Assembly: GCA_037447605.1 (NCBI GenBank) | Contig: CM074816.1 | Location: 573,873-637,872, forward strand | Length of the DNA stretch: 64,000 nucleotides | Direction: 5' to 3' | Origin: Zygnema circumcarinatum SAG 698-1b | Taxonomy: Eukaryota > Plantae > Zygnematophyceae | Part shown: piece by piece, positions 1 through 64,000 of the stretch | How the letters are laid out: each line of letters opens with the position of its first letter | Numbering within the stretch: the first letter of the stretch is position 1 | Notes under the pieces: model-generated | Databases searched by the model: none | Told to the model about the DNA's origin: nothing | Seen by the model: only the letters and a program-made list of their open reading frames with translations | Made by a program: the position numbers and the translations under genes

Positions 1-125
1 TCAAGAATGAGGCCCAGCTCAACTTTTCTCAATGAAGGTCTTCAACTCACTGTTGTCACTATCAGCAAGTGCTCTATTGACTGCTTTATACTGAAACAAA
101 CCTCAAGCAGAGTCCTGCAGCTTAC

Positions 126-3100
126 CGATATTTGAGAGTCTTCAGTTCACCGTGATGCGTGGTAGCAAGAGTCAAAAGAGAGCCCCTTCTCGATCGTTCA
201 GCAAAAGATTCCAACACCGCCATTCCTAAAGCTGCCCCCTCTGCCGGGTCTGTGCCAGCACCTACCTGAACATGGCAAAAAAAAGGTTCAAATAAAACGT
301 AGGAAAAAAACATTATCTCCACATAAACCTTCCGGGTCAGTTGACTTAGTATCCTTTGCAGAAATGCGGTATAACCGGTACATTGTTTTCTGGAATTGAA
401 AGTGCATTATAATGGCAACAGACCTCGTCAAGGAGGACTAGTGACGAGCCCGTTGAAGCTTCCTTGATTGTCTGCATCTGTTTCAGGTGACCAGAGAATG
501 TTGACAGAGATTGGGAGAGGGACTGCCGGTCACCGATGTCAGCGAATACGGAATCAAACCATGGGAGGATTGCATCTGCTGCAAGCACATACAAGCCTGC
601 ATGTGGTAGAACACAGAGCATGACTATAGCATTATGCCAAGAAACTTGAGCACTTCGAATACATGTGACGGAAAACCAGCAAATGACATCTCTTCCTAGA
701 CCTAGCAGCTCGTTTCATGTTTCTTCGTCTTTCCAAACAAATAGCATTATCTCCCCTGTTCGGATTAGAAACACTGCAGAATGAAGACATTGGGACTAGG
801 GTTCTCCAGCGTTTCACACGGCTGAATTATGGAGACAAGACACCTATTTGAAAGGAAGTGACAAGCACGAGATGAGTTGCTATACAACCAAAATGGGTTC
901 AGAAAAGTGCTCATACCCCACCTGCTTTTGCCATAAGGGCTGCCAGACCCACTGTTTTTATGGCTGCCGTTTTCCCACCCGTATTCGGCCCAGTGATTGT
1001 AACCACTCGAGTGGACCAACGGATTCGTACATCGATAGGTACAGGGATGGAAGCTTCCAAAGCTGCAACCTGGCATACAGTATCACCATGCACGGACTCC
1101 ATGGACGTGAACGACAGTAGCAAAATCGAGAACTAAAGTACAAAGTTAGCATGGATGACGGAGGGACAAAACTGCACACATACTGTGTAGGATAGAATAA
1201 CCAACAGTTGCTTGGAGGCACTAATCTCTGCCAGATATGCTGAACGTGTGATCCATATCAAAAGCTACAATTCTTTTACATTCAGTTACATATGAAAAAT
1301 GACGTAAAATCGCTATACCTCAGCAGCAGCATCTGCCATTGCTTTCTCCGGCTCCTCCATTAATCCAGAAACTGCTCCCCCTGGTCTCGCTCGCATCCTT
1401 GCAGCTGCCTTCGCTTTGCTAGAAGCTTTTACTTTCGCCTTCTTTAGGCTTTCCCTCCATTGTTGTAGCAGCAATGGATGCCTCGCTTTGCTCAGATCTA
1501 CCATGAGGGACTCATTAGCATCATCATTTCCAAGCTTCTTTCGGTCATTGTCTGGGCTATCTCCAGTTACGGCTGTTAAACTATCCAACATAGAGCCTGC
1601 TCTGTGGTCATCGTGGGTTTTGTGTAACGTTGGATCAACCAAGACAGGGGGACTTGCTCCAATCCATGAGCTGTACCGAGCCCGAGCCATAATCTAGGCA
1701 GATGCCCCTTCCCCCATCGCAGAAAGCAAAATAATGAGTAAGGTAGGATGCTACCAAATTTTGCCGGAAAGCTTCCATCTTCACCTTATTCATCTAAGCG
1801 ACGGACTATTCACAAATTTAAGAAATGCGCATGCATAGGTGCTCACCAAATCCAGTCGAACTACAACATCAAATGTAAACTTGATATCGTCAAGCGAATC
1901 ACGAATTGTGGTGCATAATGCAGAGAGGACTGCTTGCTCAGCCCGAGAAATTTCAGCTTGAGAGTCTGTCAGCTTATTGTTAAGAACAATAGCAGATGCG
2001 GGTTCCAAATAGATAGAGCTCCCTCCACCTCCACTGCATACGTTGACAACCCCCAAGCCCGAGAAAACAATCCTTGGATAAACATTTACTGGTCACATAT
2101 GATTGCCTGTGTTCACGCAAAAGGAGCAACAGAAGAATGTGCCTCACATATGATAGTCCGAGCAGAAATGCCACGATGGATCCCAATATACATCATCCCT
2201 TTCGTGTAGAGCCCCACCTCCGAATGAGCAATCCCGCCACGTTGGCCCTCCCATCTGCTGCAAGAATGAGGCACAACCGACCCCCAATTTCCTCCACTTC
2301 TCCTCCATGCGCCCTTGCCATTTTGTTCAGAAGCTCCTCTAGACGGGACCTGATAGTGCGCTGGTCCACACAGGCACGTCTAAGCTCAGGACTCGCAGAT
2401 TCCTTCACTGTACCATCTTCCTCCACTACGTTTGTGATGGCCCGGACAATCTCAGGATGTGCTGCCAATGGTCTCACCTGCGCAGGAGCCTTGACCTGCA
2501 TGAGCTTTCCTAGATTGTACTTGCTTTTGTATGCCATAACATGCCGAAATGCAAGCAGGAGAAAATTTCTTAAGCTCGTTTACATTAAAAAAGCTATGGT
2601 TTGGAAAAAAAACATCGTAAAGGTTGTGTGGACTGTTGCTTGAATTGAAGTACCACATGTTTGAAAGAAAATGAATGTATAGCTAGATAGCCTATTCCTC
2701 GTTCATATCGCAAGAAATCCCTATTATATTTTGCAAAATAAGTAGGAGAAAGAAGAGTGAGATGGTGGTAAACTGAAGTTGGTGCGATAAAAAATGAAAT
2801 AGATGGAAGAAATTATATGTCAAGTAGGATTACGCTTGACATTCAGATTTCCTAGAATTTGGCTGTTTTCTCACCAGTTCTGTCAAAGGCAACAAGGCGG
2901 TCCTCTCTTCCAAGCTCCCAGTTGTTCCTGCACCTAAAATAGCCCTCCGCATTCCGTTGACAGCAACCAAAAGTGAAGCCACAGCAGCTAACTGCGGGCC
3001 GCCTGCTGCCATTCCTTTCCGCATTGCTCCAATTGCCTCGGTAACCTGCGAAATGACCAATTTCAGAATTACCTGAGCTGAATTTTTTTTTCTTCTGCAA

Positions 3101-3878
3101 AATTTAATAATTATCCAGGAGTTACCCGCAAGCAAGGTCCTATACAGTCATTCGATTATGTGAAATGAAAGGAAGAACAGCTACTGGAGCCCAGTTAATT
3201 CGCATGTTGATACAACCAATGCGAATGGAGAAGAATTTCTATGACGAGCGGATGTGCTTGTTACTGCCAAATGCCAAAAGTGAATGGAGGTGTGAACTTG
3301 AATTGCAACTAATACGTAAATTGACACTTTTAATTACACATTTATATAAAAGTGAGAAAAATTCCTATCCCTCCAGCAACGAATGCGCAAAATTCAATTC
3401 TTACAAGGCTCGTATTGACACCTTCAAATCCCAATCCCCCCCCAACAAGCGTCTCCACGGCCAGCGCCGCGCCTGTCTCCGCCAGAAGCGCCTCACTGCC
3501 TGCAATGGTCGCCGGAAGCGCCAACCTCTGCGCCAGCCTCCGCCCCGCCATTGTGGAAGCGAAGCCTCCCACCACATCGCAAAGACGCGGCCACTCCAAA
3601 AGCTCCAGCGTTGCCTGCGCCGCAGGGCTCAGGGCCTCCTGCTCAATTCCTGAACCCTGCCAGTCTCTCACTGACCCCTCCCCGAGGTTCAGGACCGCCA
3701 TGGCTCGCGCTCCGCCTCCTGCGCTTACAGCTGGCTTCAAGAAGCGCAGGGAGAGTCTGGAGGAGGAAGGGAATGTCCTTGTCCTAATTTTGATGCATTC
3801 CTCGAATTCCAACCTCGGGCTTAGAAGGACGGAAGCCGTGAGCAGCCCTGCAGGCGACGCAGCAGCCATGGCGGTCAT
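126..3878 (-). CDS. MUTS2: MutS2-family ATPase (probably plastid-targeted), multi-exon, 3' end beyond the window start
   Basis: Exons encode Walker A VVTITGPNTGGKT (911-1123), FADIGDRQSLSQSLSTFSGHL and LVLLDEV (424-596), GAGTDPAEGAALG and ATTHHGELKTLKY (126-265), plus N-terminal LELLEWPRLCDVVGGFASTMAG. GT/AG boundaries checked, e.g. exon 1 3878-3405, exon 2 3045-2875. The Ala/Ser/Arg-rich N-terminus resembles a transit peptide. Confidence 0.93.
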
Positions 3879-4742
3879 CAGGCGCTCCTCCAAGCGCAAG
3901 CCCAGCTGGGACGGAGCCCGCCAGCCCAAGGGCGGCCGCGTCCTCCCCCGCCGATCTGTGTCACGTTGTTCCGTTTAGCGTCGTACGGTCGAAGTCAAAC
4001 GCCACAATGCTTGGTCGACTGACTAACTTGACTAAAGGTTGCTTCGTTTTGTTAAGGCAATTCCATGATTCCCATTCCATCATCATTGTTCTATTGAATG
4101 GTTGGCATACAACATTCTTAGAGACCATATCCCAACAAAGCAATAATGCCAATTCGAAAACGCGAGGATATATGCGCACGCAATAATGGATGATACCTCC
4201 GTGATGTTGAATTGGCATTACTGTATTGCTTAGTTGGGATTTGATCTCTGAAAGTTTAGCATGCCAACCTTTTGAACGTTTTGAAATTTTCAACGTTAGA
4301 GGCTACCGATTCGGCAGGCTCACGATCCATGAATGGTCTTAAGAAAGCATCTCTCTCTCTCGCCATCGTGAGATCAATGCCACATCTCTTGCTCTCTATG
4401 TACAGCTGAAAGGTTAAATAACACACATTGCGAGACATGATAGCACACACACCGAAGTAGTGCCTCGTAGCCGCACCAAGTTGCTGACCCCCTTGTAGCT
4501 GACTAGAAGTATGGCTAACCAGGTCAAAGTCAAAGCTGGTCAATTTCTTCTGACCAGCAGTTGGCTAACAAACGACCAGGGGCCTCTCTCCAACTTGCGG
4601 AGCCTCGGGAGTGGAGGGGGTCTCCAATGGCGACCCGCCACGTGACAGGGCTGTACACGTGGCGCGCTCGTGGGAAGAGGCGCAGCGGTGTCCTTGTTTT
4701 TGCAGCGCCGGAGGACGGGAGTGAGAGAGGGAGCGAGCAGCC

Positions 4743-7649
4743 ATGGCGATGCCCGGAAGGAGGGAGAGGGAGAGGAAGAGGGAGAGCGGGATGGGGGCTG
4801 GAGGGAGAGTTCTGGCGCTGCTTTTGGCATGCGGGGGACTGCTGGCAGGGAGGGCGCAAGGGCGGTCGGAGCCTCTGGCTCTGCCGTCGGAGGGGGTCTC
4901 GGAGAGTCTGGGAATGGAGGAGGCTGGCAACGCCACTTCCGTTGCAGGAAGCAACGACTATCCGGAGGTGGGAAACGATGAGTTGCTTCTTCGCGGCGGG
5001 AAAACATAGCATGCATGCAGGAGTAGTACGGTTCTTTTGTTGCTTTCCTCTTTTTTTTCTCGATTTTTATTTATTTATCCGTTTTTTCATGTGTTCTTAG
5101 CTCGCGTTCGAAAAAGAAATATTTCCGAAAAGAAAGGATATTTAATAACTACAATGGGTTTTTTCTTGGCTGATTATTTGGCTGCTTTTTGGAGGTGTGT
5201 TTGGAGGTTCAGTACAGCTATTTCGAGCGCACTTATGCGAGTTCTGGGTGGTTCACATCGCCTCCCATTCTCGACACACACGTGGAGGTGTCAGTGCTCC
5301 CCAAACTGATCAATCAGCGGCTTCGCACTCACTACCCCTCTTCTATCAGCGTCTACGCAGTCCCGTACCCGCGTCCTCTCATCTATTACAACATCATGTG
5401 GACTGTCAATTCCAAAAGCGTATGCACGTCCTCCATTTACCAAGCTTTGCATGTACCATGACTTGCTTCGAGCCGCATTTTCAACTTGGGACTAGAATGA
5501 AGCGAGAGGCAGATCAGACAAGCAAGTAGAAGGGAGGAGTTGGAAGACAATGGTATTTATGTTCGATCAGGGGTTCTGCAGATTGCTTGGAGGCTCAGCT
5601 ACAACGAGGATGGAGTTCAATTTCAGAAAACACTGAACAACAACATCAATGCGGGCTACCAGGCATATCAAGTGAGTCCTTCATAGACGCATGTTCTGAT
5701 TCCACAGGCTCATTTCTTTTGTTTTTGTATTTCTAGTTTGATGTTTGACATACTCGTCGAAGCGTTTCAAATCATGACCTCTCTCCTCATTTTACTGGAT
5801 TTTCTTTGCTTTAGAAAGGCAAAAGAAATGCTTTTTTGTTGAGAAAGCCAAAAAGCCGGTTGTGAAGTCCTATGCTTCCACTGTAGAGAGACGAACATGC
5901 CGTGTATAGAGTACGTTTTGCTTATAATTTAGGCTTGTTCTTTAAAGGGCATGTTGTGACTCTAGACTCCCTCTACTCTGTTGTTTCTCTCCGTGTCTCT
6001 TCTAGATAGCTGATAAGGGACTTCCTGAACAGTTTTTTCAGTTTTACCATCTATTTAAAAGTAAAATTTCTATAATTTGAGTTTTTAAGTCGTCTGAATA
6101 TCATTCTGCAGCAGTTTCGTTCAGAAGTTTGGACTTCATTTCATGAATTGCGGACCCCTGTTCTGTCTTGTTGATGCGACTGCGCAGATCGAGAGTTACG
6201 CATTCGATGACTGGGGAACAATCTACTACGCAGCCATTTTCCTGCAAAAGCAGTCTTGGCCATCTGGAACTCAATGGGACATTGCTTTTGGTTTCCCCAA
6301 TGATGCAAGTTATTGCTGCGGGTCCAACAGCCGTTGGATGCGCCTGAGCTACTCTGTAAACTCATCGATTCCTAAGGAGCCCTTTTCAAATGTGAAGGTC
6401 TCGAGGTCGTTTTGTTTTGAGGGGGGGGGGGGGGGAAAGGAGGGTAACGTTTAGGCGCGTCTGTTCAAAGGTGGACGAACCCTTTTTATTCCTTAGAGCG
6501 AATGACGGTTTGCATATGGGAATGGAAAAATTAGCATGAAAGGAAGGGGTGGTGCTGGCTGTTGATACCAAACCTTTCACAAGGCCAGTGAATTGAAATC
6601 ACATCTATCCTGCTCTGCAATATTCCAGTTAGATGTGAATGGTTGCCTTTGGTTTTTGGGTGCAGGGCTATAAGCCTGTCAGCTTCTCCATTACGGAGGA
6701 CCCCAGCACAAAGCGGGAGTACATTACTGATCTCTGGAATACAGTTGATGTTGGGACGTGAGTGGTTCTCTACCTTTCACAGATCCCCTCACCCCCAAGC
6801 ATCAAATAACTGGTAACTTGTTCCTGTCAGGGTAGCTCTCCAATGCTCTGTGCAGTATTCCACGTCTTGAATGGTATGGTCGAGCGGAAGCATGAGCTCC
6901 AAGTGCATTGGACGATACGTCGATACGTTGCTGCAGTTGTCCTGTTCCACCAGCTCCGTCCTCTTACACGTAGTGAAAGCCCATAGGATGTGAACTAGCA
7001 GCTGCACTACATTATCTGGTTGCAGGTGGCAAGGCGGCATGTCAAAGACAGCCGTGCAGCTTCAGCAGATCCTTGGGTCCCTTGAGAACCTCACACCCGT
7101 GTACATAAAGGGCTACCGTGTCTCGGTGCCTAATGGAGGTCATATGGTGAGTCTGGCTATACTTTCTCTGTTTCGATATCTTTGCCTTAACTTTTGAAAG
7201 ACAGAATTCAATCTCTCCTCCTGGTTGGACAGAGCATGTCTCTCAAATTGCAAACAGGAGATTACAACTGTCCGTAAGTGGACCTACCAGTTAGGAGTAT
7301 GCGTCAGCTTTCATCCTGGAAAGCATCCTGGAGCACTTCTATTCACATCTTGGACCCCCTGAGGCCGAAGAGAGTACCTCCCCAACCGGAGATGCAGGCC
7401 ATTGCTTACCAGCTTGTTCATCTTTCACTGCAGATCTTGTTTACCTACTTGGCCAAGAACATGGATGCTCCTGCCCTGAGCCTCACTACCTCTGTCAGCA
7501 ACACTGCATTCGCAGCCCTTGCCAAGCTAGTAAAGAAGCCCCCTGTGGCCTTCACTTCTTACTTCGTTGACTCGGAAGCGGATTACCAGCAGGCAGGATA
7601 TGGCGGCATGTACACTGCTCTCTGGGATGGCGTTACTACAAACAATTGA
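4743..7649 (+). CDS. Putative secreted protein (about 372 aa) with five polyglycine-hydrolase-like / BTRD1-type structural repeats
   Basis: Seven exons 4743-4967, 5213-5419, 5582-5671, 6188-6355, 6666-6757, 7026-7146, 7434-7649. All introns are GT-AG and phases are compatible (0,0,0,0,2,0), giving one open frame to TGA. Hydrophobic leader GRVLALLLACGGLLAGRAQG follows the ATG at 4791. Recurrent W...GY.P..IS.Y......Y..(I/L)W pattern. Confidence 0.7.
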
Positions 7650-8113
7650 GAAAGGGGCGGTTGGGAAAGGCAGCACCCTCAGCACTTGTACATGTTGTCA
7701 TATAACATTACGTATATGGAACACTCACCTTGGACCTGGCCAGAATAAGGCCCAAACACGCAGGAGCAGGCTCCTCCGCGTTCCCTTCGGACTGCGTACT
7801 ACGCAACATCAGCTGTTGTTTTTTGAGTGGGCTATGTTGGGGCCTATGTTGAAATATTTTTGTTGATATGAACTATGAAGTGACAAGAGAGTTTTGCATT
7901 ATTGAGCAATGGAGCGAGGCAGGGAGAGAGATGGGAGATAGGATGGATGGACGCCGAGGGAGGCAATCGGTTGGGCGACGATGGAAGGAGTAAGGGGAAA
8001 GGTGGCACAATGCTCATCATAGAAGGAGAGGGAGAGGGAAGTATGACCCCATTTCAGAATCACTTTTGATAAAGCTAATCATTTACATTTCGAGTCATCC
8101 TAACAAGACTCAG

Positions 8114-11100
8114 TCATCCATCTGTATCATCTGACAACACGAGAACCTTCCCCCATCCACTCCTATGCGATGTACACGAGAGCCCCACTTGCTCTGCTTT
8201 CCGTCGGGCGATGACCCGATCCTCCTTCACCATCCACTCAGAAAGCTGCAACTGCCCGTCCTCCAATGGGCCGCCCTCCCACCTTACACCCAAGGACCCT
8301 CCATCACAGCCCTCCATAGCTTTTTCTTCTCCCACTTCCTCTCCCGCCTTGGCCCCTCCTCTTACCCCTCCTGCCCTCCCCTGCAGCGCAGGCCTAAAAG
8401 ATTCTATTTGCTCCTCCAAAGCATTTTTCCAGACCTCCTTTGCAACCTTAAGAAAGCGCTGCATGCTGCCTGTTGGCAATGAATTGCCCCCTAACTGGAC
8501 CTCATTCCTGTTGCCAGTTCCATGGTAGTCGGATCCACCTAACTGCAGCAGTCCATGCTCCTCTGCCAGTGGCCCGTAATCTGCACCAAGCCCAGGCATC
8601 CACTGGACTTTTCGGTTTCTATCGAACGACAAAATCTTATATAGCCAGTAAGCAGCTTCTCAAACAGATAGGACCCGAGGCAGCAATTTCCCGCCATAAT
8701 AAAGCTCCATATACCATCAGCAGGGGGGGGAGGGGGGAAGAGGGAGGGGATGGTGGAAGGGGAAGAAGAGAGAGGTGAGTAAACGACAGAGAGAGAGAGT
8801 TAGAGAGATAGAGAAATGGAGAGGGGAGAAAGAGGAAGTGTATTCGAACTCTGAACCCAAGGACACGCATTTGTAACCGGCACAAAACAGCGATCAGAAA
8901 CTGCATGGGAGACATGCATGGAATGATGACATACATGCCAGCTTAGCGGGGTCACGGTGTGCTTCTAAACCATGGAGACCCGCGAACTTGAGGCGTGCGA
9001 CTAATTTTTCAGGACTCTTTAGGCACCATGGATGCGCCAACACAGAAATGCCACCAGTACGACAAACGAGCTGCACTGCCTCCTCGGCCGATATCTCTGC
9101 ACCTCTGAACGATTCACCCACAGACAACTCAATACTTCGCAGTCGTCACCGAAACCAACATGTGCAAGTGACGATCATAGGATCAAGGAACCCTTGCAGC
9201 AAATACACCACATAAACAGACGATCAGCTTGGCGTGTTTAAAAATTTGGAACAAGGCAGGTAAACATGACCAGGTTAAAGTATTCCTTTTCGGGGTAATT
9301 CCTTACTTGGAAGATACAGGTCCATCATCAAAGAGGTATCTGCTGAAGGCTTCCTGAGCTGTTGCAACATAGCCTGCTTCTACAAGTGCTTGTGCTATAT
9401 GCGGCCGTCCTGGGGCACCCTTTACTCCAGCAAGCTGCATCCAATGCAAACTCAGCAAGGATGACTCAGAACATAAATCCACTGTTGCCAGACTGAAGTC
9501 AGTCAGGAGGCCCTCTAAGGTGCCACTTAAAACGAGGAAAAATGTGAAACTCTTAAATGGCTACACTAAAGATGGCTCTGTGTATTTGACAAACCAACCG
9601 ACCTAGTTGAAGTCAAAACAGGCAAAAGCTACGTACATGTACGAAATTGCGTATGAAAAGCGTCAAGGATTGCTCCTAGGAGTTTCTGGACAGGAAACGC
9701 AGGGACACAAATGGCAGCCTTCAATCATTGTTTCGCATCATCCAACAGACAGTGATGTAGACAAAGTTCTCATAGAAATGCCACCCTTGGGCCACTCTCC
9801 CCCTGCCTCACCTCGAGTACCCGATCGAAATTGATAGTTACTCCAAGCATCTTCAGCTTCTCAACCATAGCCTCTGCACGTGCAAAGCGGCCCTTACATA
9901 TCCGTGCTAAGGAGGCAGAGAGCTCCTCCCCTCGGCAAGGCCCCCCTCTCCCGTAGTATCCTAGAATATGAACAGATTGCATCTTTGGTTTTGCGTCCTC
10001 GCTGTATTGACAAAACACATACAGAAAGTTAACTCCCATGACTTGATGCCATCTATTCATCATATAGCATGTTTGACATTCCGATCCTAATCATTGGAAC
10101 AACTGCAGCTGAGAAAAGAATTGAAGATGCAACCTCGACGTCGGTGCAGGCATGATTTAAAGCTTGAGGCAGTCCTGCTAGGAGTTTTCATTTTGTTTTT
10201 TAATTTTAAAGTGAGATCTGGTGTCTGCCTGGAAACAGTCAAATCTCACATAAGGAAGAGGTATACAGAAAGGAAAAGGAACACGGGATATCACCCTAAA
10301 CAATTCGGCCAAGAAGAGTTATACTCACTTTATCCGTTTGTGCCCATGCAGAGATGTTATGAGAGTGCGTGACAGTCAGCCAGTTAAGGTAAGAATTTTT
10401 TTCGAGAAGATGAGCTCACCCGTAGGAAGCCAATGCGCTAATCTCCACTCCGGGAATGACACGAACACCAAACTCAATGCCCGCAGCGAGGGCAGTCGCC
10501 ACACCCGCCATTGTGTCATGGTCTGTTAGGGCAAGAACGCGCACCTGCAAGAAAGGCACTGAGAGCAAAATGACAGAGCCACCTCAACATTCACGTCAAC
10601 CCCAATGACCTTGAAGCAGAGGGCTACCAATTCACCAATTAGCTTCCCCAAAAACGACTTCTGATTACAACTGGTATGCGCTTTAATGCACCAAACTTAC
10701 AGAATGCTTCGAAGGCGATGGAAGGTCTATTCTGACAGAGTGAGGGTACGCTCACGTGAAACAATTATACAGGGAAAAAAGGGAAAGCAGCGAAAAATCA
10801 TTGAAATTTTTTTTAGGAGGAACCGAAACACTCTCAGCCTTGAAGGTTTCGAGTTACTACCCCTTGCTGAGCTGCAAGAGCCACCAACTCGCGAGGGCCG
10901 AGGCGGCCATCGCTGCATGTGCTGTGCGAGTGCAGATCCACCAACACTGGGGCCGACTCTTCACGAGGCATTCTCCCCCATTCCGCCACTCCTCCCTCCT
11001 CCCTCTCCCTCTCTCCCAACTCATCCTCCTCATCCGAAGAAAAACAAGAAGAAGAAGGAAAAGAAGCGATTTCCTTCTTTGACAAGACAGTGCTGCAGAA

Positions 11101-11214
11101 CAGCCCTTCCATGGCCCATCTCCTCACCGCCTCCTCTGCCGCCAAGCGCTTGCCTTGAGCTCGCTGCTTCCCCTTCTTCCCGCTCTTTCCGCTCTTCTGC
11201 TTGCCTCCCGCCAT
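8114..11214 (-). CDS. PHP-domain (polymerase/histidinol phosphatase, TrpH/YciV-like) metal-dependent phosphoesterase
   Basis: Exons give DLHSHSTCSDG, ALTDHDT, IPGVEIS, HILGY, PGRPHIAQALVEAGY, VLAHPW, GLEAH and GGSDYHG, the canonical PHP metal-binding motifs. The start at ATG 11214 (MAGGKQKSGK) is inferred. Confidence 0.9.
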
Positions 11215-11807
11215 GGCTGCCACAGCCGCTCCTCTTCCTACGTCTTCCCCCTCTTTCCTTTCTTCCTTTACATCGGAAGCCACCAACGGCTGCTTCTAGA
11301 GAGAGAGAGCCGCGCATTCACCTCATAGGACATAGCCCCATAGCTCCTTCCTTTTTCTCTTTGGGTCCTTTGTAAGCTCTACGCTTTGTCCTCGTTCACC
11401 GACGGCCATCGGCCGTTTGAGAAGGTAAAAGGAGCCCTTTGGACTCCGCGCCCACACGGATTTCTTCTCCCGCGCTTCCTGCTCTCACTCTGTTTTGTCA
11501 ATGCAGCTTCTATTCTTATTCTTACATGCTGCCGTCTACTATGGATGCCCATTATTACAGGATCGACCCAGCAAGAGAGCCTTGATATGATGTGAGGACC
11601 AGGAGACGAGCGACTCAGGATTCAAAGTACACAGTGGCAGCACGATATCGCCGCAGGACAGGAGCAGGAGCAGGAGCAGGAACAGGAGCAGCTGCATGAA
11701 AAGTGTATGACATCCTTTTTGCCGGCTTTGGTGGATGTTTGGCGGCTGGTAGTTTCAGCAGAGGAGTAGCAATAGTAGTTTGTGTGCTACAATTTGGGGC
11801 AGCGATT

Positions 11808-14800
11808 ATGGAACAGGAACAAGTTGCGACAGTCAAAGCAAGGACTAAAAGAAATTCTTCAGCAGATTGCGGGTACATAGAGGATAACGAGGCCCCAGTG
11901 GTAAAGAAGCATAGGGTTGAACCTTTGGACAGCTGGCTTCATGCTTTACATGCCGTGAATCCATTTCCAAACATTCAAGTTGCTAATCCAGTTCCAGTTG
12001 ATAATGCTAAGTTGCATACCAAGGATGCTTCAATAAGTTCTGATGTGGAAGGAAACAGATGCACACCAATGAATTCTGCGTCAGAGGTACAATTCAGAAC
12101 TTTTGTGGTACGCAACTGGCCCTTTAAAAAGGAAGGATTAGTGACACCAGTGTTCAGAATCGTCGATTTTCCTAAATCACAGGAGAGAGTATCCTTAGAA
12201 TTCTCAGCAGAGCAAACCGGCTCCATTCTGACGAAGCAATGTTTTGTCGAAGAGAAGCCCTTCTTAGTTCCTCACTTAGACCTCGGTGCTGGAGACATGC
12301 CCTTGTCAGAATTCAACGAGGTGCGAGGGAATTCAGTGAGACTGGCGGAGAGAAAATTAATGTCACCAGTGTTCAGAATCATCGATTTTCCAAATCCACA
12401 AGAGAAAGTATCCTTTGAAGCCCCAGCAGAGGAAACTGGCGCCAATCCGAAGGAGCAATTCTTTACCAATGAGGATTCCCTTTCAGTTCTTAACAAAGAC
12501 TTCGATGCCGGAAGCATGCCCTTGTCCAAGGAGTTGCAAGAGAGTTCGAAGAGCTTGACGTTAATGGTAGGTCAAGCTACAACGTCTTCACCTGAGGAGC
12601 ACGGTCAGTGTAATACAACCATTGATGCACCATCGCCTGACCCCATGGATGCGAGAAAATTGACGCTGGAGGAAACACAGGTATTGACTGAGCAGAAGGG
12701 TAATAGAGATTTTGAAAAGTCTCTAATCAAGGAAGAGCAAGCTGTGAGGTCGCATTGGAACTCTGTGCAATGTGCGTCAGAACAGCGGCCTTCCAACTCC
12801 CTTGTCATTTCGCAAGTCAATCCAGATGGCAGTATTCCCTCAAAGAACAAGGTCAAGAACAATTCTTCCTCAGTTTCTGAAGAAATGCAATTGGTAGTGT
12901 TTTCGCCAAATTGTGGTAGAGAAACGCAAGAAACAACAGGGAAGGAGAAACTGCAAGATGATGATCCACTCGAGCCTTATGCAGCTGAGGAACTACGCAA
13001 GATAAGCCAAAAAGCTTCTTTGGAACATACTGATCGAGATGGCGGTCAGCAGGTCGACTCAGATATGAGGAGGACGAGGACGAGGATGCTGAAAAAGAAA
13101 GCGCGTTGTACAGCAAGCGCAGACATAGATGCGTCCTTGCTGAATGCGATTGTACCTTTTGAAGGCCAAGTAGGTTACGCCTTGGCTGAAATGGTCGATA
13201 TGAACAATATTGAGGCAATGGGTGCCGAAAACTTTGATGAGGAGGAATTGAAAGCGATTGTTGCTGTACAACGCGCTTTAAGAGAGTATGCAGCTCTACG
13301 GAGGCACATAATGCAGGAAGAAGGAGGCGTTGGTGCGAGCAGATCGTACTTGGAAGCAGCAAGCTTGATGCGGAGGAATATGCGAACTGTAAATAATGAT
13401 GCGAGCGGAAATCCACTGATTATCATCGGCAAAGTTCCAGGTACTCGAACTTGGCTGATCTCGTTCTCAAAGTTCGTGAGTTTTTGAGAGGTGTGGTGAT
13501 GCTTTCTATGTGCACACAGTTGTCCGCACAGAGTTGCTATTAAGGCCAGGTAGCTCTTGTGTAATTGCGATCAGTAGGGGGGTTAATCAACCCCTTAGCA
13601 ACAATTGCAGTTTCGTCCTTTTAGCCTTTCGTCCTTGCTCATTCAAATACATAGAGAGAGTCTTCTGTTTGTACAAGGTTTTGCTTTTAGCATTCTTGTG
13701 CCTTAGGCTTTGTGAGCGATTGGATCATTCGCCTTTAATGGGCCTTTGTGGGACTATCCTATTCTTTTCTATCTTTTAGTTTTCGTCATCTTGAATATTT
13801 GGTGGCGTTGACAGGTGTGCCTGTTGGCCAGCAGTTCTATTATCGGCAAGAGCTTTTGATAGTTGGCCTTCATCGACTGTTGCAGGCGGGAATCGACTAT
13901 ATTTCACCAAGCAAGAATAAGTATAAAAAGACCATTTCTACTGCTGTGATTGCATCAGGAGGGTATGAAGATGATCTCGACCAAGGAGAGTGGTTTGATT
14001 ACACCGGGCAAGGGGGAAACAATTACAATGGTGATAAAAAACAAAGTTGCGATCAAGAGCTAAAGCGGGGTAATCTAGGTTTGAAAAATAGTTGTGACTT
14101 AGGATTACCAGTAAGAGTGATTCGAGGAAATAAAGAGCCTAATTCTGATTCAGGAACTGTGTACACTTATGACGGGTTGTACAAAGTGGAGTCTTGGCGT
14201 GAAACCGTAGGTGGCTCTGGGCATAAAGTGTACAAGTTTCGTCTAGTGAGATTGCAGGGGCAACCCCCTCTCAGCTCCCCGACAGTGGAGTTTGTGCGCA
14301 CATCATTGAAGAGCAACTTGAAGAGTTCAGAGCGAAGAGGTGTTGTCGTGGAAGATATTTCAAACGGTTTAGAAAAAATCCCAATTTGCTGTGTTAACAC
14401 AGTTGATAATCCTCCTGTGCCACCGCCGCGATTCACGTACATCAATAAAGTCAATTATTCAGACTCGGTCGAGCTTCAACCTCATGAGGAGGGATGCAGT
14501 TGTAGGGATGATTGTGCATCAATTGTAAAATGCACCTGTGCAAGTGGAAATTCCCAAAGTTTCCCTTACACAAAGAGTGGACAGCTGGTTGAAGTGCTGC
14601 CAGCAATTTTTGAGTGTGGAACTATGTGTCGGTGTAAAAGCAACAAACAAGCTTGTCCAAATCGAGTCACACAGAATGGCATTCGGTATCGATTGGAGGT
14701 TTTCAAGACCAACTCTAAAGGGTGGGCTGTGCGTTCTTGGGATGCAATTCCTTCAGGTGAGTTAAGCTTTAGATGAGGTTTAGAACAAGCTTTAGATAAA

Positions 14801-15454
14801 CTAAACTTCGGTATGTTGTGAGCAATACGAACAAAAGTGAGGAGGATTGAAGCTGAATCTGCTGCAACTCAACATTACGATTGAGTTAATTTATGGATTC
14901 AGCAGTGTTGGGTTTTGCTCCTCATCTGCAGCTCTTTTTGGTGACATGTGTTCTTTGTTTCCCCATTCCGCCCACCCATCATTGTGACAGGTGCCTTCAT
15001 CTGTGAATATGTTGGCAAACTATACGATGATGAAGATGCTGAAGAAAGCTTGAAGGGGAGAGATGAATACCTCTTCAATCTTGACCTTGTTAGAGGCAAC
15101 CGAGATCGGTGGGGAGACGTGTCTGAGCTCTATGGGATGGCAAACGTTAACAGCACTGCGTTGCAAGACCTTGAGGAAGCCAAGTTCTGTTTGGATGCCA
15201 AAGATACTGGTAATGTTGCAAGGTTCATGAACCACAGCTGTCAGCCTAATATTGTGGTGCAGTGCGTTTTTCATGACCATCATGATATGCGACTGCCACA
15301 TATCGCGTTCTTTGCAGCAGAGAATATTGCGCCTTTGAGGGAACTAACTTATGATTACAACTATACAATCGGGTCTGTGTTCGATTCTGAGGGGAATGTC
15401 AACCATTTGGCATGTCGGTGTGGGGCGATCAAGTGCCGAAGATGGATGTACTAA
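11808..15454 (+). CDS. SUVH: SUVH-family histone H3K9 methyltransferase (SRA/YDG, pre-SET, SET, post-SET)
   Basis: Exons 11808-13440, 13815-14756, 14991-15454. SRA motifs GLHRLLQAGIDYI, SGGYEDDLD, YTGQGG, YTYDGLY; Cys-rich pre-SET; SET motifs GWAVRSWD, RFMNHSCQPN, ELTYDYNY; post-SET CRCGAIKCR. Subclade (SUVH4/5/6-like) not resolved. Confidence 0.95.
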
Positions 15455-15715
15455 GAGAGAGAGGGAGAGAGAGAGAGAGAAAGAAAAAGAGAGAGAGAGA
15501 GAGGAAGGAGGGAGGGAGGGAGAGAGGGAAGGAGGGAGGGAGGGAGTGAGGAAGGGAGGGAAGGAGGGAGGAAGGGAGGGAGGGAGGGAGGGAGGGAGGG
15601 AGGGAGGNNNNNNNNNNGGAAGGGGGGGAGGGGGGAAGTGAGGAAGTGGGGAAGGGGAAGTGGGGAAGTGGGGAAGTGGGGAAGTGGGGAAGTGGGGGAG
15701 AGGGGGAGAGGGAGG
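15455..15715 (+). repeat. Compound (GA)n/(GGGA)n/(GGGGAAGT)n simple repeat immediately after the SUVH stop, containing a 10-N assembly gap (15608-15617)
   Basis: Read directly from the sequence. Confidence 0.95.
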
Positions 15716-16427
15716 CAAAAAAAACTCCACTTCCCCTTATCTTTAAGGTCAGGCAGCAATCGCAGCTCAGTTGGAATAAGCGATGTATAGCTTTTTTTTA
15801 CGAATAACCTTTAACATTTTGAACAGTGTTGCTAGTGAGAATAGCAACATGAATAGCATTGCAGACTAGTACGTAGCAGCAAACGATTTTCTTTTTGATG
15901 ACGAGACTTCGTGACCTGTTGAACTTATTGTTGGGAATGAACCATAGTTGGAGACATTGAAGAATAAGTAGTAGGGGTTGAAGGTGCTGGCCTACTTTAG
16001 CTGGGTGGTTGGCATTTGATCGTTTGCTTGGCAGTGACTGGTTTGCTGGCCATATTTTTCTCGTTTCCCATCTCTCACTTGTCGCACATCTCACTCCATC
16101 GTCTACAAGAGGCGCTACAGAAAACTATTGGAAATAGTGCTTCTAGGGCTGCGTTGTTGTGCCTAGGCGTAGTTTTCCGCTCCTAGCTTCGTTTTATTGT
16201 GTTTCGGTCCTTTGTGACCAGTCCTTCGTGGTTCCACATTTTGCCTTTATCCATGTAAATTTGATGGCCTCGCCATCGCGAGTTCAATGAAAGTTTGCGT
16301 TAGTGTTGGAAATATTATTAGAAAGGATAAGGTGGTGTGGAGGCGTGGGGGAGGGGCCGAGGAAGGGTAGCGCAAGGACAGCACGAGGCCGGGACGGACC
16401 TGTTCCATGTACACGACCGAAACCGCA

Positions 16428-16515
16428 GAACTGTGAACTATGAACTTTACTGCGAACTGTGGACACTGTGAACTTTGAACTGTGAACTGTGAACTGCGAA
16501 CCGTGAACTTTGAGC
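16428..16515 (+). repeat. Degenerate 7-bp tandem repeat (GAACTGT/GAACTTT)
   Basis: gaactgt gaactat gaacttt ... gaacttt gaactgt gaactgt gaactgc gaaccgt gaacttt. Confidence 0.85.
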
Positions 16516-18269
16516 TGAAGTGTCGAAATGTGCATGTTCCATGCAGAAACGCTAAACAGTTCAATAGAAAGGAACCCAGCGTTGTCCATCACAGCGGTCT
16601 TGACATTCACGTAGAACTGTTTGCAGCACCTGAAGCCGTAAACGTCAGGCGCCGTAAACGACAAATCTCTCATAGTCTCATAGAACAGTCGTGGCTGAAC
16701 CGCGCCACGTGGCATGACGGGAATGGTTCTTTTGACGACGTTTCATGGCGATCTGCAGATCCGATCCGATCGCATCCCCAGATCCTTTCGTCGCCCGTCA
16801 CGTACGGTCGTCTTTTTTGGGTCAGAAAATGTGCACTTTTTACTAAAAACGACAAAACAACAGCCCAGTGAAATTCCACTTGCCTGCCCGACAATCCCTC
16901 AAAACAGGGAGAAGACGCCACGTTGGCAGGTTGCTTGTACGAATTACAGCTTGCAGTCCTCCGCGGGCGGCAGGACTGCTGTGCGCGGATCTTCCCTGAG
17001 AGCAGCCCTGTGGGTCGTCCGTACATGTCGTTGTCCGTTATGGGATCGATATTAGAACGCAGTGTCGTGTAGTGGAATTTCCAATAGAAAATGCTAAAAG
17101 TCAGGCCGTTTTATAAAACACTTTTCGAAGCGCCCGACTGTACGATTGTACGGCATCCTCTGAACGTCCAGCGCCAATTCGCCGACCGTACGATTGATAT
17201 GTTCCGTTCAATTTCAACGGTCGTACGGCAGTTCTAAAAGTTTTTAAAAACTCTGAAACTTTTAGTTGTTAGAACGTTCTAATTCTGAAATCTAAAGCTC
17301 TAAAAGTCCCTGGTACGGACTCTTTGCCATCCCTAGTGGGCGCGTCGTGTTGATCCGCGGCAAAGTGATGGATCCGGACACGTGGGTGGATCCCTTGCGA
17401 GGCCGGCCGCGGGCGCGCGCCGCGGGCCCGGTCCAGGCGCCTGTCAGAGCCGATCGTCGCCCGATTTTCAGGCCCAGAAACGTCACCTGACCGTACGGCG
17501 TGCTGTCGCCTGGCGGGCGCCCAGCTCTCGCGCAGATGGAAAAAACATTCTTAGGGACCCACGGCTGCCCGAAAATACTCTTTCAATCCAAAATTGCGTG
17601 AAAGAGGCCGTGGATGTAGATACGAATGTAATTAAATGTATGAAATGTTGATTGAGAAAAATGTCGGCGGAGATTCGCCCTTGAGGCTGCCGAAAGTACC
17701 GAAGGGAAACGACAAGGAGCGCAGTCAAAGGGCCGCACTGGATCTCCTCGAGTTAACCTTCCCGTCCCAGGACGGCTCGCACGTGTGAGACCAGCAAGAG
17801 ACGCTTCAGCCACGTTTAACTGATCAACTTTTTACGGCTGGGTCCACCACTTTCTCTTGCACAGAAGCTGGACCTGATACCCAGCACGTGCCGGTTGATC
17901 TGCTCAACGTGCAAGGTGGAACCCGATTCTACCACGTGCTGCGCCTGTGCAGGGACCGTCAGGAGCTCCCTTCCAAGGGCTACCTCTCTGCCTCTCCCTC
18001 TGCATGACCGACCGACCATCCATGGCGCCCGCTGCCCTCCTGCAGCCGAAGCAGTAGCGCCAACTTCCTCGCATTCCAACACTTCAGTAGCCGTATATGA
18101 AGTTTCTTGGCTATGTTTTGGCTGTTTTTGGTTTAAAAATTAGCATCTCAAGGGTTTCGCGGAATAGTAGTTGAGGCAAGCAGGTTTTAGGGTTTGCAGG
18201 AGCATGAGAGTGGCTCCTGTTTGAGAGCTTCCTTGCGAGAACGTTTCGCTTGCGTCAGCCCAATACAGG

Positions 18270-21200
18270 ATGACGCCCACGGAGGAAGGGGCCAGAGTGG
18301 TAGTCGCTGTGAACAATGGCGCCGCTTGCAAGGACGCTGTTCGATGGGCGTTAGCTAACAAAATAAAGAGTCCTGAAGATGCCCTTATTTTCCTGCATGT
18401 CGTTACCAGGATTCCCAGCCCAAGTAAGAATCTTATCGTCTTAGTTTAAGCATGACGCTCCCTGCACGTCGCTGAGGTGGTTGGTAGAGGCTGCCTCAGA
18501 ATAGGAGGAATTTCGGAGCATCTCTCTCCGCTTTTGCGATCGTCAATGTGAATAGCATACAAGAGGGCTCCTTTCGGGCAACTTTTCGTTTCCAAAATTA
18601 CAGTGCAGTGCATGGTAGAGGGGCGAGGGGCTGTCACATCATGAAACGCAAGACCCTTTTGAAGATTATTGACGTTTGCACTGTTTGAGCTCGTGTATCC
18701 TGTTCGATTAAGGGTTGGTTTGGATCCTCGCCGGATTGAATATGGATCAGTTCCCTCGCTCTCAAATAGCTGTGTTGTTCGACTCTGAGTGGTCGTCGTC
18801 CTGGATAGGGCAGTCGTTTCCTGGCCCTAGGATCATGCTACATAAGCGAGTACTTGGAGTTGTATTGTTTGCCTGCATCATCTTATGATCACGGTTGCTC
18901 TCACTATTGCAGTGGGGATGGAAATGTACCAAAGCGAAGTGAACAACACAATGTTTGTTCACTATGTGCGGAGAATCGTGCAGCCCATGATGCTTCAATT
19001 AAAGAAGTTGGTAGATCCTAAGGTATGTCATAACCATTCCTTTAGTTTTCCATCTGAATTGTAAATTGTTTGAAAAGAAATTGACTCGTTTATTCGAGGA
19101 AAACCAGACTTATCAGTTACTATCTTCGAGGTGACCATTTTTTTTTTTCCTGTATTGTTCAGAAGTTATGCAGAAGAAATGCAATAGTTTGAGCACTTTC
19201 TGGAACTTTCAGGGTGTTCCGTTTGATTATCGTTTGTTTCCTAGGTTTACGTCCGTTTGTAAGCATTCCCTGTTTTCGCAGGATTTACAGGATCTTGTAT
19301 ATGCACGTAATGCAGGCAATCTGCTGCTCATTCTCATCCGTGTTATAAGCTTTTGCCTCCTGCATTGGCCCTTCCCCTGCGTCAATGTGCAGATCAAGCT
19401 TGAACTTAAGGTTGGGAGGAACAATTCGAAAGAGAAGGGCATTCTGGAGGAATCGAGGAAATTGAGGGCAACTATACTTGTTCTGGGCTCAAACGCACGC
19501 AGCATGTTTGGCATGTACGTCTCTCCTCTTGTGAAAGCCTTGTTTATCTTGTTCTGTTTGGCATGCAAGCTGTATAGGACTTAAAGGAAGTGAAGGAGCA
19601 GAATTAAAATCTCATGGTTCTGTCTTTTATGTTTTTCTACAGGGGCTCGTCCAGGAGGGCCACTGTCACTACAGGCACCGGTGCATACTGTGTGCGAGTC
19701 AAACCAGCTCGGATTTCAGTGTTTGTCATCCAGAAAGACAAGGTTATCTTGTCAAAGGAGTCTGACGGAACGTCTCCACTTTCCTCTACTGCCAGCAGTC
19801 CATCCAGTTCTGGTCGGTTAGGTATTATCAACCAAGGAGCACGAGACATGAGCATAGACAGTTCTGGACAGCTCAGCCCAAAAGCGAGCGATACCGACAA
19901 ACAGTTGTCACGTACAAGCAGTCACAGTTCGGTTGGATCAGGTGCTTCCTCTTAACCTTCTGCAGTATGCAATTCGAGTGGTGTTTATCTTTTGGACGCC
20001 TCTGTTAAGTACAGTTATCATGAATGCTGAGGACTTTTGGATATCCCATAATTTTCATGTCGCAGTGTCCTGGCTGGAATTCCGTCCCTTTTATATGATT
20101 CCATTCTGCAATTTTCTGGAATTCTGTCATCAAACAAACAAACAAGTAAATCCAGTCTATTGAATGTTCCTCAACACAGCTAAACCTTTTGCAGGTTGTC
20201 CAGCGTCGGATTTTAGAGGCGAAGAATGGAAAAGTGGGAAAAGGCAATGCAGTGGAGATTTCAAGTTCTGGCTACACCAATTCTTAGAACTTATATTGTT
20301 ATAAAACTGAATGTTATACTGTTAACACTGACTCCGATTAATAGTAATGCCCTCCATCATCTGCAGAAGTGTTTGTCGCTGCAATTTCAGACATATCATA
20401 CATTCGGCTACTCTGATGAATTTGCAGGTGAAATTACAGAGGAAGATTCAACAGATGGAAGACGAGCGAGGCTGACGCAGAGCGGTACTCTTCCTGGCTC
20501 AGAGTCTTTTCCAGAAGAAAGCACAATTTCTAGGGGACCTCCGTCGACATTTCCCGTTGCGGGTGCAGTTTCCTCAGGAGTGGACGTCACAATGTCTCCC
20601 ATAACACCACCCATTGGAGCAGGAGCCCGAGCTCTCTCTGCCAGCAACAGACTATTGGGGTTGCGTGCTGGGAAGTATGGCACATGGAGCGGTTCTAAAG
20701 CACTTGCGGATACATCAGATGCAAGCTTGCCTACTGCGGGCGTCTCTGGAATTCCACCTTTGGCACCTGAGAGAAGTGTGGGAAGTGGTGGGTTACCTTC
20801 GGATGACTCAGGATCAGGGCACATGTATGCTCTTCGCCCGGAGACTTCCATGGATGGTGGGGAGGTGAACAGAACCTCTTCGGCAAGTTCATTATCATCA
20901 GAAAACTTGTCAGGCGACATTAGAATGAAAACACAAGAGGACTACGTTGCGGATTTAGATGCATGGTCACAATCACAAAGAGAGGCACTAGAGAAGCAGC
21001 AACAGGCGTACATGAAGGATCTGGAGGGGCGGCTCATGAAAGCTAGGGCTGCGCTTGTGTCATTTCCAATGGCCACCTCAAATAGCTCGACAGAGGCAAT
21101 GATAACATCGGCAGGTGAAAAATTAACTACTGCAGCCAGCAAAGTCGTGGAAGGAGTACGTATAGAGGGCATGGATATATCAAATGCTGACCTACATCAT

Positions 21201-24200
21201 AGCAGCACCAACATCGAGGTGAGTGCTCTGTGGAAATAGTGACGGTGGGTTTGCATGTCGTGGAACTTCTAGGAGGGGTAAGTCATTTATGCAGCGTAGA
21301 CATTGAAGAATGACCGAAGACTGAAAATGGCAGGAACATTTCTCTTCTATCCTTAAGAGTCGGATTGGGAAGCCTTCATCACTGTAGGTATTCACCAAAG
21401 CTATTGGCATGAAGACTTTTCCCTTCTCTGGGTCTGTAACAGGGTATTATCGTTAGTGTATGAAAGTGAGCATCATGGGGGAACCCGTCACAGTAGGCTC
21501 AACCAAGTGAAGGGGCGAACCTCTGTTATGGATGGAGGTTAATTTACTTAGAAGATTGAGTGAACGATCCTGTTCTTGTAGCTTGTGGCCACTATAAAGT
21601 GTGGGCTCGTACTATAGGCTCTCGGCAGAGCGGCTACTCATTATGCACGGGATTTGTGATCAAGGACGTTTTTTTGATGATGAAGACATCACAAAGAGAA
21701 TTTAGGTGCTGTTCGTTAGAGCATTTTACTCCTTTCTAGTTCCGTGGCCTAAAGTCAGAATGCGAATGGGGAGTTCTATCTTGTCAACTGAATCCTTACC
21801 ATGTTGCTCGCTCTTAGTTCTTCCCTTGGTGATACGGCGAGTGCATCCATGTCCGTCGTACTTCAATGTTGCTCAGAACAGCATTCACAGATGCTTTCCG
21901 TGTTCTTAGTTAAGCTTCTTCGTGCTTGACTGTCCTGACATCAGATTCTTGCATCTTATTACAGAGTGACTTGCTCAAGGAATTGGCACTGATGCGGAGA
22001 AAAGCGGCAGACGCAGAACAGGCACGAATAGCGGCAGAAAAACGCGCAGAGCAACTCATGACCGCAGCGGACCTATCTTTGCGTGAGGTGGAGGAACAGT
22101 CTAAGAAGCGGGAACTGGAAAATGCAGTGTTGATTGAAAGGGCCACTTTAGAAGCAACTCGGGCTATGGCCTCTGCTGAAGAAGCCCGCAGAATAGCAGT
22201 TTTGGAGGCCCAGAAAACTGAGCAAGCTCTCACTCAAGCTGCTATTACACGGTCAGCTTTGGAGCATGAAGTACGGAAACGTGCAGAAGCGGAACAAAAG
22301 GCTGAAAAGGAGATGGAGGCTAGACGGCAACTGAAGCATTACAGGCAGTACAGCTGGGAGGAACTCACGGTAAGTGCCTTTCAGTGTTTTACTTGGGTGG
22401 GAGTGGGAGAGAGAGAGAGTGTGAGATGAGGAGAACAAGGGGGGATGTTCCTTTATTATTATCCTTTATTTTCCTGTTTCAGCAATGTTCCTTTATTATT
22501 ATTGTTGCCATTCTTTGGTGCCTACCGCCTTACACTTCCCACTGGTCATGTCTTATTCCTTTGGTTCTTAAGAATCAGTAGCTGAACCGGTGTGGATAAT
22601 ATAAGTTGGAACAAAGTCTCTCCCCTTGTTCTATATCGGAAACAGTGTGGATCATGTAATGGTCGAGTATTTGTTGTGCCCTTTATCCTCCGACAGCTTA
22701 TAGTGGCTGCTCTGCTTACCCATCAGACGTTGTTTTTATGCAGGCTGCAACTGATAGTTTTAGCCATGATAGGAAGCTTGGGGAAGGGGGCTTTGGCACC
22801 GTGTACGCGGGCACACTACATCATACCCCAGTTGCAGTGAAGGTTTTGAAAAACACAGATGCACTGCAAGCGGCAAGCGAGTTTCAACAAGAGGTGGGTG
22901 GCTGACCACTAGCACCACTTTGCAATGCTAAAAGTAATGATCTTAGCTTGCCAATGGAGGCACCTACCTTGTGATGTTGGAGTCGAACTGCTGATTGATT
23001 TGATCTCTATATGAGAATCATAGTATTCTGTTGCTCTATTCAACCAAGGAACTAGTGAGTTGCCGCTTCCGTTGTGTCTTTTTTTCTTTAGCGCGTATCC
23101 TTATTTGCACTGCTATGCCCCTTTGGACATTTAAACGTGGAATGCTGCCTGCCCCTAGAACAAGAAAGGGGTACGCTACGTTGCATATTACCGATTCCTT
23201 GAGTGTGAGGAGCTGTGTGATCCCCTTCGTTGATTGCAAACCATCATACATGTACTCCCTTTGATAAAGTTGCATAGGCTATGGAGTGACTTCGGACCAC
23301 TTTGTCAGTCCTTTAGACAGCGGCAACCCATTTTTTTGACAATTTTGTGCTTATGCTGTCCCATTGCAGGTTGAGGTGCTCGGACAGATTCAACATCCAC
23401 ATATGGTCATGTTGCTTGGATGCTGTCCTGATAAATACTGCCTTGTTTACGAATTCATGGCTAATGGGAGTCTGGAGGAGCGTCTTCTGTGTGCAAACAA
23501 CACACCTCCCCTTCCTTGGTACATGCGGTTGCGAATTGCCGCGGAAGTTGCTTCAGCTTTGCTCATTCTGCACACAAGGCCTGTTCCTATTGTGCACCGC
23601 GATCTTAAGCCGGCGAACATTCTGCTTGACAAGAATTTTGTAGCAAAGCTGGGGGATGTGGGCTTGGCTCGCTTGATGCCGGAATTAAGCGACAATCAAA
23701 CCTACATGCGTGAGTCTGTTCCTGTAGGAACATTTGCGTATGTAGACCCCGAGTTTCAGAGAACAGGGGAGTTTGGACCGAAGTCAGATGTGTATGCTCT
23801 GGGCATAGTGCTTTTAGATCTCCTCACAGGTAGGAAACCAAACGTGTATGAGCACTTAGAGGATGCTGTTGACAATGGGGACATGGAAAAGCTCGCCAGT
23901 TTTCTGGACGAGAAAGCGGGGGATTGGCCGGTGGAGGTGGCAATGGAAGTTGCTCAGATTGCAGTGAGATGTTCTGAGATGCGTCGGAAGAAGCGGCCTG
24001 ACCTAGAGCAGGATGTTATGCCGCCGCTGGAGAAAGTTCGTGATATTGCAGCGAAGGCAGAGGACGAGGAGATGAATGTGAGGCGAGGAAGGCCCTTATT
24101 AGGGGATGCTCCCAGCAGTCTGTTCTGCCCCATAACTCAGGTGAAAAGGCTCAGTCTGATTCCACCTTTGTTGATGTGGGACCATCCTCATCTGTGCGTG

Positions 24201-24911
24201 CGACGGCGATGGGACACTGCGATTCTGCTGCTTCCATTACCGCTGCCCGCTTGACTGGAGTCCAAATAACCAGAAGTGATGAACTGTTGAATAGAAAGTG
24301 GAGAGTGGAAGGACAATGAGGGACTGTGCATGTGATGCTTGCATTTGGAGTTGGGGAAAAAACAGAAGGACAAAGATTGTATGCCTTTCTATTACTCTCG
24401 TAGGTCGTCAGGGTCCAATTCTCTCTATTCCTCGCCAGCAGTTGAACCATAGCATCTCTCGGAATGCCTCAATATTGGTCGTTAAACAGACGCTTTTCGG
24501 CTTTAGTAGTCCTACAGAGCTTCTTTTCTGGCAGCAGTTTTTCACAGCACCGTTTAACCAGTCCGTGAGAACTCTCGCTTTAGTTTCCGTCTTGGTTTCA
24601 GACGCTTCCTCACTAAGCCCGCTGACAGTTACACTGACTAAACTTCTATTATGTATTGTCCTCTGCAGGAAATCATGGTCAATCCAGTCCTGGCTGCTGA
24701 CGGGCACACCTATGAGCTGATAGCCATTCAACAATGGCTGGAAAACAATGACAGGTCGCCTATGACCAACGTGACGCTGCCAAACAAGGATTTGGTACCA
24801 AATCATGCTGTCAAGTCTCTAATCCGTGAGTGGCAAGAACGGAATTCTCGAGCCCTTCATTCTCCGAGCTTGAGTTTCAGCTTGAGCATGAGCAAAGGTA
24901 GGTCCAAGTAA
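18270..24911 (+). CDS. USP-like N-terminal domain / coiled-coil / Ser-Thr kinase / U-box protein (PUB33/34/35/51/52-type, RLCK-IXb)
   Basis: Exons 18270-18423, 18913-19022, 19393-19514, 19643-19941, 20428-21218, 21965-22369, 22744-22893, 23370-24140, 24669-24911 with consistent phases. USP-like VVVAVN...AVRWAL...LIFLHV; kinase LGEGGFGTVY, VAVKVL, HRDLKPANILL, DVGLAR; U-box FCPITQEIMVNPVLAADGHTYE...PNHAVKSLIREW. Confidence 0.93.
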
Positions 24912-26826
24912 GGGTTCGGCAGTAATACCTCACGCTTTATTTGGAGGCACGTCTCTCCTCTTTTTCGAGCTCATCATCTAAGCTCTAGAATGCACTACTG
25001 ACATGTAGGAATTGTACCCATAAATAACCATGAACTTATTGAGGTGGCTAGAGTTACGTGTCCTAGAGTTGAGTCTCTTTGAACTATCCAGGAAGGAGTT
25101 TGGGGGGGTTGGTGTATTAGTTGCTTGAAGGCCTCAGAGTGTTCTCACGGCTGTAGTCACACATGGAGGCGTTCTCCCCCTCTCTCTCTCTTTCTCCCCC
25201 CCCCACTCCCCCTCTCCCGCTCTCCCCTTCTCTGCATATCTCCCGACCCCCTCTCTCTCTCTCCACCAGCTCAATCCAATCCGAGCTCTCTCAATCCCTT
25301 AAGCTGAAAACCGGTTTGCGAAGAAGTGGTTAGTTCTCGGTCCATTCTAATAAAGTAAATTAAGTTGCATATCAGACACCCGCCCCGTTTTTTTATTTCA
25401 TTTGTAGGCTGTCGGTCTTTATTTCTTGTATATGGTTTTGGCGCCGAGGTCCTAGTTGACCTTGTTGCCCTTAGCAGACAGAAGCAGTATAAGGGTACCT
25501 TTGGGCCCCTCGAAGTCCGTTGCAGTAGTGGGGCCTGAATTAGCAATATTTACAGAAACGAACCTCCGGAAAGTTCTTATGTTAACCGGCATCTCCTGCA
25601 ACTTTTGAGCCAATGGAAGGTCCCCTGCATAAGGACTCTCTGCAGGAGTATATGGTCCGCGCAATCCTCGTGTTCAAATTCCTGAGGTGGTGGTGCCCTT
25701 TTAATGTTCGAAATATGTACGTCCGTGGTTCGATGTAGATTTTGTTTTTAAGGCGTGCACTGATATTCCAAAAGTGTGAATCTTTTCCGAAATCTGAAAC
25801 CCCCAACCTGTTATCATTCAAATTCGTGTGTGTAGACGATGTGTACTCTACTTGATGGCATACTGTAGATGTGGTGGGGGGGCATTCTTACATGAGATAC
25901 TGGATTTTGGTCCTCATTGATTGTGCTTTGTTAAGCAGAAGGCAATCACGGCTTGCCATGTTTTCATATAAACTGAGGGCACCCAGTGATTGGTACAATC
26001 TAGTCATAATAAACTAAACGGAGTCTACTGCGCAGGCATTTCAATCCCTTAGATGACTTTGGACTAACACAAAATGCGAATTGCTTTTTAGATTTTCTTC
26101 CTTCGCAATTATCAGGACAATGTTGTCTGTTGTCTGCTTCTGACCACAGAAAGTAGAATTTTAAGAAACCGTAAAGCCCCGAGGCACGGTTCTTCATTCT
26201 CCCTGCTCTTATTTGAAACAGTCAGAATTAGAAATTTTGAAGAATTAGAAATTTGGATTCGACAATATCTCCTTTATACATGGATTCAGATGGGTTTGAG
26301 TTTTTTGACATTGGGTTGTAGTAAGTTGCAATGTTCTGTGAGTGAAGCAGGAATCTTGTCAGACTTTTGCAAGAGGGCAAACCTAAGGTCAGGAGAAAAA
26401 TGTCTATGGAATGTCAGATTTTGATAATTAGAATTTATAAGTATTGTACGCAGCAATAAGAAAAATCGCATATCTGGTCACCCAAAAACCTTCAATGGAG
26501 CTCCTGCCTAAAAGTTCATTCTCCAGGTGCAAGACTCCACGCTCTTGAGAAACAGTCAGAAATACTGGCACCACACTCTGTTGCTTACAGAAGGACACTG
26601 GGAAGTTTATAGCCCATGACGCTCTGCAACCCTGACTTCACTTCCGCAGGATGCTGACTCCTGCACATCTAAGACAGGTCTACCTTATCGAGCTTGACCT
26701 CCATTGAAGCGGAGCATGTTCAAACAATCAAGGCCATCAGAAGCAGATGGCTACCAATTTGACCTAATGAGTCAAATCAAGTGAAAGGAAATAGGCCACA
26801 TCTGCACGAGGTCGCAAGCAGCGGTC

Positions 26827-26936
26827 GGATGTGGACTGGCGGACAACAATGCCAGTCACAAAACTCGCACTTCACACAACGTGGATGTGGACTGGCGGAC
26901 AACAATCCCAATACAAAACTCGCACTTCACACAACG
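26827..26936 (+). repeat. Tandem duplication of a 54-55-bp unit
   Basis: ggatgtggactggcggacaacaat(g/c)cca(gtc/at)acaaaactcgcacttcacacaacg occurs at 26827-26881 and 26883-26936. Confidence 0.9.
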
Positions 26937-27269
26937 ATACTGCACCAGGTTTAGGGATAGGGAGGCACTGCATTTTCGGATTGTATTTACAAATCTCACA
27001 ATGATAGGAATATTCCATGACCAATTTGTAAAACCTGATTCAACGAACGCCTTCACAAATCTGCCCTGCAGTCAAAGCCTGCTTACTCGCAGACACCCCT
27101 CGTCCTCATTTTCGCTAGACATCCCAATTTCCCAACCCTTCAACATTTACAACATCCACTAACCAAGGCCATGCCTTTCCAGCAGAATAAAACTACAACT
27201 TAAATTGCATATCCTTATCCATATGCATAACTATATTCTTTAGCCAGACGGAGTAAGTAAGAGGCTTCT

Positions 27270-27881
27270 TCATCCTCGGCTCTTCAACTCCGCCAGGCGC
27301 CGCGTCAGGTCGTCTTCTGCACTCGCCTCGACCTCCTTCGCAGGGAGCGCCTGGTTGGCTGCTGCAGGCAATCCAATGGAGACTTCCAAGCCATGCTCGT
27401 CTGCCACTTGCTGCATGAGAGAGTTGACATCGTCTTCAGGAGTAGAGAGAGCAGTGCTGCCCTGCATGGCATTCTCAACAAACTCCGACTGCACCTCCAT
27501 GTTAACAAACTGCTTCTCAAAGGTGTCCATGGTCTCTGAAATTTTCTGCAGGTTGTTGGACGCGAGTGCCGTATCCAGGGCCTTCACTATGCTCGCCATT
27601 GACTTGTTGATAATATTCATCTTTGCCTGTGTGTCAAGACGAGAAACGACTGCGTCCAGCCGAGAAGAAAGTCGCAAATAATTCAACTGCTCAGTCCTCT
27701 TTCTAATGGCATTTTGAGCATAGATTCGCGCTCCGTCCATGTTTCCCTTCTCGATCGCCTTCTTCACCTTCAGCTTCTCCTCCTTCTCCTCTTTCTCGCA
27801 TTTCTTCGATTGTCGCACCAGCGTCTTTGAAGTGAACTTCAGCTGAAAAATTTGGTCCAGGAGCTTCTCCTGGTTCCCCAT
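27270..27881 (-). CDS. CHMP1: ESCRT-III accessory protein CHMP1/VPS46/DID2 (Snf7 family), 203 aa, intronless CDS
   Basis: [19 protein letters not shown]...[21 protein letters not shown]...MDTFEKQF...[11 protein letters not shown] with the C-terminal MIM motif, in one uninterrupted ORF. Confidence 0.97.
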
Positions 27882-28370
27882 CCCTGAATATCCCACCCCC
27901 GTCTTGGCAACCTTCAAAAAAACTTCCAAACCGTTCCAAGCCGCCGCCTCTCCTGAACCCGCGGAACAGTAAAACACTTCTCTCTTCTCTCCCTTTTTCT
28001 ACTGCTCTCTCCCTCTCCCTCTCTTTCTTCCTCTCGCCTGCAAATAAGAAATTGATTGTTGACCTTCGCTCGATACTAGGGCAGACCCTGCCTCTCTCAG
28101 ACCGCGTCGCCTTTAGGTCTCGGCCAACGTAAATTTTGGAACCTGCCCAAACAAGACATTGACGAATCGGACTGAATATAGCCACGTGCAAAACATTTTT
28201 TCACCGCCAAAGGATGCCCGCACGACCTCAGCAACGCGGTTTCGGACCTTCAGTGCCCGATTTCATCCCGGAAACAGTAAATTGCTGCGGCTTCTTCCCT
28301 CCGTAAATCCAAGTAAAATGTACTAATTATGACAAGCTTGTTAACGCTTGCGTCAAGAACACTTTTCGCC

Positions 28371-28505
28371 ATGGATGACCCATGCATGGATGGACCCTAT
28401 GCATGGATGGACCCATGAATGGATGGATTCATGAATGGATGGATTCATGAATGGATGGACCCATGAATGGATGGGGGTACATGGATGGACCCATGCATGG
28501 ATGCG
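28371..28505 (+). repeat. Approximately 16-bp minisatellite (CATGMATGGATGGAYY)n, about 8 units
   Basis: catgcatggatggacc ctatgcatggatggacc catgaatggatggatt catgaatggatggatt catgaatggatggacc ... Confidence 0.9.
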
Positions 28506-29567
28506 TAAAGGATGTGGCATTGATCTCACGATGGCGGGCGATGCCATCAAATGTCCATGGACAAAATCAGCATGGGGAACCACGAGGAACTGGTCGCAAA
28601 GGACCTAAGGACAAAAGAAAAGAGGTAAGGGCGGAATTTTGTAATTCACGAATCCAATCACAGCACTGAACGTCGGGCAGCCTGCAGACGAGGGAGACCC
28701 TCACTAGTTGATGCCATCAATGAGGTGCCCTCAATGGTAACCCACACTTGTGGCGCTGGGATCAGAGCTCCTTCACGGTTTCTAGGATTTTCAGGAAATG
28801 AATACCTTTAACCTATGCCTAAAAACCTGAAACTTAGTTTTTTTCATTTTATTGAGTGAAAAATTTCAAGCAATTGTCCAGGAATAGCACACTGTTAGTC
28901 CACGTTGTCACTTCTTTCCCAGAAAGTGGCCGGCTCTGCTTAACAGCAACCTCGCAAACCACAAAGCAGCACCACACCTTACAAAGGAGCACGAAAGCGT
29001 TTGAAACATGAATTCGTTACGAGCTAGAGAATGCGCCTTTAGGGAAGGTAAGGAGCTGCTCTCAAGTTCTTTCAAGGGATGCTTTGTTGAACCGCGTGCT
29101 TGAAACGTGAAATAATCGAGAGCATGTTTCGCTTTTGCATGAAAACATCACGCAATGAAGAAATATTTCATTAGTTTGTTATTCTGACTGAAAACTCATT
29201 TTTTCCTGCAGTGGGCCACAGGTGTAAATATTCTCCACAGGATCACAGAGCCCCTGAAAGCTCCCATGACGGCTTTAGCATCGACCGCTCTAGCGGGTGC
29301 ATCCCATGCTTACGACACGAAAACAAGGTGACACATAATGAACGGGACAGGCACTATAGCCTTTGTTGATTTACCGCGGGACATGGGCCCTGTTCAATAC
29401 GAATGCCAACCTAACCCTACATTGCTTGTCGTAATGAATTTCTCGTCCCTTTGAGACATCCTTAAGTCCTACCTGCTTACTTCTATTCAATCATCTCCCA
29501 TACCCTTACCCCACGAACTGCTTCCCTTAAAGCCTCTACAGCAAGGGGCCTCATAATGGCAGCCACA

Positions 29568-32500
29568 TCACCTGCCTTCATCGCTTTCTTGCAACGACCC
29601 CCCGGCCGACCTTGGACTGAGCATGGTCCCATCCCCCTCTCCCGCGCTTTGGAGGAGCTTTGTGATCGCATCTAGAGCCCAGTCTCTGAACATTGCATCG
29701 TCAAGTGAGGCCCTGCAGAACAGAAACACATCCCATGCATCAGCACACATCATGATGTCAGCTCATGTCACGTCACTGGGTGATGACGACACGCCTCACG
29801 ATGTCAAGACATCTCAAGCAGTCGATGCATTTCACGATGTAAAGACATCACATGATGTCAGCACATCTCAACACACATGGACATATCCTTTGGCCAGCGT
29901 GAGTTGAAAAGTAAAAAGGGTGCGGGTGCCAATAATAAGACCAGAATTTCTTGTGAAATAAAGAGAGGAATGGTTCAACTGTCACTAAACCAAACAGAGA
30001 CGGCATGATACTTACTCCACCACATTGAAAGCCTCCTTCGCCCTTTCCATGCCGACATCAGCAATCTGCTGCAGCTGCCTCGAAGCATAGTGTCCCCTGC
30101 TAGCCACCTCCTTCAGGAAATGCATATCCAGCAGAAACTGCAAATTTCACCCGCCATCATCCCCTCAGAATGCCGCAAGCCCAAAGCATTCACTGACTCC
30201 TCCTTGCTTGAAATGACCTGAAAGCTCCCAAAACCTCGCGTTTTTCACCCCACTAAATCATAAAGAAATTGACAGAGGAAGCAACTCGCCATCGCTATCC
30301 ACTTTAAAGTGATACAGTCAACACTCCTGCTCTGACTTGCCACAAAGTGCTGCATAAGCAGACATCCAAGCACGAAGATAAAATCTTTACTCAGCTTCAT
30401 CCAATGGAATCCAACAGGAAGTTAATCACAGCTTCCAACCGTTACGTTCATAGAGCCGCTTAGCCCCATATGTCCCCCATTCAGCATGTACCGCCTGAAC
30501 CTATTTCCAAAACAAGTTGTGATTCCATCCAGGGGGAGAAAATTACCTGTTGAAGGCCAACCGGGCCAACAAAAAAGCGGCTATCTTCCCACATGTTGTC
30601 GTGACACACAAGTGTGAGAAGAGCGATGGCAAACTGGGTCAACAGCTGCAGGACCATTCTGTCGCGGCCGGCCAACACTTCGAATCCGACTCTTGAAATG
30701 ATTTGTGCTGTCCAGAAGAAATGCTGCAAAAAAAATAAAGGGAAATCGAGACTTCGACCATAAATTCCCTAGGCAATTTTTCAAATAGTAGAATTGGAAT
30801 TCCTCCAACTGGAGATTATAATGGTCATATCCACTTACTTGCATCGGCTGTGAAGGCATAGGATGCTGTCTCCATGCATTGGGGTCGCTCTCTACTTGGT
30901 CCATATTGAAATACAACGATGGTAGCACAGGCTCGTGACCTTCTTCATCAGGGTATAGCAGATCTGTGGCTTTCTGTGTGCAGAATTGCAACCGTAGACC
31001 CTCGGCTTTCTTTTGCAGTGACTTTTTCCATGATTGAAGCTGAGTCCTGCATAAGACGCAACAATGTTGCTTTCAGCCGGTCTGGAAGAAGAACATGAGG
31101 TCAATTTCCCCATGTACGAGCACTACATGAACTTGAACCTCAAGTGCTGAACCTATCATGGATACTGTATTGTATTGTATTGACATTGTCAGTTTTAACG
31201 ATGCTTGAGAGTTGCTGCACCGAGGCAAGTTGGCGGTAAGAGAAGGGCTTTCTAGGTATTGCACTATTTCGCCCCCTATCTAACAACAGAAATGCAATCC
31301 TATGCCCCAATGTCATGTGAAAGAAGTTTTCTAATGAAAACAGGATCGTGAAGTCGCAAGATGCGTACCTGCTTGACAAAATAGCAAGAGAACACACGTG
31401 AGCAAATGAAGTTGGCCAGTTACCCGTTTCAACGGCTTACCTTAAAGCAGCTTCTGCCCCAGATGGAACTGCAGATGCTGCTCTTCTAGAGTCATATTGA
31501 CGACCCGACCGCAATGCTTCGATTCTAGAAGGGGGTGCAGCAGGCCTCTCCGAACCTGAGGTCAAGCGAACGGCTAATCTTGGCAGTTCCTCCGCAAGAA
31601 AGACAGCATTACAAATTAATGCCAGCTGCTGCTTCTCGTCCACAGCTGTTTGTATATTGTATGCCACTTCAGTGGTGTCCCATAATGTATCTTCTTGATT
31701 GAGTGCCTTAAGGAGAATTGCCATATACTGATAAAATAGATCCAATAGGCCTTCCAGAGTCGCATCGCCGAGGTTCATCGTTACAATGGGCCCCACATCC
31801 TCCAAAAATTCCTGGATAACCGTAGCATCCATCCAACATACTTCAGTTCAGCCCATCCTGCTTGCGAGATATGCAAAAGATACAAGAGCACTTAACTGAA
31901 ACAGTTTTTTGACTCGACATTGCAGGGCACTACTGACAATTCCTACACATGAATGTCTTTAATAGCGAGATGATCTCCTCAAAATGTCGTCAGTCCAATC
32001 TGGAAGACTCAGGAACTACAATAACTATATAGGTGTTCCATGATACGTAACATCACTTCCAAAACTGACAATTTATCCAAAATTGGGCCAAGTATAGACA
32101 GTGCAAAAGTCAAACGACTTCACATCTTCAGTTGTAATGCGACATGAAAAAGAAGCAAAGAAACAAGCACGGTTTTAAGAAATACACCCATGGTGTTGTG
32201 TATAAAAGGAGAATCGCTCATCATCTTGTGATCAAGAGTCTTCCCTTTCGTGGGAATCTCCTTCCTTATCATTTACCACAATTGCGGCTGAGTAGCAAAT
32301 GGGGTTCTTGCCTGTTGAACACAATAATAATGAAGGACACATCTCTAACAGGATCCCCTCACGTTCATTAAGGAGGGTGGCACAGACAAGCAGTTTTAGC
32401 TCTCTAAACGACAAGGTAGGTACAAGTCACACCTGCACCATCGAATATAGTCGTTGGGCACTTGACGTCAGCCTGATATTGGAAGGTGCTCCAACCGACG

Positions 32501-34484
32501 ATCTCCCCATTCGCCCTTGCACAGCACTGACGTTCGGTTGCAAACGCCAATCATCGATGGCTGCCACAGCTCTCACGCTGTCTAATATTCTTTCGAGGTT
32601 CCCATCCAAAGCCTTTTCCACACAAGGGCGCACCAATCGAGAAAGAACGGGTGTAAGGGACAACCCCTGCTCTTCCAGCAGTTGGCAGTGCCCCATAGCA
32701 ATCTGGACACATTCTGCAGCTGAACGCAAGGCCCCAGATTCTGCTGCAAAGTTCAATACATACTTCCTCAAAAGTCCTGCACACCACTCTGCTTCACTGT
32801 GGGCCCACAATACGAGCTCAGATGAATAAGCAGCTTGATTTCCAAAAACGAGTTCAGAATCTTTTGCTGCTTGAGAAATCGCTGAAAAAACCAGTTGGCA
32901 AACAGTAGCCGTGTACGACCCACTATATGATGACCCGCTGGGCCGCATAGGACGAATCTGAATCCTCAATCGCTGTCCATGAGAATTTAGCAAAAGCGTA
33001 TGCGCACGGGCACCGTCTCCTAATCTGTTCAAAGCCGCAACCGCTGCCCTTAGTTCGGAACCACTGACTGATGGCTGAAGAGCTACGTCTGCCAGCTGTT
33101 CAGTGAGTTCTAGTCTCCGCTTTGCTAAAGCCTCTGTTAAAAATGATAGTCCTCTAGGATCTAATGTCCCACTCTTAACTAGTTCTTCCCCCTGTTGGAG
33201 CAACCGCAATGCGCTATCCACCTTCCGTTCAGCAAGCGCTACATCAAGAGCGTCAGGGAGTGTCCGCAACCGAATTTCAAATTCTTGATAATCGGCATCC
33301 TCATCTTCTGAATAGTCTGAGATATCCTGCAAAGTGGGCCTAGAGTCTAAAACAGCTGGATTTTCCACCAGACTGTGTATGAGGCTGCATTGCGAAGCCA
33401 ACAGCTTCCCCATCGAACGAAGCTCGCCTTCCAAATCAGAAATTTCACGAGCACACCTGCAGCGAATAAAGGGTTTTTGCAGCGTGCGCCAATAGAAATA
33501 AGCTTCATGGTCACGCACATTTAGCTGCTAACCAAATATTCGAGAAGGCTTCCAAGTTTTTGAAAATTAAGCAAATGCTTTAATTACTTCAAAAGTAATA
33601 GTTGTCGAACATCGAGAACAACATCGAAAATGAGTGCCAAAAGGTTTGCCTCCTTCAGCAGAGCAATAGGTAGAAACATGGAGGCGGAAAGTCACTGTTG
33701 AAGCTGTCAAACAATTCTCAAATAATATGCCTATCCTTTTACACATAAAACCACCAAGTACTCATCGAACATCGAATCCACTTAAGGAACTGTGACTTTA
33801 TTCCTTCCTCCAAAAGAAAAATAATGGATACAGCAACTGAAACACCTACCGGATAAATTCTTTGTAATTTGCGAACACACTCCTTTGCATTTCCTGAGCT
33901 GATGCTCTCTTGTGCTCGGAAAGTTCTACGCAAAGCCGCCGGATGTTCTGCAAGAGCATAAAACAACGTCAAACACCATATTTTGTTATTTGGACTCACA
34001 TTTGGTTTACATTTTCGAACCGTCCCGTCTTACGCCAGCTCGCGCAGACGCAGCCAAGTGCGCTTTTCCAGCTGTTCACGAGCCGTTATCCCTTGTAAAG
34101 TCAGCGCAAAAAATGGTCCTATTTCGCGTCCTAGCACACAAGGTCTGGCAACATAATCTGCAGTCGTAAAAAAGGGCTAATTTTCCAACCTTTTACGCTT
34201 CTTGTAAAATGCGACATGGTTAAGGTAAACGGAAACAAAACAAAACAATTTAAAAAGGACGGCGATACTTAGAGCTTATAGAGAAGTGAATGTTGTCGCA
34301 CCTTCTCGCTCATTGATTGGCATTTGGACTGAACAAAAGCCTCCGGACTGAAGGAGTCGGATTCAAACAACTGGATCTCTTCCCCGAGCAGCGTGTCGCT
34401 GCCAGCTGTTCGATGCCCACTGCTGTAGCCATCGGCTGGGGGACCTCGCCGAGTCGGCTTCAGAGAGCGACTGGAAGACATCAT
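29568..34484 (-). CDS. EXO84: Exocyst complex component EXO84 (EXO84B-like)
   Basis: Exons give FESDSFSPEAFVQSKCQSMSEK, NIRRLCVELSEHKRASAQEMQRSVFANYKEFIR, LDVALAERKVDSAL, ALQPSVSGSELRAAVAALNRLGDGARAHTLLL, LRSAAECVQIAMGHCQLLEEQGLSL, GPVGLQQFLLDMHF, DDAMFRDWALDAITKL. The junction into the last exon is less certain. Confidence 0.92.
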
Positions 34485-35178
34485 TGCCACCGCCTCTCTT
34501 CTCCAAAACTCTAAATTTAGGACCAAAACTATACACTATGCAGGGTTGCTTCCTGCACACCAATAGACTGCCTATCTTTACCACCCGTTCCCCAACAACC
34601 CTAACGAAATTAATAGCACAATACAAACCCTTAATCTTATGAAATCCCCCGCTATATTCAAGAAGCTTGAAGCTCACTGAGCTCTGCCAGTGAGAGCCAG
34701 CCCCTCTGTCAGGAAAAAAGTGCCTCAGCAGAGCAGGAATAAGGCGCTCCATACATTTAATGGAACCCTAAAACGGTGAGACAAATCCATGTGACAATTC
34801 CGTAACGGTAGAAAATGGAAAATGGAAAATAATGAAAAATTGACGGTTGGATTAATATCCACGTGGACCCGTGTGAACGATGGACCGTTCGATAGGCGAG
34901 TGCGAGGCTTTGGGACAATGGCCGTTGGATGTACTACGTGGATAGAGGTAAGATTCAGACCGTTTGATAGTCACTTGCGAAATTTCGGGCTTTTTCTTTT
35001 TGTCGTTGGGGTGTTTCTGCGATGCACATTTTTGGTTTTTGGTTTATTGGTTTGTTGGTTTTTGATTTACGGTTGATGGTTTGCTGGTTTCTGGTTTCTG
35101 GTTTTTTGCGGAGGGCTCTCCCGGCGTTTTATATGGATATCATAACGTAGTGTCGTGTATTAAAATTCAGAATCTGTA

Positions 35179-35291
35179 ATTTACACACCTTTTTCGGATA
35201 GATACACACCTTTTCGGTTTAAAAAGGCCTAAAAACCCCGAAAACTGACCGGCGGAAAAAGGTGTGTATCTATCCAAAAAGGTGTGTAAAT
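35179..35291. repeat. Near-perfect inverted repeat / hairpin (37-38-bp arms), possible miniature non-autonomous element
   Basis: The left arm atttacacacctttttcggatagatacacaccttttc (from 35179) is the reverse complement of gaaaaaggtgtgtatctatccaaaaaggtgtgtaaat (35255-35291) apart from single-base indels. Confidence 0.85.
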
Positions 35292-36431
35292 AGCTTCCTA
35301 TTAGAATTGCATTCAAAAATTCTAAAAGTCAGGCCGTTTCCCTTTTCGAAGGGGTGGGCTTTCCGAAACGGATTTCCAAATTTCAGAGGCGCCTCCCTGC
35401 CTCCCTCCTGCACGCAGGAGGGGGGAGGGGGCGTGCAGCGGCTGTGGGGGAGATGACGCGTGTCCTGGCGGTGGGCAGGAGGCTGGGGGCGCTCCACGTG
35501 GCGGGCGGGCACTGGCGCGCGAGGCGCCTTGCAGGGCTTGCGGGCGGCAGGGCGGGTCAGCCTCTCCGCGGCCTCTCTGGGGAGGGAGGGAGGGAGGGAG
35601 GGAGGGAGAGGAGGGGGAGGGGGCTCGGCTGGGGAGTGAGGGGTCCGGCACAAGCTTGTGCATGGCAAGCTGTTTTTTAGGGTTCTTTGGGGAGGTGGCT
35701 GCTAGGGTGTAGGGCTGAGAATGAAGTAAGAGTTTTTGGGGCTATTCTTAGGAGTGCGTGTACAAATATGCAACAAACACCAATTTGACCAATTTTATTT
35801 ATTTTTCGACTTGAATCTGTTATCGTTTCTCCACATTTGTATGGACTAGTGAAAAGTGTGCTAAGCATCTGGAAATTCCCAAAAAACTGAATTGTGCATT
35901 TTTTCAATTAGGACCATCTATGGTGCCAGCTGTCAAAGCAGGGCCCATATCATTGGTGAAACAAGAAAACAAAGACATCGTTGTAGGTCCAAACATTGAC
36001 GTCCATTCGCCCAAATTGCACGTTAAATGGGCAGCATGGTATCACTTTGTTGGATGGCTTTGGCTTTTAAACTCCTATGCTCATGTAAAAGGAGACGATT
36101 GCACTGGGAAAAACTGTGATTTCTGTCGAACGGTTACAATTTAAGGAAAAGGAAACGAGGAGAACGGCACACTTATTTTGCATTTGCACTGTAGGTAATA
36201 ATGAGTAATGCTGAAGGTTCTTTTAGGTTGCATCCTCATTCCTATCGACTAGCGCAGAAGGAAAAAGAAGTTTATTCTTTGATTTGTTTGTTGATAGACC
36301 CTCATATGGCGTCCCTCCAGCAAGTAGCAAACAGCAACGTCTAGTTGCTTGCTCTAACCTTCACCATTTCAACCCCTTTTTTTTTGTTGATTTTTGCTTT
36401 TCTAAAAAGATTTTTTTTCTGACTGTGTCAG

Positions 36432-39400
36432 ATTCAGAGACAACATCGTCTGTCGAATCCCCTTCCTATGGTTCTCCCCCACCAAGTCAAGCCCACGACC
36501 GGACAGAAAACTTAAGCAGCAGTGGACCGGTGTTACGAAGCTCAGACAAATGGGGCGGCCTTTCCCCTGTGAATGCTTTATCTCGGAGGGTGACAGCTTC
36601 TCTGCAGCGCAGTAAGGAGGTGAACTCGTGGGATGCCCTCAGGGAATTATGGGACCACCCGGACCCTGTGAGCTGCGAAACATGCAACTACATGCTCAAT
36701 GTCTGCGCGCAGGGGCGAAAGCCGGAGGTGGGTGCATTCTGTTGCTACGGACCAGTTTCTTTCACCTTTAGGAGTGGTTCGATCTTATAGGTCAATGCAG
36801 ATTGTTTCCTCTTTTCCCACTTTCTTTTGTCCTTTTGAAGAGTTCAGGAGCTATGGGCTCTCAGGAATTATGCTTCCGTGTGCGTTTCTTGTGTTAGTCG
36901 AATCTTGTCTCGGTCGCTGTGACTTGAAGTTTAATCTCTTTAAAGGTGTTTCCACTGTCATTTTGAAACGCCTATGACTTGAACAGTTGGCATTGGAGAT
37001 CTTTCGTCTAATGGAGGCAAAGGGAGTGGCGCCAAATGTAGTATCTTACAGCTGCCTCGTGCGAGCTTTCAGTCGAGGAGGCCGCGTTGAAGAGGTAACT
37101 TGTCTGAACGGGCACTACTATGTTTCTGATTTTTGGATTCATATTGGATCAAAATGATTCATAGGCCAAATTGTTGCTGTCCTTGAACTCAGCAAAGTGC
37201 TTTTCATTAAGCAGGTTCAAACTGGTGAGCGATTTGAATGTAGAGAAGTTTGTTTTGCAATCGTTGGCCTCCTATCAAGGGGTTTCATCTTATTTTCTTC
37301 TTTTTCATGTGACTTGCATGAGAGCAACCCTCCACGATTCAATAGAAGAGTCTCTCTGTCAATCACTGGCGAGGCACTCCTTCATTCCTTTTTGCTTTAA
37401 ACGAATCATTTGATCTCTGTAACTGACATTACTGAAGTTGTTTTCTGTCATTTTATTGCTTCTACAGGCTGTTACGTGGCTTGAAAATCTTGCAGAGGCA
37501 GCTGCAGAAGGGCGAGCAGATGCACCGAATCTGGTCATGTTCAACTCTGTTCTCAACGGTTGTGCCTATGCAGTCAACCAATCTCTTGCTGACAGGTGTC
37601 TTGCTCTCATGCACCGCCAAGGAACAGCGTTGGATTCAGAGTCCTATGCGGAGCTCTTAAAGGTGTGAAACTGAAATAATTTCTTCTTAATTTCACCCGA
37701 ACCTCACTGCCAGTAGTATTCTTTCTCCAATATCTGTAGCTGCTCTCCCTTTTGTGCCCTCAAAAAGCTTTGAAGGCTACTTATAGCTGACCATTCTTTC
37801 TCTAAATGGAGGAGGTGGCAGCTGGGGGGCCTGGCAGGTGACTTAATTCTCGTACATAAGTGGTGGAAAGAGCTTCTTTCAGTACTGGGAAAACCCTGCC
37901 ACGTGGCACAAAATGCATACATTACAGCTTTGGCTCGATGTGGTGATCTGAATTTGGCAGTTAGTGCCCTCCATTCATTCTGTGAAGCTGCCCTGCATCG
38001 ACAGTTGGCAGTGCCTTCTGGGAAGTATAGGGGTCTGCTCCGGCAGAAGTCTTCTCTCACTTCCTCATATAGCAGGAGAGAGGTAGGGCTGATCTCAGGA
38101 GGGAGGGAGGACTCTCCCGCAAAGCAGCTCGTTGAGGGAGAGGAGGGACACTCTCCTCGAATCAGAGAGCGAGATGCGGAACTATATAAGTCCACCAATA
38201 AAGTGCAAGTGTTGGAGGGAAGACAGCAAGGAGTAGGTTTAGATGTTTCAACAGTCAGTTCAGGAGAGGATGTTGCTGTGGAGGGAGGGCAAAGAGGTCA
38301 GGGAGATGGGGGGCTGAGGGAGAGAGAGAAGGGAGAAACGTTGGAGGGGTGGTGGAATAGTGGGCTGGTAGATTCGTTGGAGGAGTGGGTTCAGAAGGAG
38401 ATGGTGATCGCATACAATGCAGTCGTGAATCAGGCTGCTCGAATTGGAGACTACCAGCTCGCAGTGAAGCTGATTTCACAGGTGCAGACAACAAGAGATG
38501 CCTTTCCAAAACACTTTTGAAATAATCCGAAGGGGGAATCCATCCTTTTGTATGAGTCTATCTATGCTCGAGATTCTTTTTGACGATGTTTTGTCCTTCA
38601 GTCATCATAGTGTTTTTTTTTCGTAAGCCCATAAATGAACCATGCATGCCCAACCTCACAATGACCAATTGGGTTTCTGTTACTTTTGGTAGATGTTGGA
38701 TGGAGGGCTCAAGCTCGACAACTATAGCTACAACGCGTGGATGAGGGCGGCAGCAAAGGGCGGGACGGTGGATGACACTTTGCATGTGGTATCCCTCCAT
38801 CCCTTCCTCCCTCCCTCCCTCCCTCCCTCCCTCCCTCCCTCCCTCCCTCCCTCCCTCCCTCCCTCTCCCTCCTCCCTCCCTCCCTCCTCCCTCCCTCCCT
38901 CCCTCCCTCCTCCCTCCCTCCCTCCCTCCCTCCCTCCCTCCCTCTCCCTCCCTCCCTCCCTCCCTCCCTCCCTCCCTCAGTAAGACCTCCCCTTTCAGTG
39001 TCCAGGTCTGGACCTAATATATGCAATCCGGTCCTCTAATTATCTGTTGATACCGTTCAAGAAGGTTACCTCACCCTCACATCTTTACGTTCGTTCGTTA
39101 CGTTTGTCTCCCATACTCAGAACACATCCACTGTTGCAAGGCCATTGTTCTCTCTTGGTATGACTTCATCGAACGCTCGTTCTCTGCTATAAAACGCAAG
39201 TTTTCATGGGAATTTTGTTTTGGTATGATCACAGTGGAAGAGCATGCAGGCAGGAGGGTTTCAGCCCAACCGCCATAGCCACGAAGCTCTCCTTCATGCT
39301 CTCTGCAATGAGGGGCGGCTGGAGGAGGCGGAGCAGCTGCTTCAGGAAATGGCTCAAAAGGGCCACAAAATGGCACCCTCAAAACATGCATACAATGCCC

Positions 39401-41963
39401 TCTTGGATGCATGGACAGCACAGGTGCAGAGAATCTTTCCTCTCTGTTTTTAAAAGTTTCGGTGAACCTTGTTCAGCCTGCCAGTTATCTGCTTATGCGT
39501 GCATCTTTGCTGTCACCCTATTTCTGATAACCTTCACTTCAGCACTTTTGAGTCACCTCCACCCAATTCTGTGTAATGTAGGGAGACCCATCGAAAGCAA
39601 TGTCGATATATCAGTGGATGAGAGATGCGTGTGTTCCTCCGGACGTCTGCACATTTCTCTCACTTTTTTCTGCCTGCACGGGACCGCGCTATTTGGGAGC
39701 TGATAGCGGAAATTGGGCGAGGGAGGAGGCAGTGAAGCGAGTGGCATTGATAGAAGGGGAGATGAAGAAAGCGGGAGTGCGACATACAGCCGCCACATAT
39801 GCAGCTATGGTACGTCATCGATGATGAGAACATTTGGACTTGGGAATTTGAACCAGTCAAAAGGTCATGAAGTTGAGTAGTATGGTGGCAGTTGATGCTT
39901 ATATTAAGAGAAGGGTGGAATCCTTGGATTTGTCCGGATCAGGTCATGAAAGGTTTGTTGGAAGAAACTCCTGGGTGATTTTGCAGGAGAATGGTTGGGA
40001 AAACAGTTAACCATGAGCGAGCAGCCATGTAATGAAGAAACAAGCTTCAAACAGTTCAACCAAACATGCATTTCCACCATCCTTGTGCTGTAGTTCGATG
40101 ACTTCTCCAATTACTTCAAGCACCAAAGTTGTACAGGCAGCATATGTGTAGCTTTAGTAAATTCATGGGTCATTCGGCTCTTGTTCTCTGGCTACAACTG
40201 CGTATTAGCGTTCCCAACACTTGAATTCCATGCACATATCATGGTTGATTTTACTTAGGCAACTCACTTTCTCATGGACTCTTTAAAATTCGACATTTTC
40301 AAGAATCTCATATGGCAATTTGCTCATTGTTTCTTATGGATTTTAGGGTTTGGAATGGGAGTTGTGTGGCGTGGCAGCTACAACTGTTAGGGAGAGAAGC
40401 GCAGATAGAGGTCATGTTGGAACGTTTGAAGGAGGCTGGCCAGTCTGCGAATGCACATAACCGCCCTCTTCTCGATGCTGTGACTTTTAACGTCGCCATT
40501 GATGCATGCATTCAGGCAGGAAAGGTAATTGCTAAATATGGTTATTGGTGTTCATGTCAAGCTATACCTAGGAATATGCCTTCGTTCCTTACTTGTTGGC
40601 CTTTTATCGCAAATAGTAGTGGAGTCTCTCGATTTGGCAGTTTTTTTCGCAGGGGTGAAGTCGGGAATGCATGCAGGTTGAGCTTTTGATTGGTTCACTC
40701 ATTGTTCTATGTCTCATGTGGGTTTTGTGGGATGGACAAGGTTAGATGGACAAGGCTATGGAGGTGTTCAAGCAGATGGAGGCTATTGGAGTTTCACCCA
40801 CTCGTGTGACCTACAACACTCTCATCAATGGATGCTCCTTTATGCTTGGGAAGCCTTCACAGATGACTCTCGCCTTTGAGCTTGCAGATGCCATGAAGGA
40901 AAAGGGCATAACTTCGGACGTTGTTACTTACAATTCTCTTCTCAAGGTGGGGGGGCTCAATGCTTGGACTTCTTCTTCACTAAATAAGACTTGAGTCTGA
41001 GGAACATCCGACGTTTCTACTTTTGAACTTGTTTCGTGAACTCTTCAAAAAAGAGAGCTGTCTGCACTCGATGGCTTATTTAACTTTCCTCTTTGTGCCG
41101 GGGAATGAGATTTTTTTGCAGGTTGTTTGCCATGGAGGCGAAGTAGATGTGGGCCTGCAATTGCTGGTAGAGATGCAGTCTCGGGGGGTCTCGCCAGATC
41201 ATATATCCTTCAATACGCTTTTGGCAGCCGCAAGCCATCATGTACGGATTCATGGAACCTTTCTTGAAAGCATGCGTGGACCACTCAGAATGGATACCCA
41301 CTTGAATATTTGTACAGTTGTACTCTATACAAGTTCTGCTCCTATGCCTGTCTATGACTGTCTATGTCAATCGATCAATGTGCTCTCATATAAGTTTCTC
41401 ATGGCCCCACTCTTGTGCAGAATCGATTGGACATTGTGGAGTTGTGCCTCGAGCACATGCACCGCTGTTCCGTTACCCCCGACAGCACTGCCTGCTGCTT
41501 GGCTGTTGCTGCTTATGTCAGCGCAGACCGCCATAGTGATGCAGTCGAGGCCCTTCACATGCTCAGTGCGCGGATGATGGCACTCTCAGTGGAGGGTGAA
41601 CCGGAATGCGAAAACAAGGGCACTACTACGCTTTTAAACACCTCGAAAGGGATAGAAACTGTTCAAGGCAGACCTGCAAGCGGCATCTCCCCTTTGGTGA
41701 GAGAATTGGATACAAAGACGCAACCGAAGCATGCGAGTATTCGTGTTGAAGAAGCGGAGACGGCAGAGGAATTGCTGGAGATTGCAGTGATGTGCGATGA
41801 CCCGGCGGCCATGGCGGACTACATGCGGACGCTTGCAGGCTCGCTTGATGGGAGAGAGCGAGAGTGGAGGGCTGAGAGGAGCCCTCTTGCTGCACGGCTG
41901 CGCATTCTGTATGGCAGAAGAATGCAAACTATTGGAAAGGAGGTCTCGTATAAAGCGGCATAG
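36432..41963 (+). CDS. P-class pentatricopeptide repeat (PPR) protein, multi-exon; 5' exon not identified
   Basis: Repeated 35-aa motifs: PNVVSYSCLVRAFSRGGRVEEA, PNLVMFNSVLNGCA, LDNYSYNAWMRAAAKGG, PNRHSHEALLHALCNEGRLEEAEQLLQEM, PTRVTYNTLINGC, SDVVTYNSLLK, PDHISFNTLLAA. It tentatively resembles the Arabidopsis At1g76280-type PPR (KRVALIEGEMKKAGVRHT...LLGREAQI), from memory only. Confidence 0.88.
38800..38978 (+). repeat. (CCCT)n microsatellite in a PPR intron
   Basis: Read directly from the sequence. Confidence 0.95.
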
Positions 41964-42516
41964 CTTACATTGCGGCAGAATTAGCTGTGTTAGGGTCCTA
42001 GCAATAACAGTACTGCTTTAGTATGTCAGTGGTTTGGATGCATTAGAAATGTACTATGGGGCTGCATTGCGAAGAATGAGAGAAATCATCGTCCCCTTGC
42101 AATCTGTGGATGAATTTCTGTTCAAGTTTGACACAGACCGTGGAATAGTGTACACGCTCGTATTTCAGACTTTTTTTTTTTTTGTTTTCCAACTCGTCGG
42201 TCAGCTACCCCCTAAACGACAATCTTTGGTCCGGCCAACCATTGGAAGGCATGCTTGGAACCCTTGGTTGCTGCCTTAAAAAAAAAAGGAATGATCTGAA
42301 CTTCTGAAAAGGCTCGATCGTGATCAGCCGGTTCCCCTCTTTTTCCTTGGCTAGTCAACAAGCTCACTCTCAAGAACATCACAAAAGTTTGTATCCTAGA
42401 CACAGCCAAATGCATGATAGATTCATGCTAATCTGATTCCCAAACTGCACATTGAATTGTCGAAACTCCAAGTTTGGTACAATGTTAATCAACAACAAAA
42501 ACATGAAACATGAATG

Positions 42517-45040
42517 TTAGTTTTCATTCCAATGGTCCTCATCACTATGCTCCTGAGCCCTATCCCTGTCCTTCCCATAGCTTCTGTACAGCGTGCCATA
42601 GCACATGCAGCATGCGCCAAAGGGAATGGCCATGCATGCGAACAAGCCCTTTGAGAGTGCCCGAGCCTCCACAGGGGACCCCCCTAAAGGCACAGCCTTG
42701 TCCGCCCTATAACCATACAGCTGCTCTGCAAGAATCCCCACTGCAGGAGCCGCTAAAGCAGCAACTGTCCCTTCAAAAGCACGGTCAAAAGCATAAATAG
42801 TTGTTCTCAGCTTTGGAGGAACAACCTCCGCAAACAAGGGGTTATTGGCGCAGGCTTGACACCAACTGATGACTAAACCTCCGCAGAAGAGAGTAGCTGC
42901 AAAAGGGAGCCAAAGGGATGGGTCCAGGGGTAGGGCCACCAAGAGAATGTATGAGAAGGGGATTCCAAGGAAAGCACTCAATTGGGCACACATTATGCGG
43001 CCCGAGTTTGGTCTTATTTTGGCCGCTTGGTCCCCGAGCCAACCTCCAAAGAGGGCTCCCAATGCGCAGCCGGATGAGAACAAAGCCATGAGAAACGCCG
43101 TTTGGTTGTGGCTGAACCCTGCAATGCTCCGCTCTGAACCCTAGTTACACAATAGAGCCTTGCAGTTCTCCCAGTGTCCATGCACAAAGGTACACCTCAC
43201 AACAGGCAAGCTAACTTTACACAAATATGCTTACAAGCTCCCATTGAGAAATCGTAGCCATAGTCATCGTCATCCACATCATGAACATGAACATGTTCAT
43301 GTTCAACATGCATGCATGCATGTGCATGTCTAACTTCACAACTTGGAACCACCTGAAAGCAGAGGCAGATTTGAGGCAGCCCCTTACCAACCAGCTGCAA
43401 CCACATGGTGAAGAACACCATGGCCTGCCACGGGAGGGAGCCCACCACTCCCTGCAACACAATCAGCTGAAAGGTCCGCACAGAGAGCACGGTCTGAACC
43501 CCTCCCACTGCCTCCCTCCAACTGCTTCTCCACGAGGGGGGGTGAATCCCTCCAAGCTTCGCCAACACCTCTCCCGAGCCTCTCCTGCTAACGTTCCAAG
43601 AGCAGCAAGCAGTGTCAGTTTAACTCCCAAAAGCAGAAATCTGACAAGTTTCAGAAGTGGAACTTTCAAGAAAAGTTTGCAGGAATTGGACCCTAATGCC
43701 TTTACTGGGGCGCCGCTATGCTTGCTGTTTAGGACGTGCAGTTTACAGTACAGTTTGAGCATATGCTAGTTTTTAGGGTTTGCAGGATTCCTGTTGAAGT
43801 TGACAAAGGTTTTGAGGTTTTAGAGAGGATTATTTCCAACCAACCTTGGCGGAAGACCTGCAACTCGAGGGTCGACCACGAAGGTGTGAACCATCCAGCC
43901 AATGAGAGCACTCAAAACTGCCATGCCTAAAAAGGCCATACGCCATCCGGCGATTCCCAGAACTGAGTCATATCCTGCAATATCATTGTAGGAAAGAAAG
44001 AAGACAAAATCATGGCTACAGAAGTACAATTTTTTTCAACAAACTGCAGCTGATCGAAGCTTTGCGAATGAACAGAGAAAGAGACTCAAACTGATGATGA
44101 AAAAACTCATTCAAGGGCCCAAATGGGGTTTTTCCGAAGGCCACTTCAGCCACAATTTGGCCCCTTAATTCATCGCTTATCTCTTTATTTCCCTCTTGTT
44201 TCGTAATAATGGACCAAGCCCTCCGTAGCATACATAACATGAAAGACCGCTTTCATGAAATTGAAAAGAACAAAAAAAGTGAAAAAGCACGTACCTGCAA
44301 GAATAGTGGCAGCCATGCTCCCCACAATGGCTCCCACACTCCCTGTGAGGTTGAGCCATCCAAAGGCCACTCCGCGGGAGTTTTCTGCATAGCTACAGAA
44401 CGTTCAAAATGGAACAAATGAGAGTAATGCCTGAAAGGACTCTGAACTCCACAGAACGTGAGCTTCGGAGATTCCATTACTTCCTTTATTCCGGTTTCAA
44501 GAATGTATTCCAAACGAGCGTATCATCGACCTCAAAAAAGAAACATGAAGGTGCAGATTTTGTGCTTGGCTGCGTTGGGAGCAGAAGGGAGTAGAGGTAG
44601 AAGAGGGAGAGAGAAAGAAAGAAAGCGAGAGAGAGGGAGAGAGAGAGAGAGGGGGGTGGGGGGTCACACGTGTCAGCAACGAAGGACTGCACTGCGGGCA
44701 CCACGATGGCGAGCCCAACGCCGTTGATCGCGCGCCACGTGGCGCACTGCCAGTAGCTCTGCGCGAGGCCCACCGCCGCCGTGGAGAGGCCCCAAAACAA
44801 GGTCCCGAGACCCACTACGGCCGCGCGGTCGAAATGGAGAGAGAGGAACCCCGCGAGGGGGGAGGAGAGGGCCTGCACTACCGCTCTGAACTCACTCGCA
44901 CGCACAGGAAGGGAAGGGAAGGTCAGGTTTGGTGCATACATAAATAAATACATACATACATACATACATACATACATACATACATACATACATACATACA
45001 TACATACATACATACATACATACATACATACATACATACA

Positions 45041-45074
<34 letters not shown>

Positions 45075-45992
45075 CATACATACATACATACAGACATAAT
45101 GAGATTACGGTAACTCTGCAACTGCGTTTACTAGCCATAATGAACTACAGAACTTCTATCCTACCCGGCCTTGCCCTCCTCTGGGCCTCCTTAGTTCGAG
45201 TCTCGGCATTTGTTTGTCAAGATTATTTATTTCCTTGCTCTGAATCTCGTGAGTAAACCCTCCCCCACTCCCACTCCCTTTCCCGTCCCCTCCCCCTCAC
45301 CCTCCCCCTCCCCCTCCCCCTCCCCCTCCCCCTCCCCCTCCCCCTCCCCCTCCCCCTCCCCCTCCCCCTCCCCCTCCCCCTCCCCCTCCCCCTCCCCCTC
45401 CCCCTCCCCCTCCCCCTCCCCCTCCCCCTCCCCCTCCCCCTCCCCCTCCCCCTCCCCCTCCCCCTCCCCCTCCCCCTCCCCCTCCCCCTCCCCCTCCCCC
45501 TCCCCCTCCCCCTCCCCCTCCCCCTCCCCCTCCCCCTCCCCCTCCCCCTCCCCCTCCCCCTCCCCCTCCCCCTCCCCCTCCCCCTCCCCCTCCCCCTCCC
45601 CCTCCCCCTCCCCCTCCCCCTCCCCCTCCCCCTCCCCCTCCCCCTCCCCCTCCCCCTCCCCCTCCCCCTCCCCCTCCCCCTCCCCCTCCCCCTCCCCCTC
45701 CCCCTCCCCCTCCCCCTCCCCCTCCCCCTTCCCCCTCGCCCCTTCCTCCTCCACCCTCCCCCTCCCCCTCCCCCTTCCCCTCCCCCTCTCCCTCTCCCTC
45801 TCTCTCTCCCTCCTCCCCCGGCAGGCAGCACCTAATGAAGGTGAGCCAGCCGAGCTGGCTGGGCGAGGCCCGGAAGCTCCGCCCGACCTCGCGGTACACG
45901 GCCGGCAGCAGGCCCTCGTCCGCGCGCTCCGCAATGCAGGCCAAGTTCATCAGCGCCGCTGACCGCCACGTCACCCACCCGCCCTCTGCCAT
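42517..45992 (-). CDS. Major facilitator superfamily transporter (Spinster-like plant MFS_1)
   Basis: [24 protein letters not shown]...QLGWLTFIR; [12 protein letters not shown]...[21 protein letters not shown]; RGMAFGWL; GWRMAF; [28 protein letters not shown]; [11 protein letters not shown]; [24 protein letters not shown]. Confidence 0.93.
44946..45092 (+). repeat. (TACA)n microsatellite, about 36 units, in MFS intron 1
   Basis: Read directly from the sequence. Confidence 0.95.
45297..45730 (+). repeat. (CCCCCT)n hexamer array, about 70 units, in MFS intron 1
   Basis: Read directly from the sequence; it generates the spurious poly-G, GE, GR and PS ORFs. Confidence 0.97.
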
Positions 45993-45997
45993 GCTGC

Positions 45998-46311
45998 CAC
46001 GTGGCCGCTCGCGCTCCTCAGTGGCCGCCACGTGGCGAGGCAGCCTTGCCGAGGGCCGCCGCGGCGCGGGCGACAGCTGGACGCGCATTCGAGAGAGAGA
46101 GAGAGAGAGCCGCCACGTGGCGCTCCGAAAGGATACAGTAGCGATCTGGGCCCTTTTTGCGGAGCACTACAGTACCCGACAACTTGTACGGTCCCACGCG
46201 GACCAATTGGGCCAATCTGGTGGCGCCACGTGTCTGCACCTCAAACCAAATTTGGCGGCAAGCGCAGAACTCGCCGTCCGTACGATCCATTGGGGCACTT
46301 GGCGACACGTG
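45998..46311. promoter_or_regulatory. Cluster of five CACGTG (G-box/ABRE-type) elements in the divergent MFS-PFK promoter
   Basis: CACGTG at 45998, 46029, 46114, 46227 and 46306, mostly as GCCACGTGGC, with ACGCG (CE3-like) cores interspersed. Function is inferred. Confidence 0.55.
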
Positions 46312-46761
46312 GCGCGCGGAGCGGGATCTGGGGGTCGGCAGAATTCGAAAGCCGATCTGTGCGAACAGTTAAGTCGTTCTATGGTTGAGCGCGTGGTGAC
46401 CAGCCGAACTGTAACAGCTACGCGCGCTCTATGATTGGATTTTCGGGATTCCCCAGTAACTGGAACATGTGAAAGGATGTTGGCCTGTGCGCGGAGCGCT
46501 TGCTGTCGCTCGGTCGATGAGTCGGCTGCTCTGTAGCGAGTGAGAGAAAGAGACTGGCAGAGTGAGAGAGGCAAATAGAGAGGGAGAGGAGAGAGGAGAG
46601 AGAGGAGAGAGAGAAAGGAGAGGGAAAGGAAAGGCAAAGAGACAGAGAGAGAAGAGAGAGGAGAGGAGAGACAAAGGGACAGAGAGAGAGAAGAGAGAGG
46701 GAGAGGAGAGGCAAAGAGAAAGAGAGGGGGGGGGGGGGGAGCGAAGACCAGAAAACAAATA

Positions 46762-49700
46762 ATGGCGGCCATGAAGCTCAGCCTGCAGACTGGCCGTGTT
46801 GAATGCGGCGGAATCTTCTCCTTTGCGTTGACGCAGCAGCAGCCCTCTTTCTGCAAGCGCGGACTTGGAGCAGGCAGAGAAGCCTCTTGCGAGCTGCAGC
46901 CTCGCAGGGAGAGCCTGCCGAGTGCCGGCAAAAGCATGAAGCAGTCTCCTGATTCCCTATCGACTCTGCTCTTAACGGATAAGAGCAAGCTGCTTGCTCC
47001 TGTGCTGAGTAGCAGGAGCTGGAGCAGGAGCAGGAGCAGGTGGGGGCGGGAAGCCTCTCCCTGCGTGGCTCTCTTGGACGACGTTCCGCATCTCTCTGAT
47101 TTTATATCGGACTTGCCGGTGCAGCCTCCTCCCTTGTCTGACAGGATGGTTTCGTTTGATGCACTGGCCGCTTATTCTTCCCAACGCTGCCTGTCCTCCG
47201 TCGTCTGTTTTTTTTTTTTTTTTTTCTCGTATTGATTTGCTCGTGAGTGTATGTGGAAGGCGACACCCGCAGGACAGGTTTCATTCAACAATCGCAAAAA
47301 ACCTTATCTTTTTAATTTCACAATTAAAATCATGCCTCGTTTTTTTCTTTTTTTCTTTTTGCATTTCTTCCTCGTTTCCTCCTGTCTGTCATGTACATGG
47401 CAGCACATAGAAATTATTTCGATTTGACAAGTTTTATTTTCATACTTTACCACCTTCGTTTCTTCAAAAGAAGTGCATCAAAAATTAAATTCAGTTCCTA
47501 AGAAAGTCGGAGATATCTTATCGTTTTTTTTTTTCAAGATACACAGTCAATCGACTGTGTTCTGTTTCTTTCCGTACAGGGGAATTTGATGCCTGTTCTA
47601 TTGGTCCTGTTGTGCAGGAATACAGGAATCCTTTGCAGGACAATCCGGCGTATGGATCCGTAGAGTAAGTCGGTTGTTTTTTTGTTGCAGATGTGGTTGT
47701 TATTAAGAAATAGCTGAGCTAATTTTTTGGTGGAATGAATGAATCTATTGGAACTGTGTTTGGAGCAGTGATGGTCATAAGTGTGGCTGAGAAATCCGAA
47801 ACAGTCGTCAGAGTAATATCTGAACATCACATTTCGGAATGCATGCTTTTCATTTTTTGGTCGAAGTGACATGTTGATTAAAGGGAGTGATTTGTGTTTG
47901 TGTGCAGGCAATACTTCGTTTCAGATAACGATGTCGTTATTAGAGATGTAAGTCCTTGCGGCTCCTCTCATTATGTTGTTCTTGTGCTGATGCTCTTGCT
48001 CATAAATATAATATCTGAAAGTGTCTATTGTCTACTTACAGGCCGTTTGTACTAAATCGAATTCGTGGCATGATGTGTCTGAATTTCCTCAAGCCGGCTG
48101 CTCCCCTTATCCCATGTTTTCAGTTTTAAGGCTGAATTGATGAAAATGGATATTTTGAGTATAGTAGACAATGCTGTGTAACCCCGACTCACTGCATATT
48201 GTATGAGTACAATGTTTTAAAATCTGAAGCTGTTCTAAAATCTGAAGCAGAAGAATGTTTTTGAGCGCAGGTAGTGGTGAAGGAAGGATATGACCCATCC
48301 CAGGCAGTGCATTTCCGTCGTGCCGGACCCAGAGAGCGGGTGAGCAACTTTCTTTCCGGTGGGAACACTTTAAACTCTTGCATTTCCCTCTAGTTTGTCG
48401 CTACATGCTGACCTGGCACCACTCTCATGCCTCTTATTGGCTGGGTACAGCCATCAGGCAGAGTGCGTCTGTTTGTAAATACAAAGCACAAAGTGTTCTG
48501 CAGCCCTTTGTATTTTATATAAGACCAGTCCTTTAGTTATTGGACAGCTGAAGGGGAGGAAGCGATGCAAGTCACATGCATGGTGAAGGCCTAGAAGAGG
48601 TGAAGACCGCAATTTTTTGTGCGAAATACGGCACTGAGTATTGGAAGCCAGGCATCTCAAATTGGAACAATTCTGGCTCCGTGGTCTCTTTGGGGCAGTG
48701 TTTCTGTTTTTTGTCAGACAACTAGTGTTGTCAAGCTCTGAAGCAGTCCTCTTCCACTCTTACTTGAATCAGAATACCTCCTGTTCCGTCTTTTAATTTT
48801 TCCCTTTCTGTATGTGCAGATATTGTTCAAACCAGACGAAGTGAGAGCTTGTGTGGTAACATGTGGAGGCCTATGTCCGGGCCTCAATACGGTGATCCGT
48901 GAGGTGGTCTGCAGCCTCTGGCTTCAATATGGTGTGCGCGAAATCTATGGCATCGATGTATGTATAATACTCTAAACCGCTGAGCAGGCGGGGCTGCATA
49001 CTTTTTCTCCTTTTGTTCTCTGTGACTTGTTTTTAGGGTAGTCCGAACCACAGCATTGATGCTTTTCTTTCGTCGATGATAGTGTTCAAGAAGTAGAATA
49101 GAGGGTAGTTTTCACGATATTACGAGGCAGATCCTGCTCGGTCTAATGCTTTACATTTCATTCAGGTTTAATTATCAATGAGGGCCTTAATCTGCTCGTG
49201 CCTTTCTAAGGTTCGAGAAACATCCAATGATCATTTTGCTCATTAAGTTTTTCTTTTTCCTCTCCAGGGCGGATATCGCGGTTTTTATGCTCGCAACATT
49301 GTAACCCTAAACCCGAAAGTAGTAAATGACATACACAAAAGAGGAGGGACTATTCTGCACACATCTCGGGGAGGTCACGAAACTTCAAAAATTGTAAATG
49401 CGATCGAAGATCGGGGAATCAACCAGGTACTATCCGGGAGCTTAACCAATACTTGACCAACACTTTATTGTTGACTTGGTCATCACATATTTTAGCCTTG
49501 GAGGTGACTTAACTTGCTGGGGCTTTCAAGTTAGGGTCGTGACTTTCGCAGGCTCAGATCTTAAGTGAGAGAAGAGAATTGCTGAACGGCTTAGACCTGT
49601 TGTTATTCAAGAGATGAATGGGAGACACAAAGCGATTATAATCTCCCCTTTGTTTTACCATCTCCGAACCAGTAGAAACCAAGAGTCAAGATTATGAGAT

Positions 49701-52221
49701 GATCAATAGCAAGTTCTGTCGGAAGGGTGAATTTTTTGCCTCTAATTTGTATTATGAGTTGGATTGGATGGCTATTCTTGCAGGTTTACATCATTGGAGG
49801 AGATGGAACTCAGCGAGGTGCGGATCTCGTTCACAAGGTCAGAGTCTGTCCCATTCGAAAAGTGGAGCTTTTGTCACCTTGACATCTGGACTCTTCAAGT
49901 TCTGAGTGGAAAGCCGGACCCTAAAGTATAATGTTTGGCGGATGAATTCCAGGAAATAATGCGGAGAGGACTGAAGGTGGCGGTAGCTGGAATTCCAAAA
50001 ACAATCGACAATGATATTGCGGTGGGTCCTACGGCGCTGTCCCTTGAGCCGCCTTCACACTCTTCAAGTCACAATCAGATAATCTGTCAGTCATACTTTT
50101 ACTTCTGAAATCATTGGAAGAAGGATGTAGGATGTATTCTGAAATGCTTTTGAAAATACTTCTTTATGTGCAGGTTATAGATAGGTCCTTCGGGTTTGAT
50201 ACAGCTGTGGAGGAGGCTCAAAGGGCTATCAATGCAGCACATGTGGAGGCGGAGAGTGTGGAGAATGGGCTCGGTCTTGTTAAGCTCATGGGCCGATATA
50301 GCGGTAAAGGCTTGGTGCTTAGGACGACCTTTTGGGGAACGCAACTTATCTGCATGAAAGAGAGAAAGCATGAACCAAGAAAAAACACTAACAAACCCAA
50401 CCAGAGAGGGCTTATACCACTGTCAGTGACAATATGTAAATGGGTTGATCAGTCGGCTTCAAGCTGTGTATACTGAGACCTGCTTCCTAACATTTTTGGT
50501 TTTTTCTCTCGTTTTCATTCAAGCGTTTTCTACTGCAATTTTATTGGGCTGTTATCTAGAGGTGGGACGATGTATGAGCTGAGCTTTGAGTTTCTATCGT
50601 GCAGGATACATTGCCATGTATGCGACTCTGGCAAGCCGCGATGTGGTGAGCCCTCAACACTCAGATTGTCACAATGCGAGTAGAAAGGGCAGCATCCTAT
50701 TGGCAATTCGAAGTCCTTACATATTGTTGAAACTAACATTGTTCTAATTAGGCGTTCCATTTGAAGGCATTCATTTGATATCGTTTTTCCTCTCCCCTTC
50801 CTGCTGCTATCTTGATCCCATCCCATACGATGTTCATGAATTCCAGCAGCCGCTCTTCTGTGAGTCCTTTGATTTAGCAGAGATACAAGGGTGTGTGTAA
50901 CTGTGCAGGACTGCTGCCTCATTCCTGAAGTGCCGTTTTATCTCGAGGGTCCGGGGGGCCTTTACGATTACATTCAGAAGCGGCTGCATGAGAATGGGCA
51001 CATGGTGCTGGTGGTGGCAGAAGGGGCTGGGCAGGACTTGGTCGCAAAAACAGTTGGGGAAGCAAGCGGGAGAGACAAATCAGGGAACCGCCTGCTTCAG
51101 GATGTGGGGCTGTGGCTATCGCATCATATCAAGGTGACAGCTCTGCAGGATGAGAACTCACTGCAGGAATTCACTTAGGGAGTAGACTTTGCTGATGAGC
51201 TTGACTTAGTCTACAATAGCTCTTAGCAATGGCTGAAGTGATAGTTACAAGCAGGAGGGTATTGGGTATGTTGGAGTCACTAGAGCCTTTCGGGTACTCG
51301 GACAATGTGACAATGCTGTTTGGCTGTGGCTGGTTTGCAGGACCACTTCACGCAAAAGCGTATGGAAATGAATCTAAAATACATTGGTATGCTGCCAACT
51401 TTTCCCTGCAAACTTTGAACTCACGTGGGGTTTGAAAATTGAGGGTGATACGCTTCAGGGTTATTCCCTGACTTTTGATGATGTTCTTTCTAGAATCTTG
51501 GAGAACCAACTTCTTAAAAAAAATAGCCGTCCGTTCTTGTTCCAGATCCAACTTATATGATTCGAGCCATCCCCAGCAACGCCTCTGACAATGTCTACTG
51601 CACTCTGCTGGCGCATAGCGCAATCCATGGAGCCATGGCGGGCTATACGGGATTCATTGTGGGTCCTGTAAATGGCCGCCATGCCTACATTCCCATCGCT
51701 GTGAGTATGCTTCTCCTATAGCTCGCGGAGTAAGTCTGCATTACCTCGAGCAGTAATGCAGATGACTATTTCCTACCAGATGTTTGCATTCTCCCTTCGA
51801 TAAGCCTCGAGTTGGGAAGCACGATGGTTTGAGTTTTGACGTCTCTGTCGGGTATATTTATTCCAATTTTAAAACATTGGGATCCTGGATGTCCTTGACT
51901 TCCTCTGCGCAGCGTGTGACGGAGACCACAAATGCGGTGAAGTTATCCGACCGCATGTGGGCACGTGTGCTCTCCTCCACCCAGCAGCCGAGCTTCCTCA
52001 CAGAAGCGGAGATCACCCAGAAGAGAGAACCTGTTGGAGCGGCAACCGGAGGCGGAAACGGCGGAGCAGTCAGCAGACCCCTTGCTGCATTGGCTCCAAA
52101 AAGCAGTTCACCTGTCCCGCTTGATGTTGCACCTCCTTCGCCTTCCCAGCCAGTGAAATCACTTTCTCCACCCAAAGATGATGCGGACGCAAACACCAGT
52201 TCGAGGCGTGCTGGGTCTTGA
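46762..52221 (+). CDS. PFK: ATP-dependent 6-phosphofructokinase (plant PFK, group A-like), about 14 exons
   Basis: [75 protein letters not shown] (GGDG indicates ATP type), [68 protein letters not shown]. Confidence 0.97.
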
Positions 52222-53290
52222 ATTGCCTGCAAGCACGGCGTCCGTACGGACCGCTGCTGTGTTCCTACCATAAGCCCTCATCCGTACACTCTGCTTCTCG
52301 AGCTCTGAAAGACCCTGTTGACCACATCCATGGATCAGGCAAGGTATGTGATGGGGCTTCCAACATTTGAAGCTGATGCTTCGTCATTGCGTTTAGCAGG
52401 AGAGACTTGGTAGAAGGAGAGATGAAGAGTGGGAGGAGAACGGCCCGACTCTCCCTTAGCCATCTTTCTAACCACCTTTGAATGGTAGGGTTAGTAGGCC
52501 TTGAAATGGCACCCCCATCCACCCTGTAGTTTTGTTGATATGTGTTCCTGAGTGTAGAAAAGCATTGCGGAGACTTTCTCTGGTGTACAGAATGGGGGGG
52601 GTGTGGGGTGCCACTTTGTGCCCTAAGGAGTGCGTGACGTAAGAATAAAGGGCACGTACGGTGGACGTGAAATTTCTACTCTAGTTGGTTGTCTGATAGG
52701 CCATCGGTTCTTGGCTGTGGCAAAGTGGGATATTCAAAATGGGGTGACGGGTTATCAGTTTCCTTGTTCGCAAAAAGAACAGAAAAAAAAAAGAAAAAGA
52801 AAAAGAAAAAAAAATCTGCCGACGGAAGAAGGTGGGTATCGATTCTAAAAAGGTGTGAAAAAAGCATTTTCCGTTTTTTCAAGGAAATTCAGTCGAATGC
52901 GCTAGCCTTCAGCTGTATTTCCTTGTGCTTTACCCCAAATTATCCGCCAAAAACACGGCGCTCGGTGAAAAACAATTCAAGAGATTCGAAGGCTCCATAG
53001 CCAATATGTTGTTGATCTACAAAAGCAGCCTGGTGGCTCAGAATCGCTACAGAATCGCTACAAGCGAACGCAGTGAGCGCCGCGCTACCGAAGGTAGTCC
53101 TTTTTGGAAATCTGCCCGGCCAGGAAGGGGTGTTTTGAAAAAAACGGGTGGAAATAACACTACCCTTCTTCTTTGTGGCACTTTTCCAAACCGGAATGGC
53201 CCAGGGAACAGAGTTTCGTGCCCACGAGTCACGGCATTTCTAGTCGACCATCATCCAATGGAATTTCGCCACGTCGTAAAAGCTATGCAT

Positions 53291-53478
53291 TAGGGGGAGT
53301 CAGACCTTGACCATCGCTTACGAAATTCCCGAATTCCATATACTAAAAGTCACTTCTTTCGTGTACGAATTCTGGATCGGGAGCCCAGCCGTACCAAAAT
53401 GCGTACCTAGCCAATGCTGAATTCGCCCGACAGGCTTACGAAATTGATTTGGCGATGGTCAAGGTCTGACTCCCCCTA
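53291..53478. mobile_element. MITE, 184 bp, with perfect 25-bp TIRs and flanking TA
   Basis: TA|GGGGGAGTCAGACCTTGACCATCGC (53293-53317) ... GCGATGGTCAAGGTCTGACTCCCCC (53452-53476)|TA; no coding capacity; internal direct repeat GCTTACGAAATT at 53316 and 53434. Confidence 0.85.
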
Positions 53479-54247
53479 TTTGGCGAGTTGTGAGTGGATG
53501 TTGCTGTACTGAAAGTCTACAGAGGGAGAAGGGCCCGACGTAGCGACCTGCGGCTTTTGTCGGCACGCTATTCGGCACGGCGGCACGAGCGTCCACGTGG
53601 GCGTCGCTCATTAGAGCACGTCACGCACAGCTCCGCCGCTCGCCGGCGCCGGCCGGCATTTTCCGCCGGTTGGTCCTGCTAGATAGTTCCCCTCTCCATG
53701 TGTGATTCCGTGGAAAATTTCAGCAAGTGATTACGTGGCGATATACATTGGACATATGTACAGTACTCGCAACGGACAAAAGCCGTACGCTTCCCGACAA
53801 CCTTGGCCGCCACTGCCGCCGCCTCCCAACAAACCGGCGGAAAAAAACCGACGGCGGCGGACCAACCGCCGAAGTGGGGCTATTTGGGTCTGCCCTCAAT
53901 CGGTTCTGCTAATACTGACGCGTGCGTGCCTCCTTCCCCTGCCCCTCCCTCTCCCTCCCTCCCTCTCGTCCTCCCTTCTTACTTTCCTCCGTCCTTTCCT
54001 CCCTCCCTCCCTCCCTCCCTCCCCTCCCTGCTCCCTCGCGCTGCTCTCTCGAGAAGTGGCTCCCACCATTTACTTCGTTTCGCTTCCCCTTGCTGGCTGG
54101 CGTCTCTCGTTTTGGCGTCTTGTGCCTTCGATTTTTAGGCAATCTTAAATTCCTTCAACAATATCCTTTTTTGAAACGAGTAGCAGAAAATATACAAGGC
54201 ATATGCTGGTCGCATCCTTTGGTATAATCGACAGACGGTAATTTTCT

Positions 54248-56631
54248 ATGCGCAGAACTACCTCGGGCAACTCCTACATCGCTCCGTTTAATTATGACGC
54301 AGGTGAGTGATAGGCAGCTCCTGCCCTTGCTAGGATGAAATGAAACGAAATCTGACTTCTGCAATTATCGAATAGCCAGCCTTGACAGAATCCGCAAATT
54401 CCGAGAAAAATATTTCCAGGAATAGCATACGATTGCGAAAATGAGTGTGCAACAAACGAGCACGTTAGAAAATTATTTCACTGATTTCTTAATTGTAGCG
54501 AGGCCCATGGATTATGTTACTATCGCATTCCTTCGATTTGTGCACAAATCGCTAAACATGGAGAGGTTCAGCTCCCCTGAGGACGGCCTGCACAAGGCAT
54601 GCAGGAATGAGGCAAGAGGGGCAAAATAGAACAGAACTGGTGAAGGATCACGGGAAGCAGGGCAGGGCTATGAAGTTAGAGAGAGGGTAAATTTGAAGGA
54701 GGAAAGGTAGTCTTTTTTAACCTCTTAAACTTTCAAGGCCTAATTCGTGAGCTTAAGAACAAGCATCCTGTTGATCCTGAAACTCTTCTATTGCATACAA
54801 TTTCTTTCCCTGCATTCGCTTGAAACCATCATCCTTTCATTACCCTTACATCATCTGCTTCCATGGCAACAAAAGTGTTTGAAGAAATATTAGCTCTGTC
54901 GAATGTGAGCGGCAAAAGTATCATTCCGTTTGCCTTTCCACGCTTAAGCCTGGCATGCGTCAAGCAATTCCTATTGCGTATAAAAGGGCAAAAAATGAGA
55001 ACTGCGCAAAAAATCACCAAATTTACAGTGGCTAATTCCTTCGTCGAGTTTTTTTTTTAATCTCTTGGTATTGTCTTTTCTCTCCTTCACCTGTCTTCCT
55101 TTTAAACACTCTCATAATCTTCCTATTTCACCTTGTCACTTGCTTTTGCTTTGCGTCAGATACCAGTCCCGACAATGGAGGATACGTGTATTACAGGATG
55201 CTGAGCAAAGCCAGCAATTCGGCGAATCTCTCAAGCCTTGCACAGGATGTGACGAATCTGTTTCCGTTTGATGTTGAGGCTCAAAATTTTCAGCCGGATG
55301 GAGGGTTTGTGCTGTCATACATCGATGTGGGATATTACAAGTGAGTGTGTTGGCATTCACCGCTGTTTGACTCTGAACAATGTACTTCGCGTGTCCATGA
55401 TATCTTCTCTATATTTCCTCCATTCCATTTATCGCCGCCATTCGAAGGTGGTCGATGTGGCGCCTCTGTGCTGCTTTGGGGATGGCAGAGGAGCAGAAGA
55501 GTGGAGCTGCATAGACCATCTTGGACTTGGTCATGCGTGCAGGGTCAACCTCATGTCTCGTTGAAATTGGTTGACACTCGAAAGCTGCAGGATCTGATTG
55601 TTGCTCACGAATTGAGTTTGTTGAAAGGCACCAATTTCTTCCTCCCAGTGCTTATCTATATTTTTGAAGATTTAGATGCTACGATGCTCGATGCAAAGCG
55701 CGGATATAGTGGCAGAACGAGTTTTATCCTTAAAGTCTTTCCACGTTTGTTAAACAGCAAAGCAGGAGTCGACGTCCATCGTATTTTTTATTCTTCCTGA
55801 GAGTTGCTGCATATGATGCGTTTTTTCGTTGTAGTGATTCTATGCAGCCCTTTTTCGTCTTTGGATTCAATGAGCAATAGCTTTATTCGGCAGCACCTTT
55901 CTGTTCATCCAAATGTGTTCTGCAGGCATGTTTGCGACTCTCTCCTTACTCTTGCATGTGTGTTTTTGGCGTTGCAGCTCTCATACAGATCTTGTGAACA
56001 CCTTCCAAGTCTGGCTGGCATGGACCTCGTCTGCGCGCTGGCCTCGGACATTTTGCTGTTTTCTCTACCCTGATGGTGGACTGCAAAAAAACAGTAAGCG
56101 ACCCTTAACTCTGAATGGCATATCTAGAAGTACCTTCGCTTTAGTTCAAGATTGAATGTTTTTGGAACTTTGAACTTCTAGAACCTCACTTTGGGAGCTG
56201 GACTCGTATTGTTTGTTTGTTTTAAAAAGTAGACAATTGAAGCCTCAGCTATAGTTCGAGCATCTGTGGCGTTCTACTATGTGGACGGCGTGTGGATGCA
56301 GCCCCAAGTCCAAATTTATTTGCATTCTTGGTCCCCCCCAGTATGCAACTCATGCAGCATTCATGAGTTGGATGCTCAGCATCCAACTGCCCTCCGGGGG
56401 TTGAAGGGATGTCCCTCATGCGCGCACAGCCCTCGCGTCCTCCGGCCCTCGCATGCAAACTTCCTCGGACCGCCCCGGCCGGAGGGCGACGAGGGCCGTT
56501 CGATTCGTCGACAGGACAAATGCGCTCCCTCCGATCCGCGACCGCTTGCAGCCTCTCACAGAATGCGACGTGGATGGGCCGTCGATTCGTCTCCGTACAC
56601 ACCCGTCAATGATGATGACGTGGCAACCTGA
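54248..56631 (+). CDS. NIDO (nidogen-like) domain-containing gene, spliced, no signal peptide; possibly truncated or decaying
   Basis: Exons 54248-54302, 55160-55340, 55978-56093 and 56248-(56631) join in frame through GT-AG introns (phases 1,2,1): YIAPFNYDADTSPDNGGYVYYRMLS...LAQDVTNLFP...NFQPDGGFVLSYIDVGYYNSHTDLVNTFQVWLAW...TFCCFLYPDGGLQKNTIVRASVAF. This matches the NIDO pattern IAPFWAD...G.VYYR...F.P...F.ATW..V.YY...NTFQ.VL....FLY..GL. Start and end are uncertain. Confidence 0.7.
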
Positions 56632-57408
56632 CCCAACGCCACATCATCGTGCGTGCAGGAAGAACTGTGCCACGTGGCAAGCAGTGTAGGCCGTGGTGTT
56701 GAATCTGCCACGTGTCCGTACGGGTGTACACGTTTTTCTGATTTAAATTTATTATTATTATTATAATTATAATTTTCCTCAGTCAGTTTTCTCTTCATGA
56801 AATTATTTCATTCTCTGCTCTTCATTCTGTGGGAGAAGTGAGAGGGGAAAGAGGAAGGGGAGAAGTGGGAGAGAGAGGCGAGAGGGAACGGGAGGGGGGT
56901 GGATAGAAGAATGAGAAAATGGGAGGTGAGGGAAGGAGAGCGGGAGAGGAGGGGGAGTGAAAGGAGAAGGGGAAGGAGCGCATTGTTCGGAGAAGCGAGA
57001 GGAGAAAAGGAGAGTGGGAGGGGTGGAGAAAGGGAGGGAGGAGACGAAAAGTGGTCCGGAAAGGGGATGGGGATAGGGAGAGATGGATGGGAGGGAAGGG
57101 GGAAATTGAGGGAGTATCGGAGAGGGAGGGAGGGATGGGGCCTGTACTGTGTCAGAGCAGGGTGATACCTCCCTCATCAAAGAATCCTTTGATTTATGTT
57201 TCTTTTAGAAGTGCGAATTGCAACTGGGGGAATTCCTGTTATATTTTGCACAATGCAGCTGAATTTTCATGTTGCAGCTATTTTGTAACTTGGAGTTGGG
57301 TGTTTTACTTTTTTCGGTGTTGTGTTTTATTTTTTTTCAGCATTTGACTCGCTTCTTTTTAAAAGGCTTCTACGGAAGGTTCCATGACCATTCTCAGTTT
57401 CAGTCATT

Positions 57409-60400
57409 ATGCAGAAATATTCGATTCTTGCGTATTGTTTGTTTATTTGAACTTCCTGATTCTCGATTTTTGCTTGTGCGGAGTTAAACGTGGGCCATTT
57501 GCACATTATAGTGGCAGAGCAGAAAAAAGTTCTTCTTTCCTCCCTCCCCTTCCGCCGCCCACTTCCCATTTTTTTCGTCCTTCTCCCACCCTGTCTTCCC
57601 TTCCTCGCTTGCCCTATCCCTCTCCTCTTCATTCCTCGTCGCTAACCCTCCTACTCTTCCTCCTCTTCCCAATCGTCTCTCTCCTCTCTCGTCTACCTTC
57701 CTTTCTTTCGTTACTCTTTCCTGCTCCTTCTGCCTGATCATACCTCGTTGCTCTTTTTCCTCTCGTGCTTTCGTCCCCTCCCCCTTCCCCGCTCTCCATT
57801 TTTCTCTGCCATTTGTCTCCTGCCTCCTTTTTCTGCTTCTTCTGTGCTTCTTCTCCTTACGTTTCCCTTCCCACCTAATCCAGCATGCTCTTTCCTTTCT
57901 CAATCCTCCTCTCCCCTGTCTGCCTTCTCCCTACTCCCTCCTGCCTGCTCTCATGCACTCTCCCTGCTGCATAATGTTTTCTACCTTCTGAATCCATCCT
58001 TTTATTTGCTTTTTGCTCATGTCTCACGTTTCCCTCCTCCTTCCTTTCACATTCCCCCCACTTTCCACCCGCCCTCCTACGCATCCTTCTCCCTCCCTCC
58101 TTTTTTCCTCCTGTTTCAGTTTCCCCTCGTTCCTCCTATCCTCTCTCCTTCCTTGACTCTCTCTCCTACTTCCCTCACTCCCCTCTCCTCTTCTCCCTTG
58201 TCTCCCCTTTGCCCTCCTGTTTCTCGCGTCTCTCTCTCCGCCCACCTCCGTCCTCCCTCCTTCTGCCTGCCTCCTCCCTCTCACATGTCCTTTCTGCTCC
58301 TTCCTCCCACTAAACTCTTTCATCCGGTCTCCTCCTTCCTCATATTGTCCCTCGTCCCTCCCACTTTCTGTTCACTTTCTCCTGTTCCGTCTTCCTCCCG
58401 CCTCTCCTGCCTCCGCCTTCTTCCTTCTCCTTCTCTCTGCCTTTCTCCTTTTCTTCACATTTTCCGGATACTCTCCCCTTCGTTTCTCATTCATCTATAG
58501 CTTTTTCTGCATTTGCTTTTTTGATCGTCTTTGTGGCCTCATTTCTTGCATGTTTTGTGCAGGCGAGGCCGAGTTGTGCCTTCAGCGATTGCTCTGCTCG
58601 CTTTGTTTTGTTTTGCTTCTTTCAAGAGAGCTGTCTGCGCAGTGAAGATCAACTCGACTCAAGCTGGTAAAGTCCTTTTCCCCTCTTTTTCCGCAGTTTC
58701 TACATCTTTCTCGACAGCAGGTTCAGCTTTACGTGCTCGTTTCGTTCCGAAAGAGTCAGTTATCACAGACGTTTTGAAGTCAGCATCGATGCATAACTCA
58801 CAGACTTCACATGACTTATTCGTTTCCCTTTCCTTTGGGGAAGAAGTGTGTGTAGAATAATATGAATGAAACACTTCTCTGGCTTTTCTTGGAAGTTCAG
58901 CTTTTGTGAATGATTTTGCTGCAGTCTCTACCCTGTAGCGAGTCTGCAGATTTACCTTAGTCTTTTGCAGAACTTAAAGTGATTGGGATAAATAATGCGG
59001 CTATGGACAGTCTGCAAAGATGGTTTCTCTCTGTTTCAGTCCAGTGTTTCATTGTGTTTCCTTGAGAAAAAAAACACATTTCTTTCTCCGGGTTAAAAAG
59101 AGTGTGGATAAACACCTAGGATGCTATGATTTGCAGTATCACCTGAGTCAAGTGATGAAGAAGTTAATGCACGTCTTTATGATTTTTGCGTATTCGTATC
59201 TGCATTACTTTGATTGAAGTTTGTGATGTACATCACTGGTCTTATATCTCCTGATCTTGATGGTGAACTTATAGTTTTCCCTGTGGCATGCATTCCTATT
59301 GTCAAGATATAGGAAAGTAGAGTACGAAGGACTGGCTTCAGAGGTATGAGAGCTATTGCTGCATGTGGTTTGCTTGAATCTTAAAGAAGCTTCCTGGTAT
59401 TGATTCGTTGTGAAAATCTTTGCATTGTCAGGGCTAGGGCAGCGATTCATAGTGGTCAAGCAACTTCGGGAAATTTCAAATGCCCCTTCTTCACTGAGTC
59501 TTTTGGAAATGTTTGCAGCTGTTTTACTCGACGTGGCTGAGAAACTGCACTCCGTCAACAACGTATTCTTCAAGTCGTGGAACGTATCCAATGACTGCAG
59601 CAAGTGGATTGGCGTGCAGTGCGATGAGCTTGGGAACGTGATTACATTGTGAGTATTCGTAACTTGCGAATGATGAACTATTTCCGAAGACTCAGCTTTT
59701 GCGTCTCCCAGTTGGTTTAGCATTTGGTTGAATAATGAATTTTTCGCCATACAGTCGTGAAAGCGTTTAGTGAATGTGGAGGCTCAGTCAGGAACGAGGT
59801 CCAGTTCAGTAACGGAGCAGAAATAATCAGGAGAAACCTTGCTGCGCTCATTTGGGTCGTCTTGTTTGGAAAGCTCGGAATTGGTTTCAATAGTTCTGAG
59901 GGTTTGTGTATCTCTCTATAACGTCGCCTTATTATCTAGTGACATGTCTGCAGTCAAAGACTGAGATTTCTGCAGAAGAATCACGCACGGACAGACAAGG
60001 GGGACTTTCTTTGCTGCAAGAACGCAAATTTGGGTTGCAGCACTGATTCATATAGACTAGGTTCAGCAATTAGAGGCCTGACTATGTTCTTAACCAGTGT
60101 TTCGGTCCTGGCATCTTGCGATTTTTACTCACTTGTGAATTCCTCCACAACCAAGAGTATGCTGCATGTGTGTTGCATTTTGAGGCCAAGAAGCTACTTT
60201 GTTCAAATGTTGTTGTTTTCTAGTTCGATTGTAGAAAAAAGTTGAACTACGAAAGTAATCAGTCTTGCCACCTGTCTTCACCCCCTGCAGGGTCATCACT
60301 CCCATCGATGTCACTCATCCAAACGGCACTGTCCTCATAAAAGCAACCGTTCCCACAGGTGCGGACGGACGAGTCATTCCCGTGGCTGACTTTTTCGGAA

Positions 60401-63400
60401 AACTGTTGAATGGAACCATTTCCGCGAACATCACCGCCCTCACAAGTCTGCAGATATTGTAAGCGGTCGACTGCAAATAATGACTTGCATTTCAGAAGCT
60501 CCAACGGTCGAGGTTGAGTTGCAGTGAAAATGTGACTGTCTGCGGGAAAGGAGAGGTTTTGCGTGTGATTAACAGTAAATTGAAGCGGACCTACAGGCTT
60601 TTGCAAATCAAGGATGCATTGTTTACGTCGTGGAAACGTCGTCATTTTTTGGTATTTGCATATGAGGCTAATGTGCAGTCTGATTTGCTCGTTGCAGGTC
60701 CTTGCGCCAAAATAGTCTAAGCGGCCCTATCCCTGCAGATATCGGCAATCTGGTTAACTTGAAGATTCTGTATGTTCGCAAACTGTCCATCACTCCTTGT
60801 CTCATTTGCAGTGCGGAGTGGAGTCCTTTCTGCAGGATAAACCAATGCTCATTCTCAAGTTTTTGTAGTCATGATGACAGGCTCCTCCCCTTTTTAAAGA
60901 ATGTGACTTTTCACGATGTGCTTCCGTAAACAACAGCAGAAAGAAGCTTTCTGATAGGGAAGTGTTTTTTTCCTTTCTCACAGTCCTCTGTCGATTTTTT
61001 GGCCTCTGCTTTCCTTTTTACCCCCTGCGCGGCGGAAGATGGTAAACCTGACTAGGTGGAAAGGTGGCTTCCATGAAACAATTCCGAGACTGACATTGAC
61101 ATGCGCTGGTTTATGTCTCTACTGTCTCAACCTGCAGTGACTTGCAGGACAATATTCTGGAGGGCAACATTCCGCCCAGTATTGGGAATTTGGCAGTCTT
61201 GGAAAGCCTGTAAGCCCTGGTTTCCTGACTTATTTGCCGATTTCATGAAGATGGTGATGAATGTTGTCTCAGTTGACAGGTCTCCTGTCCAGTTGGCAAG
61301 ATTCATTCCAGCACGCACGATCATAAGGAAAATCACAAAAGCCACTCGCAGTCTCTTCAAAACAGGATTGAACGTTATTCTGCTGAAAACTCAAACTAGC
61401 ACCAAAAACTAACAACTTCTATCAATTGTAGCGGTCGGGATAAGTGTGTGGACGGAAAAAATGGGCTGATTTAGTGCCAATATGTTTCGAGATTGCTGTT
61501 TTGCCCTGCGTGTCGTATGGCTACGTTAGTGGAGATTTTGGAGGAGCTTTTCCCTTCGTTGGATTCAATGGATATTCCGGAATTCGACTGACTTGTTTGT
61601 ATCGGCAGGTAGTCAATTTGCGTGTAATTCAGGAATAACAAAAGTAAATGTTTGCGACGCAGGAATATTTACGAAAATCAACTCACCAGCGGAGCGGAGC
61701 AGTTGATCGTTTTAACGGCGATCAATGGGACAGTGCCGTCAGAAATTGGGAATCTCGTCAATCTGCAATACCTGTACGCTCATTTCCCGCTCGTGCCTTT
61801 TTCTTTGGTTTGCGTTTCACGTTTAGAGAGGCAGAAGCAGAGAAGCAGCCACGAACTCTCATTCATCAAGAGCCTGTGTCAAGAATTCCTTGCATTCAGC
61901 AATTTCTTATGCTGGCATGTCAGTCTCAGTAAAAAGTGAATCGGTGCTTGGCGCAGGAATTTGGGAAAATGCAACTTTTCAGGGGCACTGCCACCGTCAA
62001 TGATGAACCTGACCAACTTGGTTAGCTTGTGAGTTAACTCATCTTCTCCCTTGTACTGTACCTTCGATGGAAATGGCTGCTGAGGACTGCGCACATTTCA
62101 GGCAGTTCATCGCACAATTTTGACATGCACTCCCTCTCTGACTTGATGGAGATTGATCAGCGAATGCTTTAAAACGGAATGTCCTTTTGGCGGTGCATCC
62201 TGGAAGTCGAATTCTTTCATGGTCTGTGAGACAGTCACTGTGAACCTCGTAGTAGTTTGTGAGGGATTGCGATTGAACAAAGTTGGATTTCCTGGTGCCA
62301 CATAGATTTCAAGTAACGTTGTTTTGGATTTTCATTGCACTGGTCGATTTCTATGGAACTTATAACTGAGCTAGTATTATTAATTCAACATGACAAATTC
62401 ACATGTTCAGCAACAGACAGTTACACCCTATTCTGTGTATCTTCTTTGTCAGTAGTGATACAAGATGTGTTTTTCCCGCTGGTTCTTGATATGCTTCTCA
62501 GGCTCAGAAATCACCGTACAACATGTTCTGAGATGCCTCACCATCAACAATAATTGTTTCAACGGAATGTTTTCCATCAATCGAGGATGCGATTACTTTT
62601 TAGTTTACTGACCAAGTGGTTGTTGTGAATTTTTTGTGCTCTGCCAGAACTTTGGTAGAGAACAGTTTCACAGGCTCGGTTGATTCTTTCCTCGGAGAGT
62701 TCTCCAAACTTGAATTGCTGTGAGTTACCGAAAACCTCTTGCATTGACTGGTCCACTGTTTCGTCTCTACGTATCCTGGAGTAGAGAAGAAGCATTCTGT
62801 AAATACACAGGGTGTGACCCTGTTACTTTAATGCAGGTGACCGATTTGAAGGTAATTTTCTGACAGCTTGCGCAGTTCTAGTAGACAAGGTTGTCCACTT
62901 CTGCAAATAGTACTGAAACGGAAATGTATTGGCCATGCAGGGACTTGGGCTCCAATAATTTCACTCTTGGGACATTTCCTGCGGTGATTGGCGGATACCA
63001 GCAGCTGAAAACGCTGTAAGTCTTCCATGCCTCAAGGAATGTTGCCCATTTCAAATGAGAGGTGACTTTGCTCATGTTGTTGATGGATGCTCTCTCATGC
63101 AGGTCTGCTTCGTTTTTTTTGACTAATTCTGTTTGGTATTGTGCGATAAATTCAGAACATGCATGTTATTTGATAATTTTCCTGTTATATCACCGTCTTG
63201 TTTTAATAATCGATGTCTTCGGGATGGCTACCATTTTAGCATCTCTATCTTGATCATTATGTTTGCTGGTGTAAGGCGGTTGTAAGTTCGAACTTCCGAA
63301 GTAAGCCGTTGGAAGCTGCTGTCANNNNNNNNNNTTTGATTTTCTTATTTGATGACTTTGAAACTGATAGAGACTGATAAACTGATACCTGCCCAGGTAA

Positions 63401-64000
63401 TGGCAGCTGATTTCACCTTTTCTTTCTCGTCGACTATTTGATGAAAGTATCAGCACCCGGTTGACCACTTGTTCAAACCAGTCGAAAAGTGATGCATTTG
63501 CAAACTTTCGAGTACGGTAAAGTTATTTTTTATGTTTTATATATGTGATGCAGGAAAGTTGTATCATGTGGACTGGCCGGACCTATGCCTGAAGCCTTCG
63601 GAAGTCTTCCTAACCTGGAAGTAATGTAAGGCTCCACTTCGACTGTTTCTGTATGGGATGTCAGTTCAATCTGGAGAAAACGTGCAGTGTGGAATAGCTT
63701 ATATTAATGAGTATTTGGACTTTTGAACATTCTTTTCCATTCGCTTACCAGTTTCAACTTTTCTGTGTTGAAAATTAAAATCTTTTTATGAAATAAGTAT
63801 CTGCAAGGGAGCTGTCATTGACCTACTTAGACCTGCTTTCTGGCTTGGAACAGCTTCTGAGGTTCGATATCCACCGTGTCTTCGCATGTGTTTTTGTCAA
63901 CGTGCATTACTTTATTGCAGGGATGCATCCGACAATCAAATCACACAGCTTCCTTCTGACCTCAGTGGTCTTGCAAAGTTGAAAATATTGTGAGTTTCAA
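57409..64000 (+). CDS. Leucine-rich-repeat receptor-like protein/kinase ectodomain (signal peptide, LRRNT_2, at least 9 LRRs); continues beyond the window
   Basis: Inferred first exon 57409-57431, then 58563-58666 (VVPSAIALLALFCF signal), LRRNT exon SWNVSNDCSKWIGVQCDELGNV, and one-LRR phase-2 exons of about 72 nt, e.g. SLRQNSLSGPIPADIGNLVNLKIL, DLQDNILEGNIPPSIGNLAVLESL, TLVENSFTGSVDSFLGEFSKLELL (62648-62719), DASDNQITQLPSDLSGLAKLKIL (63921-63989). There is a 10-N gap at 63325-63334. Confidence 0.9.
57530..58500 (+). repeat. About 1-kb polypyrimidine (CT-rich) low-complexity tract in the inferred first intron of the LRR gene; a GA-rich tract lies upstream at 56830-57140
   Basis: Strong strand asymmetry read directly from the sequence. 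Confidence 0.9.

Follow-up and report, generated by a model that had tools for sequence, protein, structure and literature searches.

Many hydrolases secreted by bacteria and fungi contain the BTRD1 barrel, for which there is one crystal structure. To our knowledge, no ligand, partner or phenotype is on record for BTRD1 domains. In bacteria, the domain precedes beta-lactamase-like, M23, C1, C70 and astacin hydrolases as well as Ser/Thr kinases, a placement which, by analogy, suggests a binding-module role. Proteins that consist solely of a signal peptide and five BTRD1 repeats are frequent among bacteria and are also present in Ascomycota. The fungal polyglycine hydrolase cuts a polyglycine linker, and the repeats of its N-domain are barely alike in sequence (PMC9912923). 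The major cuticle-matrix proteins of the red alga Chondrus crispus include secreted proteins of approximately 30 kDa that share this fold, those of the tetrasporophyte cuticle being reported as specific to Gigartinaceae (bioRxiv 10.64898/2026.01.12.698930).

Here we describe a gene of Zygnema circumcarinatum SAG 698-1b that probably encodes a secreted, non-enzymatic five-repeat barrel, likely an extracellular binding or matrix module, belonging to a small zygnematophycean family; we hold this explanation, taken as a whole, with considerable though not full confidence. The gene lies at 4743-7649 on the plus strand of the window (the whole stretch of DNA analysed, 64,000 nucleotides of contig CM074816.1) and, when rebuilt from the sequence, its seven exons gave 1119 spliced nucleotides, or 372 codons and a stop. 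All six introns are of the GT..AG type, with phase 0 in five of them and phase 2 in intron 5, and their GC content is 0.38-0.50 as against 0.44-0.66 in the exons. A phase-consistent, seven-exon reading frame had been proposed in a preliminary description of this DNA, and it was borne out by RNA contigs from four public runs belonging to three studies, in which six of the six junctions were found at the exact coordinates of the model with no sequence differences. Spliced contigs had word depths from 39 to about 1550, compared with 4-24 for contigs retaining introns. The contigs place the 5' end of the transcript at 4717 at least and its 3' end past 7900, giving a minimum 5' UTR of 4717-4742 (with no ATG from 4717 to 4743) and a minimum 3' UTR of 7650-7900, beyond which they extend further, and they back the position of the stop codon. 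The seven-exon gene is real and strongly transcribed. Its neighbors are of plant type (an SRA and Pre-SET methyltransferase, a kinase and Exo84), no paralogue was detected by tblastn within the 64,000-nt window, and literature searches under the run or gene identifiers found nothing.

Exon 1 (4743-4967, its donor at 4967/4968 backed by spliced contigs) holds the start codon, a signal-peptide-like leader (aa 1-40, nt 4743-4862) and the start of a linker. Inspected by eye, the leader consists of a charged n-region and a hydrophobic core at residues 23-34 (VLALLLACGGLL), followed by A-Q-G|R as the putative cleavage site; there is no second hydrophobic stretch in the window protein, and hydrophobic leaders are also present in all full-length relatives. 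From this leader, which the preliminary description had rightly picked out, we infer that the protein is secreted. The linker of about 45 residues is acidic and poorly conserved, includes an N-A-T sequon, and is disordered and probably glycosylated. Exon 2 (5213-5419) encodes a conserved lead-in, Y-x-Y-F-E-R-x-Y-x(2-3)-G-W, and repeat 1 (aa 88-140, nt 5249-5407). The first half of repeat 2, a strand and a helix (aa 145-174), is encoded by exon 3 (5582-5671) and its second half, up to aa 197 (nt 6256), by exon 4 (6188-6355), which also carries the first half of repeat 3, beginning at aa 204 (nt 6275). Within that half lies a family-specific loop, F-G-x-P-x-D-x-S/T-Y-C-C, with the adjacent cysteines C217-C218 (codons at 6314-6319). 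The mature protein has no other cysteines, and this pair is invariant in full-length relatives; it might form a vicinal disulfide or have a cross-linking role. Exon 5 (6666-6757), which ends in phase 2, completes repeat 3 (aa 231-255, nt 6666-6740), and exon 6 (7026-7146) takes repeat 4 as far as its second strand (aa 262-301) and includes an N-L-T sequon kept in the two closest relatives. Finally, exon 7 (7434-7649) completes repeat 4 with its last strand (to nt 7463) and encodes the whole of repeat 5 (aa 316-366, nt 7476-7628), the stop codon (7647-7649) coming six residues later. The reading frame thus ends with nothing further following repeat 5, and no member of the algal family has a Beta-lactamase Pfam match, in keeping with the earlier statement that the protein is devoid of a catalytic domain.

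The fold was approached through the nearest relative, P0011, which is 67% identical to the window protein with no indels in the domain. In its AlphaFold2 model (pLDDT ~70-89 in the domain, pTM 0.66), five strand-helix-strand-strand units are present, and these correspond to the five units of about 50 amino acids that the preliminary description had delimited, at a constant offset of +13 residues. A Foldseek search of the PDB with this model returned one significant match, 7tpu_A (E 7.9e-7). In VIA-align, P0011 and 7TPU were superimposed with a Z score of 22.8 and an rmsd of 2.8 Å over 240 residues, the next best score being 4.8, so that no other PDB entry exceeds Z 5; residues 79-354 of the model lie on residues 13-263 of 7tpu_A, which is the whole N-domain of the polyglycine hydrolase and that domain only, as the preliminary description had anticipated. 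When the PDB was searched by sequence, P0001 had no significant match, and the family profile ranked 7TPU second at a non-significant E of 0.92. On the basis of its 67%-identical relative, the window protein is predicted to be a five-repeat alpha/beta barrel.

At the level of sequence, pairwise BLAST among the five units gave no significant match and hhalign among the repeat sub-alignments reached an E of 0.006 at best, although several pairs were in register; the repeats are therefore structural and undetectable as sequence repeats. The internal repetition first proposed thus holds for the modeled units of P0011 but not as significant sequence likeness between them. None of the seven exon translations, each searched alone, had a Pfam match at E<=10; these translations are short, and an intron divides repeat 2 between two of them. 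Among the family members, PF17660 matched repeat 2 in nine of 10 at E<=1 (best E 1.1e-10), with P0005 (38.8 bits) and P0003 (33.5 bits) above the gathering score of 23 bits and the closest relatives, P0001 (21.8 bits) and P0011 (19.6 bits), just below it. Repeat 2 alone keeps the canonical BTRD1 motif, and it is to this repeat that bacterial repeats align; repeats 1, 3, 4 and 5 are strongly diverged. When an alignment of the family, headed by the window protein, was compared by hhalign with 28 bacterial BTRD1 proteins (chosen by motif pattern, identity being 10-20%), a match was obtained over 269 columns at a probability of 97.1% and an E of 7.6e-11, with the repeats in register. Those bacterial stand-alone proteins each contain five PF17660 units, scoring 360-425 bits. 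As judged by these profile comparisons, the window protein is homologous to five-repeat BTRD1 proteins over the whole domain, and the relationship to PF17660 proposed in the preliminary description is supported.

Searching 1.84 billion cluster representatives with exon 2 by phmmer gave 10 matches, of which the named ones come from Closterium, Netrium and Mesotaenium only; identity to the window protein is 56% for P0001, 47% for P0003 and 36% for P0005. P0001 and the profiles A2 and A4, run as word-seeded searches against 5.8 billion proteins at E values up to 10, recovered family members only; for more remote homologues in other algae and in land plants, the search consisted of a 69-aa query together with profile searches seeded by words. 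Neither bacterial and archaeal genomes nor JGI metagenomes yielded a relative when scanned for patterns of the family profile. Within the sequences searched, close relatives are found only in Zygnematophyceae, and widespread green-plant orthologues did not appear in the searches run. An ESM Atlas feature search pointed only weakly (<=0.79) to clusters of BTRD1 and DUF7477, and the Atlas neighbors labeled DUF7477 include animal phyla. Five of the six intron positions, with their phases, are common to Closterium sp. NIES-68, where intron 5 is absent. The gene is therefore an old resident of zygnematophycean genomes and has long been an intron-bearing nuclear gene, in line with the term "intronised" in the preliminary description.

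How such a protein might work can be outlined from these features. The putative signal peptide would export the protein, and the barrel most likely serves in the wall or the mucilage as a module for binding or scaffolding. The loop of repeat 3, strictly conserved and bearing the Cys-Cys pair, is the candidate site for a ligand or for cross-linking. Both roles, that of the barrel and that of the loop, are inferred. The Netrium member, P0005, carries a C-terminal transmembrane helix, and a membrane anchor in this position suggests in turn that the barrel acts outside the cell. A more far-reaching version seems to us rather improbable: the family would be a receptor, abundant at the cell surface or in the matrix, that was acquired from bacteria or fungi before the radiation of the class and later lost in land plants, and its Cys-Cys loop would bind bacterial wall peptides or a wall polymer. 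On that reading it would take part in microbiome handling or mucilage building in the algae most closely related to land plants. Taken with the cuticle proteins of the red alga, the family hints at a use of this fold as an extracellular matrix building block in algae. It is also a further candidate for an ancient gene gain in the land plants' sister group, and a eukaryotic stand-alone copy allows the BTRD1 domain to be studied apart from any enzyme. These results overturn no current views; they annotate a previously unnamed protein family.

As to origin, it is on balance probable that the gene was gained horizontally, from bacteria or fungi, at an early date preceding the divergence of the sampled Zygnematophyceae. 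The horizontal acquisition put forward in the preliminary description fits the patchy distribution, and apart from the algal family the BTRD1 proteins sampled come from bacteria and fungi, but no donor was found in the profile searches or in the bacterial and archaeal or JGI metagenome scans. The missing donor would also suit vertical inheritance, the gene then encoding an old eukaryotic or archaeplastidal extracellular domain whose sequence diverged beyond recognition and which most lineages, including land plants, have lost. Such a history could also accommodate the extent of divergence outside the motif-bearing repeat 2, the age of the intron-rich gene structure, the secreted cuticle proteins of the same fold in a red alga and the animal phyla among the DUF7477-labeled neighbors. 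However, neither the 1.84 billion representatives nor the profile searches yielded a relative outside Zygnematophyceae, bacteria and fungi account for the diversity of the domain as sampled, and the red-algal proteins are reported to be restricted to a single family. Vertical inheritance is thus a possible, though in our view somewhat unlikely, alternative to horizontal gain.

The function, too, could differ from that of a general matrix module. The barrel might bind bacterial wall peptides, either peptidoglycan stems or Gly-rich bridges, and so tag, sense or agglutinate bacteria somewhat in the manner of plant LysM proteins. Such a role would agree with the fusion of the bacterial domain to beta-lactamase/PBP-like hydrolases, M23 endopeptidases and Ser/Thr kinases acting on peptidoglycan or Gly-Gly bonds, with the polyglycine linker cut by the fungal enzyme (PMC9912923), and with the likeness of the membrane-anchored Netrium member to a receptor ectodomain. 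The argument is nevertheless an analogy drawn entirely from domain association, the repeats of the algal family have moved a long way from the consensus in bacteria, and no signalling domain was detected by Pfam in the Netrium tail, so that we regard microbe binding as doubtful. The decoy suggested in the preliminary description, taken here as an inhibitor of microbial BTRD1-bearing hydrolases competing for their docking site, finds even less favor: the fold is common to the proposed exosite domain of polyglycine hydrolases, but identity to 7TPU is only about 9-10%, nothing indicates that the fungal N-domain docks on any target made by the alga, and bacteria, for which a decoy would be of little use, commonly have stand-alone copies, all of which renders it highly improbable. 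Finally, although the domain has bacterial and fungal affinities, a chance ORF or a bacterial or fungal contaminant of the assembly is refuted by six spliceosomal introns confirmed in RNA contigs of three studies, plant-type neighbors and intron-sharing orthologues in other Zygnematophyceae, and we give this reading virtually no credence.

We turn to how the putatively secreted five-repeat barrel compares with the known BTRD1 systems. The N-domains of the secreted enzymes Fvan-cmp (7TPU), Bz-cmp and Es-cmp likewise consist of five strand-helix-strand-strand repeats closing into a barrel, but the algal protein does not possess their C-terminal beta-lactamase-like protease domain with its Ser-x-x-Lys nucleophile and is thus not a polyglycine hydrolase. 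In addition to the low identity between the algal family and 7TPU, the Cys-Cys loop in repeat 3 is recorded only for the algal family. The Chondrus cuticle proteins, likened here by description only, resemble the algal family in reported fold, size (~30 kDa) and secretion. Among eukaryotes, stand-alone Ascomycete proteins annotated as "polyglycine hydrolase-like structural repeat" (an ESM Atlas cluster, ~285 aa) are of similar size and, compared by structure model, gave a TM-score of 0.79 normalised on the fungal model. The bacterial stand-alone BTRD1 proteins of Nostoc, Leptothoe and Rhodobacter-type genomes (a signal peptide and five PF17660 units, 280-320 aa) are alike in architecture, length, putative export leader and the lack of a catalytic domain. 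Their repeats, however, are near-identical to W-x-A-R-H-G-x-T...G-Y-R...V-S-G-Y...Y-A-A-I-W, a pattern which the algal family keeps in repeat 2 only, and the algal gene differs from them further in its six introns, long linker and Y-C-C loop. Since stand-alone BTRD1 proteins are common in bacteria and occur in fungi, the algal family is best described as a new lineage of a known domain.

Contigs of public runs, compared with window positions 4600–7900, support the gene model 4743–7649 (+) of the preliminary description in full. Its seven exons, taken from the ORF list and splice signals (4743–4967, 5213–5419, 5582–5671, 6188–6355, 6666–6757, 7026–7146 and 7434–7649, all +), join into 1119 nt, or 372 codons and a stop, and all six introns (162–516 nt) are GT..AG. 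Contigs from four runs in three studies omit exactly 4968–5212, 5420–5581, 5672–6187, 6356–6665, 6758–7025 and 7147–7433, and are otherwise identical to the window across the gene. Word depth was 39 to ~1550 for spliced contigs versus 4–24 for intron-retaining ones, contig depth being a poor gauge of expression level. Given these exact junctions and the greater spliced depth, the gene is transcribed and its introns are removed efficiently. The first in-frame ATG (4743) falls within the transcript, whose 5′ extent is at least 4717. Downstream of the stop (7650 to about 8780), contigs starting in exon 7 extend up to ~880–1435 nt past 7900, which reflects either a 3′ UTR of >1 kb or overlap with a convergent gene; a 172-aa ORF at 8114–8632 (−), with no Pfam match, lies inside this region. 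Intron 4 holds a run of ~17 G at 6415–6436, a part spanned by no transcript contig.

Searched with phmmer against 1.84 billion cluster representatives, exon 2 (69 aa) matched ten proteins and no more, including full-length relatives of 359–481 aa, and the named ones all belong to the Zygnematophyceae (Closterium, Netrium digitus and Mesotaenium endlicherianum). Over the length of the window protein, identity is 67% for the relative P0011, 56% for P0001, 47% for P0003 and 36% for the Netrium member P0005; the alignment with P0011 has zero indels from repeat 1 to the C-terminus, at a constant offset of +13. From these closest homologues we infer that the window derives from a zygnematophycean alga. 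In Closterium sp. NIES-68 (BQMA01000342.1; 195–5311 and 6001–12800), a second, diverged gene copy lies just upstream of the gene for P0015, whose introns contain many duplicated exon fragments, and in other Closterium strains the 635–954 aa products P0013, P0014 and P0019 are tandem copies fused by annotation. The adjacent Mesotaenium endlicherianum models ME000434S07340 and ME000434S07341 (P0002 and P0017) together represent one member, its N-terminal part (leader, repeat 1 and the beginning of repeat 2) lying in one model and its C-terminal part (from the end of repeat 3 through repeat 5) in the other, and are probably one gene divided by annotation.

By three independent lines, namely Pfam matches, profile comparison and predicted fold, this algal family is homologous to BTRD1, as had been proposed. 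Pfam gave no match to the exon pieces of the window protein tested singly. PF17660 (“polyglycine hydrolase-like, structural repeat”) matches repeat 2 in nine of ten family members (best E 1.1e-10), with 38.8 bits for P0005 and 33.5 bits for P0003 against a cut-off of 23, and reaches 19.6 and 21.8 bits, slightly below that cut-off, in the two nearest relatives; some Closterium relatives already carry the label automatically. For profile comparison, bacterial loci were picked by tandem Y-A-A-I-W motifs and their ORFs extracted; the four checked contain five PF17660 units apiece (360–425 bits). The family alignment, with the spliced window protein as first row, matched 28 aligned stand-alone bacterial proteins in hhalign with a probability of 97.1% (E 7.6e-11) over 269 columns in which the repeats stay in register. 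The fold evidence comes from P0011, modeled with AlphaFold2 from the family alignment, the window protein entering only local comparisons. In this model (pTM 0.66; pLDDT ~70–89 over most of the domain, ~47–67 in repeat 5), exactly five strand-helix-strand-strand units are predicted. Its single significant Foldseek match in the PDB was 7tpu_A (E 7.9e-7), the Fusarium vanettenii polyglycine hydrolase, and VIA-align superposed model residues 79–354 on 13–263 of that chain with Z 22.8 and an rmsd of 2.8 Å over 240 residues (runner-up Z 4.8), which bears out the suggested likeness to the N-domain of fungal polyglycine hydrolases. In 7TPU this N-domain (residues 13–262) is described as five structural repeats of the E-H-E-E type, quasi-identical, each 44 residues long and little conserved in sequence relative to one another (PMC9912923). 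The proposed five-repeat build thus holds for the modeled fold, but not as sequence likeness, none of which was significant among the five repeats of the algal family; weak likeness between repeats is common to both systems.

Residues 1–40 of the window protein resemble a signal peptide by inspection, with a long charged n-region, the core VLALLLACGGLL and A-Q-G↓R; the leaders of its relatives are also hydrophobic and plainer. Codons 1–16 (4743–4790) encode the highly charged stretch MAMPGRRERERKRESG, after which a second Met opens a textbook signal peptide, and the protein may start at either Met. The DNA at 4743–4790 is a GA-rich low-complexity run, and repeats at 4754–4797 were left out of the read comparison. 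The leader is followed by an acidic, poorly conserved linker, which carries an N-A-T sequon and is disordered in the model, and by a conserved lead-in, Y-x-Y-F-E-R-x-Y-x(2-3)-G-W, to the five repeats. Since the ORF stops six residues beyond repeat 5, the protein has no catalytic domain, as previously held, and is not a polyglycine hydrolase. The only two cysteines of the mature protein, C217 and C218, lie in a family-specific loop, F-G-x-P-x-D-x-S/T-Y-C-C, inserted in repeat 3, and this pair is invariant among full-length relatives. The Netrium member has an additional C-terminal transmembrane helix and short tail, a predicted topology that places its barrel outside the cell.

The gene lies in an ordinary streptophyte nuclear context, with large ORF pieces matching SAD/SRA and Pre-SET (SUVH-type histone methyltransferase; 13748–14776, +), protein kinase (23364–24254, +) and Exo84 C-terminal (32427–33518, −) domains. 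Exact mapping of the Closterium sp. NIES-68 gene showed that its five introns all match window introns 1, 2, 3, 4 and 6 in alignment column and phase, intron 5 (phase 2) being the sole one absent there; the gene was therefore intron-rich before the Zygnema and Closterium lineages split. When 5.8 billion proteins were queried by word-seeded search, using one member and two family profiles (up to E 10), the only matches were family members and environmental fragments lacking a label, and pattern scans across metagenomes and the genomes of bacteria and archaea yielded no close relative. No land-plant protein was among the matches, very distant kin being beyond the reach of these searches. Outside the algal family, BTRD1 is chiefly a domain of bacteria and fungi. 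In the ESM Atlas, the closest fold clusters comprise bacterial proteins in which it is fused to beta-lactamase-like, M23, C1, C70 and astacin peptidases, and one stand-alone cluster from Ascomycota; the top 50 AlphaFold database matches to the 7TPU N-domain are 30 bacterial and 20 fungal proteins. This patchy distribution tips the balance somewhat toward an old horizontal gain, from a donor not found, with vertical inheritance accompanied by heavy divergence and loss the less likely origin.

BTRD1 precedes a wide variety of secreted hydrolases, as well as some Ser/Thr kinases, an arrangement pointing to a module for targeting or binding rather than a catalyst, and the authors of the crystal structure propose protein-protein interaction or exosite binding for the 7TPU N-domain (PMC9912923). 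A precedent for a matrix role of the fold in an alga is the tetrasporophyte cuticle of the red alga Chondrus crispus, whose major ~30 kDa proteins are reported in a 2026 preprint to be secreted, stand-alone and of the same fold (TM 0.73 to 7TPU; bioRxiv 10.64898/2026.01.12.698930). Based on these domain partners and this precedent, the window protein, predicted to be secreted, probably serves in the wall or mucilage as a binding or scaffold protein. Its candidate functional site is the invariant Cys-Cys loop of repeat 3, which might operate either by a vicinal disulfide located where a ligand binds or by intermolecular cross-linking. A narrower role in binding bacterial wall peptides, an idea prompted by the peptidoglycan-related proteins with which the domain is combined in bacteria, seems rather unlikely, and the decoy role in the preliminary description is without support.

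In summary, neither the fold nor the Pfam family nor the stand-alone architecture is new. The novelty lies in recognizing that the Zygnematophyceae have a conserved, expressed and intron-bearing BTRD1 family, of which our literature search found no description. Bacterial stand-alone BTRD1 proteins, common in Nostoc and other bacteria, share with the window protein the architecture of a signal peptide and five repeats, and the stand-alone form also occurs in Ascomycota. At the bacterial loci with tandem motifs (L006–L092), such proteins (~316 aa) have near-identical internal repeats and are remarkably common among Nostoc genomes and MAGs. The zygnematophycean family differs in its strongly diverged repeats and its distinctive Cys-Cys loop.

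Follow-up and report, generated by a model that had tools for sequence, protein, structure and literature searches.

A truncated, probably decaying NIDO fragment upstream of an LRR gene in the alga Zygnema circumcarinatum

The stretch of DNA analysed here, hereafter the window, comprises 64,000 nucleotides of Zygnema circumcarinatum SAG 698-1b and holds on its + strand part of a NIDO domain, split over three small exons and possibly the first 14 codons of a fourth. The fragment sits in a spacer of 7 kb that separates a phosphofructokinase (PFK) gene from an LRR gene. Exons 2 and 3 are genuinely homologous to NIDO, and the fragment is probably an incomplete, decaying and minor member of a known domain family. 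We infer a duplication origin and a loss of function, and we give a probability of roughly 0.55 to the reading that the exons are the truncated NIDO head left by a tandem duplication of a NIDO-headed LRR gene and are now decaying. The features on which the argument draws are as follows, with positions counted from the first letter of the window.

54248 to 54302, + strand: exon 1, with start ATG at 54248, encoding 20 aa that end in SYIAPFNYDA; donor CAG|GTGAGT
54256, + strand: alternative start of exon 1, behind an acceptor AG at 54254–54255, phase 2
54303 to 55159, + strand: intron 1, 857 nt, CAG|GTGAGT...GCGTCAG|, with a pyrimidine-rich acceptor
55160 to 55340, + strand: exon 2, the central NIDO part, 59 aa, with a Pfam NIDO match
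55341 to 55977, + strand: intron 2, 637 nt, CAA|GTGAGT...GTTGCAG|, with a pyrimidine-rich acceptor
55978 to 56093, + strand: exon 3, 38 aa, with blocks NTFQVWLAW and FLYPDGGLQ and a Pfam NIDO match; donor ACA|GTAAGC, phase 1
56094 to 56248, + strand: intron 3, 155 nt, ACA|GTAAGC...GCCTCAG|, whose acceptor GTAGACAATTGAAGCCTCAG| has a poor pyrimidine tract
56249 to 56292, + strand: start of exon 4, first 14 codons IVRASVAFYYVDG, possibly the last recognisable NIDO stretch, by eye only
56293 to 56631, + strand: open-frame tail of exon 4, without homology, overlapping the ACGTG cluster; probably non-coding
56568 to 56776, no strand assigned: promoter-like block, 7 ACGTG/CACGT (G-box/ABRE-like) cores within 300 nt, then AT-rich at 56742–56776
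58913 to 58948, + strand: 36 nt that match the end of exon 3 with 75% identity, FCCSLYPVASLQ versus FCCFLYPDGGLQ
59519 to 59648, + strand: LRRNT exon, the first recognisable exon of the LRR gene (LRRNT_2, 20.2 bits, E 7e-4); acceptor TTTGCAG|CT, phase 1

The four pieces keep a single reading frame of 55 + 181 + 116 + 383 = 735 nt, from ATG 54248 to TGA 56629–56631, which gives a modelled product of 244 aa. Every donor and all but one of the three acceptors are strong splice sites, and exons 1–3 contain no stops and no frameshifts. An in-frame TAA at 54239–54241, 9 nt 5′ of the sole ATG, closes a 12-codon upstream ORF; this stop interrupts the frame, and the only possible starts of coding are ATG 54248 and the acceptor AG 54254–54255. 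The first-pass annotation, made from the letters alone, had opened the frame at 54149, a start that the same TAA shuts off. Its four exons joined in frame through canonical introns are borne out by the three GT–AG introns and the 735-nt frame, with the correction that exon 4 begins at 56249 and not at 56248, and the peptide blocks that it quoted are found in the translated exons.

NIDO (PF06119/SM00539) occurs in animal extracellular proteins, among them nidogen, alpha-tectorin, mucin-4 and SNED1. The Pfam profile is 186 positions long and has a gathering score of 25 bits. Searched exon by exon against 24,736 families, exon 2 matched NIDO at 13.2 bits (E 0.09, profile positions 43–92) and exon 3 at 21.7 bits (E 2.3e-4, positions 99–126); each score lies below the gathering score, and the plain sum of these separate searches is 34.9. 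The two exons match one and the same family in collinear order and correctly spaced, and an alignment with a Strongylocentrotus purpuratus NIDO protein agrees, which upholds the NIDO-like character claimed at first pass, as a weak match. A further 58 stop-free pieces from both strands of 51.5–64 kb produced no NIDO match in Pfam (E ≤ 10 or ≤ 1), nor did exon 1 or exon 4 at E ≤ 10. For these two the likeness is by eye only: IAPFNYDA in exon 1 resembles the APFwaD block and aligns with ITPYWAD of the S. purpuratus protein, and RASVAFYYVDG in exon 4 resembles the a.vGF..g block.

Searches outside Pfam point the same way for exon 2. With phmmer, four of 1.84 billion representative proteins matched it at E < 1e-3, and the sole true relative among them is a 382-aa, NIDO-only protein of S. 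purpuratus that is 38% identical over exon 2 (E 7e-4) and itself scores 149 bits against Pfam NIDO. Two higher-scoring matches were rejected as NIDO, being tandem-repeat proteins that have only a 17-residue motif in common with the exon, and the fourth, a bacterial Ig-like/FG-GAP protein, was not counted as a true relative. In the ESM Atlas, a language-model search, NIDO clusters made up 25 of the 30 nearest to exon 2 (score 0.91, 170 shared features), with a low recognition value; exon 3 returned no Atlas matches. A metagenome scan with exon 2 gave no relative, and exons 2 and 3, searched against the sequences of the PDB, matched no NIDO structure.

Compared with animal NIDO domains, including that of the sea-urchin protein XP_030855017, the algal exons keep the blocks APF..D, G.VYYR, the strand ending in GYY, NTFQ..L and F.YP..G.Q in order and spacing. 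FLYPDGGLQ of exon 3 may be the counterpart of the nidogen segment FLYPEDGLQ, and two positions that are presumably Trp in many NIDO domains are S-Y and K in the algal copy. The differences from the animal proteins are that the algal copy covers only ~55% of the domain, has neither a leader nor a partner domain in the same open frame, and belongs to a green alga.

The truncation affects both ends. Exons 1–3 together with the ~14 codons of exon 4 cover profile positions ~33–140 of 186, and the first ~32 and last ~45 positions were not found between the neighbouring genes. Profile positions 1–42 and 127–186 found no match in Pfam among 30 flanking + strand pieces, of which 20 are all those of at least 34 aa from 52221 to exon 1 and 10 come from 56.0–56.9 kb; 10 further + strand pieces at 58.3–59.6 kb likewise gave no NIDO match. 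This Pfam scan omitted six frames of the low-complexity tracts at 56.84–57.99 and 57.98–58.31 kb (eight ranges, spanning 56.84–58.64 kb). A pattern search of the three + frames over 52222–54260 and 56094–59520 found no N-terminal motif of the NGxxSF type and neither of the C-terminal motifs GxWxFR and SNxGxPG; its only match was a loose TNG-type motif at 58320, inside a low-complexity frame. Short N-terminal exons could evade Pfam, as exon 1 does. The modelled N-terminus, MRRTTSGNSY..., carries no hydrophobic leader, and the upstream sequence offers no hydrophobic leader exon that starts with ATG and ends in a donor of compatible phase; with the stop 9 nt before the ATG, these observations confirm the lack of a signal peptide reported earlier.

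Downstream, the homology fades after YYVDG, as had been suspected: exon 4 is NIDO-like for ~14 codons and not beyond. The remaining 113-codon tail has a GC content of 0.60, compared with 0.47–0.52 in exons 1–3, and matches no family in Pfam; GC by codon position did not discriminate coding from non-coding sequence here. An intact gene is contradicted by the two missing domain ends and by this tail without homology, which overlaps the promoter-like block. The caveat that the first-pass annotation attached to its own gene, that the copy could be a fragment of a larger family, has turned out to be the best reading.

The cluster of ACGTG/CACGT cores at 56568–56776 is the third densest in the window, the two denser ones lying at ~17.7 kb and, ahead of the PFK gene, at 45.9–46.1 kb. 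Its cores are followed downstream by the AT-rich stretch and then by GA-rich and CT-rich tracts, a succession that looks like promoter and 5′UTR-like DNA, and the block may serve the LRR gene as a stress-responsive promoter. Long tracts border the NIDO fragment (53920–54040, 56840–57160 and 57500–58600), CT-rich except for a GA-rich one in the middle. They yield long, stop-free and meaningless Ser/Leu/Pro/Phe frames that could pass for proline-rich linkers. Such a linker was considered for the tract at 57.5–58.6 kb and rejected, since its stop-free frames abound in Ser, Leu and Phe, the residues that CT-rich non-coding DNA would yield on translation.

On the upstream side of the fragment, the ATP-dependent phosphofructokinase gene, also on the + strand, ends at 52221 (PDB 2hig, E 7e-10). 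On the downstream side, the LRR gene begins 3.2 kb after the NIDO fragment, and its exons, each encoding one plant-type LRR of 24 residues, run from 59519 to the end of the window at 64 kb and probably continue beyond it, where any EGF, papain and LysM parts would lie. A NIDO module (54.25–56.3 kb) is in this way followed by an LRR module (59519 to 64 kb) on one strand. The LRRNT exon needs upstream exons, because it starts at a phase-1 acceptor; the 5′ exons and leader peptide of the LRR gene were not found upstream of 59519, where there is one weak candidate for a leader exon, at 57384–57489. The 36-nt stretch at 58913–58948 (blastn E 0.007 and tblastn E 0.002, in a search space of ~2.7 kb) has no surrounding open frame and may be either a relic of a second copy or a chance similarity. 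No lectin remnants were found among the pieces scanned at 58.3–59.6 kb, and the minus strand around the fragment gave no family match. A blastn comparison of 52.2–59.4 kb with the window found no repeated element around the fragment, and transposon capture is not supported, because no repeat family surrounds it.

In the reading that we favour, an LRR gene headed by NIDO would have been duplicated in tandem, leaving a NIDO head without its N-terminal strands, its C-terminal third and its leader. This head would now lie upstream of the present promoter of the LRR copy. The remnant would be decaying, or at most be carried as a leader that does not fold, and the locus would contain no free-standing NIDO gene. 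Any decay would be recent, because the splice sites are intact and exons 1–3 are free of stops.

The same arrangement lends itself to a second reading, possible and on balance unlikely, in which exons 1–3 would be a working 5′ module of the LRR transcript, spliced in frame to the LRRNT exon, with further 5′ exons so short or diverged that they went undetected. The fragment, with intact splice sites, shares its strand with the LRR gene, the LRRNT exon requires exons upstream, and the exon 3 donor and LRRNT acceptor, both of phase 1, are compatible in frame. Compatibility of phase is, however, a 1-in-3 event, the product would contain only the middle of NIDO and no leader, and the promoter-like G-box cluster with its AT-rich block separates the NIDO exons from the LRR gene. 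That the partial NIDO exons are expressed and joined by phase-1 splicing to the LRR gene, as domain shuffling in progress, is a rather doubtful proposition. If true, a secreted algal LRR(-papain-LysM) protein would be gaining or losing a metazoan-type matrix module via symmetric phase-1 introns.

Less probable still, and in our judgement quite improbable, is a free-standing small gene of 244 aa, running from ATG 54248 to TGA 56631, whose product would be intracellular or unconventionally secreted and would adopt a partial NIDO fold. The four pieces in frame and their GT–AG introns suit such a gene, as does the CT-rich tract at 53920–54040, of a kind seen ahead of genes, 5′ of the ATG. Against it, a NIDO domain without its two ends is not likely to fold, ahead of the ATG come a 12-codon upstream ORF and a stop, intron 3 ends in a weak acceptor, and the 113-codon tail is promoter-like and without homology. 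Nor was there a similar protein among 1.8 billion representatives, a set from which the species' own proteins are absent; the lack of a matching protein says little about expression, because neither the proteins nor the transcripts of this species are in the collections. Exact records were sought for the CHMP1 of the window, for the 80-aa ORF over exon 3 and for an MFS exon, and there is none for any of the three. Chance similarity in non-coding DNA is very improbable: single-exon scores under the gathering score, the low Atlas recognition value and the lack of Atlas matches to exon 3 are what would speak for it, but two independent pieces, correctly ordered and bordered by strong splice sites, hit the same 1 of 24,736 families, the 58 control pieces had no such match, and phmmer and the ESM Atlas give independent support.

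Elsewhere in the window, an intronless CHMP1 gene (Snf7 family, 27273–27881, minus strand) has its best matches in Logan assemblies (94% and 92%), Mesotaenium endlicherianum (89%), Spirogloea (84%) and Closterium (82%). These identities of 82–94% agree with the streptophyte host proposed from the letters alone and place it with the Zygnematophyceae. Large exons at 13748–15454 and 23364–24254 resemble, in the ORF list only, an SRA/pre-SET/SET histone methyltransferase of the SUVH type and a protein kinase. Two long microsatellite-like tracts occupy 44486–45962, with an MFS-like gene on one side and the PFK gene on the other: (YVCM)n on the minus strand at ~44.5–45.1 kb and an (SP)n/(GE)n/(G)n hexamer repeat at 45.2–45.9 kb. 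Beyond the PFK gene, a perfect 27-nt inverted repeat with arms at 53291–53317 and 53452–53478, 134 nt apart, looks like a MITE of 188 bp; the window contains no second copy of this element (53291–53478).

The presence of NIDO in this alga has a precedent. In filamentous Zygnema, according to Feng et al. (2024, Nat Genet, PMC11096116), NIDO is one of the top families, whereas three unicellular Zygnematophyceae and the land plants lack it. The authors prefer loss in the unicellular relatives to gain, on the ground that algae outside Phragmoplastophyta have such families too, and NIDO was probably retained vertically (PMC11096116). Their Zygnema NIDO proteins come from the algal class of our fragment and share its domain family; they differ in that only a domain count is given, with no locus or architecture, and in that the copy here is truncated. 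Apart from that study, we found no paper linking NIDO with streptophyte algae. The proposal of a little-described family is not supported, the family being on record already, and of the two origins suggested with it, horizontal transfer or ancient retention, the published analysis speaks against recent transfer and for vertical retention (PMC11096116). The first-pass annotation would have been refuted by NIDO proteins common and vertically inherited in green plants, and the published listing goes part of the way there.

On its own the fragment matters little. It would serve as one data point for a NIDO family that turns over by local duplication and decay, with NIDO exons that adjoin LRR genes, and as such it may help to reconstruct how the modular surface proteins of these algae were assembled.
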